From the IMG/VR virus record IMGVR_UViG_3300045988_157791: a stretch of DNA of 64,000 nucleotides; one strand, given 5' to 3'. The notes below the pieces were generated by a model. That model made no database searches, was not told where the DNA came from, and was given only the letters and a program-made list of their open reading frames with translations. Source of the stretch: a virus (lineage: Duplodnaviria > Heunggongvirae > Uroviricota > Caudoviricetes). This document shows positions 1 through 64,000 of this stretch, piece after piece (positions within the stretch are counted from its first letter, which is position 1; each line of letters opens with the position of its first letter). A program made the translations under genes and the position numbers.

Positions 1-458
1 CGGATTGAGAACGGTAAAGTTTTAATTCGTCTGGTAGCCTCAATGAGACGCTTGCGCATTAAGCCTTCACCATCCGACAGCAAAGTGTCCCCATTCAGCA
101 TATCGATCGCCTGCATTTGAGCATCAGCGACAGTTGCAAACGACTGTTCTGGTATCGACAGTTCAAAACTATTCAGCAGAACATACATTTGCCGCTCTTC
201 ATGCGTCAGACCCGATGCAACAGCCTTCACAATGACGTACCGCAGATCGCGTTCTTTCTCAGAGAGCTGGTTATATTCAGCCGACACGACAACCGGAATC
301 GACATTTGACCGCTGGTAATTTCTAGCGGCTCGCCATCAACGAGAATAGCCCCGGTGCTGTCCTTTACTGTGTAGGTAGCAGATTCGATATCCAGCACGT
401 TGAAGGCAAATGAAAGGGAAACAGCTTCACCGCTACGATACGAGTCGATCTGCGCCAT
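1..458 (-). CDS. hypothetical phage protein, 3' part outside window
   Basis: Minus-strand frame from ATG at 456-458 (MAQIDSYRSGEAV...) open to window edge; start overlaps stop of upstream gene (TAATG); absent from ORF track because truncated. Confidence 0.4.
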   Translation of the reverse strand, partial: MAQIDSYRSGEAVSLSFAFNVLDIESATYTVKDSTGAILVDGEPLEITSGQMSIPVVVSAEYNQLSEKERDLRYVIVKAVASGLTHEERQMYVLLNSFELSIPEQSFATVADAQMQAIDMLNGDTLLSDGEGLMRKRLIEATRRIKTLPFSI

Positions 459-892
459 TACTCACCGCCTTGTGCTTTCAGGATGCCTTCAATCATCTCG
501 ACAATTCCTTTCGCTTTGACACCAACCTGATTACCAATCACACGTAGACCGGCAATGCCTTCATTGTCTGCAATTGACTCCAACTCTTCTCGTGTGAAAG
601 TCTGGATCTGTTTGGCCGGTTCATCTGGTGTCCCACGTTTCATTGGCACAATGTCAGGTGCTGCTGGCTCGGTAATCAGGTCTGCGGTCAACTCGCCACG
701 ATCACTGTATGCGGCAGACGGAGAAACATTTTTGCCCTCGACTGTTGATGCTCGCATTGAGGCACAAATCCTTTGCTGATCGATAAAAGGCAACTCCGCT
801 ACGGACACCCCGTTCTCGAACTGAACGCCGCACAACATTCCCGAATAACCGGAAAATTGCGGTTCTAATAAAACAATTTTTGCTGGTTTCAT
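458..892 (-). CDS. hypothetical phage protein (head module)
   Basis: 144 aa ORF, co-oriented and coupled with flanking structural genes. Confidence 0.4.
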   Translation of the reverse strand: MKPAKIVLLEPQFSGYSGMLCGVQFENGVSVAELPFIDQQRICASMRASTVEGKNVSPSAAYSDRGELTADLITEPAAPDIVPMKRGTPDEPAKQIQTFTREELESIADNEGIAGLRVIGNQVGVKAKGIVEMIEGILKAQGGE

Positions 893-936
893 AACGCATT
901 CTCTCTACATGGGCGGCTTTCGCCGCCCAATATTGA

Positions 937-1857
937 TTATTCCTGTGCAGCAGTGACTTCTACGGTCGCTGTCGCTTTGTGGCTACCATCTTGGGTAGTA
1001 ACCTCGATTGTGGCAGTACCAGCCGCAACGCCAGTTACAACACCGGTTTCGCTATCCACCGTTGCAAACTCGGTATTTTTGGATTCCCAAGTAACGGTTT
1101 TATTTGTTGCTCCTGCCGGCTCGACATTTGCGGTCAGCTGAACAGTTTTGTTTGCCTCAACGGTTGTGCTATTTGGGTCGATTTCGACGCCGGTAACAGC
1201 CACAACAGGCGCAGTTACTTCCACCGTTGCAGTTGCCTTTTTGCTGCCATCTTGGGAAACGATCTCAATCGTCGCAGTGCCAACTTCTACACCAGTAACG
1301 TTCCCGCTCTGGTCTACCGTTGCCTTATCTTCATTTTTGGAAGACCAGGTAACAGCCTTATTCGTCGCATTTGACGGCTGAACATTCGCTTTCAGACTGA
1401 CTGATTTCCCTTTCTCAACAGACGTTGATTCTGGCGTTACCGTTACGGATTGAACGGCTACCGGATTTACGGTGACTTCCACTGAAGCGGAAAGCTGGGT
1501 TTCCTGATCAGTTGCAGTAATTTTTACTTTGCCTGATGCTACGCCAGTTACTAATCCAGTGCCGTTAACGGTTGCAATTTGGTCATTGGCTGACTTCCAG
1601 GTGAATGAACTGGCACTCTTACCCATACTAATACCTGCACTAAGTTGAACAGTTTTCCCAACCAAAACTGACGGTGAAGCCGGGGTTATGTTTACGGATT
1701 GGGAGAGGGGAACCGCCTGCAAACAAGCAGATAGCTGACTTTGTTGCCGCTCGGTTAAAGGTTCATCGGAGATAGAATTGGTAAATCCGGCACGGCACAT
1801 ATGCCCCGTAAAATCCGAAAATGCCTCTTCTGTAATCTTCATCTTTTGTTCTGGCAT
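937..1857 (-). CDS. Ig-like (Big_2-type) tandem-domain protein, probable capsid decoration/accessory protein
   Basis: Three tandem ~70 aa repeats with pattern L.A.V.P..ATNK.VTW.S.N...ATVD..G.VTGV..GTATI; sits directly downstream of capsid gene. Confidence 0.6.
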   Translation of the reverse strand: MPEQKMKITEEAFSDFTGHMCRAGFTNSISDEPLTERQQSQLSACLQAVPLSQSVNITPASPSVLVGKTVQLSAGISMGKSASSFTWKSANDQIATVNGTGLVTGVASGKVKITATDQETQLSASVEVTVNPVAVQSVTVTPESTSVEKGKSVSLKANVQPSNATNKAVTWSSKNEDKATVDQSGNVTGVEVGTATIEIVSQDGSKKATATVEVTAPVVAVTGVEIDPNSTTVEANKTVQLTANVEPAGATNKTVTWESKNTEFATVDSETGVVTGVAAGTATIEVTTQDGSHKATATVEVTAAQE

Positions 1858-1870
1858 TTCTCGCTCCTAC

Positions 1871-1900
1871 AAAAAGGGTGGGCGTATAGCCCACCCTTTA
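1871..1900 (-). terminator. intrinsic terminator-like hairpin between capsid and Ig-like gene
   Basis: GGGTGGGCGTATAGCCCACCC stem-loop flanked by A-run/T-run; on minus strand followed by TTTTTG. Confidence 0.45.
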
Positions 1901-1930
1901 ACATAGATAACTACCTATCTACCACACTGA

Positions 1931-2806
1931 TTAAATTTTTACATTGGTCAGTGCAGCGATAGCCTTATCGTGCTTATTCGCCAGAGAGCAGTACCACTTC
2001 ACACGGGTACGTACTGCGTCTTTGTTCTGTACAGTACCAATGTTTTCAACAACGATACCTGCGTTGTCGCCGCCATACAGACCAGTAACGCCGTTCTCTT
2101 CTGACAGATGCAGGCAGTAGATGCTTGCTTTGCCAGAATCGGTCGGGATGAAGTCGTTGATGATGAACGGAACGCCGTTATGACACAGCATCGGACGACC
2201 GAAGTTCTCCATCATGATTTCAGACGGACCTACGTTTACTGTACGCAGCAGCGCACGGTAAGCACGCAGGTGCTCTGAACGCATCATGATGCAGTCAGCA
2301 CCAAGATCTTTCACCGCATCGACCAGTTCGTCGAACATAGAGAAAGTCATAGATGCACCGGCGATATCGATCTTCTGATCTGCGTGCATCAGGCGTGGAA
2401 TGCCGTCAAACGCCTTGTTGTTGGAGCTGGAGTCACCCAAAATCAGGTTGCGACGGAACGCACGAGCCAGACCTTTAACTTTCTGACGAACCTGAATAGC
2501 CAACTGGTTGTTGGTGTCGGCCATAGTGGTCGCCAGGAATTTATCAACGTCTACGTCACCAGCCAGAATACGCAGTTTCGCAACGCATTCTTCGAAGGTT
2601 GCTGCACCTTCAGGGATGGTGTCGTTAACGTCGATGAAGGTAGCTTCACTCAGCGTTTTTTCACGGTTGTACAGATATGCCTTTGAATTAATTTTCATAA
2701 AAGGCAGGATGGCAAACAGGTCATCGCGATCGATGATAGTTTCGATCACACCCTGTTCAAGTTCGTTGTTAGACAGCTTTTCAGCTTCTTCACGCAGTAA
2801 TGGCAT
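1931..2806 (-). CDS. putative major capsid protein
   Basis: 291 aa; position between scaffold-like and decoration-like genes downstream of portal; identity by gene order and general resemblance only. Confidence 0.5.
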   Translation of the reverse strand: MPLLREEAEKLSNNELEQGVIETIIDRDDLFAILPFMKINSKAYLYNREKTLSEATFIDVNDTIPEGAATFEECVAKLRILAGDVDVDKFLATTMADTNNQLAIQVRQKVKGLARAFRRNLILGDSSSNNKAFDGIPRLMHADQKIDIAGASMTFSMFDELVDAVKDLGADCIMMRSEHLRAYRALLRTVNVGPSEIMMENFGRPMLCHNGVPFIINDFIPTDSGKASIYCLHLSEENGVTGLYGGDNAGIVVENIGTVQNKDAVRTRVKWYCSLANKHDKAIAALTNVKI

Positions 2807-2831
2807 CTATCAATTCCCTTTGATTTAGATG

Positions 2832-3719
2832 TTACTTAAGTCCAATTTTCCCCAGACCGGAGGCCAACTTATCCATAGTCGACTTATTCTTCGGTTGGGA
2901 TATTGTGTAGGTCGATTTGGAATGTGAGCCTACACCCTGCTTGGCTTCGCTACGCATCAATGCGTCAGCTTCCGGATCTGCCCGCACAATGCGTTCAATC
3001 GCGGATTCAAACGGCAACGGCTTACCTTCACCGTCAACCAGAACAGCTCGTTCTTTGTGACCTGCCGGTTTGTCATAACCCACTACGCTACCGTCTTCAC
3101 CCACTTCAAAATGAGAACCGTAGATCACGCGGGCTTTTGCCGGGGTCATCAGAACTTTGTCACGTAGGAAGAGAGAGTTACTGAAGGAAGCGCCCACGGT
3201 CATCTCGACTAATTGAGATTTCAGTGATGCGTTTTCACTTTCCAGTGCTGCATAACGTTCGTCACGCTGTGCCAGCTCTGCCTGGTGTGCTTCGATCATC
3301 TGTTTTTTAACAGCATCGAACTCACCACGACGCTCCAGTTCAGCTTGCTCCGCCTCACGACGTGCGTTTTCTGCGGCCTGTTCAGCTTCTAAAAGCTGGC
3401 GAGCACGAGCCGGATCGATATCACCGTACTGAGCAAGCTGATCGGCCAATGTGCGCTCTTTCTCTTTGCGCTTCATGTTCTCCTTCAGCAGTTCAGCACC
3501 AGCTTTCTTGGTTTTACGAAGTTCGGCCAGTAACTCTTCCTGAGTCATGCCAGCGTATTCGTCATCGCCCTTCGGCTGCTCTTTTTGTTCACCCTGTTTG
3601 TCAGGATCTTGTGTACTCTGCTCATTATCAGCAGCTACACCGCCAGCGCCTCCACGCTCATGCGCTTCAGCGACATCCATCAGACCACGACGGGCCAAAA
3701 GCATTTGCCACAGATTCAT
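2832..3719 (-). CDS. putative scaffolding protein
   Basis: 295 aa, highly charged, long predicted coiled-coil (EAEQAAENARREAEQAELERR...), between portal and capsid. Confidence 0.5.
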   Translation of the reverse strand: MNLWQMLLARRGLMDVAEAHERGGAGGVAADNEQSTQDPDKQGEQKEQPKGDDEYAGMTQEELLAELRKTKKAGAELLKENMKRKEKERTLADQLAQYGDIDPARARQLLEAEQAAENARREAEQAELERRGEFDAVKKQMIEAHQAELAQRDERYAALESENASLKSQLVEMTVGASFSNSLFLRDKVLMTPAKARVIYGSHFEVGEDGSVVGYDKPAGHKERAVLVDGEGKPLPFESAIERIVRADPEADALMRSEAKQGVGSHSKSTYTISQPKNKSTMDKLASGLGKIGLK

Positions 3720-3740
3720 AAAAATTCCTTTTGTTACTTA

Positions 3741-5315
3741 TCACTCGTTCTCTTGAGTAGATGAGTCCCCATTCCCTCGGGGTTGATCTTGCCCGCTTTC
3801 TTGGGCTGCACCACGATCATAAGTAAGTACTGACTTATTTTCAAGGGTATTTAGATCATTTTTTGGAGGAAAATTCAAGAGATCTTTATCAAATTCCTTT
3901 TTCATCGCCTCAGTAATGTTCGGGAAAATCTTCTCAATAAGCATTTCCATCTGGTGACGACGTACAGAGTCCGGTGCCTGAAGTAATGACAGTTTCTCGG
4001 CAACAGAAAATTCATCAGTAAGGCCACGAATATCGAAACTTTCTGGATATGCAATTAAAGAGTGGTCTTCGTCCAGATCTACCCCCATCCATTTCGCAAC
4101 CAGTAGCATGATTTGGCGTTCAGCCCTTTCCAGACGCTCTGCTTTTGTGACAAGCAAGCTATTTACACGCTGGAAGTCATACATTTTTGCGGCACCAGAT
4201 GAATTATCGATTCCCTGTGCGTTGTCCTGCTTCGTTCGCTCACCAGCTACACCAACTGAATGGTAGATTTCGTTAATCACCGTCTTAATCGTAGTGATGA
4301 TCATCTGAGCTTGTTTCGGGTCTGGTGACAGATAAAACGGCTGGTTTCCACCTTCAGAATCGTAGGTGAAGACTCGCTTTGTGCCCATTTCAAGCACTTT
4401 AGTGTGGTTTTCATCACCAGGTAAAAGCGACTGTACCGGTATAGCCAACTGGCTAAATGTCTGATCCTGAATAATGGCATCAAGGTTTGACAGATAGTTT
4501 GCAACCGCACGATCAAGATAAGCGATATCATCGATCAACGATGGGCTGAAATACGGTGATTCACTTTCTCCAATACAATCAACAGGAAACACAGGAACTA
4601 CGCCGAGATTATGCTCACCGCTATCCTCTAAAATAACTTTTGCCTGACGGCGACCTGCTCCACCAGCGCCCTTCTTCACTTCCTCACGGAACAGATACCA
4701 CTCGTTTTGTGTCCACAGACGATAACGTTGGTATTCCTGACCTGTAGAAGTAAAAGGATCTGCGTCATCACGAGCGACTTCCACAATTAACGCCCACAAC
4801 ATATTCCCGTCGTCGTCCCATGCCACATCCAGCATTTGCTGAGGTGAAATCCAGTAGGCGTAGGCGCGAGCATCTTTCTTTTTCTCGTCAGCTACTGACT
4901 CAACATCACCACTCATCGTGCTATCGACAACAACCCATATGCGACCGTAAATAGACGACTGCAAATCAATAGCGGCCATAAATGAGTCAATAGAGGCATT
5001 CTGGCGAGTCGCACGTTTCCAGAAATTGCGGATCTGCTCTGGTGCCTCTTCGATATTTCTATGAATGTCTTCTTTAAAGAGATATTTGTTGATGAGGTTT
5101 ACCACCTCACGAGTGTGGTTGAAGCGATAAGCACGTTCAACTCGCTCCTTAAACTCCTGATCTCCCTCTTTAAAGTAACGAAAGATATTGTCTGTAAACC
5201 AACCACGCCCGCCAGCGTAAGTGCTGGCGAGGAAGTCCCAATGTTCTTTTTTCTTTTCGTATTCCGGGTGGCGTCGCGCCACCAGATCCTTAATTTGTTT
5301 GTCGTTCAATTCCAT
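3741..5315 (-). CDS. putative portal protein
   Basis: 524 aa ORF immediately downstream of large terminase; size and position typical of portal. Confidence 0.5.
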   Translation of the reverse strand: MELNDKQIKDLVARRHPEYEKKKEHWDFLASTYAGGRGWFTDNIFRYFKEGDQEFKERVERAYRFNHTREVVNLINKYLFKEDIHRNIEEAPEQIRNFWKRATRQNASIDSFMAAIDLQSSIYGRIWVVVDSTMSGDVESVADEKKKDARAYAYWISPQQMLDVAWDDDGNMLWALIVEVARDDADPFTSTGQEYQRYRLWTQNEWYLFREEVKKGAGGAGRRQAKVILEDSGEHNLGVVPVFPVDCIGESESPYFSPSLIDDIAYLDRAVANYLSNLDAIIQDQTFSQLAIPVQSLLPGDENHTKVLEMGTKRVFTYDSEGGNQPFYLSPDPKQAQMIITTIKTVINEIYHSVGVAGERTKQDNAQGIDNSSGAAKMYDFQRVNSLLVTKAERLERAERQIMLLVAKWMGVDLDEDHSLIAYPESFDIRGLTDEFSVAEKLSLLQAPDSVRRHQMEMLIEKIFPNITEAMKKEFDKDLLNFPPKNDLNTLENKSVLTYDRGAAQESGQDQPRGNGDSSTQENE

Positions 5316-5341
5316 TTGAATAACCTTAGATAATTACTTAC

Positions 5342-6598
5342 CTATCGAGAACCACCAAGAATAACACGGTTTTTGACTGGATACCTACGATGTACTGGAT
5401 AGCCCAATGCGTCTGCACTATGCTCAATGCCACCTGTCTTATCCATATCTCGTGTTCCAGGCTTGTAGATGACTTTTTCCAGTGAATCAATCAAATGCTT
5501 GCACTTCGGATCGATATACAGCCGGATATCTCCAGATGCGGACATCAGCATTCGGTTAACAGCATTAACACGATCCGCAATTGGCGGGTGCTTTTTCGAA
5601 TAATCGACACGTAAGAATCCCTTCTCTTTGAATATGTCTACGTCAGACTCCCCACGAGCATGTTGGCGATAAGCACCTGCCGGATCTGGAAATACCGTTA
5701 CCTGTGATTTCCAGCGCCAGAAGCGTCTCTCAAGCTCATCACAAACTTCTGCCGTGTTAGAGGAAAAGAGCACCAATTCATCAATTGCCCATAGCTCACC
5801 ATTTGGCTGAGGTTGCAAAATTACTGAAGACATCGGGTCAATGTTGAAGTCCTGCCCTACCCATATAGGCAACCGAGGGTTGAACTGAAGCGGTTTTACA
5901 TGCACGTTACGATCGAACGGGTAGTAAACGCGCCCGGACATGTTCTCAAAGCTGGCCAGGTACTCCTGAGCGAACGATTTGGGGTCCATATCGTTCTTAG
6001 CAGCTTCAATTTCCGCCGTAGGTACAAACGGAGAATCGGCAGTTACAAACTGCCAGCTCTTCCACTGTCCCTTTCTTTGCAGCTCTACGTTCTGGCCTAT
6101 AGTCCACAGTTTGTGAAATTCCGAGAAGCCTTTTGGCGTACCAATGATCAGTGCACCGCCGCGTGTCGATGAAAGAGTAGGTCGTAACACCTTGTACCAG
6201 GTGTCAGCCTTCATATCCTGAAATTCATCAAGCACTACAAAATGCAACGCTACGCCGCGCAGAGTGTCAGGCTTATCAGCACCTTTGAGGGCGATCTCCG
6301 AACCGTTCTTCAACACGATTGTCATCGTGGTGTCGTTCTTTTTCCTAACCCACTTACGAGGCAGAACTTCCTGTAGATCGTCCCACAAAATCTGGCGAGC
6401 CATCTGGTAAGTAGGAGCGACATACCAGACCCTTTGCTTTTTTTCCTTTGCCGCCGCACGAATAATAGTGGAGATCGACAACCGGGATTTTCCCCAGCGT
6501 CGACCAGCACAAACAACTTTAAATCGATGCGGAGACTGGAAGACTTTCATCTGTCCAGAATGCAGTTGCACAAGACTGAGCGAGGACGGGATTGCCAT
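5342..6598 (-). CDS. terminase large subunit
   Basis: Walker A-like VVCAGRRWGKSRLS near N-terminus, followed by nuclease-like C-terminal half; stop/start coupled with small subunit. Confidence 0.7.
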   Translation of the reverse strand: MAIPSSLSLVQLHSGQMKVFQSPHRFKVVCAGRRWGKSRLSISTIIRAAAKEKKQRVWYVAPTYQMARQILWDDLQEVLPRKWVRKKNDTTMTIVLKNGSEIALKGADKPDTLRGVALHFVVLDEFQDMKADTWYKVLRPTLSSTRGGALIIGTPKGFSEFHKLWTIGQNVELQRKGQWKSWQFVTADSPFVPTAEIEAAKNDMDPKSFAQEYLASFENMSGRVYYPFDRNVHVKPLQFNPRLPIWVGQDFNIDPMSSVILQPQPNGELWAIDELVLFSSNTAEVCDELERRFWRWKSQVTVFPDPAGAYRQHARGESDVDIFKEKGFLRVDYSKKHPPIADRVNAVNRMLMSASGDIRLYIDPKCKHLIDSLEKVIYKPGTRDMDKTGGIEHSADALGYPVHRRYPVKNRVILGGSR

Positions 6599-7230
6599 TA
6601 TTCGTCCTCCCCTTCACTTCCAACATCTGTCGCATCAAATTCGCTTAGAGCTTCTTCTTCCAACGTCTCAAGCAATTCGTCATCGATGATTTCAGGCTCG
6701 TCGTCTTCCTGACGTAATTTCGCCACCTGGGAAGGCGTAAGCTCACCAAATACCAGGTTCGGAATTTCTTCCTCGTCATTTTCCGCATGATCCATGCCCA
6801 ATGCTTTGGACGAAACTTCAAAGCATTTTGCAAGGGTATTACTGGCTCTCTGTAAGCTCTTGAGAGAATCCTCAATCGCCCCTAAAGGCTTACCCTCACG
6901 TTTGGCCGTAGTGACTTCGACCATCACCATCTGCCCCAACGCATACGCCCAGCCGTCATAACGTGTACGACGTTCTTCTATCTTTTCCGCACGGGCTTTA
7001 GCGCGAAGCTCTGCGTCAGATTTAAGAGACTCACGAACCATCTTCCCAACAGAGTCCGCGCCTTTCTCTAATCCTCGCTTTTTGAAATGTCTGGAGAGTG
7101 TTTCACGACGAATGCCGTACTCTTCCTCCAGCTTTGAGAGTGTATATTCGCCTGACGTCCATTTGGCTTCAGCTTCGGCCCACTCCGCTGGTGTCAGGCG
7201 AGTTTTTACCTCGTCTTTTTCGACCGTCAT
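6598..7230 (-). CDS. putative terminase small subunit
   Basis: 210 aa, N-terminal HTH-like segment, acidic C-terminus, directly upstream of and overlapping large terminase. Confidence 0.45.
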   Translation of the reverse strand: MTVEKDEVKTRLTPAEWAEAEAKWTSGEYTLSKLEEEYGIRRETLSRHFKKRGLEKGADSVGKMVRESLKSDAELRAKARAEKIEERRTRYDGWAYALGQMVMVEVTTAKREGKPLGAIEDSLKSLQRASNTLAKCFEVSSKALGMDHAENDEEEIPNLVFGELTPSQVAKLRQEDDEPEIIDDELLETLEEEALSEFDATDVGSEGEDE

Positions 7231-7344
7231 AGATCCCTCTAAAACACACAGAGCGCGTCCATGCGCTCTAAAACAACTTGTTTACTGCATCTGCTAACCA
7301 ACTTGTTTTCTGGGGTGTTTAATTAGGTCTGGCATGTCTTACGA

Positions 7345-7405
7345 AGCCTGCTTCCGTATATATTTAATAAGTTACTTATTATTTATATATACAGATGCAG
7401 GTCTT
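7345..7405. repeat. long hairpin with AT-rich loop (copy 1 of 2)
   Basis: GCCTGCTTCCGTATAT...ATATATACAGATGCAGG inverted repeat; near-identical element at 37366-37425. Confidence 0.5.
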
Positions 7406-7425
7406 TAAATAAGCTCCCAGACCGA

Positions 7426-7692
7426 TTACATCACCAGTAACTTCGCTTTGGCTCGACCTAAAGTGGTTAACCCAAGAGTCCGGCGGTGATAGCGATTGTC
7501 ACTGCGTTGGCGCGTATGCCCTTTCTCCACCAGCCCCTTTTTTATCAGAGCGCGAATTGAGAACTGGATACTTTGCTTGGTTGTCTTGTACGGCAAAACT
7601 TCAAGCAATTCGTCCAGGTCAAGTAGATGACCTCGCTCATAACCGAGATTGAGCGTTTTGATGATGTCCTTTTGTTTATCGGTTAACGTCAT
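7426..7692 (-). CDS. small putative DNA-binding protein (winged-helix-like)
   Basis: 88 aa, basic; first gene of tightly coupled operon 7426-10617. Confidence 0.3.
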   Translation of the reverse strand: MTLTDKQKDIIKTLNLGYERGHLLDLDELLEVLPYKTTKQSIQFSIRALIKKGLVEKGHTRQRSDNRYHRRTLGLTTLGRAKAKLLVM

Positions 7693-7701
7693 GGCAAATC
7701 C

Positions 7702-8592
7702 TTATGCCGGTAAAGCAATTTCTAACGGTTTATCCAAAGGTTGTTTGTCGAATGCCAGCAGTGGCAGCGTGTCAGGCAGTCGACGGCCAAAGTCAGGGTT
7801 TCGGTACACACCATACAACGGAGACGTAAAGCTCAGGTTGTGAATGTCCTTGAGCAGCTTCACAATGCTGGCCTCGTCCACCAGACTGTCGGCAATGTCC
7901 TGAATCGTCGTGCCACGATTCCGCCCAGCTTTTGCCAGGGAACTGTTCTTGTGGTAGTCCGCCACCAGATCACGCAGTGCACGGCGACGACGAGACTCGC
8001 TCATAGCGAACAACTCTTTGACGATCGCCTCGTTATCACCCGGGTCGGAGCGGAAATGGCGCTGGAACACACGCAGTGCACTTTCATAGCTCTTCGGTCG
8101 CTCAGGGCGGATGAACTTAAACCCTGCTTTCATGGCGAAGGGATTGTATTTGCTCATCGATGACTGGATCTCAATGATTGGCCGGTCATGCATCCTGCTA
8201 ACCAGGTTAATCATTCGATAAGAGACGCCTACGCCACGATACTGAGTATCCACAACTGAGCGACTGATCACCGCAAAGTTGTTATTCACGTACCGACCCC
8301 AGTACTGGTTAGCCACGGTGGTATTAGTGGTTGGTTTCAACTTAGGAAACATGCGGTGGCGAGGTGCCAGCAGTAGTTTCGGATAAGCCATAACCACGAC
8401 GCCCACCAGACGGTCATCAAGTTCGCAGCGATAGTAAGTTGGCGCGAAAGGTTTGCCGTCTGTTTTGTAGTGAAGCGACTTAAGAGCGTGCCAGTCCTCT
8501 ACAGTTCCCTTTGTGACTGTCATTCGTTCCAGAAAGTCCAGATGACGCGGAAACTCTTCAGGGCGGTAGCGTTTAATGATGATGTCCGTCAT
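7702..8592 (-). CDS. hypothetical protein with GNAT-like motif
   Basis: 296 aa; AVISRSVVDTQYRGVGVSYRMINLV resembles GNAT motif A (R-x-x-G-x-G); weak. Confidence 0.3.
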   Translation of the reverse strand: MTDIIIKRYRPEEFPRHLDFLERMTVTKGTVEDWHALKSLHYKTDGKPFAPTYYRCELDDRLVGVVVMAYPKLLLAPRHRMFPKLKPTTNTTVANQYWGRYVNNNFAVISRSVVDTQYRGVGVSYRMINLVSRMHDRPIIEIQSSMSKYNPFAMKAGFKFIRPERPKSYESALRVFQRHFRSDPGDNEAIVKELFAMSESRRRRALRDLVADYHKNSSLAKAGRNRGTTIQDIADSLVDEASIVKLLKDIHNLSFTSPLYGVYRNPDFGRRLPDTLPLLAFDKQPLDKPLEIALPA

Positions 8593-9254
8593 GAATGGAC
8601 CTCATCATGACTACCATTGTGATATTCCACCTTCACGCGTTCTTTGTAGTGCTTGGTGATCTGCATATCCGGGCGCAGCGCGTTCTTCAGGTCTTCGTGA
8701 GTCGTCGCCACCATTACCGTCGCACCAACCTTTCGAGCGGCACGCTGGAGGTTAGATGCCACAACCTGAGCGGTTACACGGTCTAAAACAGCACCGAACT
8801 CGTCAGCAGCCCACACTTTAGCGCCTGACTCAATCAGTTTGGCAATCTTGAGACGATATTTCTGACCGTCTGACATTTCAGAAGGCTTGCGAACAAACAG
8901 ATATGCATCGTTCAGACCAGCCATAGATAACAATCCAAGCGCATCACTGGTCGTTTTGCCCAACTGATCGATGACGTTAACCTCATTATCGAAGGTAAAA
9001 TCATCGATGGAGGCTACAGACAGCCCTTCATCCTTCATCTGTCGTTGCAACTCGCGCAGCACAACGGATTTGCCGGAACCGGATTGGCCGGTGATGTACA
9101 CCACATCGCCCTGCTTCACTTCCAGCTCCAGATTGTCGTAAAGCGTCCACTCTTTTTCGTCCAGACCAAGCCCGAACGACTCAGCGATTTCCAACGTGCG
9201 CGTGGTTTTATTTACGCGTGTCTGAAACGATACGTTGATGATGTATTTGCTCAT
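8589..9254 (-). CDS. ABC-type ATPase
   Basis: Walker A GQSGSGKS, signature-like MSDGQKYRL, Walker B VWAADEF, H-loop ATTHED; 4-nt overlaps with neighbours. Confidence 0.65.
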   Translation of the reverse strand: MSKYIINVSFQTRVNKTTRTLEIAESFGLGLDEKEWTLYDNLELEVKQGDVVYITGQSGSGKSVVLRELQRQMKDEGLSVASIDDFTFDNEVNVIDQLGKTTSDALGLLSMAGLNDAYLFVRKPSEMSDGQKYRLKIAKLIESGAKVWAADEFGAVLDRVTAQVVASNLQRAARKVGATVMVATTHEDLKNALRPDMQITKHYKERVKVEYHNGSHDEVHS

Positions 9255-9952
9255 GCAGCCATCTCCCCGGAAGAGATCTTCTCCGCATATGCCACAAATG
9301 CGTCTACCCCGCTTTCTCCCGTCATTTCTTCCATGTGGGCAAGCAAATCACCAACAACAATGGCAGAGCCAGCAGGAAGCGTTTTAAAGCCCAATACGTC
9401 GACAACACGTACTTCTTCCGCTGCAACTTCACGACTGATCTCGGTGTGTTCATCCTTCTGTCGTTTAGTTTCTTCGCCAAGATCGATAACTAGCGAGTCG
9501 GTGTCCATTTCTTCTGTCATACTGCCAACGAGAACATTCAACTCACGCTCTTCAAAGCCGAAAACCTCGATATCGTCCAGAACAAGCGACTCAAGCTCTT
9601 TCTGTAGCTTAATTGCATCGTAATCAATGCTGGCAAGTCGGTTATCTTCAAGGCGCTTCGCACGAACCTCGTCATCACTGAGATCATCGCGAACAATAAC
9701 CGGTACGCGCTCAAGTCCAGCAAAAATTGCAGCCTCACGGCGGCCATGACCAGTAATAATTACGTCGTTCTTATCGACCGTAATTGGCTGGTCAAATCCG
9801 CGCTTTTTAATGGCTGCGGCCAGATCTCTGATCTGCTGTTCATCATGCTTTTTGGCATTCATCTCATAGGGAATAAGATCTGCCGGGTCGCGATATACGA
9901 TTTCAAACTTTTTGGTCATTACATACGCTCCTTGTAGTAGTCGACCAGCCAC
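9251..9952 (-). CDS. ParB N-terminal (ParB/Srx) domain protein
   Basis: ITGHGRREAA motif characteristic of ParB-N nuclease/NTPase-like domain. Confidence 0.55.
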   Translation of the reverse strand: MAGRLLQGAYVMTKKFEIVYRDPADLIPYEMNAKKHDEQQIRDLAAAIKKRGFDQPITVDKNDVIITGHGRREAAIFAGLERVPVIVRDDLSDDEVRAKRLEDNRLASIDYDAIKLQKELESLVLDDIEVFGFEERELNVLVGSMTEEMDTDSLVIDLGEETKRQKDEHTEISREVAAEEVRVVDVLGFKTLPAGSAIVVGDLLAHMEEMTGESGVDAFVAYAEKISSGEMAA

Positions 9953-10617
9953 ACCAGAGCCTCACCAGCGTTCTCCATTTCATTACCGGTGTTAATAGCC
10001 TGCTCTTTGATGATGTTTTTTATGGTTTCTGCAACACGATCTGACGCATCGAAAGTTACTTTGAAGCGCATGGTCTGATGTTCCGCACCCACACGTTCGG
10101 TTTTCTCTCGTTTGTCGGTATCGACAGGCTCATCACTACCACGAGACAACGCCTCCAGTGCTTCAAGGTCGATTGCCGCCTCTTTTGCTAAAACCATCGA
10201 GATTTCGTCGTCATACGGGGCGATTTCAGACAGTTGATAGTCAAGTTCTGACTGAATTTCTTCAATGAAGCGTTGCAATGCGATTTGGTCGTCTTCACCG
10301 TATCGCTCGTTGTCCACCAGTGACATCTGTTTAGCTACGACATCGCTAATTTTGCCCACAGAAAGCACCGGAACCGTTGAAATTCCTTGCTCAATAGCGG
10401 CACGCCAGCGATGTTCGCCGCCGAGGATTTCAAAAAATCCATCTTCAAGTTCACGAGCCAAAATTGGCTTAAAAAAGCCCAATTTTTCGATAGAACCTTT
10501 CAGTTTTTCAAAATTCTGCGCACCAACCGAATTGGTGTTCCAGGTATTCGGGCGAAGGTTGGCAACATCAACCTGCAAAATCGTGATTTTTACATCCATT
10601 TTATTGCTACAATCCAC
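9919..10617 (-). CDS. ParB N-terminal (ParB/Srx) domain protein, second paralogous domain
   Basis: ILGGEHRWRAA motif; overlaps start of previous gene. Confidence 0.55.
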   Translation of the reverse strand: MDCSNKMDVKITILQVDVANLRPNTWNTNSVGAQNFEKLKGSIEKLGFFKPILARELEDGFFEILGGEHRWRAAIEQGISTVPVLSVGKISDVVAKQMSLVDNERYGEDDQIALQRFIEEIQSELDYQLSEIAPYDDEISMVLAKEAAIDLEALEALSRGSDEPVDTDKREKTERVGAEHQTMRFKVTFDASDRVAETIKNIIKEQAINTGNEMENAGEALVWLVDYYKERM

Positions 10618-10681
10618 TAAGTAATCACTTACTTATTATAATAGCCAAATAACATACAAAAGGCACTAAGGAAAGAGGTTT

Positions 10682-12241
10682 ATGACTGTTCGGATTGTAT
10701 CTAACGCAGTAAATGCGCTTATTTCTGGCGCAGATGACAAGGTAAAGCAACTGGTGCAGCAAATGTTGAGCTACGAAGTCGAGACTGGCGACTGGAAGGG
10801 CACAAGCACGATGTTCAACTGGAGTAAAAACTCGTTCCCTGCTGGCTTTGCCAAGCCTGTAGCGGCGAACTTGAACAAGGCGGGCATCAAATGTGTTCAT
10901 ATCCGCAAAGACAAAGCCCCGGCGCTTGGAAAGCCAAATCCGGCGGTTAACCCATTCCCATACAATCCTGATTATGCGTATCAGGATCAGACTGTGGAAA
11001 CACTAGTTCGCGAGGGAATGATGATTGCGCAGATCGCTACTGGTGGCGGGAAATCTAATGTTGCCTGCAAAGCAGCTGCACGTATCGGTCGAATGACATT
11101 ATTTTTAACAACCCGCTCTGTTCTGATGTTTCAAATGGCCGAAAACTTCCAGAGATCCATCGACTACCGCGCCAAAAATGGCGAACCGTGGTTAAAAGAC
11201 CAAAAGGTTGGAGTCATTGGCTCGGGTGAGTTCCAGGTATCACGACATATCAACGTCGCTACAGTTCAAACTCTGGCAAGTTTCCTTGAAGAACCACCAC
11301 GCGATGCAACACCAGATAAGAAGAGCTACCACCTCAAACGTCGGGACTTGGTGAAACGCTTCCTTTCAAGTGTGTCTCTGCTTATTCTGGAAGAGGCGCA
11401 TGAGTCTTCAGGCTCTAATTTCTATGACATCGCCAGATTATGTGTGAACGCAGACTATCGTCTGGCGCTTACAGCCACGCCGTTCATGAAGGATTCTACA
11501 GAAGCCAACATGCGTCTGATGGCTGTGGCCGGGCGAATTGAAATTAAAGTCACAGAAAAGTACCTGATTGATCGAGGCATTCTGGCAAAACCGTACTTCC
11601 TTTATCATAAAGTTGCTTACAAGCCAGACGAGGTCAGAATCAAGGCGGAACTTGCCAACAAACACCTTAATTTTAGAGTAGGTATGAGCACTGCCTACCA
11701 AAAGGCTTATCAGTTGGGGATCGTGTATAATTTGGGACGTAACGAGGCCATTGTGCGCGAAGCATTGCTCTATAAGCAACATTCTCTCAATTGTATGACT
11801 CTGGTTCGTCTTAAACGCCACGGGCAAATCCTGATGGAGATGATGAAGGAGTCCGGCCTTAGAGTTGACTTCATTTATGGGGAATCGAACCAGGCGACAA
11901 GGCAAGCAAAGCTGAACAGTTTAGCGTCTGGCGAAATAGATGTTTTAATAGGCTCGACTATTCTGGATGTCGGTGTTGATGTGCCAAGCGTGGGCGCGGT
12001 CATTCTTGCTGGTGGTGGGAAAGCAGAAGTTGAAATGAGACAGCGTGTCGGTCGTGGCTTACGAGCAAAAAAAAATCAGGCAAACGTGTGTTTTATCACT
12101 GATTTCATTGACATTAGCAACAAATACCTGTTGTCTCACTCTTATGAGCGAAAACACATCATCGACACCACACCTGGCTTTGCAGAAGGTGTATTGCCTA
12201 TTGATGGCGCATTCGATTTTGGAGTTCTGAAACGAGATTAG
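10682..12241 (+). CDS. SF2 DEAD/DEAH-box helicase
   Basis: Walker A TGGGKS, motif II LILEEAHE, motif III TATP, motif VI QRVGRGLR; RBS AAGGAAAGAGG upstream. Confidence 0.7.
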   Translation: MTVRIVSNAVNALISGADDKVKQLVQQMLSYEVETGDWKGTSTMFNWSKNSFPAGFAKPVAANLNKAGIKCVHIRKDKAPALGKPNPAVNPFPYNPDYAYQDQTVETLVREGMMIAQIATGGGKSNVACKAAARIGRMTLFLTTRSVLMFQMAENFQRSIDYRAKNGEPWLKDQKVGVIGSGEFQVSRHINVATVQTLASFLEEPPRDATPDKKSYHLKRRDLVKRFLSSVSLLILEEAHESSGSNFYDIARLCVNADYRLALTATPFMKDSTEANMRLMAVAGRIEIKVTEKYLIDRGILAKPYFLYHKVAYKPDEVRIKAELANKHLNFRVGMSTAYQKAYQLGIVYNLGRNEAIVREALLYKQHSLNCMTLVRLKRHGQILMEMMKESGLRVDFIYGESNQATRQAKLNSLASGEIDVLIGSTILDVGVDVPSVGAVILAGGGKAEVEMRQRVGRGLRAKKNQANVCFITDFIDISNKYLLSHSYERKHIIDTTPGFAEGVLPIDGAFDFGVLKRD

Positions 12242-12243
12242 TT

Positions 12244-12522
12244 ATGAGCGAAAAGAAAACAACTTATTGCCAAGTGGCATTGTCTGATAAGGCCAATGAA
12301 AAACTTGGAAAATTTCAAATAAAACTCAAAGAGAAAAAAATCAAGATGTCTAAGGCTGAAGTTATCAATGCCATTCTGGAGACGATGACTATGGCTGAAT
12401 TTGACAAAGTCACATCTGCCGTTGGGGTTTCCGCTAAGACGCGTGAGAAAATCATGCGCATCTATGAGAACTCCAATATGACAAAAAAAGATCTAGAGGA
12501 AATACTGAGCAGGTTGCCGTAA
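12244..12522 (+). CDS. small hypothetical protein, possible ribbon-helix-helix regulator
   Basis: 92 aa, lysine-rich, starts 3 nt after helicase stop. Confidence 0.3.
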   Translation: MSEKKTTYCQVALSDKANEKLGKFQIKLKEKKIKMSKAEVINAILETMTMAEFDKVTSAVGVSAKTREKIMRIYENSNMTKKDLEEILSRLP

Positions 12523-12587
12523 CATTTCATATTTACCCCCTATCTACTAATTCTATGATGTGCTCACTTGTTAGAAAGGAGCACATC

Positions 12588-13154
12588 ATGAGTTGGTTAA
12601 AAGAATTATCATTTGTTGACACCACTGGCGCTAAGAAAAATCATTCTTTCTGGAAAGTCAGCGATCCTTCCGATTTTCTTGTTGGTGCTAATGCTGCTTT
12701 TGAATTGCTTAACTTTTATCAACGTTATCCTGAAATGAAACACAGTCCACTCCTGTACAGAATAACAAACGATATGAATAGGTCTGGTTTATTATCAAGT
12801 GAGTCAGCGAAAGGCTTTTTTAGCAAAATTACGCCACACATATCATTCGATTCAGCAAACGAAATTGATTATCTACCCACGAAACCTCAAGAACAATTAT
12901 CTGTACCACCTGAGAAAAAAGAAAGACGAATTGCCAGCATTGAAAATATATCGAAAGAGCTTCGCACAACAACGTTGAGGCTGCTGAACTTTCTTACGCT
13001 ACTTAATTGGATAGATGATCAAACATTGATTCCATCAACCGATGCGTTGGATAACAGAGTCCTTAGGCTGAACAAAAAATCGCAATTTGGTTTTGTGTTC
13101 ACCAAAAAAGGTGAAGATTTAATCAAAAGAAAATATAGATTATTGAATGATTAA
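12588..13154 (+). CDS. hypothetical protein
   Basis: ORF track 12555..13154; internal ATG at 12588 preceded by AAAGGAG 7 nt upstream chosen as start. Confidence 0.35.
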   Translation: MSWLKELSFVDTTGAKKNHSFWKVSDPSDFLVGANAAFELLNFYQRYPEMKHSPLLYRITNDMNRSGLLSSESAKGFFSKITPHISFDSANEIDYLPTKPQEQLSVPPEKKERRIASIENISKELRTTTLRLLNFLTLLNWIDDQTLIPSTDALDNRVLRLNKKSQFGFVFTKKGEDLIKRKYRLLND

Positions 13155-13539
13155 TAGTCTACATGCAGGTGTATGAGAGCACCTGCATGTGACACTCATC
13201 ACATTTTTGAATGTATATACCTTCGGCTGAAAAAAGATCTTGATAGGCTGAATGATATTTGTAGGCTTCGCCTCCGAAGAAATTCGGAGGATATATGCGA
13301 CAATTTATAAAAACGTGTGACCTAAGAAATATAGTAGATGATATTGCATGTGATGAAATTAGCAAAAAAGAGAAGAACAAAAACGCCAATTAACGCTATC
13401 TACCTATAAATCTGAAGAGTTCAATAGGATGCATATCTGAAACACGCCCTCGACGATACCAAAAAGATTTGTCGAGGGCGTCGGGCTTTCCCTATGTCTG
13501 AACGATTAAATTTTACAGCAATTAAATATTTTGTATATG

Positions 13540-14340
13540 TTATTCTTCTGGTGGTACGACAAAATCGTCGAGTTTATTCTTTTCGTCTCGAAGCAACCTG
13601 ATTTCTTCTTCTGTTATGCATTTGTCATAATCTGTTTGTTCAGAATGGCACAGCGCAACTGCGAATGGATAGCCGGTGTAAGACAGCCCTCTAACAGGTT
13701 CTAATTCACCGTTGTCTTTTTTCCTAAATTTGTAAAAGTCAGGAGTGTCATAATTGGTGACGCTAACAAGAGCATATTTATCATTTTCTCTTGCATACAC
13801 TTCACTAACACCTCTCGATTCGCCCAACTCTCTACTCACATATGTCGAATCACTTGCAGCATCAAACACAGCCTGACCTAATGGAGTTTTTTTTAAATCA
13901 TCTATTTTCTCTTTTTCCTTCCTGATTTTAGATTCGTTTTCCAGATAAAGTTTCACACCATTTTCTTTACATGCTAGATTTTGGCGTTCAAAACGTAATC
14001 GTTCTCTTGCCGAGTTGGTACTTTTATCCATTGTAACGAATACAATCGGGTTACGTTCACGAACATCAAAGATGTGTGCATTGAATGCGGTCGCACCTGT
14101 ATAGGCGTTCAAGACGTTTTTGCCATTCACCTCTCCACATACCATATATGAATAGCTATTTTCACCTAACTGAATAGCTCGCATATTCGTGAACCGACCA
14201 GCATCAGGATCTAGCAGTGTAGAGCGAATATCCTTTTCAACTAGATTTATGGCTCGCTCTTCATCAGAATCACAACCTGTTAATAGTAAAGCCGCTATTA
14301 ACAATGCTAATGAGTATTTTTTATTCACCCCATTCTTCAT
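13540..14340 (-). CDS. putative lipoprotein
   Basis: Signal peptide with lipobox LALLIAALLLTG-C; 266 aa. Confidence 0.5.
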   Translation of the reverse strand: MKNGVNKKYSLALLIAALLLTGCDSDEERAINLVEKDIRSTLLDPDAGRFTNMRAIQLGENSYSYMVCGEVNGKNVLNAYTGATAFNAHIFDVRERNPIVFVTMDKSTNSARERLRFERQNLACKENGVKLYLENESKIRKEKEKIDDLKKTPLGQAVFDAASDSTYVSRELGESRGVSEVYARENDKYALVSVTNYDTPDFYKFRKKDNGELEPVRGLSYTGYPFAVALCHSEQTDYDKCITEEEIRLLRDEKNKLDDFVVPPEE

Positions 14341-14442
14341 GAAACTTATTCCATAATCAATTTTTGGTGGAATGTACGGTTAGTCTGTCTACGCATCATA
14401 GAGATGTATATAATGACCAAAAAAGACTTAAAAAGGTAGACT

Positions 14443-14964
14443 ATGGTTAAAGACATCACCTACGGCATACCGGCTGAAGTCTGGCCGCGAGACTACGAAC
14501 ATGCTGAAAACATACTTATGTTCTGGCGGAAGAACAACATTCCTGTAAGAGTCACGCTTGAAGACGGTCAGGTGTTTTGCATGTACGTTCAGGGGACAAT
14601 GCCTTCCCGCAATAAGCTAGATTTATGCCCGCTTCCATATGATAAAGAAAATCGTATAAGACTCCCACTTGAGCGCATTAGCACAATTGAATCAGGTGTA
14701 ATCGATGGCATTGCTCGCGAGTTCAAAGGTAGGCTAACAATACATCCAGACTATGTTGACAATCAGCCATCACGCCGTGACTTTTTTGCGATATGTCGCA
14801 AGGCTTATCAAAACGACCAATCTATAAGGGTCTACATGGCAGACGGTCGTGAAATAGAAGGGGTGTCAAGAGGCGTTGATGCTTGTCAGGTCACTCTTAA
14901 GTTAGAAGACGGCAGAAAAATACTTGTTTTCTTCGATTGGGTTGAACGAATCCTTCCATTTTAA
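14443..14964 (+). CDS. hypothetical protein with internal duplicated small beta-rich motif
   Basis: 173 aa; IPVRVTLEDGQVF and VTLKLEDGRKILVF repeated segments (Rof/Sm-like pattern, weak); TATAAT at ~14409 upstream. Confidence 0.4.
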   Translation: MVKDITYGIPAEVWPRDYEHAENILMFWRKNNIPVRVTLEDGQVFCMYVQGTMPSRNKLDLCPLPYDKENRIRLPLERISTIESGVIDGIAREFKGRLTIHPDYVDNQPSRRDFFAICRKAYQNDQSIRVYMADGREIEGVSRGVDACQVTLKLEDGRKILVFFDWVERILPF

Positions 14965-14976
14965 ATCTATAAGGGT

Positions 14977-15008
14977 AATAACCGGCTAAGTCCGGTTATT
15001 ATTTTACA
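14977..15008 (+). terminator. intrinsic terminator
   Basis: AATAACCGGCTAAGTCCGGTTATT hairpin followed by ATTTT. Confidence 0.5.
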
Positions 15009-15155
15009 TGCCATTCATTTAAAACTCTTTCAATGCCACTCTGTATAAATATATAAGGTTAAAAGCCTGAATTGATTATTTATTTAGGGAACACCTTCGA
15101 CGATCTTGCTTTTATTTCTAGGACTTTCATCCCTGCAAAAATTTAAAAAAAACAC

Positions 15156-15183
15156 TTGCAATCTTTTTTCACGTATCGATAAT
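15156..15183 (+). promoter_or_regulatory. sigma70-like promoter (TTGCAA-16 bp-GATAAT)
   Basis: -35 TTGCAA at 15156-15161, -10 GATAAT at 15178-15183, ~75 nt upstream of ATG 15259. Confidence 0.4.
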
Positions 15184-15258
15184 TGAACTCGTCGAAAGCG
15201 AGCTGGCTAACGACAGCAAAAAATAAATTCATTTTAATTTTTCGTAAGGATGTCCATC

Positions 15259-15909
15259 ATGGCTAACATTATCATTTCTAAAAAATCCATCGTTGAAGCT
15301 GCTTCCATTGTATCCGATGAACTGCGCGAAAAAGCAGATCTGGCAACTCAAACATATAACGAACATTATAAAAATGGTACGCACACTAAAGCAGACAAAG
15401 CAAATATGCAAGCTGCGACCACTAAACTTGCTTACTTCATCAACAACGTTGTAAACGCTGTAGAAGAAGAAAAATTATGCTCTGTTTTCTACTATGCGAT
15501 CAAAGCAAGTAAACAAGCGCCAGAAGCATTTTTCCGTGATGCAATGGCTAACAGTTATTCTCTGGAAAAACTGGTTTATCTGGTCAAATCAATTAAATCT
15601 GGTAAATGCGTTTATTCCGTCGCTGATATGTCAGGATCTCGTGTATTCGCTTTAATCGATATGATTAACGACGAGATCGACACGTTCACCAATGGCGCTG
15701 TTTTCGATTTAATGAATGAAGCAAAAAAAGCGTGCGAAATTAAATTGGACGCTGGCTATACTCAAGCCAACCAGTTGATCAATCTTTGCGAACGTCTCGG
15801 ACTTGTTGAAAAAGTCAAAGGAGCTGGGAGCGCGAAAGCTGGTACTCAGCAATATCGCTTCATTAAAAATGATTTCTATAACTATCTGGCTGATGCTTTT
15901 AAAGCGTAA
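15259..15909 (+). CDS. hypothetical protein (self-contained moron-like unit)
   Basis: ORF track 15250..15909; ATG 15259 has AAGGA at proper spacing; flanked by promoter and terminator. Confidence 0.45.
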   Translation: MANIIISKKSIVEAASIVSDELREKADLATQTYNEHYKNGTHTKADKANMQAATTKLAYFINNVVNAVEEEKLCSVFYYAIKASKQAPEAFFRDAMANSYSLEKLVYLVKSIKSGKCVYSVADMSGSRVFALIDMINDEIDTFTNGAVFDLMNEAKKACEIKLDAGYTQANQLINLCERLGLVEKVKGAGSAKAGTQQYRFIKNDFYNYLADAFKA

Positions 15910-15921
15910 TTAATGGAATCT

Positions 15922-15944
15922 GGCGCCCACTATGGGCGCTTTTA
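15922..15944 (+). terminator. intrinsic terminator
   Basis: GGCGCCCACTATGGGCGC hairpin + TTTT. Confidence 0.55.
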
Positions 15945-15957
15945 AGGAGTTTTAATC

Positions 15958-16188
15958 ATGTATGTTCTTATCGCTGGCGTTAACGTGCGCAATGAATATT
16001 TTGTTAATCGCATCGCTGGGATCGCTGGCTACGCTGGGCGCTCAGTCGAGTTTATCGATGAAACAACGCGTAAAATTGACTTATTGAACGACCAGGAGCG
16101 AAAAAAAGCTGAGGTGAACGACGCTGATATATTTTTAATGTTAAAAGCGTTTGTAGAAATGGGATTTGAAATCAGTTTACATAAATAA
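15958..16188 (+). CDS. small hypothetical protein
   Basis: 76 aa; AAGGAG RBS; flanked by two copies of the same terminator hairpin. Confidence 0.4.
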   Translation: MYVLIAGVNVRNEYFVNRIAGIAGYAGRSVEFIDETTRKIDLLNDQERKKAEVNDADIFLMLKAFVEMGFEISLHK

Positions 16189-16193
16189 AATCG

Positions 16194-16217
16194 AGCGCCC
16201 ACTATGGGCGCTTTTTT
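16194..16217 (+). terminator. intrinsic terminator (same hairpin as 15922)
   Basis: GCGCCCACTATGGGCGC + TTTTTT. Confidence 0.55.
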
Positions 16218-16240
16218 CGTTTCCAATACTTCCACAATAA

Positions 16241-16264
16241 CGCGCCATTGATGGCGCGTTTTTT
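16241..16264 (+). terminator. intrinsic terminator
   Basis: CGCGCCATTGATGGCGCG + TTTTTT. Confidence 0.5.
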
Positions 16265-16683
16265 ATTGTCTTTGACTCACTCCAACAACATAAAAATAAG
16301 CGCCAAAATAACGCCATAAACGCGCTTTTATATCCTTGCCAGTACATACCCATTACTTAACACATTAACGCGCTTAAAATGCGTTATATTGCGCTATAAC
16401 GTATGGCTAATCATTGGCTTTTAGTCTTGCTATGTGATCCGCGTTTATTTGTCGGCGCGGATCGGCATTTTGTGTTGTTTTGTATCCGCTCGCATATGAT
16501 TGCCACGTTGGGCAACGTGTACGCGCTTACAGTGATTTACCCACGGATTCACATAATCACATAGCGAAAGCTATCTGGATGGCCCAGGGGCTGAAACCCC
16601 CACCAGCGATACCCCAGCGCCGCTACGCAATTTCTGGCGCGATTCCGGGTTTCTCCCGCTCAGTTTTCTACATAAAGGCGAAT

Positions 16684-16805
16684 GCAGCCGTTTCCCGAAA
16701 AAATCCTGGCCGTTTCCCGTCGGCTCATGAATGCGTTCCTCGCCGTTTCTGAAAATTTCCCTGCGGCAGCTGGTGGCTATAGAGAAAGGGCCGTTTCTGG
16801 CCCTC
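16684..16805. repeat. direct-repeat array A of (G)CCGTTTC(C/T) motifs
   Basis: Four copies: CAGCCGTTTCCCGAAA, GGCCGTTTCCCGTCGG, CGCCGTTTCTGAAAA, GGGCCGTTTCTGG within ~120 bp of non-coding DNA. Confidence 0.5.
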
Positions 16806-16812
16806 TTCTCAG

Positions 16813-17295
16813 TTACACGCCATCAAGGATGTGGATGCGGTTGCTTGCGTATACATTCAGCATAAAGTTAGCGCAAAACAGTTTCCATGTGTCAACGCCA
16901 GCGGTATACGTAATGTTTTTGCATTTAATTGCATTGTTGGCGATCCGCATCCCCTGCGATACTGCTTCATCGTCGGAAAATTTGAACGACGATTGAGTTT
17001 TAATCCAGACAGAAATCTGCGTAGCGAACTCAATCAGCTTGGACTGGCAGAATCGCCCGGAGCGCACCGGAAAGACGAACGTTCCGAATCCAGAATTTAC
17101 CACATATGCTTTCTCAAATACCCGCGAGTAACGACGATTGCCAATGATGTTGCGTACAATAATGCATTTTTCTTGTTCTGACAGTTCTACCGTCTCATTG
17201 TGACGCCAGGCACCAAGTACTCGTTTTTCAATGTCAGAGAACGTTACAGCGATATTGCCATGTGCGGGTGCGTTTACAGTAGCGATAAAATTCAT
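16813..17295 (-). CDS. hypothetical protein
   Basis: 160 aa; preceded by conserved promoter/5'UTR block (GATAAT ... GAAAACAATTTGTT ... AAGGAA). Confidence 0.4.
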   Translation of the reverse strand: MNFIATVNAPAHGNIAVTFSDIEKRVLGAWRHNETVELSEQEKCIIVRNIIGNRRYSRVFEKAYVVNSGFGTFVFPVRSGRFCQSKLIEFATQISVWIKTQSSFKFSDDEAVSQGMRIANNAIKCKNITYTAGVDTWKLFCANFMLNVYASNRIHILDGV

Positions 17296-17499
17296 GATTA
17301 ATTCCTTATCGTAAATAACAAATTGTTTTCTTGTTGGCGTTAATTATCGTTGTACGAATAAGGCGTCAAAGTGGAAAGTTGCGGTAGCCGGACGGGAACA
17401 GGTGGGTTTGTCGGTTGCCTGGAGGTAAGAGGTTGGTGTTTTTAGCCTGAGGGAAACAGGATGGTCATTTAAGGCCACCAGCATTGGTGGCCTTAGTCT

Positions 17500-17781
17500 T
17501 TAGTGGAGCAGACCGATGTCGATGGTATCCCCTGAATCACCCACACGGATCATCAGCATGGCGAAGGCGTTTAGTGGATAACTGGCGTGCCATTCAGGGA
17601 AGCGGTCATCTCGCATGAAGTCGGCAATGTCGTAAACGCAGCCCTCAAAGTGGAAGAATCGCGTGCTTACCTGCTCGTCATATTCCACATGATCCATTTC
17701 TTGCTGTTCTGTTTCCGGCAAGTCCAGCCATGATTCAAGGAATACATTTTGTGCTTTAGGGGTAATGGTGAAATCAGTCAT
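17500..17781 (-). CDS. hypothetical acidic protein
   Basis: ORF track 17500..17913; internal ATG at 17781 has GAGG at 8 nt; upstream conserved block. Confidence 0.4.
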   Translation of the reverse strand: MTDFTITPKAQNVFLESWLDLPETEQQEMDHVEYDEQVSTRFFHFEGCVYDIADFMRDDRFPEWHASYPLNAFAMLMIRVGDSGDTIDIGLLH

Positions 17782-17970
17782 GAGCATATCCTCACTGCGT
17801 AAACATGTTGTTTTCTTGTTGGTGTAATTATCGCAGTGTAGATAAGGCATAAAAGAAGTTAATACAGGCTGAATACACAAGAAAGGTTCTGGAAGTTGAT
17901 AACCAGGTTTCAAACTAACCTTCGGTTATTAAAAGTCATTTAAGGCCACCAATGCTGGTGGCCTTAATAA

Positions 17971-18114
17971 TTATCGCCCGATTACGCTAAGGATCTTTTC
18001 CTCAACTGATTTGTTGTTGCGACTAAACTGCCTTGCGTATCTGATGACAGAAGAGGCGTTTTGCTTTCTGACCATCTCGGCTCTTTCCTTCAGGCGTTTC
18101 TTGAAATCGCCCAT
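17971..18114 (-). CDS. small ORF (47 aa), translationally coupled to upstream gene
   Basis: ATG 2 nt after stop of 18117..18491 gene (TAAATATGG); MGDFKKRLKERAEMVRKQ...; below ORF-track size cut-off. Confidence 0.25.
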   Translation of the reverse strand: MGDFKKRLKERAEMVRKQNASSVIRYARQFSRNNKSVEEKILSVIGR

Positions 18115-18116
18115 AT

Positions 18117-18491
18117 TTACCACCAGGCACGGAACGTCAGTCTATTATTGTGAAAGTCGTGGTTCTTAATCAGATCTTCCACAAGCTCTTTCAACTCCCC
18201 CACATCATGCCAGTAACCTTCATCGTACTCCTGACTGCCGAAGAAAAAACCTTCCCGGGTAGGCAAGTACTCTTCGCAATTACTTTCGTTTATGTGCATC
18301 AAATGAGCCTTCAGAAAACAAATGTCATTCATCGTTAATTCTAAAAGCTCACAATTTTCGACTTCACCTACGTTGCGCTCCATCCACCCAACGAGCGCAT
18401 TGAACTTACGGAAGTAAGCAACCTGCTTTCTGGATGCCTCGTTATTCAGATCGTTTTTAGGCTGCGTCTCGATATAGATATCAAGTCCCAT
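18117..18491 (-). CDS. hypothetical protein
   Basis: ORF track 18117..18533; ATG 18491 preceded by AAGGAAACC. Confidence 0.4.
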   Translation of the reverse strand: MGLDIYIETQPKNDLNNEASRKQVAYFRKFNALVGWMERNVGEVENCELLELTMNDICFLKAHLMHINESNCEEYLPTREGFFFGSQEYDEGYWHDVGELKELVEDLIKNHDFHNNRLTFRAWW

Positions 18492-18608
18492 GATGGTTTC
18501 CTTATTAAGTTGCTTCAGTGAAATCATTTTCACAAATCAGATAAGGCAGAAAACAGATTGTTATCGGGCATAAGAAAATGGCGCGGTTTACGCGCCATTC
18601 AAAGAGGA

Positions 18609-19004
18609 TTAAGCGAATACGCTTTCAGGGATTAAGGTGTCAGCAGGAATGCCGGAGGTAATGCGCAGGCCGTACTGACCAATCCAGGTAGTGTTGGTAT
18701 TCAGGCTGGAGGCGAATACGGTGTTAACCATATTCATCATGGTTTCAAACACCTCTTCATCAACCTGGCGGAAGTAGTTCTCGATTTTCAGCAGCAGCGG
18801 GTCAGTTGCATCGAAAATAGACTGGTATTGAGTCGCGTACTCGCCGCCGGAGGCATCACCTTTACGCACGATCGTACTGGCCTGGACTTCGGCACCAGTT
18901 TCGGTGTTGTACGTAACAACGGTGATTTTTGCCACATTCTTACCTTCGGCGGTTTCAGAGGCATAGTAAACATCAACTGTCAGTTTTTCGCGTTTAACGG
19001 TCAT
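18609..19004 (-). CDS. hypothetical protein
   Basis: ORF track 18609..19070; ATG 19004 (MTVKREKL) preceded by GGAGAG and a TTGTAA-17-TAGAAT promoter whose spacer holds the GTAAGTACATACTTAC palindrome. Confidence 0.4.
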   Translation of the reverse strand: MTVKREKLTVDVYYASETAEGKNVAKITVVTYNTETGAEVQASTIVRKGDASGGEYATQYQSIFDATDPLLLKIENYFRQVDEEVFETMMNMVNTVFASSLNTNTTWIGQYGLRITSGIPADTLIPESVFA

Positions 19005-19130
19005 TTCACTCTCCGTAGTGTATTGGTTATTTTTATATTCTATGATCGTAAGTATGTACTTACAATACAAAAAAGCCCCGTAAGGATGGCGGGGCTGTCG
19101 TACGGTCGACTAATTACCACTTGCACATTA

Positions 19131-19442
19131 TCAGGCTATTGCCATCACTGATGCTCTCTGAATCTCTTGCTGGGCCACGCGGTTAACTTCCATCAAAGCC
19201 AGTTCGAGCTGATGTTCCGGCCACATTCTTTGAAATGCCACCCAGCCTTTTCCACGCTGGCGACGAACATTCATTACATAACGAGTAAAGGTGTTTTTAT
19301 CGAAAGACACCGCTGTTTCACGGAATAGACGAATAGAGGTTCCATTGGCAACGATATCCAGCAAAGTTAATTGAGCAACCAGTGCAGGCTTCTCTTTTCT
19401 CTTCTGGTCTTTGTCCAGACCAAGAACCAATGATTTTTTCAT
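19131..19442 (-). CDS. hypothetical protein
   Basis: ORF track 19131..19472 (TTG); ATG 19442 with GGAG at 7 nt. Confidence 0.4.
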   Translation of the reverse strand: MKKSLVLGLDKDQKRKEKPALVAQLTLLDIVANGTSIRLFRETAVSFDKNTFTRYVMNVRRQRGKGWVAFQRMWPEHQLELALMEVNRVAQQEIQRASVMAIA

Positions 19443-19595
19443 CACAACTCCGTAAACAACTTGTTTTCTCAATGGCGTAAATAATACCAGTAAGAAAACG
19501 GCTACAAAGCATATTGATCAGGTGCATGAGCGATATGCAGGTTCTTCCCTGCGGCTATAGAGAAATTAAGCCAGCAAAGCTGGCTTTGGTTGGGG

Positions 19596-19925
19596 TTACT
19601 CGAATACTTCAAGAAACTCCTGAACGTCCCAATGCTGGACGAGGTGAAGATAGACCTTAGAAATCACGTCATTTTCGCTATCGCATGTGAAGTAGTACTT
19701 CTGGCTGCGGTTGTATGTGTCCACACAAAATTCGCTCATATCCATAAAGTCAGCATCTTCACCCATGTCGCAAATCATCAAAGCAGGTGCGTCATCACGA
19801 GTCATCAGCTCAAGCACCCACCGCGAATTGATCAGAGTGGAAGACCAACCTTCTAACTCATAAAACTGATCAAACTCTTTTTGAGTTAATTTCTTGATTT
19901 GGTTGATGTCGATATTTGCAAACAT
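19596..19925 (-). CDS. hypothetical acidic protein
   Basis: ORF track 19596..19946; ATG 19925; downstream hairpin terminator at ~19568-19590. Confidence 0.4.
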   Translation of the reverse strand: MFANIDINQIKKLTQKEFDQFYELEGWSSTLINSRWVLELMTRDDAPALMICDMGEDADFMDMSEFCVDTYNRSQKYYFTCDSENDVISKVYLHLVQHWDVQEFLEVFE

Positions 19926-20287
19926 AAAGCAACCCTTAAACAACATGTTTTCTTATTGGTGTTATTATCGCAATAACGCATAGGCGAAAAAGGATTTTAT
20001 TCCGGTGAATGTGGTTTTGGCAGTGAGTTTTCAGGTTCAGTACCGAGTACACTTTTTACATTATTCTGATTTAGTAGCCGAAGGTGGCTGGTGGGCAGAA
20101 TAATCATCTCCCCGAAAACCTACTGAAATCGATTGTGACCCGTTGGCTGTCTGGCACAATTACGCTGTAGCTGGGCATTCAGAGGGAATCCAGCGGTAAG
20201 TAAGTTCGCCTGCACGTGAGCGCCTCTCTTCTTCCCGCACATTACAGGTGGGTAGCCGCAACTCTCCCTCTCGCTATACCGGTACGC

Positions 20288-20425
20288 CGCCGTTCCTGAA
20301 CCGGCATCGAGCCTTTTCCCGAAATCCACACAGGCAACTCGACCGTTTCCCTGAAAACCTCCAGCCGTTCCCCGAAGGCAACCCAGCCGTTTCTGTAGCG
20401 GGATGCAGCCTTTTCCCTGTATGGA
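20288..20425. repeat. direct-repeat array B of (A)GCCGTTTCC motifs
   Basis: Six copies at ~22-30 bp spacing: CGCCGTTCCTGAA, AGCCTTTTCCCGAAA, GACCGTTTCCCTGAAAA, CAGCCGTTCCCCGAAGG, CAGCCGTTTCTGTAGCG, CAGCCTTTTCCCTGTATGG. Confidence 0.5.
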
Positions 20426-20579
20426 CCGAAGGCTGACCGTAGGGGTGTTACGGGGGATAAAATCAGGAGTTGAATAAATACGAAAAAGGAGGCGACACCC
20501 CTCCTTCCCTCCCAACTTATACATACCTGTCTTGTTCGCTATACATGTTGTGTTTTCTTCGTGTTTTATCTGTTTCAAC

Positions 20580-21400
20580 CTCTCTATAGGCGTTAATGCT
20601 CACTCCTTCCAGAACGTTCTATACGGCGACTATTTCTGTTGGTGAATTGGGTGTGTTGTTTTCCCTGTCGGTGTATGTGGTTTCGTTCGTTTTGCGATGG
20701 TTCTTCTATGGGGTGTTCTCGTCGTTTTGGTGATTGTTCTTCTCCGTGTATGGAGTAATGGCAGGTGGGCGATTCCTTTCGTTATTGTGTTTGAGTTGTT
20801 TGTCTGGAGTGCGTGAAGGGCTTTTGTAGTTATTCGTGTATTGGGTAATGGCGTTTCCCGTGATTGTTATGTTTCGTGTCTTTTGGGATTGAGAGAAACC
20901 TTGCGGTTACAGGCTTCGTTGGGGTTTCAGTGATTCTGATGTTTCTTCGCTGTTTGGGTAATGGCGTGTCGTGGGTATCGCGCGTATGAATGTTTTCGGA
21001 TTGCCTGTGAAAGTTAGGTTGGTTGTCCGGTAGCCTGGGAAGAAGAGGTGGGTCTTTTCGGTAGCCTGCCATAAAGAGGTTGGTTGTTTTTGGTAATGGC
21101 ATATGTGTTATTTAGTTGTTTTGTTATACCTGAAAATAAGTTGTTTATATGGTTATGTAACGCAACGGGAGCGATTTTGAGCGTGTGTTTTTGTTGGTAG
21201 TGTGTTGGGTCGTCTGTGGTGAAAATTGGACGCTGTGGCGCTGTCTGCTGCGTAGAGTTACGGGTATAAGAAGTGATGTGTGAAAACGTCAATTTTTTAG
21301 ACCAAATCGGGTGAAAGCGTTGACGTTTCGTTGATCTGTTATTTAGTTGTTTTCTTATTTGTATAAACAACCATAACCTATTGATATTTAATGATGTGAT
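20580..21400. repeat. GT-skewed non-coding tract with degenerate ~100 bp tandem units
   Basis: Plus strand almost devoid of C-runs; recurring ...GTGTATTGGGTAATGGCG... at ~20751, 20841, 20953, 21090; GTTATTTAGTTGTTTT repeated at 21108 and 21337. Confidence 0.5.
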
Positions 21401-21489
21401 TGCTGGTATGGGAGGGGAGTAGTGGCGATCAACGGATTCTTATAGAAAAGAATCAAATTGTGACCGCCATTATCAATGAGTTGCAACCG

Positions 21490-22059
21490 TTAGTTGTTCA
21501 GATAAACATTTGGAACACGGACGTAGAAGTTCCTGTCGCCGGTAAGTTCCAGAGTAATGTTAATGTCATTACCATTGTCTAGTGTAGCCGTTGCTCTATA
21601 GAACTTATCCGTCACCTTGTCCTCTATTGTCACCTTCATACATTTTGGTGCAGTCGAACCGTTATTCTCTTTCAGAATAGTTGTCACGAGAGGGCAGGCT
21701 GCTTCTTCAAGAGCAACCTCGTCCTTGTGTGGGATGCCGATGAAGATAACCCAAGCCAGCGACGCAACGATTATGATAAATGGCACTCTGCTGCCTTTTG
21801 TAATAGTCGCGCGCTTCCAGAGATAGACAGGCAGGAGGAATACCCCCCATAGAATTGAAGGTGGTTCACAGCCAGACTCCGATAGAGCCATTCTGTCAGC
21901 TACTAACAAACCGATGGTAGTTACACCCCCAATTATAATAGCGTAATTGGTATACTCTTCCGGCGATACTCCAAAGAAGAAAGGCATGAACGCTAGAATC
22001 CACGCATAAATGTTATTCAGAGGTTTTGTTTGTTGGTTCTGGGTTTCCATCACATCCAT
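21490..22059 (-). CDS. putative membrane protein
   Basis: 189 aa with several hydrophobic helices in N-terminal half (AWILAFMPFFFGV, IIIGGVTTIGLLV, ILWGVFLLPVYLW, FIIIVASLAWVIFIG). Confidence 0.45.
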   Translation of the reverse strand: MDVMETQNQQTKPLNNIYAWILAFMPFFFGVSPEEYTNYAIIIGGVTTIGLLVADRMALSESGCEPPSILWGVFLLPVYLWKRATITKGSRVPFIIIVASLAWVIFIGIPHKDEVALEEAACPLVTTILKENNGSTAPKCMKVTIEDKVTDKFYRATATLDNGNDINITLELTGDRNFYVRVPNVYLNN

Positions 22060-22211
22060 TCCATCACATAAAAATCGCGTTTATATATTATCAATTTTCT
22101 CACTTGTATAACCTAAATACGCATCCGTTTATCAATCCACCTTCCACAAACATCAGCTTTAGCTATGAAAAATAACAATCTCAAAGTGAAAACCATTATC
22201 ATAGGAAACGA

Positions 22212-22397
22212 TTAGATGAGATGGTCTAATTCATCATCTATCATTGCTTTAACACTTGAGTCATTAACCCCGTATTGATTTATGAACCGTTTCAGCTCCG
22301 GTGAAAACTGAAGGTAGATATCGTGAGCGTTTTTCACTGTAGGTTCAACGCCACGCATTTCAAGCGCCTTTAGTAGATATGAGTCTTCTTTAAGCAT
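22212..22397 (-). CDS. small hypothetical protein
   Basis: 61 aa ORF downstream of 22434..22742. Confidence 0.3.
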   Translation of the reverse strand: MLKEDSYLLKALEMRGVEPTVKNAHDIYLQFSPELKRFINQYGVNDSSVKAMIDDELDHLI

Positions 22398-22433
22398 AAA
22401 TTCTCCGTTGTCTAGTATGAAGCGATTGCCGGA

Positions 22434-22742
22434 TTACCATTGCCAGCACTCTAGCCCTTCAACGACCGGTGCACCACAATCAAAATGTACAGAGTCAAAG
22501 CCTACATCAAGTACTTTCTGAATGTTCGCAATCGCGCCCTCGGATATACCATATCGACGCAACTCATCTTTCCAGTCATCGTCCTGTAACCCGGCGTGGA
22601 CAATGCAACCGTACTCAATTTGTGAAACCCAATCCAGCTCATTGCTTGCGATCATGAATCGGCGAGCATCTTCCTCTGATGTATGAGATGAGCTGATCAA
22701 TGCCACCTGGTAGGCTTGGGTAATGTTCAACATTTCAACCAC
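22434..22742 (-). CDS. hypothetical protein
   Basis: 102 aa; preceded by conserved block (GATAAT ... GAAAACAACTTGTTTT). Confidence 0.35.
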   Translation of the reverse strand: MVEMLNITQAYQVALISSSHTSEEDARRFMIASNELDWVSQIEYGCIVHAGLQDDDWKDELRRYGISEGAIANIQKVLDVGFDSVHFDCGAPVVEGLECWQW

Positions 22743-22839
22743 TCCAAAACAAGTTGTTTTCTTATGTGGTTTATTATCTCCATCAACAAAAGGCAGAAAA
22801 CAAATTGTTTTAGGTACTGTGTAAATCAGAAGGGATTGT

Positions 22840-22876
22840 GTCTATATGAAAATGCCCGGCGTGTTGCCGGGCATTG
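22840..22876 (-). terminator. intrinsic terminator downstream of metG
   Basis: GCCCGGCAACACGCCGGGC hairpin followed by ATTTTCAT on minus strand. Confidence 0.6.
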
Positions 22877-22894
22877 CGAAGAGAGGTTGTTTAA

Positions 22895-24928
22895 TTACTT
22901 AACCTGGTGGCCAGGTTTAGCACCAGCATCCGGGCTTAACAGGAAGATATCTTTCCCGCCGGGGCCAGCAGCCATCACCATGCCTTCAGAGATACCGAAG
23001 CGCATTTTACGTGGTGCCAGGTTAGCCACCATAATGGTGTGACGACCAATCAGTGCCTGCGGATCCGGGTAGGCAGAACGAATACCGGAGAAGACATTGC
23101 GTTTTTCACCGCCGAGATCCAGTGTCAGGCGCAGCAGTTTGTCAGAACCTTCAACAAACTCTGCGTTTTCGATCAGCGCTACGCGCAGGTCAACTTTGGC
23201 GAAGTCGTCAAAGGTGATGGTTTCCTGAATCGGATCATCTGCCAGTGGGCCAGTAACTGGCGCGGCAGCTGCTTTCACTTCTTCTTTAGACGCTTCCACC
23301 AGTGCTTCAACCTGCTTCATATCGATGCGGTTATACAGTGCCTTGAACGGATTTACTTTATGGCCCAGCAGCGGTTGCTGGATACCATCCCAGGTCAGTT
23401 CTGTATTCAGGAATGCTTCTGCACGTTCAGTCAGTTTCGGCAGTACCGGCTTCAGGTACGTCATCAGCACGCGGAACAGGTTAATGCCCATAGAGCAAAT
23501 CGCCTGCAGATCGGCATCGCGTCCTTCCTGCTTCGCCACCACCCACGGAGCCTGTTCATCGACATAGCGGTTAGCCAGGTCAGCCAGTGCCATGATTTCA
23601 CGGATAGCTTTACCAAATTCGCGGCTTTCCCACGCTTCACCAATCACTTCAGCGGCATCAGTGAAGGTTTTGTACAACTGCGGGTCAGCCAGCTCGCTTG
23701 CCAGCACACCGTCAAAACGCTTATTGATAAAGCCAGCGTTACGGGACGCCAGGTTAACCACTTTGTTCACGATATCGGCATTCACACGCTGAACGAAATC
23801 CTCCAGGTTGAGATCGATATCATCAATGCGCGAAGAGAGTTTCGCAGTGTAGTAGTAACGCAGGCTGTCAGCGTCAAAATGATTCAGCCAGGTGCTGGCT
23901 TTAATAAAGGTGCCGCGAGACTTGGACATCTTCGCGCCGTTCACCGTCACATAGCCATGAACAAACAGGTTGGTCGGCTTGCGGAAGTTGCTGCCTTCCA
24001 GCATGGCAGGCCAGAACAGGCTGTGGAAGTAAACGATATCTTTACCGATGAAGTGGTACAGCTCGGCGGTGGAGTCTTTCTTCCAGTATTCATCGAAGCT
24101 TACGCTGTCGCCGCGCTTGTCGCACAGATTCTTGAAAGAACCCATGTAGCCAATCGGTGCGTCCAGCCAGACGTAGAAATATTTGCCCGGCGCGTTCGGA
24201 ATTTCAAAACCGAAGTAAGGGGCGTCGCGGGAGATATCCCACTGTTGCAGGCCAGATTCAAACCACTCCTGCATTTTATTTGCCACCTGCTCCTGCAACG
24301 CACCGCTGCGGGTCCATGCCTGCAACATTTCGCTGAAAGAGGGCAGATCAAAGAAGAAGTGTTCAGAATCACGCATTACCGGCGTAGCACCAGAAACCAC
24401 CGATTTCGGTTCAATCAGTTCAGTCGGGCTGTAGGTCGCGCCGCAGACTTCACAGTTATCGCCGTATTGATCTGGCGCTTTACATTTCGGGCAGGTGCCT
24501 TTCACAAAACGGTCCGGCAGGAACATGCCTTTTTCCGGATCGTACAGCTGAGAGATGGTGCGGTTTTTAATAAAACCGTTTTCTTTCAGGCGAGAGTAGA
24601 TAAGTTCTGACAACTGGCGGTTCTCTTCGCTGTGCGTCGAGTGATAGTTGTCATAGCTGATGTTAAAGCCTGCGAAATCAGTCTGATGTTCCTGACTCAT
24701 TTCGCCAATCATCTGCTCCGGTGTGATACCAAGCTGCTGAGCTTTAAGCATGATCGGCGTGCCGTGGGCATCGTCGGCGCAGATGAAGTTGACCTCGTGG
24801 CCGCGCATTCGCTGGTAACGGACCCAGACATCAGCCTGGATGTGCTCCAGCATATGGCCGAGGTGGATTGAGCCGTTAGCGTACGGCAGCGCGCACGTCA
24901 CCAGAATTTTCTTCGCGACTTGGGTCAT
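22895..24928 (-). CDS. metG: methionine--tRNA ligase
   Basis: 677 aa from [26 protein letters not shown] (HIGH motif) ... KMSKS ... C-terminal tRNA-binding domain; near-identical to Escherichia MetG as recalled; ORF-track N-terminal 43 aa extension rejected. Confidence 0.95.
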
Positions 24929-25085
24929 AGTAGGCATTACTTCTTTGTAGTGAAAAGGGGCTTGATAGTAACAAAATGGCCTTATGTCTGCCATGTGATA
25001 ACAGCATTTCTCATAAATGATTAAATGTCGTAGCTGGAGTACACTACAAGGCGACAATTGCGCAAATTAAAATAAAGGAGACGGG

Positions 25086-26186
25086 ATGAGCGAGTCCAAA
25101 TCGCCGGATGCCCTGAGAGCAATGGTAGCCGGTACGCTGGCTAATTTTCAGCACCCAACCCTGAAACACAACCTGACTACGCTTAAAGCGTTACACCATG
25201 TTGCGTTGATGGATGACACACTGCATGTCGAACTAATCATGCCTTTCGTGTGGAATAAGCCTTTTGAAGACCTGAAAGAGCAATGTAGTGGTGATCTGCT
25301 CCGTATCACTGGCGCAAAGGCTATTGACTGGAAGCTGTCGTACAACATTGCCACGCTTAAGCGCGTCAAAAACCAACCAGGCATTAATGGCGTTAAGAAC
25401 ATTATCGCCGTCAGCTCAGGCAAGGGCGGCGTAGGTAAATCCTCCACGGCGGTAAATCTGGCACTGGCGTTGGCTGCTGAAGGTGCGAAAGTTGGTATTT
25501 TGGATGCCGATATCTATGGTCCATCAATTCCAACCATGCTGGGCGCGGAAAACCAACGTCCAACCTCACCGGACGGTACTCACATGGCACCTATCATGTC
25601 TCATGGCCTGGCAACCAACTCTATTGGTTATCTGGTCACCGACGACAATGCAATGGTGTGGCGTGGACCGATGGCCAGCAAGGCGCTGATGCAGATGTTG
25701 CAGGAAACTCTATGGCCTGATCTGGACTATCTCGTTCTCGATATGCCGCCGGGCACTGGTGATATTCAGTTGACGCTGGCGCAGAACATTCCTGTAACTG
25801 GTGCGGTTGTGGTAACTACGCCGCAAGACATCGCGCTGATCGATGCGAAGAAAGGCATTGTGATGTTCGAAAAAGTCGAAGTGCCGGTACTGGGTATCGT
25901 CGAAAACATGAGTGTGCATATTTGCAGTAACTGCGGTCATCACGAGCCAATTTTTGGCACCGGTGGCGCACAGAAACTGGCCGAGAAATACAACACGCAG
26001 TTGTTAGGCCAAATGCCACTTCATATCTCTCTTCGTGAAGATCTGGATAACGGAACACCAACCGTTATTAGTCGTCCAGATAGCGAATTTACGGCTATTT
26101 ATCGTGACCTCGCAGATCGCGTTGCTGCCCAAATGTATTGGCAAGGTGAAGTAATACCTGGCGAAATCGCATTCCGCGCAGTGTGA
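25086..26186 (+). CDS. apbC: Mrp/ApbC Fe-S cluster carrier ATPase
   Basis: P-loop SGKGGVGKS, CxxC (CSNCGH); divergent from metG as in the enterobacterial chromosome. Confidence 0.9.
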   Translation: MSESKSPDALRAMVAGTLANFQHPTLKHNLTTLKALHHVALMDDTLHVELIMPFVWNKPFEDLKEQCSGDLLRITGAKAIDWKLSYNIATLKRVKNQPGINGVKNIIAVSSGKGGVGKSSTAVNLALALAAEGAKVGILDADIYGPSIPTMLGAENQRPTSPDGTHMAPIMSHGLATNSIGYLVTDDNAMVWRGPMASKALMQMLQETLWPDLDYLVLDMPPGTGDIQLTLAQNIPVTGAVVVTTPQDIALIDAKKGIVMFEKVEVPVLGIVENMSVHICSNCGHHEPIFGTGGAQKLAEKYNTQLLGQMPLHISLREDLDNGTPTVISRPDSEFTAIYRDLADRVAAQMYWQGEVIPGEIAFRAV

Positions 26187-26214
26187 TAAAAAGGCGGTGC
26201 AATGCACCGCCTAA
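26186..26214 (-). terminator. hairpin terminator between apbC and UmuD'-like gene
   Basis: GGCGGTGCAATGCACCGCC; on minus strand followed by TTTTTATC. Confidence 0.5.
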
Positions 26215-26223
26215 TCAGTTCTC

Positions 26224-26613
26224 CTACATCACGGGACAATCATCAAACTCGCCACTTCTTGCGTCGTTGATAATGTGAGTGATCACACCAAACACGGCAT
26301 TGCTGCCCGTGCATCCATCGTCATCCTTTGGCAATGCTTCCTTCTTACCGGTTCTTAAATCCTCCAGATGCTGACGTGGGTACTTCCGGTATCTTTTTAC
26401 GCGATATTCCCCATCCAGAGCGCATACAAGCAGAGAACCATCAACTGGGGTAAGTGAGGAATCAACCACCAGCAATGCACCCTGTAATATTCCCTCACGA
26501 TGATGACTATCAGCTGCCCGCATGAAGTAGGTCGCTGAAGGATGTCTGATTAGTTGCTGATCAAGAGAAATACGGCTCTCTGCATAATCCGCCGCAGGAG
26601 AAGGGAAGCCCAT
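26224..26613 (-). CDS. UmuD'-like protein (natively lacks the UmuD N-terminal arm; HumD-type)
   Basis: Starts M-GFPSPAADY, i.e. at the position of the UmuD Cys24-Gly25 cleavage site; in-frame TAA 9 nt upstream prevents extension; S24 peptidase-fold C-terminal domain. Confidence 0.6.
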   Translation of the reverse strand: MGFPSPAADYAESRISLDQQLIRHPSATYFMRAADSHHREGILQGALLVVDSSLTPVDGSLLVCALDGEYRVKRYRKYPRQHLEDLRTGKKEALPKDDDGCTGSNAVFGVITHIINDARSGEFDDCPVM

Positions 26614-26712
26614 AGCGTTTTACCTCAATGATACTGTTTATTCATACAGTATACATTGAAAAGGCATAGTTTGTGAAAGCGGGGTTTGCAGGCGCGCCAC
26701 GCTGGGGGCTAA

Positions 26713-27063
26713 TCACATTGGTGGCGTGAACTTGCCATTCATATATTGCAAAATGCTTGACTCAATTTTTTCATTAAAATCAGAATGATGCTCCTCAAGG
26801 ACAAAGCGCGCCTTATTGTTGCGCACAATAACCTCCGCCAACGGACTAACCAGAGATGTGGAGTTAGAGATTTTCTCGGCGCGCTCTACATCGCTTTTAA
26901 ACGTTACGATGAAGTGCTGGTGGCCTGGTGACCGGCGACACAACATGCGTCGCACTTCCACGGTATCTTCACGGCCTTGAGTATGTACAGGAAAGCTATC
27001 GACCACCGCTGTATTGGTGCGGATTGTCTGCATAGAACGCGTGTTGTCGTGATAGTTAAGCAT
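26713..27063 (-). CDS. hypothetical protein
   Basis: ORF track 26713..27105; start uncertain (ATG 27063 has best RBS). Confidence 0.3.
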   Translation of the reverse strand: MLNYHDNTRSMQTIRTNTAVVDSFPVHTQGREDTVEVRRMLCRRSPGHQHFIVTFKSDVERAEKISNSTSLVSPLAEVIVRNNKARFVLEEHHSDFNEKIESSILQYMNGKFTPPM

Positions 27064-27088
27064 GTTTAATGTCTTCCCCATCTTGCCG

Positions 27089-27340
27089 TTATTTTCTTGG
27101 TGCATCCTCGTTCTGATACACCGGATGGCTTCCTTTTGGCAACTGGAGGCTTAACTGCCGGTAGTGCCGTAACCGTTCCATGAAATAGGTGCGCAGGTTC
27201 TCTGGTTGCTCGCGGGCTACCTGTTCAGCTATGACAGGTATGTTCAATCGCTCTTTGTACGCCACACCGCTGGCAGCCAGATCAACGTTAACCTTATCCC
27301 GTTCTTCCTGACTTTTAGCTGCAATATTCCAGTCGCTCAT
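27089..27340 (-). CDS. DNA polymerase III theta subunit homologue (HolE/Hot-like)
   Basis: [43 protein letters not shown] closely parallels HolE ([43 protein letters not shown], from memory). Confidence 0.65.
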
Positions 27341-27342
27341 AT

Positions 27343-27615
27343 TTAAGGCTCACATTTCCAGATGGTATTCTGAACACCCGAACCGGGCGCAAGATTAGGG
27401 TTAGCGTTCGCGCTATGCTGATATACTGCTTTAGACTTCCCATATTGCTGACAGGCTTTATCTGCGGTTTTTTGCAGGCTATCCAGGCCATACCAACCAT
27501 CTGACTGTATGCTTACCTTTTCACCGTCGTTGTATTGCACCATTGCACACCCAGATATAGCCAGTATCGCGCCGACAATAACGCTTTTCCATAAAACTCT
27601 ATGCAACATATACAA
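27343..27615 (-). CDS. small putative lipoprotein
   Basis: Signal peptide + lipobox AILAISG-C. Confidence 0.4.
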
Positions 27616-27654
27616 AAATCCCCTCTGTGAATTGAGGGGATTTTAGCATGGTGA

Positions 27655-28413
27655 TCAGATATCGGCCTTATTCGGAATTTTATCAGCCACCAGCGGCAAT
27701 AAAGCCTTCGCCATTTCATGAACCAACATGGCATCAATGACGCCTAGCGTATGGACCGGCTTAATCTTTAATGCGGCCTCAAGATAGCCTCTTTCCAGAG
27801 TGGTTTTTACGCTTTTCTTGGGCGATTGTTGGGAACTATCCGGAAAATCCGGATGGTTGCCAGCCAGTCTACGCAAAACGGCCTTAACAGCCTCAATACG
27901 GTCATCATCAACTTTTTCTACAATATTGGAATTTAAATACTTCGAAGCCTTGCTATGCCAATCGCTGGTTTTAGGGTCTTGTCCATCCATCAAACGCCAA
28001 GCTTCAGCGATTAACTCATAGCCAGTAACAGTGGCTTCCTGCGCATCACCAATCAGTTGTGTGATCTCTCTTTCAAGCATGCTTAGAGCGTTAGGCATTG
28101 GTTTTTCTTCCGGTACTACTGGCACTGGAGGGGCGGCGTATACTTCAATTGTCCCATTATCAATAGGCCATTCTCCATCCTTGAGGTAGTCACTTGTGCC
28201 GTCAACTTGCTGTTCTGCAATGTGGAATGCACCTATTGGTTTTGCCTCAAGCGAGGCCAGTGCAATTCGTGCCAGTTTTAGATCTCGTGCAACCATCTCA
28301 ATAACAACTTTGCAGTCCGCACCTTCTTTACTAACACGTCCTTTCAAGTCTTCCAGATAACTAACGCTTTCGCGTGCATGGGAGATTAACTGTTCTTTGG
28401 TTAAGGTGGTCAT
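27655..28413 (-). CDS. hypothetical protein
   Basis: 252 aa ORF, coupled to downstream small gene. Confidence 0.4.
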   Translation of the reverse strand: MTTLTKEQLISHARESVSYLEDLKGRVSKEGADCKVVIEMVARDLKLARIALASLEAKPIGAFHIAEQQVDGTSDYLKDGEWPIDNGTIEVYAAPPVPVVPEEKPMPNALSMLEREITQLIGDAQEATVTGYELIAEAWRLMDGQDPKTSDWHSKASKYLNSNIVEKVDDDRIEAVKAVLRRLAGNHPDFPDSSQQSPKKSVKTTLERGYLEAALKIKPVHTLGVIDAMLVHEMAKALLPLVADKIPNKADI

Positions 28414-28598
28414 TAGGCAGCTCTCTCAACAACAAGCAATTCGTCGTAGTCATAATCCGTTTCGGAACCATCCGTACCGAACAGAGTCACTTTGTCACCT
28501 TCCATCCAGAAAGATTTAACCGCACATCGTTTGCCTTTAGATGTTATGACCACATCACCTTGGGTTACATCTTCAGCGCGAACTTCTACTGTTCTCAT
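28413..28598 (-). CDS. small hypothetical protein
   Basis: ORF track 28413..28634; probable start MRTVEVRAEDV. Confidence 0.3.
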   Translation of the reverse strand: MRTVEVRAEDVTQGDVVITSKGKRCAVKSFWMEGDKVTLFGTDGSETDYDYDELLVVERAA

Positions 28599-29139
28599 AA
28601 TGCTGACCCTCTTTGGTGAAAACGCCTGATGCAATACTGTTTATGATGCTGTCAGTACAGGGAGTAGAAAGCTGGGCATCTCCAGCTATTTTCATGACTT
28701 CGACATTCGCATATCGAATACCGAGGTGTATCAGACCTGCTATACCTGACTTAAGTCGAACATTTTCCATAAACAGATCCTTTTCCCGCTGTTTAACGGT
28801 CTCCAGCTCAACACGCAGTTTCTCAAGCGTTAGGGCCATCTCTACGTTCTCCTGCTCAAGACGTCGGATGTGTTGCTGTCTTTTATCCAGTTCGTCCAGC
28901 AGTGCAATCACATCGGGATCACTATCATCAACTACTGTTACGCGTGATTTTTCATAATGTTCATCTGCAAAAGTACGCCCTATCTTAAAATATCCGTCAT
29001 CACTCTCACCGGAACAGGCATAAACAACATGTGCTCCAGATATGCGCTGTATTGACATTTCCTCGCCACAAACAGAGCATTTAGGCGCTGGTTTTGGTGA
29101 ATAACGTTCACGTAACGTCAGGTAGTAAATCTCATTCAC
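28573..29139 (-). CDS. hypothetical Zn-ribbon/coiled-coil protein
   Basis: CSVCGEE...YACSGE cysteine pairs at N-terminus, central coiled coil. Confidence 0.35.
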   Translation of the reverse strand: MNEIYYLTLRERYSPKPAPKCSVCGEEMSIQRISGAHVVYACSGESDDGYFKIGRTFADEHYEKSRVTVVDDSDPDVIALLDELDKRQQHIRRLEQENVEMALTLEKLRVELETVKQREKDLFMENVRLKSGIAGLIHLGIRYANVEVMKIAGDAQLSTPCTDSIINSIASGVFTKEGQHYENSRSSR

Positions 29140-29591
29140 TGTTTATTTCCTGTACGAAGCTCAGCGGCAAAAGCTACTGCGTGATCATGATGTTCAAGTG
29201 TGTATGCGCACTCAGCAAACATCTCCACGCCCTGCGCACGTACTTCAGCCAGAAAAGCATCGGTGGCTGGAGTCTCCGTTAATTCGCTAACCCAATTATC
29301 TCCGTGTTCCTCGGCACACATCGCATCGAATGCTCGCTCAGATTCTTTCAGGGCTGCATTCTCCGCCGCTAATGCGTCTCTCTGCGCCCGCAACTTCTCA
29401 ATTTCAGCAGCCATGTAGTAACCAACCATAGCGAAGACGGCAAAAGAGTTGTCTGCCTCATCAGGCGACACTGAGGCCATTAGCAGGCCATCGTAAAAAT
29501 CGTGACTCCCATTGGTGATCGCCACCGCATAGGAGTCGTGGTTCTCGCGCTTGTGAATGAGAACTACGGGATTTTCGATTTTGTTACTCAT
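29136..29591 (-). CDS. hypothetical protein
   Basis: 151 aa; start context AGAGAAAAACACATG shared with many genes here. Confidence 0.35.
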   Translation of the reverse strand: MSNKIENPVVLIHKRENHDSYAVAITNGSHDFYDGLLMASVSPDEADNSFAVFAMVGYYMAAEIEKLRAQRDALAAENAALKESERAFDAMCAEEHGDNWVSELTETPATDAFLAEVRAQGVEMFAECAYTLEHHDHAVAFAAELRTGNKQ

Positions 29592-29729
29592 GTGTTTTTC
29601 TCTTCTTTGCTGTTACATAAGCACTACCAAGTGCTGGTTTATTTTCACAAATAAGAAAATGTAGAAAACAATTTATTTAAGGCCATAAGTCATGGCCTTT
29701 ATTTATTCATGCAGAAGGATTTGTAGCGC

Positions 29730-30110
29730 CTAATTGCCGTATAAAATGGGTTGAGGCGCTTGCCAGTAAGCTCCACCGTCCCATGTGAACCCCATGCGAA
29801 TAAGAGTGTTTATTGCGGCTTTGGTAGACTCTGATTCGACGCTGACTTTTCGAAACTCTTGAACCTCTTTCGCCAACTTGTATGTAATTGTGCAGGGGAC
29901 GATTGCAGCCCAGCCTTTCTCATGACTGTTAATGACCATCTGGATGTGACCATCCAGAATAGGTTGATCAGGCATGTTATTGAAAACGTCTGCCTGTTTT
30001 TGAATGTGAAGAAAAAGCCTTGCCAGCTCCATTTGCTCACTACGAGACAAGGGATTATCAAGAGGGCTTTTTGCAAAAGCGGCTATACGCTGTGCGTCAA
30101 TGCCAAACAT
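29730..30110 (-). CDS. hypothetical protein
   Basis: 126 aa ORF. Confidence 0.35.
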   Translation of the reverse strand: MFGIDAQRIAAFAKSPLDNPLSRSEQMELARLFLHIQKQADVFNNMPDQPILDGHIQMVINSHEKGWAAIVPCTITYKLAKEVQEFRKVSVESESTKAAINTLIRMGFTWDGGAYWQAPQPILYGN

Positions 30111-30814
30111 CAGCGCACCTCACCATCTTTATGGCTGGAGTTAACTTCCGTCATTAAATGTCTGACGTAATCGACAAGAGAGCCGCCTGGTGGAATCTGG
30201 CATTCCTCAACTAACTGGAAGTAGATATCCGCTGCATTACGTGTATTGCTACCCGCGCATATTCTTTCTTCCCGAAGTGCATGAAGCTCGTTGATCAAAC
30301 GGTCACACTCTCCGTTACGCTGATCCACAACAGCCTCAAGTTCTGCGACGCGTTCACCTGGCGTCTTACCTTCTTTGCGTTGGATGGTAACGACGAAATC
30401 GCCAATTGCAGGGACGTTGTAATCCAGCTCAAGGTAGTTTTTGGCACCGCTGCGGACGAACTCACCCGCGAACATGGTGGCGAACATCGCAGAGGCCACT
30501 TCGCCGTTGAAAAGTGACTCCAGATCTAACGGAGTCCCGGCATCAAGAGCCTCTTTTGCTGTATCCATTGCATCCATGAACCGATCAAACTCATTGGCGC
30601 GCTTTTCCAAGTTTTTCCATTGCTCGCTCCAACGTTTGGCAACGAAGTCTATGAATGTTTTCGCGGATTCATCAAAATCCCCCTCAAACTTAACGATGCC
30701 TTTATCAATAATGATCTGGCCTACCGCATCCTCTGCATAACCTTTCAATGTAAACTTGAAAGGAAAATCAGAATGGCCTGTGACGTTAAAATGCTCTAAC
30801 TGGAGGTTGTTCAT
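30110..30814 (-). CDS. hypothetical protein
   Basis: 234 aa; conserved start context. Confidence 0.4.
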   Translation of the reverse strand: MNNLQLEHFNVTGHSDFPFKFTLKGYAEDAVGQIIIDKGIVKFEGDFDESAKTFIDFVAKRWSEQWKNLEKRANEFDRFMDAMDTAKEALDAGTPLDLESLFNGEVASAMFATMFAGEFVRSGAKNYLELDYNVPAIGDFVVTIQRKEGKTPGERVAELEAVVDQRNGECDRLINELHALREERICAGSNTRNAADIYFQLVEECQIPPGGSLVDYVRHLMTEVNSSHKDGEVR

Positions 30815-30875
30815 GTGTTTTTCTCTTATCGTTTAGTAACTACATTCTTACACAAATTAGGTAAGTATTTACCTA

Positions 30876-32561
30876 TCATTTAACGCGTTTGAAAACGTAT
30901 ACGCTGACTGTGATCCCTGTGTCTTCAAACTCGTTGGTAAACGACTTCCCTCTGGCATAAACGTAATTATCCATCGTCATCCAGTCCAGTATTGGCGCAG
31001 TGCCCGGCAATACTGCTACAAGACGCCCGCCGACTTTCAGATGCCCCAGCGCAGCCAGCGTGTGCTCTCTATGACGACCAAGCGAGTACGGCGGGTTCAT
31101 AACGATTTTGTCGAACTGATAACCTACGTTGTCCTCAGACCACTTTATGAAGTCGCAGCAAATCGTGTTCGTATACCCTTTTCCGCGCAGGATATCAGCG
31201 AAGAGAGGTGCGATTTCTATGCAGGTAACATCTTCCAGATCGGCGTTGATATAGGCCAGAAGATCCCCACGTCCGGCTTGAGGCTCCAGCAGCTTCTCAC
31301 CAGACTTCAATTCAGTGGCTCTGGCAACGTACTCAGCAATCAAGCGTGGGGTAGGGTAGAACTGGTGTGATTTTGTATCCGGTATTAATCCGGTAGCCAC
31401 AATCGTATTTAGCGTATGGCCGATCTCATACGGGAACTGCCAGTGCTTTTTCTCCTGCACGCCGCCAATGAAGCTCAGTGTGCGCTCAAGCTCTTCCACC
31501 TGCGACTTCTGGAGAGCTGAATCAGAGAAGTACCATACGCCTTTGTCTTTGCTTAATCGCCCGTCACGAAGCGCAGTGCGAACCGGCACGGAGATCGTCT
31601 TCTGGATTAACCCGAACTGCTTTGGTGCCCGTGTTTTTGGCGCGGTGCGACATGGCGCGGGGATTGCAGCAGGCATACTGTAAGCCAGCACCTCATTCAA
31701 CTTCCAGGCCACGTCAGGATGTATTTCAAAGTGAACGTTGCCGTTCTTGAACATCTTCACGCGCATTAGATTTCCATCGACGTTCATCCAGTCACCGGTC
31801 TGGCAGTCGTTTGCCCGATACGCAGCTGATAGCACCTCAGCAGTGCGGTTGATGGTAATAAATTCTTTGTGCGCGAAGAAATGAAGCAAGACACGCAGAT
31901 CGTCGATATAGTCCTCTTTGCGATAGTTCACACTAACGCTGTCCCGCCAGAAATCAGAAATGCAGTCAGCGATTATCAGACGTTCGCTGAAACCGTTTGT
32001 CTTATTTGTCTTGTGCGCAGGACTCAGCGCCTTAAACAAGCCATACACGCGCTCAGAGAGATATTTGTGCCTGTCATTCAGCAAATTAAGCATCGTGGGT
32101 ATGACCGTTTCTGCTTTGAACTCCGGTACACCAACGAACTCTTTAACCTTCATCTGGTAGCCGGTTCTGTCAGTTTTGATGACTTCCTGTTTGCCCTCTA
32201 TAAACTGCTCGCGCCACTCATCTCGACGGGAAGCTGGCATGATCAGCAAAACGTTAGTCATGTCCGTGACCTTCCTCCAGTACTCGGCCCAAATATTCTG
32301 TTTCACCCATTCCAGATCGACTTTATCCAACCAACCTCGATTTAAACGCGAGCGATCTTCATCTGGTCGATGGTTTAGTCTCAGCAGGCGATTAATCATG
32401 TTGTGGCGTTCGTCGCCATAAACGAAGTCGTGTACCTGATACATGAAGGCGATCTCTTTCTCGCACTCGGCCACAATTTCGTGGATGACGTTCATTTCCT
32501 GCCGATAGTCGATAGCAGTGTTTGAGTTGGCATCGTCGATGATGGAAAGGGCTGTATTCAT
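30876..32561 (-). CDS. DNA methyltransferase (NPPY motif) with ~400 aa N-terminal domain of unknown function
   Basis: C-terminal region has AdoMet motif I-like EPQAGRGDL and motif IV VMNPPYS; N-terminal two-thirds unassigned. Confidence 0.55.
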   Translation of the reverse strand: MNTALSIIDDANSNTAIDYRQEMNVIHEIVAECEKEIAFMYQVHDFVYGDERHNMINRLLRLNHRPDEDRSRLNRGWLDKVDLEWVKQNIWAEYWRKVTDMTNVLLIMPASRRDEWREQFIEGKQEVIKTDRTGYQMKVKEFVGVPEFKAETVIPTMLNLLNDRHKYLSERVYGLFKALSPAHKTNKTNGFSERLIIADCISDFWRDSVSVNYRKEDYIDDLRVLLHFFAHKEFITINRTAEVLSAAYRANDCQTGDWMNVDGNLMRVKMFKNGNVHFEIHPDVAWKLNEVLAYSMPAAIPAPCRTAPKTRAPKQFGLIQKTISVPVRTALRDGRLSKDKGVWYFSDSALQKSQVEELERTLSFIGGVQEKKHWQFPYEIGHTLNTIVATGLIPDTKSHQFYPTPRLIAEYVARATELKSGEKLLEPQAGRGDLLAYINADLEDVTCIEIAPLFADILRGKGYTNTICCDFIKWSEDNVGYQFDKIVMNPPYSLGRHREHTLAALGHLKVGGRLVAVLPGTAPILDWMTMDNYVYARGKSFTNEFEDTGITVSVYVFKRVK

Positions 32562-32664
32562 AATTGCACCATTAAGAAGTGATTTGTTTAATGGTGCAAT
32601 TATTTCAAAAATGAAAAGGTACTAAATAGAAATAAACAGGCAATCCTTCAAATAAAGGCATTGG

Positions 32665-33336
32665 CTAATCATACTTGGAGGTATTTATCACCAGAATTTT
32701 GTTTGTATAAATCTTCTTAATATCCCATGTGACATTACCGGAATACCATTGACCGTTATATACTTGGTTTCCAGTTGCACCTGTCATTGTTACATAGACA
32801 GGTCTGTCGTAATCGGTTCGTCTATAGTTATATACCCCAACCATAGCAGGCATTACCGCACATGGATACCCCATATCTATTGTAAATTGAGGGTCAGAAA
32901 TAGTGATAAGTTTCGCATCAAGGGGCATCATCTCACCGTGATACACCATTGCGCCTGCGCTGTTATACATGGCAATGCCATAGCCAGAATGTGGTAACAC
33001 CATATCAGAAAAAGCATAAACTGTTATTGTTCCGGGGCTACCATTTACCTGATGCAATCTGAGAGCATTGTATCCGTTACTATGCTCATGAATAAACATC
33101 ATGTTCGCCTTATTACTGCTTTTTATGAAGAAAAAGCATGATTTGTTTGATGGGATTGATGTTTGAAAAACAGAACCTTTAGATGTAGACATTGTCCCTT
33201 TATTAATCAGATTTTGCGGAGTAAATTCTGGACTCATCCACAAACTTCCATCTGATTGAGTAATTGACATCCCGAACATAATTATCCCCAGTATGTGTAT
33301 ATGTAAGAACCAAGCCCCGTATATAAATTTGACCAA
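32665..33336 (-). CDS. hypothetical protein in AT-rich insert
   Basis: ORF starts with TTG in track; overlaps upstream ORF in a different frame; markedly AT-rich DNA. Confidence 0.3.
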   Translation of the reverse strand: MVKFIYGAWFLHIHILGIIMFGMSITQSDGSLWMSPEFTPQNLINKGTMSTSKGSVFQTSIPSNKSCFFFIKSSNKANMMFIHEHSNGYNALRLHQVNGSPGTITVYAFSDMVLPHSGYGIAMYNSAGAMVYHGEMMPLDAKLITISDPQFTIDMGYPCAVMPAMVGVYNYRRTDYDRPVYVTMTGATGNQVYNGQWYSGNVTWDIKKIYTNKILVINTSKYD

Positions 33337-33563
33337 CTAACCGTATTTCCATTAATAGTAACTGTTGGAACAGGTAAATTAATGTAGTTGTCGTTGTTAA
33401 GAGGCATCAATGACCACACGGCATGTAGCGATTTACCCGGTGGCGGATTGGAGTACGTCTTAGAGCCTGATGACGCAGTAAATCGATCAAGAAAAAAAAT
33501 AGGAGTAAGGAAGCCAGTAACGTTAATTCCTTTATTGTTGTAAATCCCTGTACCGTATGCCAT
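33282..33563 (-). CDS. hypothetical protein in AT-rich insert (possibly N-terminal part of a frameshifted gene)
   Basis: 93 aa, N/T/G-rich; overlaps 32665..33336 by ~55 nt. Confidence 0.25.
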   Translation of the reverse strand: MAYGTGIYNNKGINVTGFLTPIFFLDRFTASSGSKTYSNPPPGKSLHAVWSLMPLNNDNYINLPVPTVTINGNTVSWSNLYTGLGSYIYTYWG

Positions 33564-33618
33564 TTTTCATCCTTGTTTTTTATCAACACAATATGGCCGA
33601 TCATGCGGCCATATCAGA

Positions 33619-34188
33619 TCAATTAGAGCTTTGAAAGGCTTTGTGTGGCTGTGTTGCGAGGTTATGTCGATGGCTTAACTCACGCATCATGTCTTCAAGC
33701 CGACTCTTTGTGTCGTCGAGTTGGTCGGCCATTGCTCCCAAAAGCTGACGAACGGCCATCGGATCATCGCTGTTTAGTGATGGCATTTTATAACCCGCCT
33801 GAGAAGACATAAGATTGAACGCAGACATCAACATCGTTAGAGAGGATTTAAGCCCAGCAATTTCACGATCTTTGCTGGCAATAATCGCCTCACTCTTGTT
33901 AGTGTCATCAGTTCGTTGAGTCTCGCTCACCATATCCAAAGTCGCCTGCAACTTATCAGCGCGCTCTTTTTCAGCAAGATAATGAACACCGAAATGATGT
34001 GCTAAAGCTACAACCTGAGTTGGCTCTTCAAAGGTGGACTCAAAATTAAGTGCTGTAACCACTCTCTCAAATATGGAAACGTCTTCTATTCCTCGAAGAA
34101 TGGCTAACATTTTGACCAGTTCATTAGCATCCATTTCTTCGAATAAGGCGTTTTGTTCATCAGCTATCGCTTTGCATTTCTTGCACAT
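33619..34188 (-). CDS. hypothetical protein
   Basis: 189 aa; upstream conserved block. Confidence 0.35.
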   Translation of the reverse strand: MCKKCKAIADEQNALFEEMDANELVKMLAILRGIEDVSIFERVVTALNFESTFEEPTQVVALAHHFGVHYLAEKERADKLQATLDMVSETQRTDDTNKSEAIIASKDREIAGLKSSLTMLMSAFNLMSSQAGYKMPSLNSDDPMAVRQLLGAMADQLDDTKSRLEDMMRELSHRHNLATQPHKAFQSSN

Positions 34189-34327
34189 GTGTTTTTCCTA
34201 ATGCTTAAACAAGTTGTTTTCTTATTGGCTTTATTGTGATGTGGCATAAAAGGGGAGCAAGCTAAACGTAAAGGTGCAAACTCTCTATTTCGGTCAACGA
34301 AACACAAGGGCCATTTGGCCCTTGTCA

Positions 34328-34486
34328 TTAACACGTTGCTTTACGGACTAGCGGATAAGCGAAGTAGATCGCCAGACCAATGAGGACGCCATCAGAAATG
34401 ACAGACATCATCTTTCCCGTAAAATCCACCAACACCGCCATCACCAGAAGAGCAATGACGGTCACAAGCCGGAATCTCTCAAGCAT
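34328..34486 (-). CDS. small hydrophobic peptide (52 aa)
   Basis: ATG overlaps stop of TerB-like gene (TAATG); MLERFRLVTVIALLVMAVLVDF...; followed by hairpin terminator ACAAGGGCCATTTGGCCCTTGT; below ORF-track cut-off. Confidence 0.3.
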   Translation of the reverse strand: MLERFRLVTVIALLVMAVLVDFTGKMMSVISDGVLIGLAIYFAYPLVRKATC

Positions 34487-34911
34487 TAGAGATAAGCATC
34501 CAGTGACAACTGAAGCGCCTGTGCGATCTTTTTCAGGGCCAGCTCTTCTTGTTCGCCAATACCGTCTTGGTCGGCAATATCAAGGCACAGACACAGTACA
34601 TCTACTGCATCATTAGTCCCGGCCACATCAGCCAGCTCACGTAAAGCCTGGGCATTAGCGCGGCGCGGTGAGGCTTCGTATTGAGCACGGATATTGGCGC
34701 TCATTTGGGCAATCTCACCAGCAAACGGAGAAAACGCAGGCAGAGCTGCAATTGTTTTCTCAAGAATGGAAATTTCCTTTGCGTCGCATGTGCCATCGGC
34801 ATAGGAGATCATGTACGCGCCCCACACGGTGGCTTCAACCGCATCTCGGTTCTCCATTTTTTTGACCTCGATAACAGCTTTACGAGTTTTCTTTTTGAAT
34901 AAACCTAACAT
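34486..34911 (-). CDS. TerB-like domain protein (tentative)
   Basis: 141 aa all-alpha protein with TerB-like pattern (AYMISYADGTCDAKEISILE ... LCLCLDIADQDGIGEQEELALKKIAQAL). Confidence 0.35.
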   Translation of the reverse strand: MLGLFKKKTRKAVIEVKKMENRDAVEATVWGAYMISYADGTCDAKEISILEKTIAALPAFSPFAGEIAQMSANIRAQYEASPRRANAQALRELADVAGTNDAVDVLCLCLDIADQDGIGEQEELALKKIAQALQLSLDAYL

Positions 34912-35004
34912 GTGCTTTCCTTTTGTTATTTGTTAAAACAAGTTGTTTTCTAGTTACATGAATTGCTTACGAAAAGACGGTCAATGCATATGCACTAACA
35001 ACCG

Positions 35005-35202
35005 TCAGAAATAACCAAGTACCGAACCGACTGGAAAAACAAAAATCCCAACAACACGAGCCAAGGTCATACCAGCCTGAAACTGGAGATCACCAGAGCA
35101 AACGAGTTTTACAATGTTCGATACCCAACCGGCGGCCATGAGAGCTATGAAAGCCAGAATCGCCAGCCAAGTTTTTCCAAAGTGATTTGAAAACCAGTTC
35201 AT
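35005..35202 (-). CDS. small membrane protein
   Basis: 65 aa, two hydrophobic helices. Confidence 0.35.
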   Translation of the reverse strand: MNWFSNHFGKTWLAILAFIALMAAGWVSNIVKLVCSGDLQFQAGMTLARVVGIFVFPVGSVLGYF

Positions 35203-35450
35203 ACAACCGCCTTAGTCACAGCATGATCCTGAGTAACTGGATGAACTTGAGGTATCGCATCCACCGTCATCCCATCCAGAGTGACAGGACGCTCTACTGG
35301 AGTGGTGGTAATTGTCGTCGACGGAGGTGTGGTGATGGATGAACCCGGCATCAAAAGGCTCTGGCCGGCTGGAACGGCTATCGTCGCCAGTGAAACTATA
35401 ATGAGAACGTAGGCCATTGGTTTCAGCCTCTTTCTTTGAAAATTTTCCAT
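35199..35450 (-). CDS. small membrane-anchored/secreted protein
   Basis: 83 aa, N-terminal hydrophobic segment then T/P-rich region. Confidence 0.3.
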   Translation of the reverse strand: MENFQRKRLKPMAYVLIIVSLATIAVPAGQSLLMPGSSITTPPSTTITTTPVERPVTLDGMTVDAIPQVHPVTQDHAVTKAVV

Positions 35451-35706
35451 TCGAACTGTCCTTGTTGTTTTTCTCCTTCACTAAAGGCCGTGTACTTTTC
35501 GCTTCGCGTGAAGAACCAGAGGTAACAATCGCCCCCACGTTCGCAACAACTGACGCTTGCTTATCTAAACGTTCATTCAGCAACCGAACGGCAGTCTCTA
35601 GTTCATCAAGACGTGACAGAACACGACCGCTAAATAATTCGGCCAAAATTTGACGTAGTGAACGAGGACGTTTAGTTGCAGAAGTGAAATAGGTTTGACG
35701 TGCCAT
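35212..35706 (-). CDS. hypothetical protein (C-terminal extent uncertain)
   Basis: N-terminal ~85 aa look protein-like; C-terminal S/D/H-rich part overlaps 35199..35450 in another frame and may be spurious. Confidence 0.3.
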   Translation of the reverse strand: MARQTYFTSATKRPRSLRQILAELFSGRVLSRLDELETAVRLLNERLDKQASVVANVGAIVTSGSSREAKSTRPLVKEKNNKDSSNGKFSKKEAETNGLRSHYSFTGDDSRSSRPEPFDAGFIHHHTSVDDNYHHSSRASCHSGWDDGGCDTSSSSSYSGSCCD

Positions 35707-35851
35707 GTGGACTCCATCCAGTGTCAGAAAGAGTTGCGGCTGGCGATTGCCAGCCGCCTTTCTCGTTCCATCCTGGAACTGTGTCTTACCGACACATTGT
35801 CATCCTGACGCCGATAAGATACATGATTTAAAATGATAGGTAAACACTTAC

Positions 35852-36445
35852 TTACTGTTTGTTGTAAACAAAACCAATATCTTTCTTGTGAGGCATATCT
35901 GCTGCGGAAAAAGCTGCGATCTTCGCGAGTCGATCACATATTTCATTTTCACGATGCCCGGCGTGACCTTTAACCCACTTCCAGCGAACATTATGTCGAC
36001 TTGCAGCCTCATCCAGACGCTTCCACAGATCAACATTCTTTACCGGTTTTTTGTCAGAAGTCACCCATCCATTGCGTTTCCACCATTTCATCCACTGTGT
36101 CATGCCGTTTTTCAGATACTGGCTATCAGAGTGCAAAATAACGTTGCATGGATATTTCAAACGCTCCAGCCCGATAAGTGCCCCCATCATCTCCATGCGG
36201 TTATTGGTGGTGCTATGAAAACCATCTGAGAACTCGCGTTCCTCACCACGATACTGGAGAACTATACCGTAACCGCCCGGGCCACCCGGATTTTTAAGGC
36301 AAGAGCCATCACTGAAGATTTTCACGGTTTTAAGCTGGGGATTGAACTCTACGACAGGCGTTGTGGAATTGGTGCGGGGAGAATTTTTGTTTTTGGCTTT
36401 TTTGCGAGTTTTTTCTTGCGATCGGGCTGGTGTCTTCGTCGTCAT
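35852..36445 (-). CDS. rnhA: ribonuclease HI
   Basis: FSDGSCL.NPG..GYG, TNNRME, SDSQY, VKGHAGH..NE.CD motifs match RNase HI; ORF-track GTG start at 36499 replaced by ATG 36445 with AGGAG RBS. Confidence 0.8.
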
Positions 36446-36519
36446 ATAAACTCCTGAATCAAGCGCCGCGCCGATTTTTTTCCTCGCGCGTGCGCACACG
36501 CGTGCGTGTTAATAATTAT

Positions 36520-37030
36520 TAAAATAAACAAATTACTTCCCAGAACAGGTTTTTATAAACCTGAACTGAACGAACGAAGTGAGTGAAGTTCACCTCGAAC
36601 GAAGTGAGAGGTTGTCTTTTCAGGTAATACTCTCCCAGGGAGGTGAGTATAAAAATCCCTCACCAACCTGGTCGTTTCATAACCTGAAAAGTTATGGCCT
36701 AAGTCTACTGCCAGCTTAGACTTGGGAAGTTATGGATGACAGCACCCCAGAACCGAGATCTTCCCACACTTTATGAAGGGGAGTACTGGATTCAACCTCT
36801 CGAAACACCCCAGACTCGACAATCATAAAGTGACCCTTGTCTCCGCTCACTTTGGTTCCCCCTTCCCCGACACCTAAACGGCACCGGTTCTACGCTGGTA
36901 GTGAGCTTTTTTAAACCTGACGCCAGTGACGCTTACCCCCACCCATCAGGTCGAGTCTCCAGTCTACGACTGGAAACTATCAGATCTTAGCACTTACAAT
37001 TCACTTTATGAATAGTTTGTACTTATCTAT
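36520..37030. other. ~500 bp non-coding region with multiple stem-loops and short direct repeats (candidate ncRNA or cis element)
   Basis: No ORF >60 aa; direct repeat CGAACGAAGTGAG x2, hairpin GGTGAGTATAAAAATCCCTCACC, ACCCCAGA.CGA x2, terminal GCTCAC...GTGAGC + TTTTTT. Confidence 0.35.
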
Positions 37031-37260
37031 CATTTCGATTGATTATTTTCTCGACCATGTAGTTGAACATTCAAGGCAAACACCTCGTTAATCAACTCAC
37101 CTAAAAGCTGTTCAACAAGTTCGCGATGCTCCCCAAGATGCAAGCACTTAATTGCCCATTCGTACAAGTTGAAAGCCTGCTCGCGATCTTTCATCATTTC
37201 ACGGGCCTGGGCCAGAAAATCGCTCTCTACGAGCGCAACGACATTAGTCGGGTATGACAT
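37030..37260 (-). CDS. small hypothetical protein
   Basis: ORF track 37030..37284; ATG 37260 preceded by AAGGAAA. Confidence 0.35.
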   Translation of the reverse strand: MSYPTNVVALVESDFLAQAREMMKDREQAFNLYEWAIKCLHLGEHRELVEQLLGELINEVFALNVQLHGRENNQSK

Positions 37261-37365
37261 GTTAGTTTCCTTAAAGTGATTCATAAAATCGATTTTAAAG
37301 CGTCTGGGAAGGGGTTCTAGTGGATTCTGTAGTGATGTTCAGGTCTGGAGTCTCTGATACAAAAC

Positions 37366-37425
37366 AGCCTGCTTCCGTATATTAATAATTAATATGTAGT
37401 TATTTATATATACAGAAGCAGGCTA
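37366..37425 (-). terminator. long hairpin with AT-rich loop (copy 2), probable terminator of methylase gene
   Basis: GCCTGCTTCCGTATAT...ATATATACAGAAGCAGGC; on minus strand followed by GTTTTGTAT. Confidence 0.45.
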
Positions 37426-37445
37426 ATTACAGACGCCAGAACAAA

Positions 37446-38039
37446 CTAAGCAGCCTTCTTTGATGGTCTTTTTTTCCTGATCACATTCGCAGGATCATAC
37501 CCTCCCAGACTTTTCATGACGTCCAAAGGGATCTTGCTTATAGAGTGCCCAGCGTCCTGACAGAATCCTCGAAAAACAACGAGCATACTGCCACCTGGGT
37601 TGATGTTTACTTCTACCTGACCCAGATTGACGTCAGGCTCGACAAACGCTACGCGGCCACCAGACAGAATAATCGTCTCATTCGCACACTCTGTTGCACG
37701 CTCATACCACTTTGTATCTAGGGATTGAGGAATTAGCATCACTGTTGTAACTCCGCGAGCCTGCTCACGTATAGCCGCATCAATCCAGGGGGAGATTTTG
37801 GAGTAGGGTGGATTGAGGAAGGCAATTGTACCTGGCTGTCCCCATTCAGATTTCAAAGCATCACGCTCAACGCCTATGAAATTAGGCAGCTTTGCATTGT
37901 CCTTGTTGCAGGCAACGTCAACATCAAATGTCACTCCAAGATAACGTTGAATGGCAGAAAACAGCCAGTCAGGTGTTCTCCAGAGGTCACGAAGAGAGTT
38001 GTCGCGCTTTCGCTGTTTGATTTTTTCGGCTGCAATCAT
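37446..38039 (-). CDS. phage-type N6-adenine DNA methyltransferase (Dam-like)
   Basis: 197 aa with WRTPDWLF and FLNPPYS motifs. Confidence 0.7.
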   Translation of the reverse strand: MIAAEKIKQRKRDNSLRDLWRTPDWLFSAIQRYLGVTFDVDVACNKDNAKLPNFIGVERDALKSEWGQPGTIAFLNPPYSKISPWIDAAIREQARGVTTVMLIPQSLDTKWYERATECANETIILSGGRVAFVEPDVNLGQVEVNINPGGSMLVVFRGFCQDAGHSISKIPLDVMKSLGGYDPANVIRKKRPSKKAA

Positions 38040-38109
38040 CTTCTTTCTCGATAGGTAAGTAAATACCTATTTTTGCATTTGATTTTATGTCTGGCAATCA
38101 AATAAAACG

Positions 38110-38150
38110 CGCCAGAAATGCAAACGAGAAGCTCTCTGGCGCGTTTTTGT
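38110..38150. terminator. bidirectional intrinsic terminator
   Basis: AAAACGCGCCAGA...CTCTGGCGCGTTTTT. Confidence 0.5.
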
Positions 38151-38222
38151 GGTGCTGGGTATGTGATTGGCTTACCCAGCACTATAAAGCTCTCTATGGG
38201 CTTTATTTTCAGTAGGGGAACG

Positions 38223-39032
38223 TCATCCAATAGTGTACTCCGCGACAAACTTCTTAACGATCGGTGATTCTTCGTTCAATGTTAGATTTCCACCGCCTCT
38301 AACGGCAATTCCTGTCGCTGGAAATACAGCCATCATTTGCCCAGCCTGAGTTGACGCAGTGTTAAGCGGATACGGTTTTTCTGGATTGCTCATTAAAGCA
38401 ATCTTAATACTATTACTTGTAGCCTTCTTTTCTGTGAGAAGGTGTCTCATGGAAATTACCGTGTAAACACTAATATCTGGACCTCCGCTAAACCAATTAA
38501 GAAGGTTTAATATCTTATCCTTTGCTTTGACAGGCGCGTTATCGTAAGCGTCTAAGAAAATATCTTTTTCTAAGCCCGCTTTATTGAAAAACGAATCATC
38601 TTTATCACTTAAAGTAAAACGAGGACCTCTTGCAGTACGAGCTTTTTTATTTGTATTGCTATCATTTGACTGTTGAACTTTTAATTCATCATTAACCTCA
38701 ACACACTCTTCAACCTCAATAAATCCCAATTGTTCTGGCTCGTTTTCGGCAGCTTCAACACTTTCAGCGTTAATTACGTTTATAGGCTCATGCGCTAACT
38801 CCAACTCATTTAAAGCAGAGCTGAAATCACCTGCTTTTTCTTCATTGAACAGTTCTTCGGCAACATCATCAGAACTCATGGCTACGCCAGCATCTAGGCC
38901 GAGCAGCAGATCGTCAATATCATCAGTATTTTCAACCTGTGCAGCTTTTTTTACTGGTTCATCAAGTGATTGCAACATGGCTGTCAGCTCGTCCAGATCA
39001 TCATTTGTCATTACATTTTCAACCGAACTCAT
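38223..39032 (-). CDS. hypothetical acidic protein
   Basis: 269 aa, strongly acidic N-terminal half. Confidence 0.35.
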   Translation of the reverse strand: MSSVENVMTNDDLDELTAMLQSLDEPVKKAAQVENTDDIDDLLLGLDAGVAMSSDDVAEELFNEEKAGDFSSALNELELAHEPINVINAESVEAAENEPEQLGFIEVEECVEVNDELKVQQSNDSNTNKKARTARGPRFTLSDKDDSFFNKAGLEKDIFLDAYDNAPVKAKDKILNLLNWFSGGPDISVYTVISMRHLLTEKKATSNSIKIALMSNPEKPYPLNTASTQAGQMMAVFPATGIAVRGGGNLTLNEESPIVKKFVAEYTIG

Positions 39033-39190
39033 GTAAGTCTCCTTCTGTTTGGTTACATTTGCGTTTCGATGGCTACATTTTGACTAAACCTATCAGGCGG
39101 AAAAGTATTAAATACAGGCAGGAAATGATTGAAAGGCGACTGTTCTTTAAAAGAAAGCCTACTTTAAACTTTTTAAAGTAGGCTTTTGTT

Positions 39191-39748
39191 TTACACAATT
39201 TCAGAGGGTAATTTAAAAAATCCGTACTTATTACGTGCCTTAAAGAAGCATTGCATCATTAAGTTTGTGTCATATAAGGCACTATGTGCTTTGGCATGAT
39301 CGTATATAAAGCCAAGAGAGAAGGCCAACTCTTCAAGGCGGGGACGTTTACCGTCTTCTGTGGCCCACAATCCCGATAACATAGTATCTATAACAGGAAC
39401 TTCTGGCAGTCTTACTCCATACCCTGAAAACTCGTGTCGAATAAATGGTATATCAAATGCTTCGCCGTTATGAGCAACCCACACACTACATGCCCCCATA
39501 TAAGCGCCAATTTCGCTGGCATGATTTGACAACAAAGGTTCAGCTGCGAGCTGTTCCAATGAAATGCCATGAACGGCTTGAGCTTTCGGATCTATGTTTC
39601 TGCGAGGGTTAAAACGCATCTCCAGACTATCAATATGTCTCTGTGTCTCCAGTTCATAGCGGGTAATTGCGATTTCAATAATTTTATGACCAGCAAGGAA
39701 ATCCAGTCCCGTAGACTCGATATCGATGCCTGCAACAATCGTTGTCAT
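39191..39748 (-). CDS. DnaQ-like (DEDDh) 3'-5' exonuclease
   Basis: Exo I GIDIESTG, Exo II HNGEAFDIPF, Exo III H...ALYD. Confidence 0.6.
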   Translation of the reverse strand: MTTIVAGIDIESTGLDFLAGHKIIEIAITRYELETQRHIDSLEMRFNPRRNIDPKAQAVHGISLEQLAAEPLLSNHASEIGAYMGACSVWVAHNGEAFDIPFIRHEFSGYGVRLPEVPVIDTMLSGLWATEDGKRPRLEELAFSLGFIYDHAKAHSALYDTNLMMQCFFKARNKYGFFKLPSEIV

Positions 39749-39757
39749 CAGAACTCC

Positions 39758-40177
39758 TTACAACTTCTTAGCGCCCTTAAGTAGTGCGCTACGTACAAAT
39801 TGAGCCGCTTTTTTCAAAGTTTCTTCACTGGTTTCACAGACAATCGGATCTTTCCACTTACCTGACACAGTGTTGAGAATATTGATTTGGTTGCTATCCA
39901 GACAAACAGAGATATAAAGCACCGAGCCACCAGCCAGCATCAAATGCATAGGAAACAGAGGCTTTTTACTGCCTTCACTGAACTGAGACATGGCGATGTT
40001 AATGGCTTCACCCACTTGTGTACCAACAAGCCCCTGCGCAGTTTCGAATATGGCACGAATAGCCAGACGAGCCTCTCGATCGCTCATAAGCGACCGGGAA
40101 TGTTCGTCCGCTACACGAATCAAAGCCTCTGTTGTTTTCCGATCCAGTTCATCTTCAAGCAACATTTCACTAAACAT
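39758..40177 (-). CDS. hypothetical protein
   Basis: 139 aa ORF. Confidence 0.35.
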   Translation of the reverse strand: MFSEMLLEDELDRKTTEALIRVADEHSRSLMSDREARLAIRAIFETAQGLVGTQVGEAINIAMSQFSEGSKKPLFPMHLMLAGGSVLYISVCLDSNQINILNTVSGKWKDPIVCETSEETLKKAAQFVRSALLKGAKKL

Positions 40178-40238
40178 TTTTTATCCTTAACCCATTTTGA
40201 GAGTTTTATTGTCGCAATGTCGAAGAGGCGAACAATTT

Positions 40239-40883
40239 CTAATGAACGGTCACTCGGCCACAGAACCGGTTTTCTATCTTTTCTACAGCGTTATCTAGCA
40301 TTCTCATCACTGATCTGGCTCTTGCTTCAACCGTGCGATATCGGTTGGAAACGACGAAGGTTTGCAGATCTCCCCTTTGCGGATGCAGGTGAATTTTTGT
40401 CAGTTCCCCGCACATCAACGCATCAATACGAGCGACATACAGACGGTCTAATGATGCTCGTTGTGATCGCAAGTAATCTCGCTCTGAGAGAGCGACTCCC
40501 GGGCGTAAGCCAGCAATGGCGTTAAAGTTTGAAATAGCAGTTTTGTGGCAAAACTTTTCGATATCGAGGGCTAACTCAATACACCGATCTTCATTTGTAT
40601 GGCCGACCAAATCCAACGTGTAGGCCATAACATCAGCAGGTGTGCGATCGATAACAAAGCCTTCAACACCACGCGTAAGTAGCTCTATATGCTTTGCTAT
40701 TTCCATTTGAATCTGAAGCCGCTCATATAGAGGCATAGAATCACCTACTCGAACACCGAGGCGGCTCATCAAACTTCCGACACCAGCATCCACGTAAGGG
40801 ATTCCGTAATGTTTGTCGATATATTTAGCCAGGGTTGTTTTCCCACTGCCCTGAGCACCAGTGATCCCAATCCGGTAATCCAT
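40239..40883 (-). CDS. P-loop NTPase, putative nucleoside/nucleotide kinase
   Basis: Walker A GITGAQGSGKTTLAK at N-terminus; context among nucleotide-metabolism genes. Confidence 0.45.
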   Translation of the reverse strand: MDYRIGITGAQGSGKTTLAKYIDKHYGIPYVDAGVGSLMSRLGVRVGDSMPLYERLQIQMEIAKHIELLTRGVEGFVIDRTPADVMAYTLDLVGHTNEDRCIELALDIEKFCHKTAISNFNAIAGLRPGVALSERDYLRSQRASLDRLYVARIDALMCGELTKIHLHPQRGDLQTFVVSNRYRTVEARARSVMRMLDNAVEKIENRFCGRVTVH

Positions 40884-41359
40884 TACGACCTTCTGTATAC
40901 GATCTGCGAAAAGCCAGGCTCTTCCTCGCTGGCTCGTTGGGTATAAGCTGTTTCAACAGGCACAAAGCCTAAATTACGCATCATGCTTGCCGGGAAGAAT
41001 GCATCGGCGTTTGGCACATCAACGCCGATGTGGGAGAGCCAAATCTCTTCAACATGCGGCATGAATAGCGAGTAAATTTGTTCCCCGCCAATCACCCACA
41101 CAGGCTCTGGTAATCGCAACACATCATCCACACCAGCAGGGTAGAATCCATTTGGTACAAAGCCATGAGAGCGCGTCAAAACGAGGTTATGACGCTCTGG
41201 AAGAGGGCGTTTGAGACTTTCCATCGTTTTACGCCCCATAACGACAGTGGCGTTTTTGGTGAGTCTCTTAAATAGCTTCAGATCGGTAGAACAACGCCAG
41301 GGGAGTTCATTCGCTATGCCGATCTCATAGTTACGGCCAACAGCAGCGATCATCTTCAT
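40883..41359 (-). CDS. folA: dihydrofolate reductase
   Basis: 158 aa; MIAAVGRNYEIG..ELPW, VVMGRKT.ESL..PLP.R, VWVIGGEQIY match DHFR pattern. Confidence 0.75.
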   Translation of the reverse strand: MKMIAAVGRNYEIGIANELPWRCSTDLKLFKRLTKNATVVMGRKTMESLKRPLPERHNLVLTRSHGFVPNGFYPAGVDDVLRLPEPVWVIGGEQIYSLFMPHVEEIWLSHIGVDVPNADAFFPASMMRNLGFVPVETAYTQRASEEEPGFSQIVYRRS

Positions 41360-41817
41360 TTGCTCACCTCATAGATGACCGGTCGATGGTGAGAGTCGGC
41401 TAAAGCGGCACGGAGTCGAGGATCGTGCACCAGCGCAGCGATAAGCAGATCGCCTTTATGCTCCGCTAATGTGCGCTTAATATGCTTCTCATAACTGGTG
41501 CCATTCGGTACGAGATGAAGCCAGTCATAATCAACGCCAAAATCTTTCAGCCATCGTTTAGTTGGCGCTTCAAGAGTTTCAGAGCGGCTACTGATAAGCA
41601 CCACTTCAGCCCCTGAGCGAGCAAAACCACGCAACATACGGCTGGTGGGGAAAATGAGTTCATCACCGGCAATGAGCTGGCCTGCATCCGCGTCAGATAC
41701 TGATTTACGATGGCTGGCATTTGCCAGCACACCTTCAATTTCGCATAAGACATACATACCTCTTGCCATATCACACCGCCACTGGAACCTTGATCCACGA
41801 TAGAGGGTCATAGCCAA
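41356..41817 (-). CDS. HAD-like fold protein with atypical motif I (tentative)
   Basis: VVLISSRSE, K, GDLLIAALVHD resemble HAD motifs II-IV but motif I reads CEIEG instead of DxDG. Confidence 0.3.
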   Translation of the reverse strand: MAMTLYRGSRFQWRCDMARGMYVLCEIEGVLANASHRKSVSDADAGQLIAGDELIFPTSRMLRGFARSGAEVVLISSRSETLEAPTKRWLKDFGVDYDWLHLVPNGTSYEKHIKRTLAEHKGDLLIAALVHDPRLRAALADSHHRPVIYEVSK

Positions 41818-42901
41818 GAATTAAAACCTCGTCCCATTTGAAATCATCCAACTCTGACCATTCATGAGGGAAAATAACGACCGGATCTGAATGCTCTGGA
41901 GCCTGTCGTTTCATTAGCTCACACACACCTTCCATGTGGTTGTTGTACAAATGCACGTCAAAGCCAAAATGCACAAATGCACCGGCCATGTGACCCGTAA
42001 TCTTCGCGAGAAAATGAGTGAGAATGCCATAGCCAGCAATATTGAATGGCATACCAACAAAAGTGTCTACGCTACGCTGTACGAGGCAGGAGTTGAGGAT
42101 GCGTTTGGGGATTCCAAGTTCATCCAGTTCAGCTTCAGTAACACTGCCGTCCATCTCCAGATCGTATAGCATCTTGGTGTAGATAGACTCGTAACCGAGG
42201 CGACTGTGTTGAAGACCAATGTCAGTTGCCATCGTTAAACGGGTTTCAAAATCCAGCTCACGACTCCACAAAGAGAAGACAAAGTGGCAAGGTGGCAGTT
42301 TCATATCCTCAAGCTCGCCTACGTTCCATGCGTTAAGCATGATGCGACGATCGGTAGGGTTCGTGCGCAGTGTATCGACAATACGCTGTAGCTGATCGAT
42401 TTCACGGGACAGCACTACGCGATCTTCACTGATACCCAGGTATCCCTCGACTTTGTACCCGCGTTCACGGAAAGTAGCGATCTTGCTCAGATATTCACTA
42501 TGGCTCACGATGCGGGTATCTTCCCATCGACGCCACTGCTTACCGTAAACCGGCCCCAAATCGCCATTCTCATCGGCCCATGCATCCCAAATCTTAACGC
42601 CGTTATCCTTGAGAAATTGGATGTTGCCCGTGCCTTTCAGATACCACTCAAGTTCGACAAGCAGTGGCTTAAGATTTACCGCCTTTCCAGAAATAAGCGG
42701 CACAGTCCCACCAGTAAGCATGTAGTAAGAGGGAACGTAGCAGGTGCTTAAAGTACCAGTGCCTGTGCGATCATCAGCCTGCACGCCGCTTTTAAGCACC
42801 GTCTCAATAACTTTTGCATACGATGCGTTTGTTACCTGACCGTTCGTATGCTCACGATTCAAAAGGAGTGACACAAAAACCTCACAAAGATAAGTAACCA
42901 C
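41771..42901 (-). CDS. thyA: thymidylate synthase (ThyA family) with internal insertion
   Basis: LPPCH (catalytic Cys), RS.D, PFNIAGY (Asn suggests dUMP specificity), DVHLYNNH; 376 aa. Confidence 0.7.
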   Translation of the reverse strand: MVTYLCEVFVSLLLNREHTNGQVTNASYAKVIETVLKSGVQADDRTGTGTLSTCYVPSYYMLTGGTVPLISGKAVNLKPLLVELEWYLKGTGNIQFLKDNGVKIWDAWADENGDLGPVYGKQWRRWEDTRIVSHSEYLSKIATFRERGYKVEGYLGISEDRVVLSREIDQLQRIVDTLRTNPTDRRIMLNAWNVGELEDMKLPPCHFVFSLWSRELDFETRLTMATDIGLQHSRLGYESIYTKMLYDLEMDGSVTEAELDELGIPKRILNSCLVQRSVDTFVGMPFNIAGYGILTHFLAKITGHMAGAFVHFGFDVHLYNNHMEGVCELMKRQAPEHSDPVVIFPHEWSELDDFKWDEVLILGYDPLSWIKVPVAV

Positions 42902-43045
42902 TTATTCATTGCGTGAGTTTACATTTATTGAGAGAACAAGACCAGATAGATAAAAAAATGGTGGCCATAGGCCACCAAAAACGAATAGTTGTTTCAGAAA
43001 TTTAACGCGCCAACGCAATATACACAGATAGATAACTACCTACAA

Positions 43046-43915
43046 TTATTTTTTGATCATTCCGTACATTGCTGAGGCTTTAGCTTGCTCAACAAAGGAG
43101 GATAAATCGACATCACTATAGGTTGGAGACTTCAGAATCTTTCCATCGGAAATTCGAAAACCGATCATCTTATCGGTGCCATCAGCATGGCGGAATCCCA
43201 GATCTGAAGAGTCGTATTTGCAGTTGGCCACAGCCTGGCGACGTTCCTCAACATCAGCAGGCCATAATTTTGTCATGTTAGACCGATGAATTTCGCCAAC
43301 CAGCTCGACTACATTGATACCGAGGAAATCAGCCAGTCGATAGGTCATCATGCACGCCACATAGATTTTGTTCATGACACGGCGCAGTTCCTGAATCAGC
43401 TCAGAATCCTTAACAGTCTTGTTCTCAAGTTTATCTGCCAGCTCTTCGAGCATACATGACGCCTCACGAGCTTCCTGAAATGGCATTGCCATATCATCGA
43501 AAACAGTGTTACCGGGCACAAAAATTGTCTGCATAAAGCGATCAATGCTCTGTTCCTGCGTGTAATAGGTCATGCCGGTAGAAATACCACCTTTGATGGC
43601 GACCATCGTACCAACACCAACGTATAAAAAGTCGGCCATTGCATCCAGCAGTTGCTCAATATCCCCATTCATTGCGGCTGGAATACCTTCCACTACAGCT
43701 TCTTCATGAATCAGGCTTGCACGGAGACGAAGCAGCTCTGGTGTCGGCATAACGCGTCTCGGATGCTGGAAGAGTTCATGAAACTGATCGACCATCTTGT
43801 AAATACTTTCAGTAGCTACACCATGACCTTCATGCAACTCATATGGTTCTGGCTTAAATCCAATGAGTCGATCGGTGGCAAGTTTCAGGTGGTCAGTCAG
43901 TTTGGTAAAGTTCAT
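43046..43915 (-). CDS. putative MazG-like nucleotide pyrophosphohydrolase (tentative)
   Basis: IHEEAVVEG...LLDAMADFLYV resembles MazG EExxE...D motif. Confidence 0.35.
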   Translation of the reverse strand: MNFTKLTDHLKLATDRLIGFKPEPYELHEGHGVATESIYKMVDQFHELFQHPRRVMPTPELLRLRASLIHEEAVVEGIPAAMNGDIEQLLDAMADFLYVGVGTMVAIKGGISTGMTYYTQEQSIDRFMQTIFVPGNTVFDDMAMPFQEAREASCMLEELADKLENKTVKDSELIQELRRVMNKIYVACMMTYRLADFLGINVVELVGEIHRSNMTKLWPADVEERRQAVANCKYDSSDLGFRHADGTDKMIGFRISDGKILKSPTYSDVDLSSFVEQAKASAMYGMIKK

Positions 43916-43992
43916 GCTAGTTTTGTTCCTTCTTAATTCTTGTGATCCATTGTGGCCCAGCGTTGCCAGGCCACATAATGCTTTGTATCGGT

Positions 43993-45135
43993 TTACAGGT
44001 CAGCAAACTGGCTTAGAGAAGCCTTATCCACGGTAGAATCGATCTGACCTACCAGATATGTGCTTTGCTCTGCCTCTTGTGGTGCAATTTGCAGTGTGTC
44101 GGTTAACAACCACTTGTTCATCCAGACCAGCGGATCGGTGGTAACCTCTGGAAATAAAGCCTTCAGGCCAAGACGATTCATAGCCAGATTGGTGCGGTAT
44201 TTTACATAGGTTTTGAGAATATCCGCGTTTAAACCAATCATCGAACCGTCTTTGAAGAGATAGTCTGCCCAGTTCATTTCTTGTTCGGCGACTGATTTCA
44301 TGGTGTCGTAAATGACGTTTTCTTCATCAGCAGCAATCTCTTTCCACAATAAACCTTCGCGACCGGTACGCATGAAGCGGATCATGCGTTCAGTTCCTTC
44401 GCAATGCAGAGCTTCATCACGGGCAATAAAGCGCATAATTTTGGTGTTACCCTCAAGCAACTTCCGTTCGCCAAAGGCAAACGTACATGCAAAACTTACA
44501 TAGAAACGGATCGCCTCAAGCGCATTAATGGACACCAACGTGCGGAAAAGCTGACGGTGCAAAGGGTATGGCTCCCAGCCATATTCATTTACGTACAGAC
44601 GTTCAAACTCCTTCTCACCTAACGACTGGCGCTCGCAGGTCATCCCATAAAGCCTGTCATATTCAGCAGAGATACTGATCGCTCGGTTGATGATTTCTTC
44701 ATCCGTAACAATACCGTCAAAAACAATGCTCGGATCGTCCACCATGCCACGAATAATGTGGGTGTAGCTGCGGCTATGGATAGTCTCAGAGAAAGACCAT
44801 GTTTCAACCCACGTTTCCAGTTCAGGAATAGAGATAAGCGGCAGCAGCGTTGCATTTGGGCTACGTCCCTGAACTGAATCGAGTAACGTTTGATAACGGA
44901 GATTGCTCAGAAAAATGTGACGTTCGTGGTCCCGCAGCTTCGTGTTGAAGTCGATACGATCGCTCGAAATATCAACTTCTTCCGGCCGCCAGAAGAAAGA
45001 CAATTGACGTTCAATCAACTTTTCAAAATCACGGTATTTTTGCTGATCGTAACGTGCCACGTTGACAGATTGTCCGAGGAACATAGGCTCTTTGGTTGCA
45101 TCATTAGCACCCAAACGGAACGTTGAATATGACAT
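43993..45135 (-). CDS. nrdB: ribonucleotide reductase class Ia beta subunit
   Basis: 380 aa; long near-identical stretches to enterobacterial NrdB as recalled ([58 protein letters not shown]). Confidence 0.9.
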
Positions 45136-45241
45136 GTGTTTTTCCTTTTTCTTTTTTGGTGCGTTTAAACAAGTTGTTATCTTATGTGTTTAAACAAGGC
45201 TTACAAATCAAAGAGAAGGTGGGGATATCCCCCACCATATG

Positions 45242-47557
45242 TCAGATTTTGCAGGCTCCGTCGCACTCATCTTCTGGCTCGACGGCTACAGCTTGCGTCA
45301 GTGGATTCTGCGGTTCGTCGTCATCACGCTTTCCTGCCCCATCTCTGGTGTTGTGGTAGTAAAGCGTTTTAACTCCCATCTTGTAGGCGAGAAGCAAATC
45401 TGACAGTAGCGTCATCATTGGGACTTTATCGCCTTCAAAGCGAGAAGGGTCATAGTTGGTATTGGCTGAAATAGCCTGGTCAAAGAACTTCTGGATGATC
45501 GCCACCTTTGTCAGATAGCCGCGGTTGTCCGGCATATCCCACAGGTATTCATACTGTTCCTTCAGTTTTTCAAACTCAGGCACGACCATCTTAACGATGC
45601 CGTCCTTAGAAGATTTCACCGACACCGGTCCACGAGGCGGTTCGATGCCGTTGGTGGAATTAGTGATCTGGCTGGAAGTCTCGCATGGCATTTGTGCCGT
45701 CAGTGTGGAGTTGCGAAGTCCGTATTTTGCAATACGTTCACGCAGTTCTTCCCACGGCATCTTTAACTCAAAGTTGGTTTCGCCACTTTCGTCTAATGAA
45801 GAACGGTAATGGTCGATCGGCAACTGACCAATTGCGTACTTGGTCTGCTCAAACCAGTCACACTCACCTTTTGCTTCAGCAAGTCGGCAGCTGGCATCAA
45901 GAAGGTAATACTGGATAGCTTCGAACGTTTCATGCACCAGTTTATTGCCAGCGGTATCAGAATAACGAACGCCATTCTTTGCCAGGTAATAAGCAAAGTT
46001 GGTTACACCAATTCCCAAGCTACGACGAGCTTTGGCAGGCACTTCGGCTGCCTCCATCGGATAGTCTTGATAATCCAGTAACGAATCCAGTGCAGCAACG
46101 GCATAGAACGCCACCTCTTTAAGAGACTCCAGTGAACGGATGGCTCCGAGGTTAAAAGCGGATAAAGTGCATAGCGCGATCTCACCGTTCGGGTCGTCGG
46201 TAAATGCCAGTGGACGAGTGGGTAGAGTGATCTCCATGCACAGGTTTGACTGGCGAACAGGTGCAAGAGCAGGAATGAAAGCGCCATGCTCGTTAATATG
46301 ATCGACGTTCGCAATATAAATTCGGCCCGTGGACGCTCGTTCCTGCATCAGAGATGAGAACAGCTCAATGGCAGGTACTGACTTCTTGCGAATTGAATCA
46401 TCGGCTTCGTATTTATGGTACAGCTTTTCAAACAGCTCCTGGTCTGTGAAGAAGGCTTCGTACATATCAGGCACATCATGCGGGCTGAACAGAGTGATGT
46501 TCTCGCTTCTGACGAGTCGACGGTACATTAGACGGTTACTCATGACGCCGTAATCAAGATGGCGAACGCGGTTTTCATCAATACCACGGTTATTTTTCAC
46601 CACCAGCAGACTTTCAACTTCAAGATGCCAGATCGGGTAAAACGCTGTTGCTGCGCCACCACGAACACCACCTTGCGAACAAGATTTAACAGCCGTCTGG
46701 AAATGCTTCAGGAATGGAATAACTCCAGTATGGGTGGCTTCACCATTGCGGATCTCGCTGCCCAGCGCACGGATACGGCCAAAACCAATACCAATTCCAG
46801 CACGACGTGAAACGTAGTCGATAATTGCGGCTGAAGCTGCACTAATCCCTTTCAGACTATCGCCAGACTCAATCAGCACACAACTGGAGAACTGACGGGT
46901 TGGAGTACGGACGCCGGCCATGATTGGTGTGGGCAGAGACAGTTTGAACGTACTTGTAACGTCATAGAAACCTTTGACCATCTCCATACGTGTTTTGCCA
47001 GCGCAGTCGTCTTCCCAATTCTGGAACAGACACATGCCTACCAGCATATAGATATGTTGCGGCCCCTCATGAATCTCACCAGTAACACGGTTTTGAACGA
47101 GGTATTTGCTTTGCAACTGCACCGTAGCTGCATAGCCAAAAAGATCGTCACGTTTCGGCTTAATGTAATTGCCGAGTTCTTCGATCTCTTCAAACGAATA
47201 ATGTGTCAGCAAATCCTTGTCATAAACGCCCTTGTTAACGTTCTTGACAATGTGTTGGTAGAAGTTCGGATAGTCGTAACGACCGAAGGCATCTTTGCGG
47301 ATTTTAAAAATGTTCAGGCGGGCAGCCACCTGTGAGTAATTTGGTGCTTCTGGTGAGATCAAATCAGCGGCAGATTTAACCAAAGCCTCATGCAACTGGC
47401 TGGTGGTAATCCCATCAAAAATGCTGGCCGCAGCTCCCATTGCTACAGCGGATGCGCTTACACCACGAATGCCTTCTACGCCATACATTACGACGCGGTT
47501 GTATTTTTCTTCGGATAACGGCTCTGTTTGGCCGTTACGTTTTACGATGCTTATCAT
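45242..47557 (-). CDS. nrdA: ribonucleotide reductase class Ia alpha subunit
   Basis: 771 aa; SLPTPIM.GVRTPTRQFSSCVLIE, SCSQGGVRGGAAT, RQSNLC.EI, C-terminal ...CKI match NrdA. Confidence 0.9.
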   Translation of the reverse strand: MISIVKRNGQTEPLSEEKYNRVVMYGVEGIRGVSASAVAMGAAASIFDGITTSQLHEALVKSAADLISPEAPNYSQVAARLNIFKIRKDAFGRYDYPNFYQHIVKNVNKGVYDKDLLTHYSFEEIEELGNYIKPKRDDLFGYAATVQLQSKYLVQNRVTGEIHEGPQHIYMLVGMCLFQNWEDDCAGKTRMEMVKGFYDVTSTFKLSLPTPIMAGVRTPTRQFSSCVLIESGDSLKGISAASAAIIDYVSRRAGIGIGFGRIRALGSEIRNGEATHTGVIPFLKHFQTAVKSCSQGGVRGGAATAFYPIWHLEVESLLVVKNNRGIDENRVRHLDYGVMSNRLMYRRLVRSENITLFSPHDVPDMYEAFFTDQELFEKLYHKYEADDSIRKKSVPAIELFSSLMQERASTGRIYIANVDHINEHGAFIPALAPVRQSNLCMEITLPTRPLAFTDDPNGEIALCTLSAFNLGAIRSLESLKEVAFYAVAALDSLLDYQDYPMEAAEVPAKARRSLGIGVTNFAYYLAKNGVRYSDTAGNKLVHETFEAIQYYLLDASCRLAEAKGECDWFEQTKYAIGQLPIDHYRSSLDESGETNFELKMPWEELRERIAKYGLRNSTLTAQMPCETSSQITNSTNGIEPPRGPVSVKSSKDGIVKMVVPEFEKLKEQYEYLWDMPDNRGYLTKVAIIQKFFDQAISANTNYDPSRFEGDKVPMMTLLSDLLLAYKMGVKTLYYHNTRDGAGKRDDDEPQNPLTQAVAVEPEDECDGACKI

Positions 47558-47630
47558 GTATCACCAAATAAAGAGGGCCACTAAATATAGTGGCCCATGT
47601 TAATAGATAAGCACTTACCTATCAATGAAA

Positions 47631-48200
47631 TCAAATGAGAGACTTAAGAACATCGCGCACCTGGCGGAACTGATCTGTTTGCATACCGGTATGGATGGCA
47701 GCCACCGCATCAGCCAAATGTTCGTTTTTGTTCACGAGAACATCCTGTCCAGATTGCTTACGACGCAGCCACGGTGCTTTAGGGTGTTTTTTCGTAGCCC
47801 ACTGGATAATCTCTTCTTTCGATGTAGTAAGTTTATTGCCGACAAAATGCTTGATTTCGTTTGGAGTAACCTGGATCAATGGCTTATCCACACACGCAAG
47901 TACACCGATACAAATACCGTAAGACGTCTGCGAACGAGAGTTTTGGCTCCCAACCGGTAGCTCACAAAAAACCATATTTGCCTTATCAATGATTGGCTTC
48001 GCAACACGCCATATTTCACTGGCGCGGCGCAGATCGTCACTGTTCACACGAACGGTCTTTTTGTTACTCCCCGCTTTAGTCTCAACAAGAGTAAGGCCGT
48101 GAATCTCAAGTTCGTCCGTCTCAAGGTCTAAAGTGCCCACAGCAAGCCCAAAGTTGCTCATTGAGGGATCAACACCAACTACGCTGATTTTTTTACTCAT
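47631..48200 (-). CDS. RuvC-like Holliday junction resolvase
   Basis: 189 aa; N-terminal ISVVGVDPSMSNFGLAV with catalytic Asp in RuvC-like position. Confidence 0.5.
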   Translation of the reverse strand: MSKKISVVGVDPSMSNFGLAVGTLDLETDELEIHGLTLVETKAGSNKKTVRVNSDDLRRASEIWRVAKPIIDKANMVFCELPVGSQNSRSQTSYGICIGVLACVDKPLIQVTPNEIKHFVGNKLTTSKEEIIQWATKKHPKAPWLRRKQSGQDVLVNKNEHLADAVAAIHTGMQTDQFRQVRDVLKSLI

Positions 48201-48209
48201 ATAGTCTCC

Positions 48210-48953
48210 TTACCATGTTCCCCATATAGGGTTTTCCAATAATCTCGCCTCCAACGAATTGGCTACTATTGCCGTTTGCAACGTTGGTTGGGGATAGTTT
48301 GCAAAGTCTGAATACTCATTTTCCTGCGTGACACGTTTATCTGCGGCATGTTTAACACCACTTGCTATGAAATGACGCATGATGCCCAATAGCCTCCGAC
48401 TGTCTGCACTATCGTTTGCTAAAACATGAGGGAGCTGAAGTTCGATTTCTACCATTTCTCCATACTTACCAACAAACTGTAGTTTGTCCGCACTGTACTT
48501 TTTATCCCTCCTTTGGATAAGGAAACCAGTAAAAGCATCACCTGGCGATGCCAAACTATCCACCCGCTTATTGGCAAGTCGAATAAGGTTCGTGAAAGCC
48601 ATACAGTGATGCGCACCCATTCCCCCAAAGAACCCTTCGCTATTAATGTTAAGATCTTCAGTTTCATGGGATGCAATAAACCCAGGCCCGACGTTGGGAA
48701 GATATCCCCCCTCAACAAAAGGATTAATCAGGATCGGCGCAATACATCCAGGTGGTAGTGATTTCAAACTTTGCATCAATGGCGTCTCGGATATTAGACC
48801 AAGCAACGCGGCGAATTGTACTCCGTCAATATTGTTGCTGCCCCACAGAATACGTGGAGCCGCACCATTGGAAGTATGCCCATTGATCAGTTTTATCGAC
48901 TGCATCACTGCAAATACCTGCAAAAACTGCGAGCGGCTTAATTTAAACGACAT
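48210..48953 (-). CDS. hypothetical protein
   Basis: 247 aa, overlaps SbcC-like stop region. Confidence 0.35.
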   Translation of the reverse strand: MSFKLSRSQFLQVFAVMQSIKLINGHTSNGAAPRILWGSNNIDGVQFAALLGLISETPLMQSLKSLPPGCIAPILINPFVEGGYLPNVGPGFIASHETEDLNINSEGFFGGMGAHHCMAFTNLIRLANKRVDSLASPGDAFTGFLIQRRDKKYSADKLQFVGKYGEMVEIELQLPHVLANDSADSRRLLGIMRHFIASGVKHAADKRVTQENEYSDFANYPQPTLQTAIVANSLEARLLENPIWGTW

Positions 48954-50859
48954 AGCTGCGCCCCTCTTTAACTTCCAGCGTAATAGTTTCCCGGAACCAT
49001 GACTTCATCTCTTTATGGGAGATAATCAGCACAGTACCTCGCTCGCGAGCTTTGGACTCCAGAATACCCATGAGGCGTTCAAGACCGGCTGTATCGAGTG
49101 CATCGTCAATTTCGTCGCCGATAAACAAATCGATGTTTTTACTCGCCCGGTTACTAACCAGATCCTGCAATGCCAAAGAACACGCAATGCGAACCTTCCG
49201 CTTCTCACCACCAGAGAGGGTCTGGAACGACTTACTTGAACCTTTCTTCTGCACACTAATGTTGAATTTGTCGCGATACTCACCTTTTTTAGTGACATCC
49301 ATCGTCGACCACTCAGCAGTAATATTCCCGTCAGACAACGTATTGAGATACTCGGCAGTGCGTGTATTCAGGAAAGGCGTAACAGACGTCAAAATATGAG
49401 AACGCACCCCGGCAGGAGAGTAGACCTGACGAGCTTTTTCCAATAGCAACGTTTGTTCCTGAATAGCCTTCAACTCATCTTTTAAGGACTTGAAGGTAGA
49501 CTTACTGGATACCAGGTTATCTTCGTGTCTGGCGATAAGAGCAATAAACGGATTAATCTCTTTTGATATACGATCGACCTCAGTACGAGCACGAGTCACA
49601 AGAGACTCAATAGCAACAACCTCCTTCTCACGATGACGCAAAGATGAGAGTTGTTTCGTAAGCTCTTCAATCCGGGCAATGATAGCCGTTACATCAGGTG
49701 TCGTTTTAACAAGGGCAGACTCAATGCTTAACGCTTTCTCAAGATTCGTTTTGTGTTTAGCCATTGCCTCTGCAAGTGTCTTCGCCTGACCAATTTCATG
49801 ACGTGCTTGTTCAATGAAACTCTCCTTCACCGTTGATAGATCTTCTTCGCAGTAGGCTTTGCCACAAGTAGGGCATGGTGATCCCACTTTAGTACCAACC
49901 TCTTCTGCTTTGGTCTTAAAATTACGCGCGCGGTTCATTGCATCAGCCTGACTATTTTCTGTAGCTTTGATGCTTGCCCGAATATCAGTTATCGCACCAC
50001 GAACTTTGAGCAACTTGGCGTCATGTTCTTCTTTTGAGGCTAACTTTTTGCGCTCACTTTCGATTGCCTTCTCGGTATCACGTATCTGTTCGGGAAGAGT
50101 GCGGATCTCAAGTTCAACTTCCGTTAACTCAACTTCGGCACTGGCCAGCCCAGCCAGGGCATCGTCATAACGTTTAGAACGCTCTTGCTCCCATGATTCA
50201 GAGGAGGCTTTCGCTGACTCAATTTCTGACTGTGTTGCCTCAATGGTCGAGATTGTCGACTCCAATTTGGTTTTAACCACATCCATACGTGCGGCAGCTG
50301 CATTAGCTCGCTCACGAGCAATAGCGTAGGCGCGTGTCAGTCTGTCAACGCCAGCGGCTTCTTCTACGATGGTTTTGAGGTTTTTGTCGGACATTCCAGG
50401 TAAATCTGGCATAGCTTCTTGGCTCGCATAGATGGAAGCCATGAAAACCTCTTTAGATGCACCGATCAGACGCTCGACGAACTCCTGCGTCAGCGCATCT
50501 TTGCCTTTCGTCATATCGCCATCTTCACCACGAACGATAAGACGATTTTTGAACTCTTTGTGTTTACGGTGACGAATGATTGCGTATCTCTTGCCTTCAT
50601 CCTCGATGGTTACTGCAACACGACAGTTCTTTTCATGGTCGGTAGACAACACATCGTCACCCTTCACACCATGAGCTGTTTCGCCATAAAGACACCACAT
50701 CAGGCTATTCATTAGAGTTGACTTTCCAGAGCCATTACTTGATGCGGAACTATCATCACTATTAACACCCTGAATAAGCACTAAACCACGCTGATCTAAC
50801 TCGACCTCCGCGCTGGCGATAGCCATAAAATTCTCAACCTGGAGCTTTAAAAACTTCAT
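48943..50859 (-). CDS. sbcC: SbcC/Rad50-like ATPase
   Basis: Walker A SNGSGKST, long coiled coil with CPTCGK zinc hook, C-terminal LSGGEKRK and DEIDDALD. Confidence 0.75.
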   Translation of the reverse strand: MKFLKLQVENFMAIASAEVELDQRGLVLIQGVNSDDSSASSNGSGKSTLMNSLMWCLYGETAHGVKGDDVLSTDHEKNCRVAVTIEDEGKRYAIIRHRKHKEFKNRLIVRGEDGDMTKGKDALTQEFVERLIGASKEVFMASIYASQEAMPDLPGMSDKNLKTIVEEAAGVDRLTRAYAIARERANAAAARMDVVKTKLESTISTIEATQSEIESAKASSESWEQERSKRYDDALAGLASAEVELTEVELEIRTLPEQIRDTEKAIESERKKLASKEEHDAKLLKVRGAITDIRASIKATENSQADAMNRARNFKTKAEEVGTKVGSPCPTCGKAYCEEDLSTVKESFIEQARHEIGQAKTLAEAMAKHKTNLEKALSIESALVKTTPDVTAIIARIEELTKQLSSLRHREKEVVAIESLVTRARTEVDRISKEINPFIALIARHEDNLVSSKSTFKSLKDELKAIQEQTLLLEKARQVYSPAGVRSHILTSVTPFLNTRTAEYLNTLSDGNITAEWSTMDVTKKGEYRDKFNISVQKKGSSKSFQTLSGGEKRKVRIACSLALQDLVSNRASKNIDLFIGDEIDDALDTAGLERLMGILESKARERGTVLIISHKEMKSWFRETITLEVKEGRSYVV

Positions 50860-51134
50860 ATAACACCTCTGATACCGTGTGTTAGCTTTTGGCCTTCTTT
50901 CAATCTGAACTCCGTATGCGCCGGGAAGGATCTGCGCCTCAATACGCCTTTTCTTGTTAACCTTCCAAGATAAAACGCTACGGGATTTCCTTGTGGCGGG
51001 TAGGGCTTGTGAAACATCACCGTCTGGCCTCGTTCAAGTCTTTTCATCGTGATGGCAAAGTCTCGAAAGCTCCCATAACGACTTTGCTTCACACAGCCTC
51101 CGAACTCTCCGCTTCGGTGAGGATTTCCTGACAC
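50856..51134 (-). CDS. hypothetical small basic ORF between sbcD and sbcC
   Basis: 92 aa, Arg/Gly-rich, fills an unusual 230 bp gap; possibly non-coding. Confidence 0.2.
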   Translation of the reverse strand: MSGNPHRSGEFGGCVKQSRYGSFRDFAITMKRLERGQTVMFHKPYPPQGNPVAFYLGRLTRKGVLRRRSFPAHTEFRLKEGQKLTHGIRGVI

Positions 51135-52174
51135 AAAATATCCAATTTGCTCAGATCAAATCCGCCGTCAGTATCGTGGACAATCTTGCAATAAGCAGAT
51201 ACCGACTCTCCCAGGCTATCGATTTTGCTGGTTTCAGTTGTGCTGGCTGTACCTTCCATCATTGATGACTTACGGATGAAGTTGCACACGACACCTTTTG
51301 CACCCATTGTTTTGAGGATGTTCTGGTACTTAATGCCTTCTTCATCGTTCTCAATTACGGCGCGGAAACGCACGTAGTTGCCGCGAATTTGGTCATCAGC
51401 AACATCATCTTCCAGGTTAATGAATTTAGGCGCACTGGTTTCGTAGTGACTGAAACTGCCGTCCGGGTTTACGATCATGTAGCCAGCCAGAGATCCAACA
51501 TCTCCCCAATTTTGATGAGTCAGTGCACCGACACTGATAACTCCAGGAATGACCTCTTTGTGGTTGTGGTAATGCCCACTAAGCACGAGACGAAAGCCGA
51601 TATCCTTTAACTCCTGCGCATCGATACCGACGTCAGGCATTGTTGGAATGGCTTTGTTAATGGATGTATGGATAACAACGTCATGATTATCACCTTCTAC
51701 GCTCTTACGTAATGCTTTCAGATCGCTGATAAGCTCCGCATGATTGTTACGCCAGCTAATCAGGTGGACAGTCACATCACCAATTTTTATTGAGTGTGGG
51801 CGCTTGCCACATACGATTACCACGCCGATAGAACTCAGCGATGCTGCTGCGTTGGCGCTATATACTGAATCGTTGGTTTCAAGATCGTGATTACCGGCCA
51901 GCATTACTACTGTCAGATCAAGCTCGTTGATAATCCACTTGTACGTTTCAGTTACGTAATGCAAAACAGAAGGGGACACAGTTCCTCGGACGTGAAATGT
52001 ATCACCGGCAACCAACATGTACTTACAACCGGCCTTCTTCATGGCGATGGCTGCTTCTTTCGTTGCTTCCAACTGTATTTCAAGTCTGGAGTTAAGCCCC
52101 TCAGCGTTCGTCGTGGAGAACGCATCCCATTTGTGGTAGTGGCAGTCAGAAATGACGCCGTATGGCAAAGTCAT
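51089..52174 (-). CDS. sbcD: SbcD/Mre11-like nuclease
   Basis: Calcineurin-like phosphoesterase motifs GDTFH, GNHD, GHYHNH. Confidence 0.75.
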   Translation of the reverse strand: MTLPYGVISDCHYHKWDAFSTTNAEGLNSRLEIQLEATKEAAIAMKKAGCKYMLVAGDTFHVRGTVSPSVLHYVTETYKWIINELDLTVVMLAGNHDLETNDSVYSANAAASLSSIGVVIVCGKRPHSIKIGDVTVHLISWRNNHAELISDLKALRKSVEGDNHDVVIHTSINKAIPTMPDVGIDAQELKDIGFRLVLSGHYHNHKEVIPGVISVGALTHQNWGDVGSLAGYMIVNPDGSFSHYETSAPKFINLEDDVADDQIRGNYVRFRAVIENDEEGIKYQNILKTMGAKGVVCNFIRKSSMMEGTASTTETSKIDSLGESVSAYCKIVHDTDGGFDLSKLDILCQEILTEAESSEAV

Positions 52175-52428
52175 GTGTTTTTCCTTTGTGGTTATTTTGA
52201 TACAAATTCTAAGAGCAATGAGGAGGTAAACAACTATGCATAACGGTATGTTAGGAATGAAACGAGCGCCTTAATATACAAAATTTATAAGTAAGTATAT
52301 ACCTATTTATCGTGGCGCAACTTTGCTTGTCTGTATGACTAAAAATAAGACAGGATCACTGTAGAACGCTATGAGAGCTATTTTGAGGGGGCGTAGATTC
52401 TATCTACGCCAATATACGATCTGGAGGG

Positions 52429-53073
52429 TTACAGCGCGTCAGTGGGCTTTTTACGCGCTGCATTTATGCTTATGACGCCAGCTTTAGGACGTGGATCGAC
52501 AAGGTTCAGTTCTTCTTCGCTATGGTATTCAAGGTCGAACTCACGTTTTACATGTCTGATGTAGATTGCAGTGAGCAGGCTATCTTTGGTCAGGAAGTGT
52601 CCGTAGGATTTGCGGATCACTTCTTCAACCTTCTCGATTTTCTCACCACCCATGCAGAGGTGATTAAACCGGCTGTGTTTCCGCAACATCTCGTCAACTG
52701 GGCCTGAGTAAACCTTGTCTACTTTCCCAAAACGAATGATTTTTCCTGTATCTGCGGATACAAGGCAAATCAGTTTGTCTGGTGATAAACGATCTCGCCA
52801 CGTTACTCCTGAACGGAGTGTGTTGAAGTAGGGCGCATCCAATCCGATGATCGGTTTACGAAATGCGAGCAATGGAACGTACCTGATACAACTATTCAAA
52901 TGAAAGTTCACACCAGCCTTATCAAGTTTAATTCTGGTTTCGTAGATCGGGCACTTCGCCGCTATACCGCAGATATCACAAAGTAACTTCTGCTTATTCA
53001 GGTTGGAATTTGATTCGATAGTGTAGGAGCCGTCCTCAAGACGACGAACCCAGCGCGTGCGTTTTAGATCCAT
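52429..53073 (-). CDS. hypothetical protein adjacent to replication origin
   Basis: 214 aa ORF. Confidence 0.35.
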   Translation of the reverse strand: MDLKRTRWVRRLEDGSYTIESNSNLNKQKLLCDICGIAAKCPIYETRIKLDKAGVNFHLNSCIRYVPLLAFRKPIIGLDAPYFNTLRSGVTWRDRLSPDKLICLVSADTGKIIRFGKVDKVYSGPVDEMLRKHSRFNHLCMGGEKIEKVEEVIRKSYGHFLTKDSLLTAIYIRHVKREFDLEYHSEEELNLVDPRPKAGVISINAARKKPTDAL

Positions 53074-53160
53074 AATCGTTTTTTCAGTAGTTATTGGCCG
53101 ATGCTACGATAACTCATTAGGCATACCTTAATCTGCATTTGCCTGTTTTACTTATCCCAG

Positions 53161-53810
53161 TTATCCACTGGATAGATCCAAATAAGAGATCCCAAGTAAG
53201 ATCAAATAGAAGATCCAAAGAGATCCCCGATCGCCTCTAGCCGTTGCGGTTACTGGTCTGAAAGGGTGTTGCCATCCACTATGGAGAGCAAAGAAACCTC
53301 TGTAGAGAGCTGAATAACCGCTATGAAGAGTAAAACAACCACTCTGGAGAGCTGTATATATCCACTGTAGAGAGTAGAGCACATTGTCTTTTATGGATAA
53401 CTTAATGACTTAATTCTTCATTAACATACTGATATACATAGATATATTTTAAACTCTACTCTTAGTCATGATTCTTATGTCCTTAAATATCCACAGAAGA
53501 GTAGAGTTACCTGTTCTTGAAATCCTCTGATTTTTATCCACAGGCCCGATCCAGTAATTCAGATCACAAAGAGAACCAAAGAGACCCATAAAGACCCAAT
53601 AAGATCCCCGCCCACCTCAAACCGTTGTGCCATCTGCCTTCAGACATGATCGATATCCACTATAGAGAGCGAATAATCCACTATAGGGAGCAAAGCAACC
53701 ACTATAGAGAGGAGAAAAACCACTATAGACGGTAGGATAACCGCTGTGATGAGTGCTACTATCCACTGTAATCAGCAAAGGCCACCAAAGCCGTCGAATA
53801 ACAAGAGACA
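53161..53810 (+). promoter_or_regulatory. plasmid-type replication origin: two GATC clusters, DnaA-box-like sites, two sets of 21-bp-phased iterons
   Basis: Six GATC in 53176-53232 and more at 53548-53651; TTATCCACA at 53534; iterons (A/T)NCCACT(A/G)T(A/G)GAGAG at 53275,53296,53317,53338,53360 and 53655,53676,53698,53719,53740,53761. Confidence 0.7.
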
Positions 53811-53816
53811 TTTGGA

Positions 53817-54872
53817 ATGAGCGAAAACGGCAATAAAAACATAGCGATCGTTGAAGCATTTTCAGAAACAGATAAAAAGACAGGCGAAGTTGTTACGTTG
53901 GTTCCTAACACTAATAACACTGTTCAGCCTGTTGCTTTGATGCGTCTGGGCCTCTTCGTTCCGACGCTGAAATCGACATCCAGAGGAAGAAAGGGGCAAA
54001 TGGTCTCTATGGATGCCTCTGCTGAACTCAAACAGCTGTCTCTGGCAAAAGCCGAAGGGTACGAAGACATAAGGATCTCTGGCCTTCGGCTTGATATGGA
54101 TAACGACTTTAAAACGTGGGTGGGAATAATCCACGCGTTTGCCAAACACAAGGTCGTTGGCGATACTGTCACGTTGCCGTTCGTTGAGTTTGTAAGGCTG
54201 TGTGGCATTCCGACCGCCAGGTCATCAGCGAAGTTACGCAAACGCCTGGACAGTTCGCTAAGCCGTATTGCCACAAATACCATCTCGTTCCGTAGCAAAG
54301 GCTCTGATGAGTTTTACGTAACGCATCTTGTGCAAACGGCAAAATATAGTGTCAAGCACGATACGGTCGAACTGAAAGCAGATCCCAAGATTTTCGAACT
54401 CTACCAGTTCGACAAAAAGGTTCTTCTGCAACTCCGGGCTATAAACGAACTCTCAAGAAAAGAATCCGCTCAGGCGCTTTATACTTTTATTGAAAGTTTG
54501 CCGCCTGATCCGGCACCAATATCACTAGCCCGTTTACGCGCCAGACTTAATCTGACAAGTCGCACTATTACTCAGAATGCGACGGTAAGAAAGGCTATGG
54601 AACAGCTGCGAGAGATAGGATATCTCGATTACACGGAAGTTAAGCGCGGAAACTCGGTCTACTTCGTCATCCACTATAGGCGGCCAAAGTTACGCCAGGC
54701 ACAAATATCAACAAAAATCGATAATGATGAGACGGAATATAGCCTCCCAGATGAGAATCAAGATGACATTATCGACGTTGTGCCTGACGAAAAAGAAGGC
54801 AAAATGGTCATGTTGAGTAAAGAAGAACTGGCGCTTCTCGAAGAGTTGCGCAAGGCAAAGACTCGCAAATAG
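53817..54872 (+). CDS. repA: iteron-binding replication initiator RepA (P1/RepFIB family)
   Basis: [54 protein letters not shown] closely parallel P1-type RepA as recalled; flanked by iterons. Confidence 0.7.
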
Positions 54873-54873
54873 C

Positions 54874-55360
54874 CCAACCACTGTAGTTAGTAGTAAGGCT
54901 CACTATCCACTGTAGTGAGCCTTACTTATATCTGTAATTCGCTATCCACTATAGTGAGTATCGTTATCTGTTGATAACCACTGTAGGCAGTAGAATGCAA
55001 ATACTGAATTAAATGTTAGTGATCACTAACACTGATGAAACAAGGGCTGCGAGGTTAGTGGTCACTGGGTATCTTGGAAAATTTACTGTCTATAGTGGTT
55101 GTTGTCGCCCTCATCTTTGAGCGTATCCACTGTGGCGAGTGGATATCCACTGAAAACAGCAAAGGCTTACTCACCATAGTGGATACCCGCTGGACATCTC
55201 ACTCCAATACTCACCATAGTGGTTGTTTGATGCGAATGAAAGGCTGTCTACTCGCTACAGTGGTTAGCAGATATGTAGGAAGGTTTTGTTACTGACTACA
55301 GTGGATAATGAGCTGGATACGAATGCGGTGAGTAGTCTGCTCACCGCAGTGGTTGGTGCT
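54874..55360. repeat. downstream iteron array (incA-like), both orientations
   Basis: About 12 copies of CCACTGTAG / CCACTATAG or inverse CTATAGTGG / CTACAGTGG. Confidence 0.65.
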
Positions 55361-55361
55361 A

Positions 55362-55574
55362 TTAGTGTATTTTCTTCAACAGACCCCAAAGTGTTCCGGC
55401 TTTTGTAGTCAGTTTTCCTGTTTCTGGATCGTACATACGCCATTCACGCCGCTGGTGGACGATATACCCATCTTCACGTTCCAGACGCTCAAGAATGCCA
55501 GGCTGCTTGAAACCCTTAGCACGCCAGTAGCCGCTTGTTTTCTCGATTTCCAGACCTGCCAGTGTTAATGCCAT
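55362..55574 (-). CDS. small hypothetical protein
   Basis: 70 aa; start overlaps stop of upstream gene. Confidence 0.3.
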   Translation of the reverse strand: MALTLAGLEIEKTSGYWRAKGFKQPGILERLEREDGYIVHQRREWRMYDPETGKLTTKAGTLWGLLKKIH

Positions 55575-55909
55575 TATCCAACCTCCTTGCAGTCATCGAA
55601 AAGGTAGCTTTGCTGAGAAGCGTGAACGCCATAGAAGCCCTTGTATTTGTTGTATACGAAGTGGTCTTCTCCGACGCCGGTTAATTTGCCATTACGATTT
55701 GTGAGATATGGGGATGACAACACTCGATCGTCACGCACAACATAGAACTGGTCGCCGCTGTCTACGACCATCGCTCCATATGGTGCTTTTATGACGTCGG
55801 TAAGAGCGCCATTCTTAACGTCGGCTACAGACATTTCACACTGATAAACAGTGGTGTCGGCCACAACGATCGAAGAAAGGAACAACAGCGCGAATAGGAT
55901 GGCCTTCAT
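55574..55909 (-). CDS. small secreted protein
   Basis: N-terminal signal peptide MKAILFALLFLSSIVVA; 111 aa. Confidence 0.4.
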   Translation of the reverse strand: MKAILFALLFLSSIVVADTTVYQCEMSVADVKNGALTDVIKAPYGAMVVDSGDQFYVVRDDRVLSSPYLTNRNGKLTGVGEDHFVYNKYKGFYGVHASQQSYLFDDCKEVG

Positions 55910-56085
55910 GCTGCCACCTCTTTGATTACATCAAATGCTGAATTAAATACGAGCACGATAGCCAAAGCGTTTATGACTACGTCGTGCACCGGGGAAAAGA
56001 CTTTACGAATGACACCAGTGAAAATGCAGTCGATGACAAAAGCTATTGAAACGATGAGTAACAAGTATTCAATAAAAATCTTCAT
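55906..56085 (-). CDS. small membrane peptide (59 aa)
   Basis: MKIFIEYLLLIVSIAFVIDCIFTGV...; stop overlaps next start (ATGA); below ORF-track cut-off. Confidence 0.3.
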   Translation of the reverse strand: MKIFIEYLLLIVSIAFVIDCIFTGVIRKVFSPVHDVVINALAIVLVFNSAFDVIKEVAA

Positions 56086-56124
56086 GATAGGTAGATACTA
56101 ACTTATATAAATTTTACTGTAAAC

Positions 56125-56400
56125 TCACTCAAAAGTGCTGATGCTTAAAATACGCTCAAGATGTTCGGCATCTTCATCACTGATTTGTTGAGTCTCTTCT
56201 ACGTACCAACAGTTGCCGTTATGCCAACAAACACCATCATCATCAACCATCACTGAATCAGCGTCATGACCTGTATATTCAACGAGAATACGCTGGATCA
56301 GCGCGTCAGTTTCTTCGTCGTTAAGGCCATCGGCTTTGACCATAAAAAGCGGAAACACGTCATAGACAGTGCTGGTAACGATTCGAACTAAAACTCTCAT
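56125..56400 (-). CDS. hypothetical acidic protein
   Basis: 91 aa; start context GGAAAAACACATG. Confidence 0.35.
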   Translation of the reverse strand: MRVLVRIVTSTVYDVFPLFMVKADGLNDEETDALIQRILVEYTGHDADSVMVDDDGVCWHNGNCWYVEETQQISDEDAEHLERILSISTFE

Positions 56401-56455
56401 GTGTTTTTCCTTTTGTGGTTAGTGTTTACTTATTTTGTTAGTTATGAATAGGCGA

Positions 56456-56881
56456 TCAATCTTCTTGTTTAGGGAAAAACTGTTCAATAACTCTGTCAAC
56501 GGCTGTGTCTATATGGAGTAGATGCCACACAACCATATCTTTGCTTCCCATGCCTTGTGTGAATATCACGTCATACTTACGCCATGCGCAGTGGAACCAA
56601 TATGCTGAGTCATCAATTGGTAAATCCTCTCCCGCCTCTTTGAAGTATTTCAGCAGCATTGCCTGCTCTGCCGTTGGCGTTGGACCTATTTCCTGAGCGT
56701 ACATACGGATGAATCGCTGCCAGTCTGTCTCGTCGGGGGTTGGATCTGGTGGGGTCATTTCTGCGATAGCGTTTCGTAGCTGATGCGCCCAATCAGGTTC
56801 AGGAAAGCCTTTTGCTACTTCATCATCAATAACATCCAGAGCCACGTTTGCGGCATCGTAGAGTTTCTTAATAGCTGTCAT
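56456..56881 (-). CDS. hypothetical protein
   Basis: 141 aa; upstream conserved block. Confidence 0.35.
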   Translation of the reverse strand: MTAIKKLYDAANVALDVIDDEVAKGFPEPDWAHQLRNAIAEMTPPDPTPDETDWQRFIRMYAQEIGPTPTAEQAMLLKYFKEAGEDLPIDDSAYWFHCAWRKYDVIFTQGMGSKDMVVWHLLHIDTAVDRVIEQFFPKQED

Positions 56882-56972
56882 GTTTTCTTATCCTTTTAAA
56901 CAAATTGTTTTCTTAATAAGATAATTGCGATAAAAAAGGCGTCCAACTGGACGCCTGAACTTTTTAGGGGAG

Positions 56973-57803
56973 TTATTTCACTGTAATGAAAGGAGTGTTA
57001 GCCCCTTGAGTCATGTACTGCGGTAACTGGCCATTCCATTTATTGATGGCTTCCAGTTCCATAACGTTCGGGTTTTGACGCAGAGCTTCACCGCGCAGAC
57101 GAATGGCGTCTGCTTCTGCTTGCGCACGAGCACGGATAGCATCAGCTTCACCATTAGCCTGTTCACGTAGCATATTCGCCTCAGCTTTACGTTGTTCAAC
57201 TTCCTGCTGACGTTGCAGAGTACGCTGGTTAGCCGTTACTTTGGCGTTAATAGATTCAATGACAGTTTTTGGGTAATCAGGCTTTCCAACCCATGACAGG
57301 CTCAGTACCTCAATACCAACCGGAGACATCTCTTTCTGAATATCTTTCAGTGCGTTGTCCAGCAATTGTGCCTTACCACCGTCGATAAATGAGTCAGTGG
57401 TCATACGGCTGGCCAAACGGTTTAGAGAGTCGGCAATTTTCTGACGCAGATCTGATTCGGTGATATCGTCTACGCCTTTGCGATAGGTCTGGAACACCGT
57501 CGTTACCTTGTCACGATTAACCAGATACGCAACGCCAATTTTGTGACCAATAGCAGTACCGTCACTCATCTGGAATGTGAACGGCTCGTCGTAGGTCTTC
57601 ATTTGTTTGAAGGTCGGGAATACGTAAAGTTCGGTGTTAAGACCTGTCCATTGGCGACCAACGCCAACCACTTCACCAATCCCTTTGTCTTCACCTAATT
57701 TGTTTACTTTGATGCCAACGTATCCAGGCTCCACGCGATCACAGCCAGTAAGACCCATTGTGCAAATAGCCGCCAGAGCAACTGCAAGTAAACCTTTCTT
57801 CAT
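56973..57803 (-). CDS. SPFH/band-7 domain lipoprotein
   Basis: Lipobox MGLTG-C, SPFH-like core, C-terminal coiled coil (QRQQEVEQRKAEANMLREQANGEADAIRARAQAEADAIR). Confidence 0.55.
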   Translation of the reverse strand: MKKGLLAVALAAICTMGLTGCDRVEPGYVGIKVNKLGEDKGIGEVVGVGRQWTGLNTELYVFPTFKQMKTYDEPFTFQMSDGTAIGHKIGVAYLVNRDKVTTVFQTYRKGVDDITESDLRQKIADSLNRLASRMTTDSFIDGGKAQLLDNALKDIQKEMSPVGIEVLSLSWVGKPDYPKTVIESINAKVTANQRTLQRQQEVEQRKAEANMLREQANGEADAIRARAQAEADAIRLRGEALRQNPNVMELEAINKWNGQLPQYMTQGANTPFITVK

Positions 57804-57806
57804 TAC

Positions 57807-58007
57807 TTATTTCCCCTTTGCTTTGATTAATGAGTTGATAAACTTACGACCAGCAATAAGACCGATTACAGGAGCACCAAAACCAACGATAACTCCAAAC
57901 ATGACGGCTAAATCACTCTTGGTAGAAATCAGCGACGGAACCAGTAAACCGTAGATGAGAGCCACTGAAAGGCCTGTGGCTACTGCCAATAGATAGATTT
58001 TGATCAT
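57807..58007 (-). CDS. small two-helix membrane protein upstream of SPFH gene
   Basis: 66 aa, two hydrophobic helices. Confidence 0.4.
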   Translation of the reverse strand: MIKIYLLAVATGLSVALIYGLLVPSLISTKSDLAVMFGVIVGFGAPVIGLIAGRKFINSLIKAKGK

Positions 58008-58099
58008 GTGTTTTCCTATGTGGTTGTTATGCGAAAATAATAAGTAAGTACTTATATATTTTCAAGAGATAAACAAGGCGTCCTGTGGACGCCTTGTGT

Positions 58100-59173
58100 T
58101 TACTCTTCTACTGACTCGGTGGGGTTGTCTTTTGCTCTTCGGTCGTCGATTGCCTGCAAAGCCGCAATGATTTCAGCCAGTGGCTTCTCCCGATACATCT
58201 CAACGATCTGCGATTTGGTGTATTTCTTGTCACCAATTTCAACTCGCCCGCTGGCGTTCTTTGGCAGGTATCCTTCTTCCAGCATGTACTCGACGAGCGA
58301 TTCGATAACGTCGAGGCCACGAGTAGGATCGAAGTAGAATTTCCAGGTGCATTTGCCATACGGTGGTGCAACTTTGTTTTTGATGCATTCTGCGCCTACG
58401 TCCTGGCCGATCTTCTCTTTACCATCCTTCATCACCGATGCACCAAGACGGATACGTACAGAAGCGTAGAACTTCGGTGAATCTCCACCTGGCGACGTAG
58501 TAGGGTCGCCAAACATTACACCGATTTTTGTGCGAACCTGATTCAAGAAGATGATGCAGGCGTTGTATTTGCGTGCCCACAAAGCCAGAGTAGGGAAGTT
58601 CGCACTCGTCGCACGAGCCAGTGCCGTATTGTCGTTCATGTTTAGCTGATCTTTGTCTTTGGCAGTGCCTTCAGCCATCTTTTCGAACTTCTCGGCTTTG
58701 GAGTTCGGAACCATAGACGCAAGAGAGTCAGCCACGATACAGATAGGTGCTGATTCGGGGATAAGCTCTTCATCACGAACCAATTTAAGTATTGTGCCGA
58801 TCAACTCTACAGAGTCTTCGAAGGTATCTGGCTGCTTGTATACCCACTGACCGTCATCCTCATCTGCGTTCAGGCCATTGGCTACAGCCAGGCCAACGTC
58901 AAAACTGTTTTCATGATCGAGGAATACCGCCAGACCATCTTGTTTTTGAGCGGAGATCATCGCTGCTGTTGCAAGGAACGTTTTCCCTGCACTTGGAGGA
59001 CCGAATACTTCGACGATACGACCACATGGGAAGCCGCCATCGTAACGACCAGAAATAGCTTTGTTTAACGGTGGAAAGCCTGTATCAATCCAATGAGTTA
59101 CTTTCTGAATTTCGTCGTTGCTACCGATTTTCTTTTTCAGAGCAAGTGCCAGTGCGGATTTTCCTTTTGCCAT
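58100..59173 (-). CDS. RecA-family recombinase
   Basis: Walker A GPPSAGKT; IFLNQVRTKIGVMFGDPTTSPGGDSPKFYASVRIRL parallels RecA [36 protein letters not shown]. Confidence 0.7.
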   Translation of the reverse strand: MAKGKSALALALKKKIGSNDEIQKVTHWIDTGFPPLNKAISGRYDGGFPCGRIVEVFGPPSAGKTFLATAAMISAQKQDGLAVFLDHENSFDVGLAVANGLNADEDDGQWVYKQPDTFEDSVELIGTILKLVRDEELIPESAPICIVADSLASMVPNSKAEKFEKMAEGTAKDKDQLNMNDNTALARATSANFPTLALWARKYNACIIFLNQVRTKIGVMFGDPTTSPGGDSPKFYASVRIRLGASVMKDGKEKIGQDVGAECIKNKVAPPYGKCTWKFYFDPTRGLDVIESLVEYMLEEGYLPKNASGRVEIGDKKYTKSQIVEMYREKPLAEIIAALQAIDDRRAKDNPTESVEE

Positions 59174-59175
59174 GA

Positions 59176-59448
59176 TCAGGCTCCTTTTGTTTCGTTGATT
59201 CGTTTTAAAGCGGCGGATTCATCGAATACAATCGCATCGTGGTTAAGGAGTCTGGATACACGAGCGAGGATTTTTACGACCTGCTCGCTGACTAATCCAA
59301 ACTCGCGATCTGTCGCTTTCATTCCGGCAGCGCCTAGAATTGACGGCAGTGCGATGACAGCGTACTCACCGTGATAAAAGACAATCTCTTTTGCCAGTTG
59401 GGCAGGGGTGGTTGTAGCGCCATTGATAATCGATTTAAGCATTAGCAA
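59176..59448 (-). CDS. small hypothetical protein
   Basis: 90 aa ORF between flap-endonuclease and RecA-like genes. Confidence 0.3.
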   Translation of the reverse strand: MLMLKSIINGATTTPAQLAKEIVFYHGEYAVIALPSILGAAGMKATDREFGLVSEQVVKILARVSRLLNHDAIVFDESAALKRINETKGA

Positions 59449-60437
59449 TACCTTTCGAATGGAAGAACAAACACTTCAAGGTCTTCAAGGAACGAACGGA
59501 AATTCAGCTCGTAGCACAGTTGCTCGAATGCTTTCACGTCACGATTGCCTTTGATTGTTTCGATTTCGGTAGGCGGAAACTTCGTCTCAATCAGGTTCAT
59601 TAGCGTGATGTTTCTCTTGAACGCTTCGAGCATTCGACAGCCTGTTTTCTCGTTGAAGGCATTCTTCGCTAGTTTGTTGAAGGCGGTCTTATGACGCCCT
59701 TTATTAACCACGATTGAGCCGTCGTTGATGCCGCGTACCATCGTTGCGACACTTCCCCATTCATGCAGCAGCTCTTTCGCACCGCCAGCACCAATGCCAC
59801 CAACACCGCTAATGTTGTCCGAGTTATCGCCTTGTAATGCTTTTGCTTCCAAAAATGCGCGAGGCGTGGCGAATCCTGTCAGCTCCGCAAATTGCTCAAA
59901 ATTAACCTGCTTGTTTTTGGCGTCTTCACGCAGGCTTACCCAGCTTACGTTTTCACGAACTAACTGAAGCCAGTCGCTATCGCCTGTTAACAGATAGATG
60001 TGTTCAACGGTTGGCTGCGGTGCCATGCGGGATACCAGCAGCCCGGCCAGATCATCCGCTTCTGCATCTTTTGCAATGAGTTGGGTAACTCCAAGCGCGG
60101 TCATCATTTTGAGGATGTATGGCTTCTGGATAGCAAAGCCTTCCTTCATCTTTTTCATATCAGGATCGTCGTCGCGATTTGCTTTGTAGTCCGGGTAAAA
60201 GTCGCGACGCTTGTCACTAAATCCATCCCAAAGAATCATAGGTCGGGCATGGAGGATGGAGGCATAACGACGGACGTTCTTAACAAAGCCGAAAGCAGCC
60301 TGTACTTCCATTTCGCCGTTGTGCAATTTGTCAGATTGTTGGTGGTAATAACCCAGGCTATTGCCATCTACGAAGAGATAATTCACCGGTACATTCCTTC
60401 CAAAAAGTAAGGCGTCCGTAGACGCCTTACTGGTCAC
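59442..60437 (-). CDS. 5'-3' exonuclease / flap endonuclease
   Basis: N-terminal LFVDGNSLGYY, central TGDSDWLQL, GDNSDNISGVGGIGAGGAKELL typical of Pol I-type 5' nuclease. Confidence 0.7.
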   Translation of the reverse strand: MTSKASTDALLFGRNVPVNYLFVDGNSLGYYHQQSDKLHNGEMEVQAAFGFVKNVRRYASILHARPMILWDGFSDKRRDFYPDYKANRDDDPDMKKMKEGFAIQKPYILKMMTALGVTQLIAKDAEADDLAGLLVSRMAPQPTVEHIYLLTGDSDWLQLVRENVSWVSLREDAKNKQVNFEQFAELTGFATPRAFLEAKALQGDNSDNISGVGGIGAGGAKELLHEWGSVATMVRGINDGSIVVNKGRHKTAFNKLAKNAFNEKTGCRMLEAFKRNITLMNLIETKFPPTEIETIKGNRDVKAFEQLCYELNFRSFLEDLEVFVLPFERYC

Positions 60438-60446
60438 GTAATGGGA

Positions 60447-61475
60447 TTACAGAGAGTCCAGCTCTCTCAGTAGGTCATCCAGACCTTCGTCTTCCGTCGC
60501 AGATGCGGCTGCTACAGATGTCGCTGCGACTGCTTCAGACTCTTTGACTGATACGGCAACGGCAGCGGAACTTGCTTCTGGTTTAAATTCAGTTTCAACG
60601 GCACGGAGGATTTCTTCATCAACCAGACTGGTTGGTTCAGAAGCTGGGGTGTGAGCGGTTGCTACAGCAGTCGCACCCTCCGTATGACCAGTGACAGAGC
60701 CAAATCCAGGTAGTGCCGCAGCCGATGTTTTCGCGGTTGAGGAAATTGCTGGTGCAGATGCTGCGGCAGTTGGTGCAGCGATGCCAATCAGACGACCCAT
60801 AGTGCGAACTGTCGACAGAAGACGAGTTTCATCAGCCTGATTTGCGTATGCGATCAGATCATGCTGGGTGTTCCAGAATTTATCTTCGATATCGCCTTTG
60901 TAGACTTTACGCTTAGGCGAGACGTCATATTTGGTATCGCGACCAGAGCCAGTACGTTTAATCAGGAATGCGTAGCCTTCCTCTTTGCTCAGTGGATTGC
61001 CGATATCATCAGCGATGTCTTCGGTGATTGCTTTGCAGATATCATCGAATACAGTAGACGGCAGCTCGATTAACTGGCATTTCTCAGCATCTGCGAAATC
61101 CTCACGAGCAGAAAGAATGCCGTTGACCAGGTAGCGAGGAGTGGCACGCATTTGACCGATGCGTTCTTCCATTGCTTTGTTACCCTTGTGACGAGCGCGA
61201 CCTTCCATAACCATTTCGCATAGCTGACAAGCGCGACCGTGAGTATGTTGCTCACAAATATAAGCGTTGGTTGCTTCTTTACCTTCCTCGTTCTGATACT
61301 TAACGTAGTGCATACCGAAAGTCTGGAAGAACTTACCGTTTGGGTCGTCTTTATTCGGGAAGATGCGGATATAGTTGACGCCGTCTTTTAAGCGAGTCAG
61401 ATCAACGTTGTTGCCACGTTTGGCGGCAATGTCTTCACGAGTTTTGTTAAGCAAATCAAGTAATGTCTTAGACAT
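60447..61475 (-). CDS. putative ssDNA-binding protein (gp32-like)
   Basis: Possible Zn site CEQHTHGRACQLC, Ala/Ser/Thr-rich linker, acidic tail DEGLDDLLRELDSL. Confidence 0.45.
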   Translation of the reverse strand: MSKTLLDLLNKTREDIAAKRGNNVDLTRLKDGVNYIRIFPNKDDPNGKFFQTFGMHYVKYQNEEGKEATNAYICEQHTHGRACQLCEMVMEGRARHKGNKAMEERIGQMRATPRYLVNGILSAREDFADAEKCQLIELPSTVFDDICKAITEDIADDIGNPLSKEEGYAFLIKRTGSGRDTKYDVSPKRKVYKGDIEDKFWNTQHDLIAYANQADETRLLSTVRTMGRLIGIAAPTAAASAPAISSTAKTSAAALPGFGSVTGHTEGATAVATAHTPASEPTSLVDEEILRAVETEFKPEASSAAVAVSVKESEAVAATSVAAASATEDEGLDDLLRELDSL

Positions 61476-61592
61476 GTGTTTCTCCTTGTTGTGATTTGGC
61501 CGATGGCGCTATGCGCGTTGGGCTTTCGTTCATTCGTGGCTCTTTCGAGCTGTTAAATGATAGATCAGTACTTACTTATTATCTATCAAAAA

Positions 61593-62024
61593 TCAACGGG
61601 GAGTAATAAAGCGTTCAGAGCCTAATCGCTCTAATTCAACGATGGCCATCTTTGACGCCTGAACGATCATGTCTCGGCGATGCGAAAAGGCGGCGACAGC
61701 ATGTTTGTATATGTCTGCGATGTGCCGTGCTTCATCCAACTTCTGCCGTTTAGACAGATACTGTGGGTTTGTTTTAACCTTAGCGTCCAGTACAGACTCG
61801 TTGAACTTAATGCCGTTCATACTCAAGTTCTTACGCTCTGTGTCGTATAGCTTTGCTTCAACAGCTTCAAGGTTAAGTTTTGCCTCTGCGACATCTCGAT
61901 CTGCCTGCGCTAGTTTTGACCCATACTCCATTAAAAGCCGTGGCTGTTTACGCCATACTTCCTCAAGGTTGTCGCGGTCGAACTCCAGATCGGCCATGAT
62001 TTTAGAAAAAATATCAGTGTTCAC
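61593..62024 (-). CDS. hypothetical protein
   Basis: 143 aa coiled-coil-like protein. Confidence 0.35.
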   Translation of the reverse strand: MNTDIFSKIMADLEFDRDNLEEVWRKQPRLLMEYGSKLAQADRDVAEAKLNLEAVEAKLYDTERKNLSMNGIKFNESVLDAKVKTNPQYLSKRQKLDEARHIADIYKHAVAAFSHRRDMIVQASKMAIVELERLGSERFITPR

Positions 62025-62232
62025 TCTAATAGGTTCCTACTTATAAAATCTGTATCAATTATATCAAACAGAGAACGGGTTTATGGCGTCATGTCAACTT
62101 TGTTCAGGGGAAAATATTGAGATCACCGAAGATAATTAGTTGTCTTATTTTGGTAAGCTGTGCTGACCATCTTTAGGTCACATACATGAGATGGATGGGG
62201 GTGTGGCATGAACGGATGAAATTCAGTCGCCG

Positions 62233-62261
62233 TTGACAGATGTCAACACTGTGAATAGAAT
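62233..62261 (+). promoter_or_regulatory. sigma70 promoter TTGACA-17 bp-TAGAAT with overlapping palindrome
   Basis: TTGACA 62233-62238, TAGAAT 62256-62261; TTGACAGATGTCAA dyad overlaps -35; GGAGG RBS before ATG 62279. Confidence 0.55.
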
Positions 62262-62278
62262 ACTATTATCGGAGGCGA

Positions 62279-62503
62279 ATGAAGCAACATCCGAATAAGC
62301 ATATTCAAGCAGCCATTGACTATGCATTAAGTAAAGGCTGGATCTGGGTAGCAGCTGGTGGTGCTGCACATTGTTTTTGCAGACTGCGATGCGGTAATCC
62401 AGAAGGTGAACACAAAACTCACCAAATGAGCGTATGGTCGACTCCGGGTAATCCCGAAAACCATGCCAAACAGATCAAACGAATGGTTGATCGTTGTAAA
62501 TGA
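62279..62503 (+). CDS. HicA-like toxin (tentative)
   Basis: 74 aa; LSKGWIWVAAGGAAHCF and trailing basic segment resemble HicA family pattern (..GW....GSHH.F.H). Confidence 0.4.
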   Translation: MKQHPNKHIQAAIDYALSKGWIWVAAGGAAHCFCRLRCGNPEGEHKTHQMSVWSTPGNPENHAKQIKRMVDRCK

Positions 62504-62527
62504 TTTCAAGGCGGCATTAGCCGCCTT

Positions 62528-63127
62528 TTGCAGAAACTGTCCAACTATCTTCAAAGGAAAACTATGGCGCTTTATAACTTCACTCTGACGCTCTCAGGCG
62601 TATCGTATGAGACGGAAGGACTGGAAGACGCGCTGTACCAAAACGGCTGTGACGATGCGCTAATTTGCGCATATGGAAACTCCGTCTATGTAGAATTTGA
62701 CCGCGAAGCACAATCACTTGATGCAGCTATCGCATCTGCGGTCGACAATATTGAATCAGCCGGTATCGGTGCAATTGTTGAATCCGTCGACTCGGCTCTT
62801 GTGGGCTTAAGCGATATCGCGGAACTGACAGACCTGTCTCGCCAGGCAGTGGCGTTGCTCAAAGACGGTAAGCGCGGAAGCGGCGACTTCCCTTGCCCTG
62901 TACAACGCATAAAAGGCCAGTCTCCTCTCTGGGATTGGGCTGATGTGGCTGAATGGCTCATGAATAACGGACGACTTAAAGAGGGCGATCAAATTGTCCA
63001 AAATGCCCGAACTTTGAGTAAATGGAATCTGGCGCTTCGAAACAGCGTCTCGAAAGATTTCAACGAAATAGAGCAAATTGCGGAGAAACTGATTAAACGC
63101 CGCAAAGATATTGCGAAATGCGCATAA
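62528..63127 (+). CDS. HicB-like antitoxin with C-terminal HTH (tentative; start may be 62564)
   Basis: HTH-like LSDIAELTDLSRQAVALLKDGKR; immediately downstream of HicA-like gene. Confidence 0.4.
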   Translation: MQKLSNYLQRKTMALYNFTLTLSGVSYETEGLEDALYQNGCDDALICAYGNSVYVEFDREAQSLDAAIASAVDNIESAGIGAIVESVDSALVGLSDIAELTDLSRQAVALLKDGKRGSGDFPCPVQRIKGQSPLWDWADVAEWLMNNGRLKEGDQIVQNARTLSKWNLALRNSVSKDFNEIEQIAEKLIKRRKDIAKCA

Positions 63128-63456
63128 TGATGCCCGCCAATTGGCGGGCATCTGTTCTCTGTAAAGGTGTCTGGCATCGTCTGGTTCGTTAACGTTTACT
63201 AAACCAATGGTGACAAAAATTAGTTATCTTTGAAAAATAAAGGTTGCATGAAAAGAAGGGGTATGCGTTAATAGCATCGTTGGTTTGCAAGACAGACCTT
63301 ATGTAAGCAGTTTTAGTAAAGCAGTCTCAGTTCAGTGTTATCTTCTGATTTCCCTTCTTCGTGAGTCTCCTCCTTAAGTGCCTAAGTAAGTCCCAATCTA
63401 TACAGATCAAATTCTCGCCGCACTATGTGGCTCACAAAATTAAGAAGGTAATATCT

Positions 63457-63672
63457 ATGTCTAATAAAATGACTGGTTTAGTAAAATGGTTTAACTCTGA
63501 TAAAGGCTTTGGCTTTATTTCTCCTGCTGATGGCAGTAAAGATGTTTTTGTACATTTTTCGGCAATTCAGAGTAATAATTTCCGCACTTTGGAAGAAGGC
63601 CAGCAGGTCGAATTCTCTATCGAGAATGGGGCTAAAGGCCCAGCAGCAGCAAATGTCGTTGCTCTAAGCTGA
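63457..63672 (+). CDS. CspA-family cold-shock protein
   Basis: [38 protein letters not shown] (RNP1/RNP2); ORF-track start 63361 rejected in favour of ATG 63457 with AAGAAGG RBS. Confidence 0.85.
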
Positions 63673-63947
63673 TTCAACGCTGATGATCCTCATTTCTACA
63701 ATAACGAAGACGGTGTAAGCCTGAGTGGATAGATTTGCAGGATTGTACAAGTTGAATAAATTAGCATGGTAAGGCCATGCTAATTAAATCGACACAACGG
63801 CCAGTTTATTCCATAAAAGTGAATTGCCCATTGTGGCGAAATGCGGGGTTGCCGCATGAATAGTCAAAGGCAGAAGCTAACTGCCGGCATGGCAAAACAA
63901 AGTGCGTAAGAGGAGTGACTTCCTCAACAAGCGCCATAATTCTTTAT

Positions 63948-63976
63948 AAACCCGCCAACAGGCGGGTTTTCTTTAT
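63948..63976 (+). terminator. intrinsic terminator
   Basis: AAACCCGCCAACAGGCGGGTTT + TCTTTATT. Confidence 0.5.
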
Positions 63977-64000
63977 TACTTATTTATTGTCTCCGCGATA

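Follow-up and report, generated by a model that had tools for sequence, protein, structure and literature searches.

Two separate genes, rather than one frameshifted gene, in an AT-rich insert of an SSU5-like phage-plasmid

Introduction

This study concerns a 64,000-nucleotide stretch of DNA (hereafter 'the window') that represents an SSU5-like phage-plasmid of E. coli. Within it, an AT-rich patch carries two neighboring open reading frames (ORFs) that appear at first inspection to overlap in different frames. A preliminary description made from the sequence alone proposed that this patch might be a recently acquired gene that is frameshifted, a pseudogene, or a case of programmed frameshifting as used by some phage tail or receptor-binding genes. 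The locus therefore raises the question of whether it encodes one broken or recoded protein or two intact ones and, if the latter, what role such proteins might serve in this element.

Results

Two intact genes of known phage protein families

The two ORFs, named A and B in this report, exist at the coordinates given in the preliminary description and lie on the minus strand, with B in the -1 frame relative to A, as is true for every clade of relatives. With the start codon of B assigned as explained below, the features are as follows:

33282..33563, minus strand: gene A, 93 amino acids, with an ATG start and a TAA stop (from the ORF list and a PHROG 557 match)
32665..33279, minus strand: gene B, 204 amino acids, with an ATG start at 33279-33277 (from a PHROG 425 match and a conserved methionine)
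33277..33289, minus strand: A/B junction (read from the sequence; 18 of 19 distinct junctions from relatives share the layout)

Each product aligns along its entire length with its own protein family. Residues 1-93 of A match positions 1-92 of the 100-position phrog_557 profile (E 4.7e-29), and residues 1-204 of B match positions 3-224 of the 224 in phrog_425 (E 2.2e-72). Homologues of A are 92-93 amino acids long and share a conserved C-terminus (WSNLYTGLGSYIYTYWG) at identities down to about 48-59%, and those of B are 203-206 amino acids long at identities down to about 40%. These homologues occur in Nonagvirus, T1-like and Stx phages, always as separate ORFs on the same strand in the order A then B. 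PHROGs models A and B as two full-length families, NCBIfam holds no family for either, and no fused A-B homologue is present among hits in 5.8 billion proteins.

The A/B junction was read directly from the sequence. The minus strand reads ...TAC TGG GGA TAA TT ATG TTC GGG..., in which a Shine-Dalgarno-like GGGGA (33289-33285) embedded in the last codons of A (W-G) is followed by the TAA stop (33284-33282), a TT dinucleotide and the ATG of B (33279-33277), an arrangement of the translational-coupling type. Every one of the 19 distinct junctions places a separate ATG for B 2 or 5 nucleotides past the A stop, and this ATG is preceded by TGGGG(A/G) in all but one (locus L028), which carries TGGAGG. 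The methionine at 33279-33277 is the start in all full-length B homologues, and the overlap of ~55 nucleotides noted earlier is an artefact of extending B to an unused TTG at 33336, which lies directly after a TAG. Variable sites across the junctions are distributed 12/10/17 by A-frame codon position, the C-terminus of A is conserved in A's frame, and the N-terminus of B opens at the conserved methionine. A and B are distinct, intact and under purifying selection in their own frames.

Given the full-length PHROG matches, the separate lengths of the homologues, the conserved B start and A C-terminus, and the presence of an independent ATG in all 19 junctions, it is nearly certain that A and B are two separate genes and that they belong to the families named above. 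The proposal of one frameshifted gene must be abandoned because A and B are separately conserved across many relatives.

Gene A is predicted to encode a small beta-sandwich protein of PHROG 557, as evident by an all-beta AF2 model (pLDDT 82) for which a fold search retrieves generic lectin-like sandwiches only. A PHROG 557 protein has been named 'Ig-like small protein' (Matusiak et al. 2025, PMC12309495). B is the 'hand-like' beta protein of PHROG 425, a putative receptor-binding subunit. The description of both products as rich in N, T, G and Y holds, with these residues plus S making up 52% of A and 40% of B. Searching the sequences of solved structures with profiles of A and B returned no meaningful match.

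Proteins of the A type are mis-annotated elsewhere as 'outer membrane protein' and those of the B type as 'membrane associated protein', and PHROGs lists family 425 under 'moron'. We considered membrane, 'moron', Lom-like and superinfection-exclusion (SE) lipoprotein labels for A and B and found them unsupported, because these proteins are without a signal peptide, lipobox, transmembrane segment or hydrophobic N-terminus (maximum 19-residue Kyte-Doolittle means of 0.94 for A and 1.1 for B). In contrast, gp65 of phage tonn begins MKKLIAVIATVAALTGC and matches the Cor family. PADLOC defence families yield no match to A or B at E <= 0.01.

The genes reside in an acquired segment

Alignment with phage SSU5 reveals that ~960 nucleotides have been inserted between two conserved genes:

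32656..33618, no strand assigned: acquired segment relative to SSU5 (from alignment with the SSU5 intergenic region)
33591..33614, minus strand: 9-bp perfect hairpin, ATATGGCCG/CGGCCATAT (from an inverted-repeat search)

The segment extends from directly after the stop of a gene for a 189-amino-acid protein to ~95 nucleotides upstream of the start of a DUF4942-methyltransferase gene, and stands in place of a 141-nucleotide intergenic region and terminator hairpin in SSU5. Both flanks are orthologous to SSU5, with 93.8% nucleotide identity in the methylase region and 61% amino acid identity for the 189-residue protein. As the preliminary description supposed, the segment is an acquired insert, because it is absent at the SSU5 site, is carried by ~119 of 421 related plasmids (~28%), matches Nonagvirus JenP1 at 78% nucleotide identity restricted to the gp22/gp21 coding sequence, and has a GC content of 0.39 (c. 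961 nucleotides, ~32655-33615) versus 0.46 for the whole window. The values by gene are 0.397 for A and 0.387 for B, versus 0.499 for the flanking methylase gene and 0.44 for the flanking 189-residue protein gene. The AT-rich dip of ~1 kb is thus real, but it is modest rather than sharp. Only 4.5% of equal-sized windows have GC as low, but four other patches, at 12.4-15.9 kb and 38.4-39.3 kb, are lower still. Overall, the patch is best explained, and probably correctly so, as a horizontally acquired two-gene cassette that encodes two separate proteins.

Direct repeats of the kind expected from transposition were not found flanking the segment. There are no Rfam families in 32300-33900, no tRNAs in the 64-kb window, and no promoter-like sites in either intergenic region. 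The 9-bp hairpin sits between the stop of the upstream gene and the ribosome-binding site of gene A, and is not called a terminator; no T-run follows it. The cassette is probably co-transcribed with its minus-strand neighbors. An A8 run is present on the plus strand at ~33492-33499, inside a homopolymer-containing AT-rich region.

The cassette is displaced from its usual location

In other phages, the A/B pair is almost always located beside the 3' end of a central tail-fibre or needle gene that ends in a J-type C-terminal domain. Such a C-terminus occurs within 400 nucleotides of the pair in 58 of 61 non-plasmid loci, whereas in the plasmid clade it is missing within 3 kb on either side at all 24 loci. 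The pair lies directly after, or converges on, J in JenP1, tonn, vojen, slyngel and Yersinia P400. In Stx2 phage 86, it follows a needle ('tail fiber') gene whose product has a C-terminus homologous to that of J (E 1e-10). The tonn locus also carries a Cor-like lipoprotein gene upstream of the pair, a layout that mirrors the SE-lipoprotein plus receptor-binding protein (RBP) arrangement of LptD-type loci (PMC12685063).

In the element studied here, the cassette is displaced and resides among accessory genes ~60 kb from J. The genes around it are of accessory or early type (Ea22-like, Eaa-like, methylase, TciA/B-like and RNase H). The J gene falls outside the window, in which no ORF exceeds 771 amino acids, and its distance is given by phage Cyrano (98.6% identical), where J occupies 17.7-22.4 kb and the pair 81.9-82.8 kb. 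Across 20 plasmid-clade loci, A and B remain intact with almost no variation, and the same site also hosts a second allele (86-88% amino acid identity). The two-gene module has already been described, and only its position is unusual here.

Relationship to known receptor-binding systems

The closest described system is represented by gp55/gp54 of Stx phage phi24B (Traversvirus), which matches the cassette in its two families, gene order, lengths (204-205 amino acids for the B-type protein) and coupling layout. Aligned along its full length, B shares 62% identity with the homologue from Stx2 phage 86. However, the pair in Stx phages is positioned directly after the needle gene and before lom, whereas the present phage-plasmid, which is of siphovirus type, has the pair ~60 kb from J. 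The order and coupling are likewise the same in JenP1 gp22/gp21 (A 76% and B 83% identical) and in Warwickvirus tonn gp66/gp67 (A 49% and B 40% identical). The RBP loci of JenP1 and Warwickvirus, unlike the present one, are convergent on J to within about 40 nucleotides, and those of Warwickvirus include a Cor-like SE lipoprotein that the cassette lacks. The proposed (putative) receptor of Stx phages is BamA. B is 62% identical to the Stx-phage homologue, a proposed BamA binder, and 40% identical to that of Warwickvirus phages, which use BtuB, and its C-terminal 55 residues cannot be aligned with the BtuB-linked Warwickvirus allele.

RBPs of the DUF6453 / PHROG 1265 type (Oekolampad RBP, Rtp44; PDB 9RPT; PMC12685063, PMC13035648) differ from the A/B pair in that they consist of one chain of 309-321 amino acids, which binds LptD. 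B scores 15.4 bits against DUF6453 (PF20051), where the cut-off is 25, and covers only profile positions 187-247 of ~290. A does not match DUF6453, a conceptual A+B fusion has no Pfam hit, and hhalign versus DUF6453 assigns probabilities of 12.8% to B and 0.3% to A (the latter versus the DUF6453 N-terminus). The module and the solved DUF6453 RBP (PDB 9RPT chain C) have a common fold. The match of B to DUF6453 / PHROG 1265 is confined to the part beyond about profile position 155, which is colinear with a split DUF6453 protein but does not by itself argue for one. A single ancestral RBP may have given rise to the two-chain and single-chain binders by fission or fusion.

Phage T5 offers a parallel in logic, in that a separate RBP (pb5) docks on the trimeric tip of the central fibre and targets an outer-membrane protein. 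However, pb5 is a single protein of 640 amino acids with no sequence relationship to A or B, and the cassette lacks a counterpart of the Llp-type SE lipoprotein.

A candidate receptor-binding module

The suggested link to receptor-binding genes gains substance from the fact that the pair adjoins J in other phages, and from modelling in which PHROG 557 and PHROG 425 proteins form a missing tail-tip RBP system (Matusiak et al. 2025, PMC12309495). A cryo-EM preprint on phi24B (10.64898/2026.04.10.717836) reports gp54 (204 amino acids) in the proteome of the virion, along with additional density at the tip of the needle, with gp54 at low abundance, the density at low resolution, and gp55 not detected. 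A confident docking interface has been reported for models of phi24B and JLBYU60. Small siphoviruses possess a 'bona fide receptor-binding protein locus' downstream of gpJ (Maffei et al. 2021, PMC8594841), the position that the pair takes up beside J, and FritzSarasin (Bas04), which carries a tonn-type pair, uses BtuB (PMC8594841, supplementary file 5). Receptor predictions for JenP1, JenP2 and Cyrano are absent from the supplements of a 2026 receptor-prediction preprint.

A genome with this module would be expected to encode a central fibre that ends in a J-type 'knife-like' C-terminal domain and is free of an Ig-like receptor-binding domain. The Cyrano J protein (CYRAN_20) ends ...IDVYDDNNVLRVRIGRL, and falls into the same C-terminus class as the J and needle proteins encoded beside A/B-type pairs (38% identity to JenP1 and 32% to tonn). 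The ending ...VY-D.N.VLRV.IGRL is common to Cyrano J and the pair-associated fibres. However, SSU5 carries this tip as well, despite lacking the pair. The other tip class is found in a plasmid that is distantly SSU5-like and encodes a DUF6453 RBP after J. In the mechanism we propose, B would dock by non-covalent contacts on the trimeric tip formed by the C-terminus of the virion J protein, and A would serve as a small adaptor or accessory subunit to B. We judge the prospects that the pair acts as a virion receptor-binding module in this particular element to be evenly balanced.

A rather unlikely, though still substantial, alternative is that the cassette is orphaned or repurposed, such that A and B are made but function as an accessory 'moron' with a different role inside the cell, or are newly arrived passengers without function in this element, rather than virion RBPs. 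This would fit the location of the pair among accessory genes ~60 kb from the tail module, although a precedent for an unlinked adhesin exists in Krischvirus, where gp38 is 55 kb from gp37 (10.64898/2026.04.02.716166). Presence in only ~28% of related plasmids is likewise as expected for an orphan, but the genes that are present are intact and nearly invariant in the 20 plasmid-clade loci, with the second allele at the same site. Furthermore, J tips and cassette do not covary within the SSU5-like group, as evident by J C-terminus identities of 88.9% for SSU5 (without the cassette) and 86.9% for an insert-carrying variant. The alternative also draws on the 'moron' label that PHROGs attaches to family 425 and on the lack of a cognate SE lipoprotein beside the pair. 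Against this, the 'membrane' and 'moron' labels are unsupported and no PADLOC defence family matches, strictly lytic phages retain the pair at the RBP locus, and a homologue is present in the phi24B virion.

A slippery-looking heptamer near the end of gene A

Inspection of the region once thought to be an overlap reveals one feature that could be taken as a sign of recoding:

33324..33330, minus strand: A_AAT_TTA heptamer in A's frame, spanning codons S-N-L of an invariant WSNL motif (read from the sequence)

A programmed -1 shift at this heptamer would generate a minor fusion, comprising A(1-79), a linker and B, in addition to separate A and B. The heptamer is a canonical X_XXY_YYZ pattern in A's frame, whereas only ~0.06 such sites are expected by chance in the 18 codons concerned, and the -1 frame, which is the frame of B in all clades, is open for 17 codons from the heptamer into the ATG of B. 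The slippery-site check returned a canonical heptamer, but neither a conserved shift site nor a -1 frame that is open across relatives. A_AAT_TTA is present in only five of the 19 distinct junctions, being replaced by TCG AAC TTA in JenP1, TCA AAC CTG in L028 and TC[AGT] AAT CTT in the Stx clade, and stops interrupt the -1 frame in the Stx-phage (TGA) and Warwickvirus clades. Variation peaks at the third codon positions of A, equivalent to first positions in the -1 frame, and the putative linker FIYGAWFLHIHILGII shows no conservation at the protein level. No stimulatory RNA structure is evident downstream (MFE -7.8 versus a shuffle mean of -9.1 kcal/mol, z = +0.58). AAU-UUA is not known to be an efficient bacterial shift site.

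Tail assembly chaperone genes of the lambda G/GT type resemble the pair in having two adjoining ORFs, the second of them in the -1 frame, and a slippery-looking heptamer in the overlap. In that type, however, the shift site is conserved and the downstream ORF lacks an independent start, whereas B has a conserved ATG with its GGGGA site, the heptamer is not conserved, and relatives have the -1 frame closed. With fused homologues also absent from the protein collection searched, we judge the heptamer to be fortuitous and programmed frameshifting to be very improbable.

Finally, the notion that a single ancestral gene was recently broken by a frameshift mutation or a sequencing error, which might be entertained given adjacent ORFs in different frames of an AT-rich, homopolymer-containing region with its A8 run, and given a few database variants that look frameshifted (P0030, P0038), can be dismissed with near certainty, as the same two-gene layout with conserved starts and stops in both genes recurs across independent plasmid and phage records that number in the hundreds, among them lytic phages in which it is necessarily functional, and as many complete plasmids match the sequence at 100% identity. 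One E. coli phage-plasmid identical to the window is NZ_CP020118.

Discussion

Naive ORF calling makes the A/B pair resemble a broken gene. For annotation, the value of this analysis is that an 'outer membrane protein' and a 'membrane associated protein' are recast as two intact partners belonging to the receptor-recognition repertoire of enterobacterial phages. The B family joins reported users of BamA (Stx phages) and BtuB (Warwickvirus) at identities of at least 40%, and therefore caution is warranted when receptors are predicted by identity threshold.

If the pair works in the virion, it would help to determine which bacteria are entered by widespread phage-plasmids of E. coli, Shigella and Salmonella, and receptor determinants would need no linkage to tail genes. 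We tentatively propose, as a possibility that falls short of an even chance, that the terminal-receptor determinant of SSU5-like phage-plasmids may reside in an A/B cassette that is unlinked and swappable and that arms a generic J-type tip. If this is true, the A/B genes carried by about one quarter of the family, in two alleles, would give the J tip a binder specific for an outer-membrane protein (BamA- or BtuB-like), and host range would be reprogrammed by a 1-kb insertion that is common to lytic Nonagvirus and Stx phages.

Two coupled genes rather than one frameshifted gene

The preliminary description had reported an AT-rich patch carrying two overlapping open reading frames, and had suspected a recently acquired gene that was frameshifted, degraded or subject to programmed frameshifting, as in some phage tail or receptor-binding genes. 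The compositional dip, the two reading frames (33282-33563 and 32665-33336, both rich in N, T, G, Y and S), the acquisition and the link to receptor binding hold, but the overlap, the frameshift and the pseudogene do not. The genes of the region, all on the minus strand, are as follows.

30876-32561, minus strand: DUF4942 N6-methyltransferase gene, flanking
32665-33279, minus strand: gene B, 204 aa, PHROG 425
33282-33563, minus strand: gene A, 93 aa, PHROG 557
33619-34188, minus strand: gene for a 189-aa protein, flanking
beyond the 189-aa gene, minus strand: TciA/TciB-like genes and RNase H
near the A/B cassette, minus strand: Ea22/Eaa-like genes

The junction reads ...TAC TGG GGA TAA TT ATG TTC GGG ATG TCA..., wherein the stop codon of gene A (TAA, 33284-33282) is followed 2 nt further on by an ATG (33279-33277) with GGGGA five bases upstream. 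The longer version of B begins instead with a TTG (33336) immediately after a TAG, so that the 55 nt of overlap arise solely from a 'first possible start' rule and are an artefact. Starting at the ATG, B is 204 aa long, as are essentially all of its homologues. Among 19 distinct junction sequences drawn from 81 loci, B has its own ATG 2 or 5 nt past the A stop in every case, nearly always preceded by TGGGG(A/G). The two genes are translationally coupled, with no recoding involved.

A canonical -1 heptamer, A_AAT_TTA, does lie in the A frame (33330-33324) with the -1 frame open into B, and only ~0.06 such heptamers are expected by chance in 18 codons. However, it is restricted to the two phage-plasmid alleles (5 of the 19 junctions); the site reads TCG AAC TTA in phage JenP1, TCA AAC CTG in locus L028 and TCN AAT CTT in the Stx-phage clade. 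A low-level -1 shift in the window's own allele is very improbable. Programmed frameshifting as a property of the gene pair is rejected, as the heptamer is not conserved, the -1 frame is closed in two clades (by a TGA after the site in the Stx clade, and by a stop in the Warwickvirus clade), sites vary mostly at third A-frame codon positions (12/10/17 of 19), and the 70 nt downstream of the heptamer fold no better than shuffled sequences (z +0.58), yielding no stimulatory structure. A single frameshifted gene or pseudogene is refuted by the independent conservation of A and B as separate genes: apart from a few truncated or frameshifted database variants, A homologues are 92-94 aa long (down to ~48-59% identity) and B homologues 203-206 aa (one of 216 aa; down to ~40-49%), each matches its own PHROG family end to end (A, 4.7e-29; B, 2.2e-72), and searches with A or with B returned no fused protein. 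Within A, read in its own frame, the C-terminus (WSNLYTGLGSYIYTYWG) ranks with the best conserved stretches. A and B are two intact, coupled genes of the PHROG 557 and 425 families.

Gene A also contains an A8/T8 homopolymer (33492-33499; T_TTT_TTT in the A frame) that encodes a conserved IFFL motif. Some database variants of A (P0030, P0038) seem to lose the frame at or beyond such runs, and therefore A genes that look 'broken' in assemblies probably reflect errors of sequencing or assembly.

An acquired segment in an SSU5-like phage-plasmid

Over 32400-33800, the sequence matches many E. coli and E. albertii plasmids of ~107-112 kb at 100% identity, and two relatives of Salmonella phage SSU5, the phages Cyrano and CMS-2020a, at 98.6-99.6%. 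By these matches, the window belongs to an SSU5-like phage-plasmid. SSU5 carries orthologs of the methylase and of the 189-aa protein (190 aa, 61% amino acid identity) just 141 nt apart, with a terminator hairpin between them. In the window, an alignment with SSU5 still holds for the ~95 nt immediately ahead of the methylase start, whereas the remaining stretch up to the 189-aa gene's stop codon (c. 32656-33618) has no SSU5 counterpart. No direct repeats were found flanking this insert. It is carried by ~119 of 421 related PLSDB plasmids and by 4 of 13 phage records, and other members hold a second allele at the same site (A 87-88%, B 86-87% amino acid identity). Its closest non-plasmid relative is the gp22-gp21 coding sequence of JenP1/JenP2 (78-80% nucleotide identity).

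The drop in composition is real, but modest: GC is 0.39 over 32655-33615 versus 0.46 window-wide, a value as low occurs in only 4.5% of equal-length windows, and four other patches are lower. Those at 12461-15921 and 38361-39321 (GC 0.36-0.375) may be other acquired segments.

Other features were noted in the window. Besides type II methyltransferase models, the DUF4942 protein hits a PADLOC model for methylation-associated defence (mad2; 5e-15), which probably reflects no more than a common methylase domain. A perfect 16-bp inverted repeat with a 12-nt loop (ATAATTGCACCATTAA / TTAATGGTGCAATTAT, 32560-32603), weaker in SSU5, overlaps the region around the start codon of this gene (ATG at 32561) and could occlude its translation start. 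Elsewhere, ORFs 22895-25057 (minus strand, 720 aa, TTG start) and 23039-24610 (plus strand, 523 aa, GTG start) overlap almost totally, and one must be spurious.

The pair lies at the receptor-binding locus of other phages

Outside the phage-plasmids, the position of the pair is strikingly constant. In JenP1, a Nonagvirus, it converges with the gene for the central tail fiber protein, J, 41 nt from its end. Warwickvirus members (tonn, FritzSarasin and many others) share this position, with a Cor-like lipoprotein gene before the pair. Yersinia phage P400 and Hanrivervirus (vojen, slyngel) have more distant PHROG 557/425 members directly after J. The Stx-phage pair is located between lom (after) and a gene for a 422-aa 'tail fiber' (before) whose C-terminal 280 residues are homologous to the JenP1 J C-terminus (E 1e-10) and which ends in ...IEVYDENGRLAVRIGRLS, as J proteins do. 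Overall, a J-type C-terminus lies within 400 nt of the pair in 58 of 61 non-plasmid-clade loci. This position is the receptor-binding protein (RBP) locus of small siphoviruses described by Maffei et al. (2021), with alleles that match terminal-receptor specificity (PMC8594841), and FritzSarasin (Bas04), which bears a tonn-type pair, uses BtuB (PMC8594841, supplementary file 5). The correlation of locus and receptor is confirmed in a 2026 preprint, which also mentions that the RBP is accompanied by one or two accessory proteins (10.64898/2026.04.02.716166).

In BtuB-using Warwickvirus, the lipoprotein encoded ahead of the pair (tonn gp65, L083:5451-5720; MKKLIAVIATVAALTGC...) matches the Cor superinfection-exclusion family (PHROG 1119, 8.4e-08) and likely serves to exclude phages that target BtuB. 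No equivalent gene is present in the cassette of the window.

A module of this kind has already been described as a putative receptor-binding system. Matusiak et al. (2025) modeled PHROG 557 ('Ig-like small protein') and PHROG 425 ('hand-like protein') from Dhillonvirus JLBYU60, Traversvirus phi24B and one Pseudomonas phage as an overlooked receptor-binding tip on a central spike with no binding domain of its own (PMC12309495). For phi24B, a cryo-EM preprint reports extra density at the needle tip, detects gp54 (204 aa) in the virion proteome, and suggests BamA as the binding partner of gp54, either by itself or together with gp55 (10.64898/2026.04.10.717836). The solved RBP from the same locus (PDB 9RPT) is a DUF6453/PHROG 1265 protein (PMC12685063, PMC13035648). 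B shares the fold of the solved protein (chain C) but in sequence is linked to this family only weakly (Pfam 15.4 bits, cut-off 25; PHROG 1265 2.6e-06; hhalign E 0.0022), and therefore is a distant structural relative rather than a member. For A, the model (pLDDT 82) shows a small sandwich of lectin- or Ig-like type that matches nothing specific. Neither A nor B has a signal peptide, lipobox or transmembrane segment, which leaves their database names, 'outer membrane protein' and 'membrane associated protein', without foundation.

A possible role at the tail tip

When J/needle proteins (L002, L028, L082-L089) are aligned over their last 110 aa, the extreme C-termini split into two classes, in step with the kind of receptor-binding module encoded downstream. 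Proteins with an A/B-type pair alongside (JenP1, tonn, L028, Stx gp26, vojen, slyngel and P400) end in ...VY-D.N.VL-RV.IGRL, as does Cyrano J (1575 aa), which is homologous to the JenP1 and tonn J proteins over its last ~190 residues. Those followed by a single-chain DUF6453 RBP (Oekolampad and L089) have a different, longer ending. L089, a distantly SSU5-like, plasmid-sized E. coli contig (103 kb, GCA_050572525.1), encodes a J that is 63% identical to Cyrano J over the last 110 aa, with the class switch in the final ~45 residues, and a DUF6453 RBP gene lies directly downstream. Therefore, relatives of the phage-plasmid group do use J-adjacent RBP cassettes.

L089, 5001-5960: DUF6453 RBP gene; followed by a Gp34-trimer/Peptidase_S74 fiber gene, then a Gp38_N-domain gene

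We infer that B, together with A, may dock on the J tip of the phage-plasmid virion, where it would provide recognition of a protein receptor. As caveats, the cassette is surrounded by accessory genes at a distance of ~60 kb from J, an identical type of J tip occurs in SSU5, which has no cassette, and no superinfection-exclusion lipoprotein gene accompanies the window's pair. An adhesin gene unlinked from its fiber gene has a precedent in Krischvirus, where gp38 is 55 kb from gp37 (10.64898/2026.04.02.716166).

B is 62% identical over its whole length to the Stx-phage homologue, for which BamA is proposed, and 40% identical to the BtuB-linked Warwickvirus homologue, with which its last ~55 residues cannot be aligned; these identities do not single out a receptor. 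Through the window's B (100% coverage for both), homologues from phages reported to use BamA (Stx phages of the phi24B type, L030-L078) and BtuB (Warwickvirus of the Bas04 type, L079/L080/L083) form one family, which a rule that >30% identity denotes the same receptor would lump together. Either this rule fails here or B is not a BamA binder. The pair is a further example of a recently described module, in an atypical location.

Follow-up and report, generated by a model that had tools for sequence, protein, structure and literature searches.

The question raised by this locus is what occupies a gap of 584 bp (36446-37029) between the start of rnhA at 36445 and the stop codon (37030-37032) of an ORF of 76 aa. 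The window, the whole 64,000-nt stretch of DNA that was analysed, is an E. coli phage-plasmid of the SSU5/pHCM2 type, with 100% identity to E. coli plasmids and 85% to phage SSU5. A preliminary description had seen at 36520-37030 a structured region without a credible ORF or tRNA-like features, dense in short direct repeats and ending in a stem plus T-run; it proposed a small RNA or a cis element such as a recombination or packaging site, and suggested an Rfam scan and a search for covariation, conservation and a transcript. The surroundings of the element are these:

35852..36445, minus strand: rnhA, the downstream neighbour, RNase HI with a basic N-terminal tail (Pfam RNase_H, 1.6e-44; PGAP)
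36446..36519, minus strand: AT-rich spacer between the RNA and rnhA, with an alternating purine/pyrimidine tract (36485-36509) and an A run of variable length (36476-36482)
37030..37260, minus strand: the helical 76-aa ORF (PHROG 5343, unknown function), the upstream neighbour, which keeps its place beside the RNA in every group
37365..37425, minus strand: terminator behind the Dam-like methylase, a strong hairpin with an 18-bp stem, then GUUUUGUAUC (z = -6.5)

The terminator at 37365..37425 is the upstream boundary of the unit. Within the spacer, the (CG/CA)n tract varies in length and the A run ranges from A5 to A9; where other cargo replaces rnhA, the breakpoint lies just past this spacer. 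The RNase HI protein, used as a query against genome contigs, matched only chromosomal rnhA of unrelated bacteria. An AlphaFold2 model of the 76-aa protein (pLDDT 73) is an all-helical small bundle, and its best Foldseek match did not fall under E = 2, giving no significant fold match. We considered this protein as a Rop-like RNA partner and set the idea aside, as it has neither a Pfam family nor a match to a known fold, and its PHROG is of unknown function.

We found no plausible protein in the gap. Its ORFs span only 30-46 aa, mostly with GTG or TTG starts, and none is conserved across clades. An ORF is annotated at this locus in phages Cyrano and PhiR41_1; the Cyrano one, CYRAN_81, corresponds to a spurious GTG-initiated ORF at 36716-36850, inside the RNA. 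In the Klebsiella, L226 and L237 clades it is interrupted, shifted, truncated or missing altogether, with indels that are not multiples of three, and we rejected it as a protein gene. Nor does the region match a known RNA family. Searching the whole window with the 4227 covariance models of Rfam 15 gave a single match at or above its gathering threshold, cspA at 63279-63697, and a search of 36300-37500 at E <= 10 returned sub-threshold noise, the best score within the element being 16 bits against a threshold of 93. ARAGORN called no tRNA or tmRNA gene in the whole window. The absence of credible ORFs and of tRNA-like features noted in the preliminary description was thus borne out, and the Rfam scan that it suggested matched no family in the element. 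RefSeq carries no annotation of the RNA, and our literature search returned no paper tying SSU5-type elements to a structured or other non-coding RNA, sRNAs included, at this locus; a preprint of 2026 that deals with phage-plasmid copy number is about a different family.

Taken together with the results below, these data lead us to conclude that the minus strand from about 36977 to about 36520, in the same orientation as the flanking genes, is very probably the gene for an independently transcribed, structured, multi-helix non-coding RNA of about 450 nt. Its predicted landmarks are as follows:

37007..37012, minus strand: putative -35 element TTCATA, 17-18 nt past the stop codon of the 76-aa ORF
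36984..36992, minus strand: putative extended -10 element TGcTAAGAT (hexamer 36989-36984); TGnTAnnAT in 80 of 108 distinct homologues
36955..36977, minus strand: 5'-terminal hairpin (-15.3 kcal/mol, z = -4.5), with a predicted start near 36977, 7 nt past the -10
36520..36534, minus strand: U-rich tract after the last stem, where the RNA probably ends; no canonical intrinsic terminator

All 108 distinct homologues have the pattern TT[TC]A.. /17 nt/ TA..AT at the conserved position, 80 of them scored by script and 28 Klebsiella-clade sequences by eye, and the sequence of the spacer varies. The 28 Klebsiella sequences have TTTACG and TAGAAT and keep the 17-nt spacing. Because only 8 of 12 positions match, the -10 lies below the threshold of a simple promoter scan. 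As read from the sequence, host RNA polymerase would start near 36977 at this conserved sigma-70 promoter with its extended -10, and the first 23 nt would fold into a protective hairpin at the 5' end that tolerates changes of sequence: at least seven different sequences make a hairpin directly after the promoter in relatives. Transcription or processing would then stop in the U-rich stretch near 36530, about 85 nt ahead of rnhA. Sequence conservation ends at about 36533; most clades have a U-rich tract here, Klebsiella a less U-rich one. The span flagged at the outset nearly coincides with this element (promoter at 37012 to U-rich end at about 36520). Its supposed final stem plus T-run was not confirmed: a terminator scan of 36446-37029 called no terminator-like site on either strand, and on the strand of the RNA the T6 run at 36909-36914 is an A-rich linker.

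The region is indeed highly structured, as had been described. The minimum free energy is -184.6 kcal/mol for the minus strand (z = -5.2) and -151.4 kcal/mol for the plus strand (z = -4.1), and none of 100 shuffled sequences was as stable. Behind the 5' hairpin, the fold comprises these parts, numbered from the 5' end:

36914..36952, minus strand: helix 2, a hairpin with the G-rich internal loop GAUGGGUGGGGG; 15 pairs, 4 of them with compensatory double changes
36845..36906, minus strand: branched domain of helices 3-5; double changes in 3 of the 7 pairs of helix 3 (UA/UG/CG, CG to UA, AU to GC)
36616..36832, minus strand: central domain, more conserved than any other DNA of the locus (97-100% identity), made up of the next four elements
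36767-36832, minus strand: long hairpin of helices 7 and 8; 7 pairs of helix 7 with double changes
36723-36766, minus strand: three-way element of helices 9-11; 3 double-change pairs in helix 9, with helices 9 and 11 100% paired
36697-36721, minus strand: hairpin of helix 12; 4 double-change pairs, 100% paired
36616-36691, minus strand: long hairpin of helices 13 and 14; 3 double-change pairs in helix 14
36535..36605, minus strand: 3' domain, a closing stem (ACUUC/GAAGU) and two hairpins (z = -4.5)

Substitutions in the helices of this fold compensate one another. A consensus of 136 pairs, derived from the alignment on which it was scored, is 95.6% paired across 35 representatives, and double changes affect 33 pairs in 198 cells, against 24.5 +/- 2.5 pairs and 41 cells in shuffled alignments (0 of 500 reach the observed values). 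Register-shifted controls, in which the structure was slid along the alignment, gave 3-9 double-change pairs against the 33 observed, and the covariation score was 0.193 against 0.04-0.05. At least nine helices therefore hold their pairing through compensatory changes, with few independent events per pair, because one divergent clade of about 69% identity (L237-241, L263, L268, L288, L302 and the Enterobacter sp. CP102 plasmid) supplies most of them. In helix 2, for example, ACCUGA/UCAGGU becomes GUCUGG/CCAGAC in Klebsiella, and its loop GAUGGGUGGGGG is invariant save for one G/A position (GGGGG or GGAGG). The last hairpin changes from CAGGUUU/AAACCUG to CAGGG/CCCUG in Cronobacter and to CAGGGA/UCCUUG in L226, and hairpin 16 is swapped for a shorter, GAAA-capped hairpin in the divergent clade. 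A long-range helix between 36833-36843 and 36606-36612 found no support in that clade.

The pairing also identifies the strand. Independent RNAalifold runs gave -270.6 kcal/mol for the minus strand and -230.1 for the plus strand; G-U and A-C cells numbered 869 and 30 on the minus strand against 581 and 73 on the plus strand; and the same 136 pairs were 95.6% paired on the minus strand versus 84.8% on the plus strand. The pairing, wobbles included, is thus better suited to the minus strand.

The RNA sequence is far more constrained than the adjacent genes: its core (36535-36955) is 92-100% identical among relatives, and the flanking coding sequences 65-85%. The non-coding part alone is found at 89-95% identity in 687 PLSDB plasmids; carriers include plasmids of Klebsiella, Escherichia, Enterobacter, Salmonella, Citrobacter and Cronobacter. 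The RNA is specific to SSU5/pHCM2-type phage-plasmids. It is present in 232 of 5426 complete E. coli genomes, and a distant blastn search of these 5426 for a host paralogue returned phage-plasmid copies only. A metagenome scan with a conserved 22-mer recovered 56 true homologues, 4 of them from the divergent clade; four further, unrelated matches from soil or peat (L260, L281, L294 and L295), which are a reversed ribosome-binding region or a hairpin, were judged coincidental. We also considered recent spread by mobile insertion as the source of the high identity and rejected it, as the locus is fixed, its divergence goes in step with that of the flanks, and selection acts on structure and promoter.

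Published RNA-seq data show that the locus is transcribed well over its neighbours in the lysogen. In E. coli LF82, in lysogens and macrophages, the CYRAN_81 signal is roughly 9-40 times that of the neighbours (PMC9928086). Over five conditions, log2 FPKM was 6.8-10.35 for CYRAN_81, 3.1-5.8 for CYRAN_80 and 2.6-5.0 for rnhA; the data are strand-resolved, and these figures are per-ORF counts for which strand-specific counting is unstated (PMC9928086). The same study lists CYRAN_81 as 12-fold over the prophage background (PMC9928086). Each of the three lines of evidence sought in the preliminary description (a transcript, structural covariation, and conservation, here exceeding that of the flanking genes) has therefore been found. 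The guess of a small RNA was supported as far as an RNA is concerned, conserved, covarying and transcribed, but not as to its size, about 450 nt, and its strand, which is opposite to the apparent reading. RNA-gene status also corrects the records, in which the locus is either without RefSeq annotation or a 'hypothetical protein' counted as a 'moron gene'.

A second group of relatives, of the pCAV1099-111 type, carries at the same locus a different, unannotated RNA of about 430 nt (L160, 3265-3697). This group-2 RNA resembles the one described so far (group 1) in the order small ORF, RNA, rnhA on one strand, in its similar size, in a promoter right past the stop codon of the small ORF, in a covarying 5' hairpin and in its high conservation within the group; unlike the group-1 RNA, it ends in a canonical intrinsic terminator. 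The two are not detectably homologous. Compared with each other, they gave no nhmmer match and a local alignment with z < 1 against shuffles, and the syntenic gap of group 2 contained no match to a covariance model built from the central 151 nt of the group-1 RNA. A G-rich motif seen by eye in both groups was dropped because these searches detected no homology. Together, these observations suggest that the locus may be an exchangeable RNA 'slot' of the replication and nucleotide-metabolism module.

How might such an RNA act? We searched the window and the rest of a near-identical plasmid for antisense targets; the longest exact complement was 12 nt, compared with 11-15 nt for shuffled RNAs. 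Because near-total conservation extends over some 300 nt, also in loops and junctions, and the rest of the element shows no complementarity, action in trans through the fold appears the most likely mode. The RNA might serve as a protein-binding scaffold or a sequestering RNA, possibly a catalyst, in the plasmid-prophage state. Protein binding in trans, as opposed to antisense pairing or a DNA site, is our best guess, favoured through the absence of alternatives, and we put it forward tentatively.

Other readings were weighed against this one, of which an rnhA leader and a replication primer are the weaker rivals. The RNA could be a long structured 5' leader, like an attenuator or riboswitch, with signal-dependent read-through into rnhA and the genes behind it. 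We regard this as unlikely, even though several observations fit it. In every group the RNA immediately precedes rnhA on the same strand; no rnhA promoter is recognisable by eye in the 85-nt spacer of the group-1 clade, and none was called on the minus strand; the group-2 terminator ends about 20 nt before the rnhA ribosome-binding site; the RNA signal exceeds that of rnhA roughly 10- to 40-fold, as in a mostly-off attenuator (PMC9928086); and 36675-36696 can form two mutually exclusive pairings, each with one compensatory change. Because the group-1 clade lacks a canonical 3' terminator, polymerase could read through into rnhA, and the RNA could hence act as a leader. The same clade, however, has no canonical terminator/antiterminator pair and no Rfam riboswitch match, and the size and helix number of the RNA are well past those of known leaders. 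Moreover, a promoter-like TTGATC-16-TATGAT separates the RNA from rnhA in the divergent clade, and in three lineages (L087, L143 and L154) rnhA is replaced by unrelated cargo with the RNA kept at full conservation, so the two are not always coupled. The persistence of the RNA without rnhA also speaks against a ColE1 RNA II-like pre-primer, which would form a downstream R-loop at the A run and be cut by the adjacent RNase HI to prime DNA synthesis. In its favour, a structured transcript of about 450 nt with G-rich invariant loops ends just before an A run and adjoins an RNase HI gene. But the element encodes RepA and its own DnaE-type polymerase, DnaB-like helicase, 5'-3' exonuclease and ligase, and because it carries these replication enzymes RNase HI is accounted for by primer removal; there is no RNA I-like antisense gene and no Rfam RNAI match at E <= 10, and the A run and adjoining tract vary in length. 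We consider such a primer improbable.

An immunity or incompatibility RNA like P1 c4, P4 CI or N15 CA is a further reading, and a doubtful one. By analogy, it would be made in the lysogen, be contained in the lytic operon transcript as well, and silence lytic genes by pairing or termination, with the group-2 RNA conferring a different specificity. In its favour, this is a phage-plasmid whose lysogen expresses the RNA although the lytic operon around it, of the same orientation, is silent, and the unrelated RNA at the same site in group 2 recalls the mosaicism of immunity regions. Against this, the RNA is 5-6 times larger than c4, CI and CA and conserved throughout its length, its complementarity to the element is at chance level, there is no relevant sub-threshold Rfam match, and a Cronobacter element of another replicon type carries the same RNA at 92%. 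Least probable of all, and largely refuted, is a DNA-level cis element (packaging, recombination or iteron origin) or the small protein gene CYRAN_81, whose annotation in two phages is set against its disruption across clades. Hairpins could form in DNA, and there is one perfect 13-bp direct repeat pair, CGAACGAAGTGAG at 36571 and 36596. The dense repeats first reported are weaker than described: they are seven two-copy families of 11-16 nt, a kind that often arises by chance. The 13-mers lie inside an RNA hairpin domain, and they are not iterons because a 7-nt deletion takes part of one copy in the divergent clade, which has the shorter GAAA-capped hairpin there. The recombination or packaging site first suggested is not supported, given selection for strand-specific RNA pairs including G-U wobbles, the conserved upstream promoter, and the terminase and portal genes, which lie about 30 kb away.

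Comparison with known systems bears on the trans-acting, protein-binding reading. Large many-helix RNAs of bacteria and phages are rare, and those that have been studied usually have unusual biochemistry, as ribozymes, guide RNAs or cage-forming RNAs. Like GOLLD and ROOL, and OLE and raiA as a size class, the RNA exceeds 400 nt and has many covarying helices with conserved loops and junctions; with GOLLD and ROOL it also shares a temperate phage-like element and a function not deducible from sequence. It differs from all four in giving no covariance-model match, from GOLLD and ROOL in belonging to phage-plasmids of Enterobacteriaceae rather than Firmicutes or Fusobacteria and in having no adjacent tRNA genes in the window, and from GOLLD in its clear sigma-70 promoter and lysogen expression, GOLLD being expressed, as far as is known, during lytic growth. 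The c4, CI and CA RNAs are likewise plasmid-prophage ncRNAs made in lysogeny in sense within a lytic operon; they measure 70-100 nt, are processed out of longer transcripts and base-pair with sites within the operon that encodes them, whereas this RNA has about 450 nt, its own promoter and no detectable target complementarity. It shares with ColE1 RNA II the form of a folded plasmid transcript of several hundred nucleotides and a link to RNase H, here the adjacent gene, but has no antisense RNA I, accompanies a Rep protein and a Pol III-type replisome, and is kept when rnhA is lost. 6S RNA and CsrB/CsrC are abundant and act in trans through shape and repeated protein-binding features, and by analogy this could be the likeliest mode here. 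Unlike them, the RNA has no Rfam match; its fold has several domains, where 6S is a single long bulged hairpin, and by a rough hand count its GGA motifs occur near chance frequency.

More speculatively, and with somewhat less assurance than for protein binding itself, the RNA may found a new class of large RNAs with complex folds, acting as an RNP scaffold, through self-assembly or as a ribozyme; it would be made in the plasmid state and would control plasmid or phage lifestyle or host physiology from an exchangeable RNA slot. Most large structured RNAs belong to organisms that do not lend themselves to manipulation. The present one occurs in E. coli, Salmonella and Klebsiella, on clinically widespread phage-plasmids that carry resistance genes, and its promoter, predicted ends and natural non-homologous counterpart offer a tractable system for the role of a large structured RNA in a phage-plasmid. 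Finally, the CYRAN_81/RNA signal rises about 10-fold inside macrophages (PMC9928086), an induction that hints at a role in host physiology or lifestyle.

Across the 901 bp around the RNA gene, identity is 100% with E. coli plasmids of ~110 kb, 97-98% with the Escherichia phages Cyrano, PhiR41_1 and CMS-2020a, and 85% with Salmonella phage SSU5; these identities mark the window as an SSU5/pHCM2-type phage-plasmid. The minus strand carries every gene around the locus, which lies in a long leftward module also containing NrdAB, ThyA, DHFR and a DnaQ-like exonuclease; RepA, DnaE, a DnaB-like helicase, a 5'-3' exonuclease and ligase are found elsewhere on a near-identical plasmid. A 584-bp non-coding gap separates a 76-aa ORF from rnhA.

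Features of the locus (promoter elements and transcription start are predicted)
38039-37446, minus: Dam-like methylase
37425-37365, minus: strong hairpin, probable terminator (z = -6.5)
37260-37030, minus: 76-aa ORF
37012-37007, minus: -35 element, TTCATA
36992-36984, minus: extended -10 element, TGcTAAGAT
~36977, minus: transcription start
36977-36955, minus: 5' hairpin (-15.3 kcal/mol, z = -4.5)
36716-36850, minus: CYRAN_81, an ORF annotated in phage Cyrano, GTG start
36445-35852, minus: rnhA (Pfam RNase_H, 1.6e-44)

The hairpin at 37365-37425, immediately 3' of the methylase, has a perfect 18-bp stem followed by GUUUUGUAUC and is probably an intrinsic terminator within the leftward module; it accounts for miRNA-like noise matches in the Rfam E-value scan. 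We found no informative feature in the 76-aa protein.

The preliminary description of the gap, as an ORF-free stretch dense in repeats and hairpins, was real in its main points. Only ORFs of 30-46 aa are present, and the predicted fold of the gap is much more stable than those of shuffled sequence (z = -5.2 for the minus strand, -4.1 for the plus). Direct repeats exist, but as two-copy families of 11-16 nt they are weaker than claimed. The reported stem plus T-run is an A-rich linker misread on the wrong strand, and no terminator-like site was called anywhere inside the gap. As had been stated, there is no tRNA: ARAGORN finds neither tRNA nor tmRNA. An Rfam scan of the RNA locus gave nothing at gathering thresholds, nor at E <= 10. 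What we find exceeds the small RNA or cis element first proposed: an unannotated, promoter-driven, structured RNA gene of ~450 nt on the minus strand.

The decisive first result was that this non-coding stretch is better conserved than the surrounding genes. Measured in 60-nt windows, identity to the SSU5, Klebsiella and Enterobacter copies is 92-100% over 36544-36843, whereas rnhA, the 76-aa ORF and the methylase show 58-90% (mostly 65-85%) and the gap edges (36493-36544 and 36963-37022) 44-68%; the conserved block spans ~36533 to ~36955. A PLSDB search restricted to the gap matched 687 plasmids, from Klebsiella, Escherichia, Enterobacter, Salmonella, Citrobacter and Cronobacter, with 89-100% identity across 36500-36955, and the identity of these relatives falls to 80-85% once the flanks are included. 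The RNA gene is widespread in clinically relevant phage-plasmids. Scanning IMG/VR with the small-ORF alignment, and metagenomes with a conserved 22-mer, yielded 108 distinct sequences. A divergent clade (loci L237-241, L263, L268, L288 and L302, and a plasmid of Enterobacter sp. CP102 from citrus soil) shares only ~69% identity with the window, yet is alignable along the entire core. No host paralogue was found among 5426 E. coli genomes. Exact copies of the most conserved 22-mer, ACAACCTCTCACTNCGTTCGAGG, are also present in four unrelated contigs from soil or peat metagenomes (L281, at 2462-2484, L294, L295 and L260), matches that we judge coincidental; in three of the four, the 22-mer reads as the reverse complement of an ORF start with its ribosome-binding site.

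RNAalifold folded the distinct sequences into several domains, with numerous compensatory double substitutions. We scored the consensus structure formally on 35 representatives (alignment A2), against shuffled controls and against register-shifted controls, which keep the phylogeny.

Support for the consensus structure (136 pairs in 17 helices)
Cells forming a standard pair: observed 95.6%; shuffled 90.7%; register-shifted 37.5-50.5%
Pairs changed on both sides: observed 33; shuffled 24.5 +/- 2.5 (0/500 reach 33); register-shifted 3-9
Cells changed on both sides: observed 198; shuffled 41; register-shifted 12-33
Covariation score: observed 0.193; shuffled 0.114; register-shifted 0.04-0.05

Helices 2, 3, 7, 9, 12 and 14 each contain 3-7 double-change pairs, and helices 9, 11 and 12 are 100% paired. 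The poor showing of helix 13 is solely an effect of a 2-nt shift in the alignment; in register, the helix changes from UUCAGG/CCUGAA to UUCUGG/CCAGAA. A long-range helix, 36833-36843/36606-36612, receives no support from the divergent clade. Two mutually exclusive pairings involve 36675-36696, each with one compensatory change in the divergent clade: a local hairpin (CAUAAC/GUUAUG to CAUAGC/GCUAUG) and a long-range pairing with 36616-36629 (UUCAGG/CCUGAA to UUCUGG/CCAGAA). They may constitute a conformational switch.

The RNA is encoded on the minus strand. Independent consensus folds reach -270.6 kcal/mol on the minus strand versus -230.1 kcal/mol on the plus; G-U and A-C cells number 869 and 30 on the minus strand, 581 and 73 on the plus; and for the same set of pairs the paired fraction is 95.6% on the minus strand versus 84.8% on the plus, with four of the pairs being G-U in all sequences. 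A DNA cruciform or protein-binding site would not give this asymmetry. Nor does CYRAN_81 behave as a gene, being truncated in the Klebsiella clade, differently started in L226 and absent from the L237 clade; no other ORF within the RNA is common to all clades, and the alignment indels are single nucleotides. DNA-site and protein-coding readings are essentially excluded. RefSeq/PGAP leaves the RNA unannotated ('none' under match), and ORFs are called within it in two phage records. In SSU5 (L083), the 'putative ribonuclease H' SSU5_090 (887-1651) is annotated at 765 nt, versus 588-609 nt in most relatives; its start, likely wrong, is placed further upstream, within the 3' end of the gene for the RNA.

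Every clade carries TT[TC]A.. directly past the 76-aa ORF's stop codon, with TA..AT after a further 17 nt; TGn (extended -10) precedes the latter in 80 of the 108 distinct sequences, while the spacer sequence varies freely. The 5' hairpin begins exactly at the predicted start and is formed among relatives by at least seven unrelated sequences, as would be expected of a 5'-terminal protective stem-loop. Conservation stops at ~36533, past the closing stem of the 3' domain; the U-rich stretch that comes next contains no canonical terminator, making the 3' end the least certain part of the RNA. The E. coli clade alone has a GATC overlapping the -10 hexamer (TAAGATC, 36983-36989), near the Dam-like methylase gene; the sequence in other clades is TAAAATC, and any methylation control of the promoter would thus be clade-specific.

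Misson et al. (PLoS Pathog 2023, PMC9928086) re-analysed RNA-seq data, resolved by strand, from E. coli LF82, which carries phage Cyrano as its plasmid; the per-ORF counts used here are those of their S1 table. They place CYRAN_81 among the 'morons', 12-fold above prophage background.

CYRAN_81 expression, log2 FPKM (PMC9928086)
Stationary LB: 6.8 / 6.9
B1 (1 h sample): 9.3 / 9.0
B6 (6 h sample): 6.9 / 6.9
Macrophage 1 h: 9.0 / 8.2
Macrophage 6 h: 10.35 / 10.3

Across these conditions the neighbouring CYRAN_80 stands at 3.1-5.8 and rnhA at 2.6-5.0 (PMC9928086). Judged from these counts, the RNA is therefore a discrete, regulated transcription unit in the lysogen, amid an otherwise silent lytic module. 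By far the element's highest value, 723-fold above prophage background, belongs to the 'hypothetical protein' CYRAN_43 (OV696614.1; PMC9928086), whose locus is probably outside the window and which could be a further RNA with a wrong annotation, or else a toxin-antitoxin locus.

The element is a folded RNA under selection, transcribed by itself in the plasmid state. Near-total conservation that includes loops and junctions is typical of RNAs that function by a precise three-dimensional fold, together with protein partners or through a catalytic core, and not of base-pairing sRNAs. Because such conservation extends here over ~300 nt, we tentatively favour an RNA that would act in trans in the lysogenic state, in a protein-binding or otherwise fold-dependent manner. 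Its complementarity to the window or the rest of the plasmid is 12 nt at most, not above chance. An immunity-type RNA is quite improbable: the phage-plasmid immunity RNAs are alike in lifestyle but unlike in size and pairing.

A leader or attenuator of rnhA, the gene immediately downstream, we consider unlikely. The RNA is intact in three lineages with cargo in place of rnhA (L087, with betT, L143 and L154), and in the divergent clade a promoter-like TTGATC-16-TATGAT lies between RNA and rnhA. The adjacency to RNase HI would also suit a replication pre-primer, which we regard as very improbable. Given the element's own Rep protein and Pol III-type replisome, RNase HI is most simply a primer-removal enzyme, making a ColE1-like priming role unlikely, and no RNA I-type antisense gene was detected at the locus (Rfam, E <= 10). 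The cargo replacements break just beyond 36476-36509, where a 25-nt tract of alternating purines and pyrimidines, (CG/CA)n, that could form Z-DNA adjoins an A run (A5-A9), both being length-variable among relatives; this tract may therefore be a recombination hotspot.

The RNA of the window belongs to no Rfam family and is neither tRNA nor tmRNA. It resembles the orphan large phage RNAs GOLLD and ROOL in size, complexity and carrier, but differs in sequence, host and genomic neighbourhood; we rate it a new family within a known kind, the large structured ncRNAs of mobile elements. A full-text literature search, covering few subscription journals, found no RNA described at this locus in SSU5-type elements.

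The same gap is present in pCAV1099-111-type phage-plasmids (L160, L161, L242-244), whose small ORF is 46-54% identical. It holds a different, unannotated, structured RNA of ~430 nt, conserved within the group (L160 3265-3697), with a putative promoter (TTTACT-17-TATGAT), a covarying 5' hairpin, a canonical terminator (a 7-bp GC-rich stem, then U7) and no Rfam match. Neither nhmmer nor local alignment nor a central-domain covariance model detected similarity to the window's RNA, and we treat the ~430-nt RNA as a positional analogue, not a homologue. A more distant relative, the Moellerella wisconsensis plasmid (L162 3226-4650), has neither rnhA nor an RNA homologue there: after the small ORF come a terminator, a 113-aa ORF, a ~970-bp unannotated gap and a type I restriction gene. 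Elsewhere in the window, a full-length cspA thermoregulator (Rfam, 185.7 bits) lies at 63279-63697 on the plus strand, before a CspA-family cold-shock gene (CDS ~63457-63672).

Follow-up and report, generated by a model that had tools for sequence, protein, structure and literature searches.

The segment at 53100-55400 of the window (the whole stretch of DNA that was analysed, 64 kb in length) contains a single long open reading frame, repA, together with 24 copies of a 19-bp iteron, AWCCACTRTAGAGAGYARA, located by repeat finding and a position-weight scan. Five and six copies form two arrays upstream of repA, one lies within the gene, and twelve are situated downstream. DnaA boxes, AGATCC[AC] heptamers in a row and a GC-rich spacer lead into each of the upstream arrays, and a complete oriR module (DnaA box, heptamers, GC-rich spacer and iterons) is thus present twice in tandem 5' of repA; the repA-distal copy is referred to here as unit 1 and the repA-proximal copy as unit 2. 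The features are as follows.

53152-53169, plus strand: tandem DnaA-box pair of unit 1, a degenerate TTATCCCAG followed by TTATCCACT, each base of which aligns with the DnaA site annotated in P1 oriR.
53174-53233, unstranded: GATC heptamer row of unit 1, five AGATCC[AC] heptamers plus CGATCG, a homolog of the five Dam sites that are annotated in P1 oriR.
53274-53378, plus strand: iteron array of unit 1, five 19-bp iterons starting at 53274, 53295, 53316, 53337 and 53360 (spacing 21, 21, 21 and 23 bp).
53381-53533, unstranded: inter-unit spacer, 28% GC compared with 46% for the whole window.
53534-53542, plus strand: DnaA box of unit 2, TTATCCACA, a perfect match to the consensus, which occurs in exact form at just two places in the 64 kb.
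53547-53608, unstranded: heptamer row of unit 2, with GATC kept in three of six heptamers and the other three reading GAACC or GACCC.
53655-53779, plus strand: iteron array of unit 2, directly 5' of repA, six iterons starting at 53655, 53676, 53697, 53718, 53739 and 53761 (spacing 21, 21, 21, 21 and 22 bp).
53817-54872, plus strand: repA, 351 amino acids, a predicted iteron-binding initiator with WH1 and WH2 domains.
54669-54687, plus strand: iteron-like site inside repA, ATCCACTATAGGCGGCCAA.
54876-55354, both strands: downstream incA-like array, 12 iterons in the order four plus, one minus, two plus, five minus.
55015-55065, plus strand: two copies of GTTAGTGRTCAC in a gap of the downstream array, the first of them within a 14-bp palindrome, TTAGTGATCACTAA.

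RepA has the two domains of the Rep_3 (WH1-WH2) plasmid initiators, each scoring above the Pfam cut-off: Rep3_N (WH1, PF01051) with an E-value of 1.3e-10 and 42.2 bits (cut-off 22.4), and Rep3_C (WH2, PF21205) with 22.6 bits (cut-off 21.1). As in other members of this group, cognate direct iterons adjoin the gene. An earlier note on this DNA, made from the sequence alone, had described the protein as P1-like, and alignment bears this out, with 47.5% identity to P1/P7 RepA over residues 40-293 (E-value 1e-71); RepA is also ~44.5% identical to proteins deposited as 'RepFIB replication protein A'. The Pfam matches and the identity to P1 together settle the family to which RepA belongs. A PDB sequence search with RepA at E-values up to 1 returned no match, and therefore provides no structural anchor by sequence, and an NCBIfam search gave no meaningful model match.

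The iteron core WCCACTRTAG has 13 exact matches in the 64 kb, and all 13 fall within 53100-55400. The copy inside repA was outside the training set of the position-weight matrix, and its score of 16.8 is above that of every site outside the replicon. It is found at offset +852 in all five lineages, but because it overlaps the codons for an invariant H-x-R-x-P-K motif, this conservation may merely reflect coding constraint. The downstream array starts 4 bp past the repA stop codon and has six iterons on each strand, in agreement with the approximately 12 bidirectional iterons noted earlier; the relatives have 13-14 iterons in this position, with an unchanged orientation pattern. This array is presumed to control copy number through titration and handcuffing. 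The second copy of GTTAGTGRTCAC in the gap and its flanks (GAGGTTAGTGGTCACTGGGT) are almost invariant in five lineages, in surroundings that are ~65% identical in the Citrobacter plasmid. The palindrome TTAGTGATCACTAA was considered as a dispersed operator and rejected, as it has one exact copy and its matches with up to three mismatches are at chance level (5 compared with 3.0 expected). A permissive Rfam scan of 52000-56500 gave no match, and thus no sign of antisense-RNA control.

The left part of unit 1 closely follows the P1 origin. Its second DnaA box, TTATCCACT, which starts at 53161 and departs from the consensus at one position, is exactly the second box of P1, and in the relatives its place is taken by TTATTCACA or TTATTCACT. 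With six GATC sites in a span of 59 bp (53175-53232), all but one belonging to AGATCC[AC] heptamers, the heptamer row is more GATC-dense than any other part of the 64-kb window; under a Poisson model, at least six GATC sites per 70 bp have a probability of 9e-7, with ~0.06 such occurrences expected across the whole window. By analogy with P1, this row is presumed to be a Dam/SeqA-controlled unwinding core. The offsets of the unit 1 iterons from repA are the same in pMT1, pHCM2 and Escherichia coli S56 plasmid B.

In unit 2 the relatives carry TTATACACA at the DnaA-box offset, -283 from the repA start. A further GATC is present at 53648, beyond the heptamer row, and the loss of GATC from three of the six heptamers is common to all of the lineages compared. 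The row is nonetheless 94% identical to pMT1/pHCM2, the best-conserved non-coding block in the region, and the proximal iterons and leader are 89-94% identical. The earlier description of two units, each with a GATC cluster followed by iterons at 21-bp phasing, thus holds for the position of both units and for their five and six iterons, but half of the GATC cluster has decayed in unit 2. The unit 2 iterons are presumed to include the repA promoter and operator by analogy with P1 incC; the promoter role is taken from P1 because a scan of 53700-53816 for promoter consensus found no convincing sigma-70 -35/-10 pair.

The earlier note had also placed DnaA-box-like sites in an AT-rich spacer between the units. 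Two one-mismatch sites are indeed present there (53392-53400 on the minus strand and 53487-53495 on the plus strand), and the spacer is AT-rich, but the strongest boxes lie at the left edge of each unit. Overall, four DnaA boxes with no more than one mismatch are present in 720 bp, compared with 0.71 expected (P ~0.006). The best candidate in a promoter/terminator scan is a promoter-like site at 53421-53448 within the spacer, and it is poorly conserved in pMT1/pHCM2. A role for the AT-rich spacer as a conserved unwinding element was rejected: it is the least conserved block, with 63-66% identity to pMT1/pHCM2, and the corresponding spacers of relatives are 40-45% GC (40-42% in pMT1, pHCM2 and SSU5), such that the AT-richness is lineage-specific.

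The replicon is one that has already been catalogued, as type IncFIB(pLF82-PhagePlasmid), and the element is a published phage-plasmid. Segment 53100-55400 is 99.9% identical at the nucleotide level over 2,301 bp to Escherichia phage Cyrano (the same element as plasmid pLF82), and the 2.3-kb segment is at least 99% identical to ~100 plasmid records, in which E. coli and E. albertii predominate. These matching plasmids are roughly 107 kb in length (range ~100-125 kb), non-mobilizable, and IncFIB by MOB-suite, a label that reflects sequence typing and not an incompatibility test. Membership of the classical IncFIB group (RepFIB of F/P307) would entail incompatibility with RepFIB plasmids through shared iteron specificity. 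More distant matches include Salmonella phage SSU5 (83.6% identity) and, at ~81%, Yersinia pestis pMT1, Salmonella Typhi pHCM2, and plasmids of Enterobacter, Kluyvera and Citrobacter. A comparison with 5,426 complete E. coli genomes gave 225 matching places for the segment, every one of them on a plasmid and none chromosomal.

Beyond the replicon, the whole 64-kb window is colinear with Cyrano/pLF82 in reverse orientation at 96-99% identity. It spans the start of the Cyrano record, which fits a circular or permuted genome, and it therefore also includes the terminase, portal and capsid genes, in support of the phage-plasmid assignment proposed previously. Near-identity of repA to that of pLF82 and the SSU5-like colinearity place the element in both the IncFIB(pLF82-PhagePlasmid) type and the SSU5 family. 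Cyrano is an SSU5-like phage-plasmid that has a copy number of 5.5 per cell and makes virions (PMC9928086), and phage-plasmids mostly type as IncFIB, these being chiefly members of the SSU5 supercommunity (PMC7969092). The PlasmidFinder types IncFIB(pLF82-PhagePlasmid) and IncFIB(H89-PhagePlasmid) are in routine use, and the replicon type also appears in a 2025 preprint. The region thus almost certainly maintains a pLF82/Cyrano-type phage-plasmid of the SSU5 family in its plasmid (prophage) state, as a theta-type replicon under iteron control that is homologous to oriR-repA-incA of P1. The earlier note was right in every main point, although the discovery value is small given that routine typing databases already list the replicon and the phage-plasmid has already been published. 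The RepA/iteron cassette nevertheless has practical importance, in that it sets which SSU5-like phage-plasmids coexist, and some of these carry CTX-M genes.

The flanks of repA contain no ParA/ParB pair, as had been pointed out before, and the downstream neighbors are small genes with no assigned function. The nearest ParB_N genes are a pair of ParB_N-domain genes at 9251-10599 of the window, and a small ParA of Cyrano (CYRAN_28) is located ~31 kb from repA, outside of the window. The ATPase gene at 25086-26186, which is annotated as MinD in Cyrano, was considered as a partition ParA and rejected, since PF10609 (the NUBPL family of iron-transfer NTPases) outscores every other Pfam model by a wide margin, at 342 bits, and the protein is of the Mrp/NUBPL type. 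The element also encodes its own replisome genes, including Pol III alpha, helicase, primase and ligase. A predicted Dam-family methyltransferase is encoded at 37446-38039 (PF05869, 131.8 bits).

The tandem arrangement of the origin module is shared among this group. An upstream intergenic region of ~745 bp holds both units here as well as in pMT1, pHCM2, E. coli S56 plasmid B and a Citrobacter plasmid, with the layout at the same offsets in each, and the tandem module is also conserved in SSU5; P1, the Klebsiella pKPHS1 type and the E. coli H89 type have one unit within at most ~320 bp upstream of repA. In a neighbor-joining tree the unit 1 copies cluster together, as do the unit 2 copies, and the two clusters have parallel topologies, which indicates a single duplication prior to the split of these lineages. 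The DnaA boxes, heptamers and iterons of both units are 75-94% identical to those of pMT1/pHCM2, compared with 63-66% for the spacer between them, and both units are under constraint as judged from these alignments. We found no description of an oriR-module duplication in the searchable full-text literature, and an earlier description elsewhere is possible.

How the replicon is likely to operate can be outlined from the biology of P1 (Chattoraj, Austin, Abeles, Brendler, Wickner). RepA monomers would occupy the 19-bp iterons, whose phasing corresponds to two helical turns, and host DnaA would bind the flanking boxes; RepA and DnaA together would then open the adjacent GATC-heptamer region and permit loading of the host helicase. 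Dam methylation and sequestration of the GATC row by SeqA would be expected to restrict re-initiation, and the repA promoter would be repressed by RepA bound at the repA-proximal iterons. The 12 downstream iterons, probably together with the non-firing upstream array, would keep copy number low through RepA titration and pairing of origins (handcuffing), and partition would be provided from distant loci. A P1-type replicon depends on Dam methylation, SeqA, DnaA and the DnaK/DnaJ/GrpE chaperones, and of these requirements the GATC row and the DnaA boxes are the sequence signatures visible here.

That these repeats arose by chance or by misassembly, and that the open reading frame does not encode an initiator, has a negligible probability, finds nothing in its favor and is refuted by the Pfam domains, which exceed curated cut-offs, the confinement of all exact core matches to 2.3 kb of the 64 kb, and the occurrence of the same architecture in independent records from five genera. 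Another alternative is that the element is really a virulent phage, in which the replicon is either an inactive relic or serves lytic replication only. The presence of the element's own replisome genes would fit this, and SSU5 was originally isolated as a lytic phage. We regard it as very improbable, as Cyrano is maintained at several copies per cell (PMC9928086), the replicon is present in hundreds of complete circular plasmid records and no chromosomal ones, and the functional blocks have all been kept even in lineages that are 68% identical.

The roles of the two units are less easily assigned. In our preferred reading there is a division of labor, in which unit 1 would be the Dam-controlled origin with the ancestral signature, and unit 2 would act mainly as the repA operator and an additional control array. 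This is favored by the closer resemblance of unit 1 to the single units of P1 and the Klebsiella type (56-57% identity, compared with 38-45% for unit 2), and by its retention of six GATC sites where unit 2 has GATC in only three of six heptamers. It is also quite possible, if somewhat short of an even chance, that the roles are reversed or that both units fire, with unit 2 as the working origin or one of dual origins and unit 1 as a RepA-titrating or handcuffing array or a back-up origin. Unit 2 sits where P1, the Klebsiella type and the H89 type have their single oriR, and it has a perfect DnaA box, unlike unit 1, as well as near-consensus iterons and the most strongly conserved heptamer row; on these grounds unit 2 could be active as an origin, perhaps with a weaker dependence on Dam. 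In P1, however, the origin depends critically on methylated GATC heptamers, and half of the unit 2 heptamers are without GATC in all lineages; furthermore, unit 1 retains the full ancestral signature and is conserved between lineages to the same extent as unit 2.

Returning to the division of labor, it is one of two forms that a functional duplication could take, namely a sub-functionalized pair (unit 1 as origin, unit 2 as operator and control array) or a dual origin, in which a Dam/SeqA-gated unit 1 would be accompanied by a GATC-depleted unit 2 firing without sequestration. The broader proposal, that the tandem oriR duplication is both previously uncharacterized and functional in either of these forms, is put forward tentatively, and we consider it rather unlikely. 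If it is correct, the duplication would confer a distinct copy-number or cell-cycle behavior on this phage-plasmid lineage. The conserved tandem origin with asymmetric GATC loss poses a small, testable question concerning the way in which iteron replicons acquire additional control arrays or a second origin in evolution.

The oriR-repA-incA architecture recognized in the earlier note corresponds, one feature after another, to the P1 replicon as annotated. The P1 record contains oriR (a DnaA site, five Dam sites and five incC iterons), repA, nine incA iterons and then parA-parB-parS. The P1-type origin core of DnaA boxes, GATC heptamers, GC-rich spacer and ~21-bp iterons is present here, as are a RepA homologous to that of P1 and a bidirectional downstream control array. 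Across the left half of unit 1, every base can be aligned with the P1 stretch that carries its DnaA boxes and GATC heptamers, and the P1 incC iterons are spaced at 21, 21, 21 and 22 bp, differing only in the last interval from unit 1 (21, 21, 21 and 23 bp). The P1 incA array begins at the repA stop codon with three iterons in the plus orientation followed by those in the minus orientation, and the switch in orientation is common to both systems. There are four principal differences. P1 has a single origin unit, whereas the core is present twice here; the iteron is AWCCACTRTAGAGAG here and GATGTGTGCTGGAGGG in P1, from which the binding specificities of the two RepA proteins are predicted to differ; P1 RepA lacks the C-terminal tail of ~58 residues seen here; and parA-parB-parS directly follows incA in P1, whereas no partition genes adjoin the downstream array in this element.

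The closest known system is Cyrano/pLF82, whose replicon is essentially without difference; the two RepA proteins are 100% identical and the flanking genes are shared. Outside the replicon, Cyrano differs in two variable segments, and its recA carries a 1,263-bp insertion that is missing from the window. At a greater distance are pMT1/pFra, pHCM2 and SSU5, with ~81-84% nucleotide identity and RepA proteins 91-92% identical (91% for SSU5). Their layout is identical, with 5 + 6 upstream iterons, the internal site at +852 and a bidirectional downstream array, differing in the presence of 13-14 downstream iterons rather than 12. Lindler and colleagues reportedly described, in 1998, a 2,450-bp putative origin region in pMT1, with a RepA similar to those of RepFIB, RepHI1B, P1 and P7 and with partition genes ~36 kb from the origin; pMT1 presumably also carries an additional parABS of the P1 type.

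The H89 type (pECOH89) and the Klebsiella pKPHS1 type occupy the same place in the same backbone, with identical neighboring proteins (WP_000364573.1 and WP_001229345.1) and a homologous DnaA-box and GATC segment. Their RepA proteins are ~46-51% identical to the one described here, their iterons are different (TATGCTGTCAGCGGT), and they have a single origin unit. The pECOH89 RepA has been reported as 48% similar to pLF82 RepA (PMC3999498). The same SSU5-family backbone occurs both with the tandem-origin cassette of the pLF82 type and, in the H89 type, with a swapped single-origin cassette.

The spacer between the two tandem origin units, the repA coding sequence and the downstream iteron array each contain a further candidate element:

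Sites within the replicon
53421-53448, + strand: sigma-70-like site (TTAACA, 16-nt spacer, TATATT; 10/12 matches)
54669-54687: iteron-like site within the repA coding sequence
55015-55065: two GTTAGTGRTCAC motifs, 39 bp apart

Of all sites in the region, the one at 53421-53448 best resembles a sigma-70 promoter; it is located within the AT-rich inter-unit spacer and is directed at unit 2 and repA. This site, like the low GC content of the spacer (28%), is confined to the lineage of pLF82, the plasmid form of Escherichia phage Cyrano. The iteron-like site has a constant offset of +852 in all five lineages examined (the window, pMT1, pHCM2, E. coli S56 plasmid B and a Citrobacter plasmid), near the point where P1 RepA terminates. 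Because it overlaps the codons of the invariant H-x-R-x-P-K residues, coding constraint is inseparable here from function as a DNA site. The GTTAGTGRTCAC pair occupies the interval of the downstream array at which iteron orientation changes; the first copy is within a perfect 14-bp palindrome containing a GATC, and the second is nearly invariant, including in the Citrobacter relative.

Elsewhere in the window are the following genes:

Genes outside the replicon
9251-10599, - strand: two neighbouring ParB_N-domain genes
25086-26186, + strand: Mrp/NUBPL-type P-loop ATPase, annotated 'MinD' in Cyrano
37446-38039, - strand: phage-type Dam DNA adenine methyltransferase of putative specificity (PF05869, E 2.5e-38)
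58100-59173, - strand: recA open reading frame, 357 aa

The ParB_N genes are without an adjoining ParA, and the near-palindrome TAAGTAATCACTTA directly upstream of them (10618-10631) shows no excess over chance expectation. The Mrp/NUBPL-type ATPase is probably not a partition protein. The predicted methyltransferase, encoded by the element itself, could be relevant to an origin based on GATC heptamers.

Relative to Cyrano, in which recA is annotated at 2,340 bp, the window lacks 1,263 bp at 58982-58984. The extra Cyrano segment falls inside its recA, is an in-frame insertion of ~421 aa and is probably an intein or homing element. By megablast, two segments, 21479-22433 and 26661-29356, match Cyrano barely or not at all, apart from two short patches (87–93% identical); they represent variable, accessory parts of the phage-plasmid. 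At 7363/7364 the window continues without a break over the two ends of the linear record for Cyrano, linking its position 1 to position 108379, which fits either a circularly permuted genome or a plasmid form that is circular.

Two distinct replicon cassettes occupy one phage-plasmid backbone, as seen when window 53074-55361 is compared with L012 (NZ_CP080257.1) and L011. Identical proteins, WP_000364573.1 and WP_001229345.1, flank both, and this identity around differing cassettes points to replicon swapping through recombination, either within the conserved flanking sequence or within the DnaA/GATC segment. The alternative cassette, of the H89/Klebsiella type found in pECOH89 and in Klebsiella pKPHS1-type replicons of SSU5-family phage-plasmids, differs from that of the window in encoding a RepA only ~46–51% identical, in having TATGCTGTCAGCGGT as its iterons, and in containing a single origin unit.
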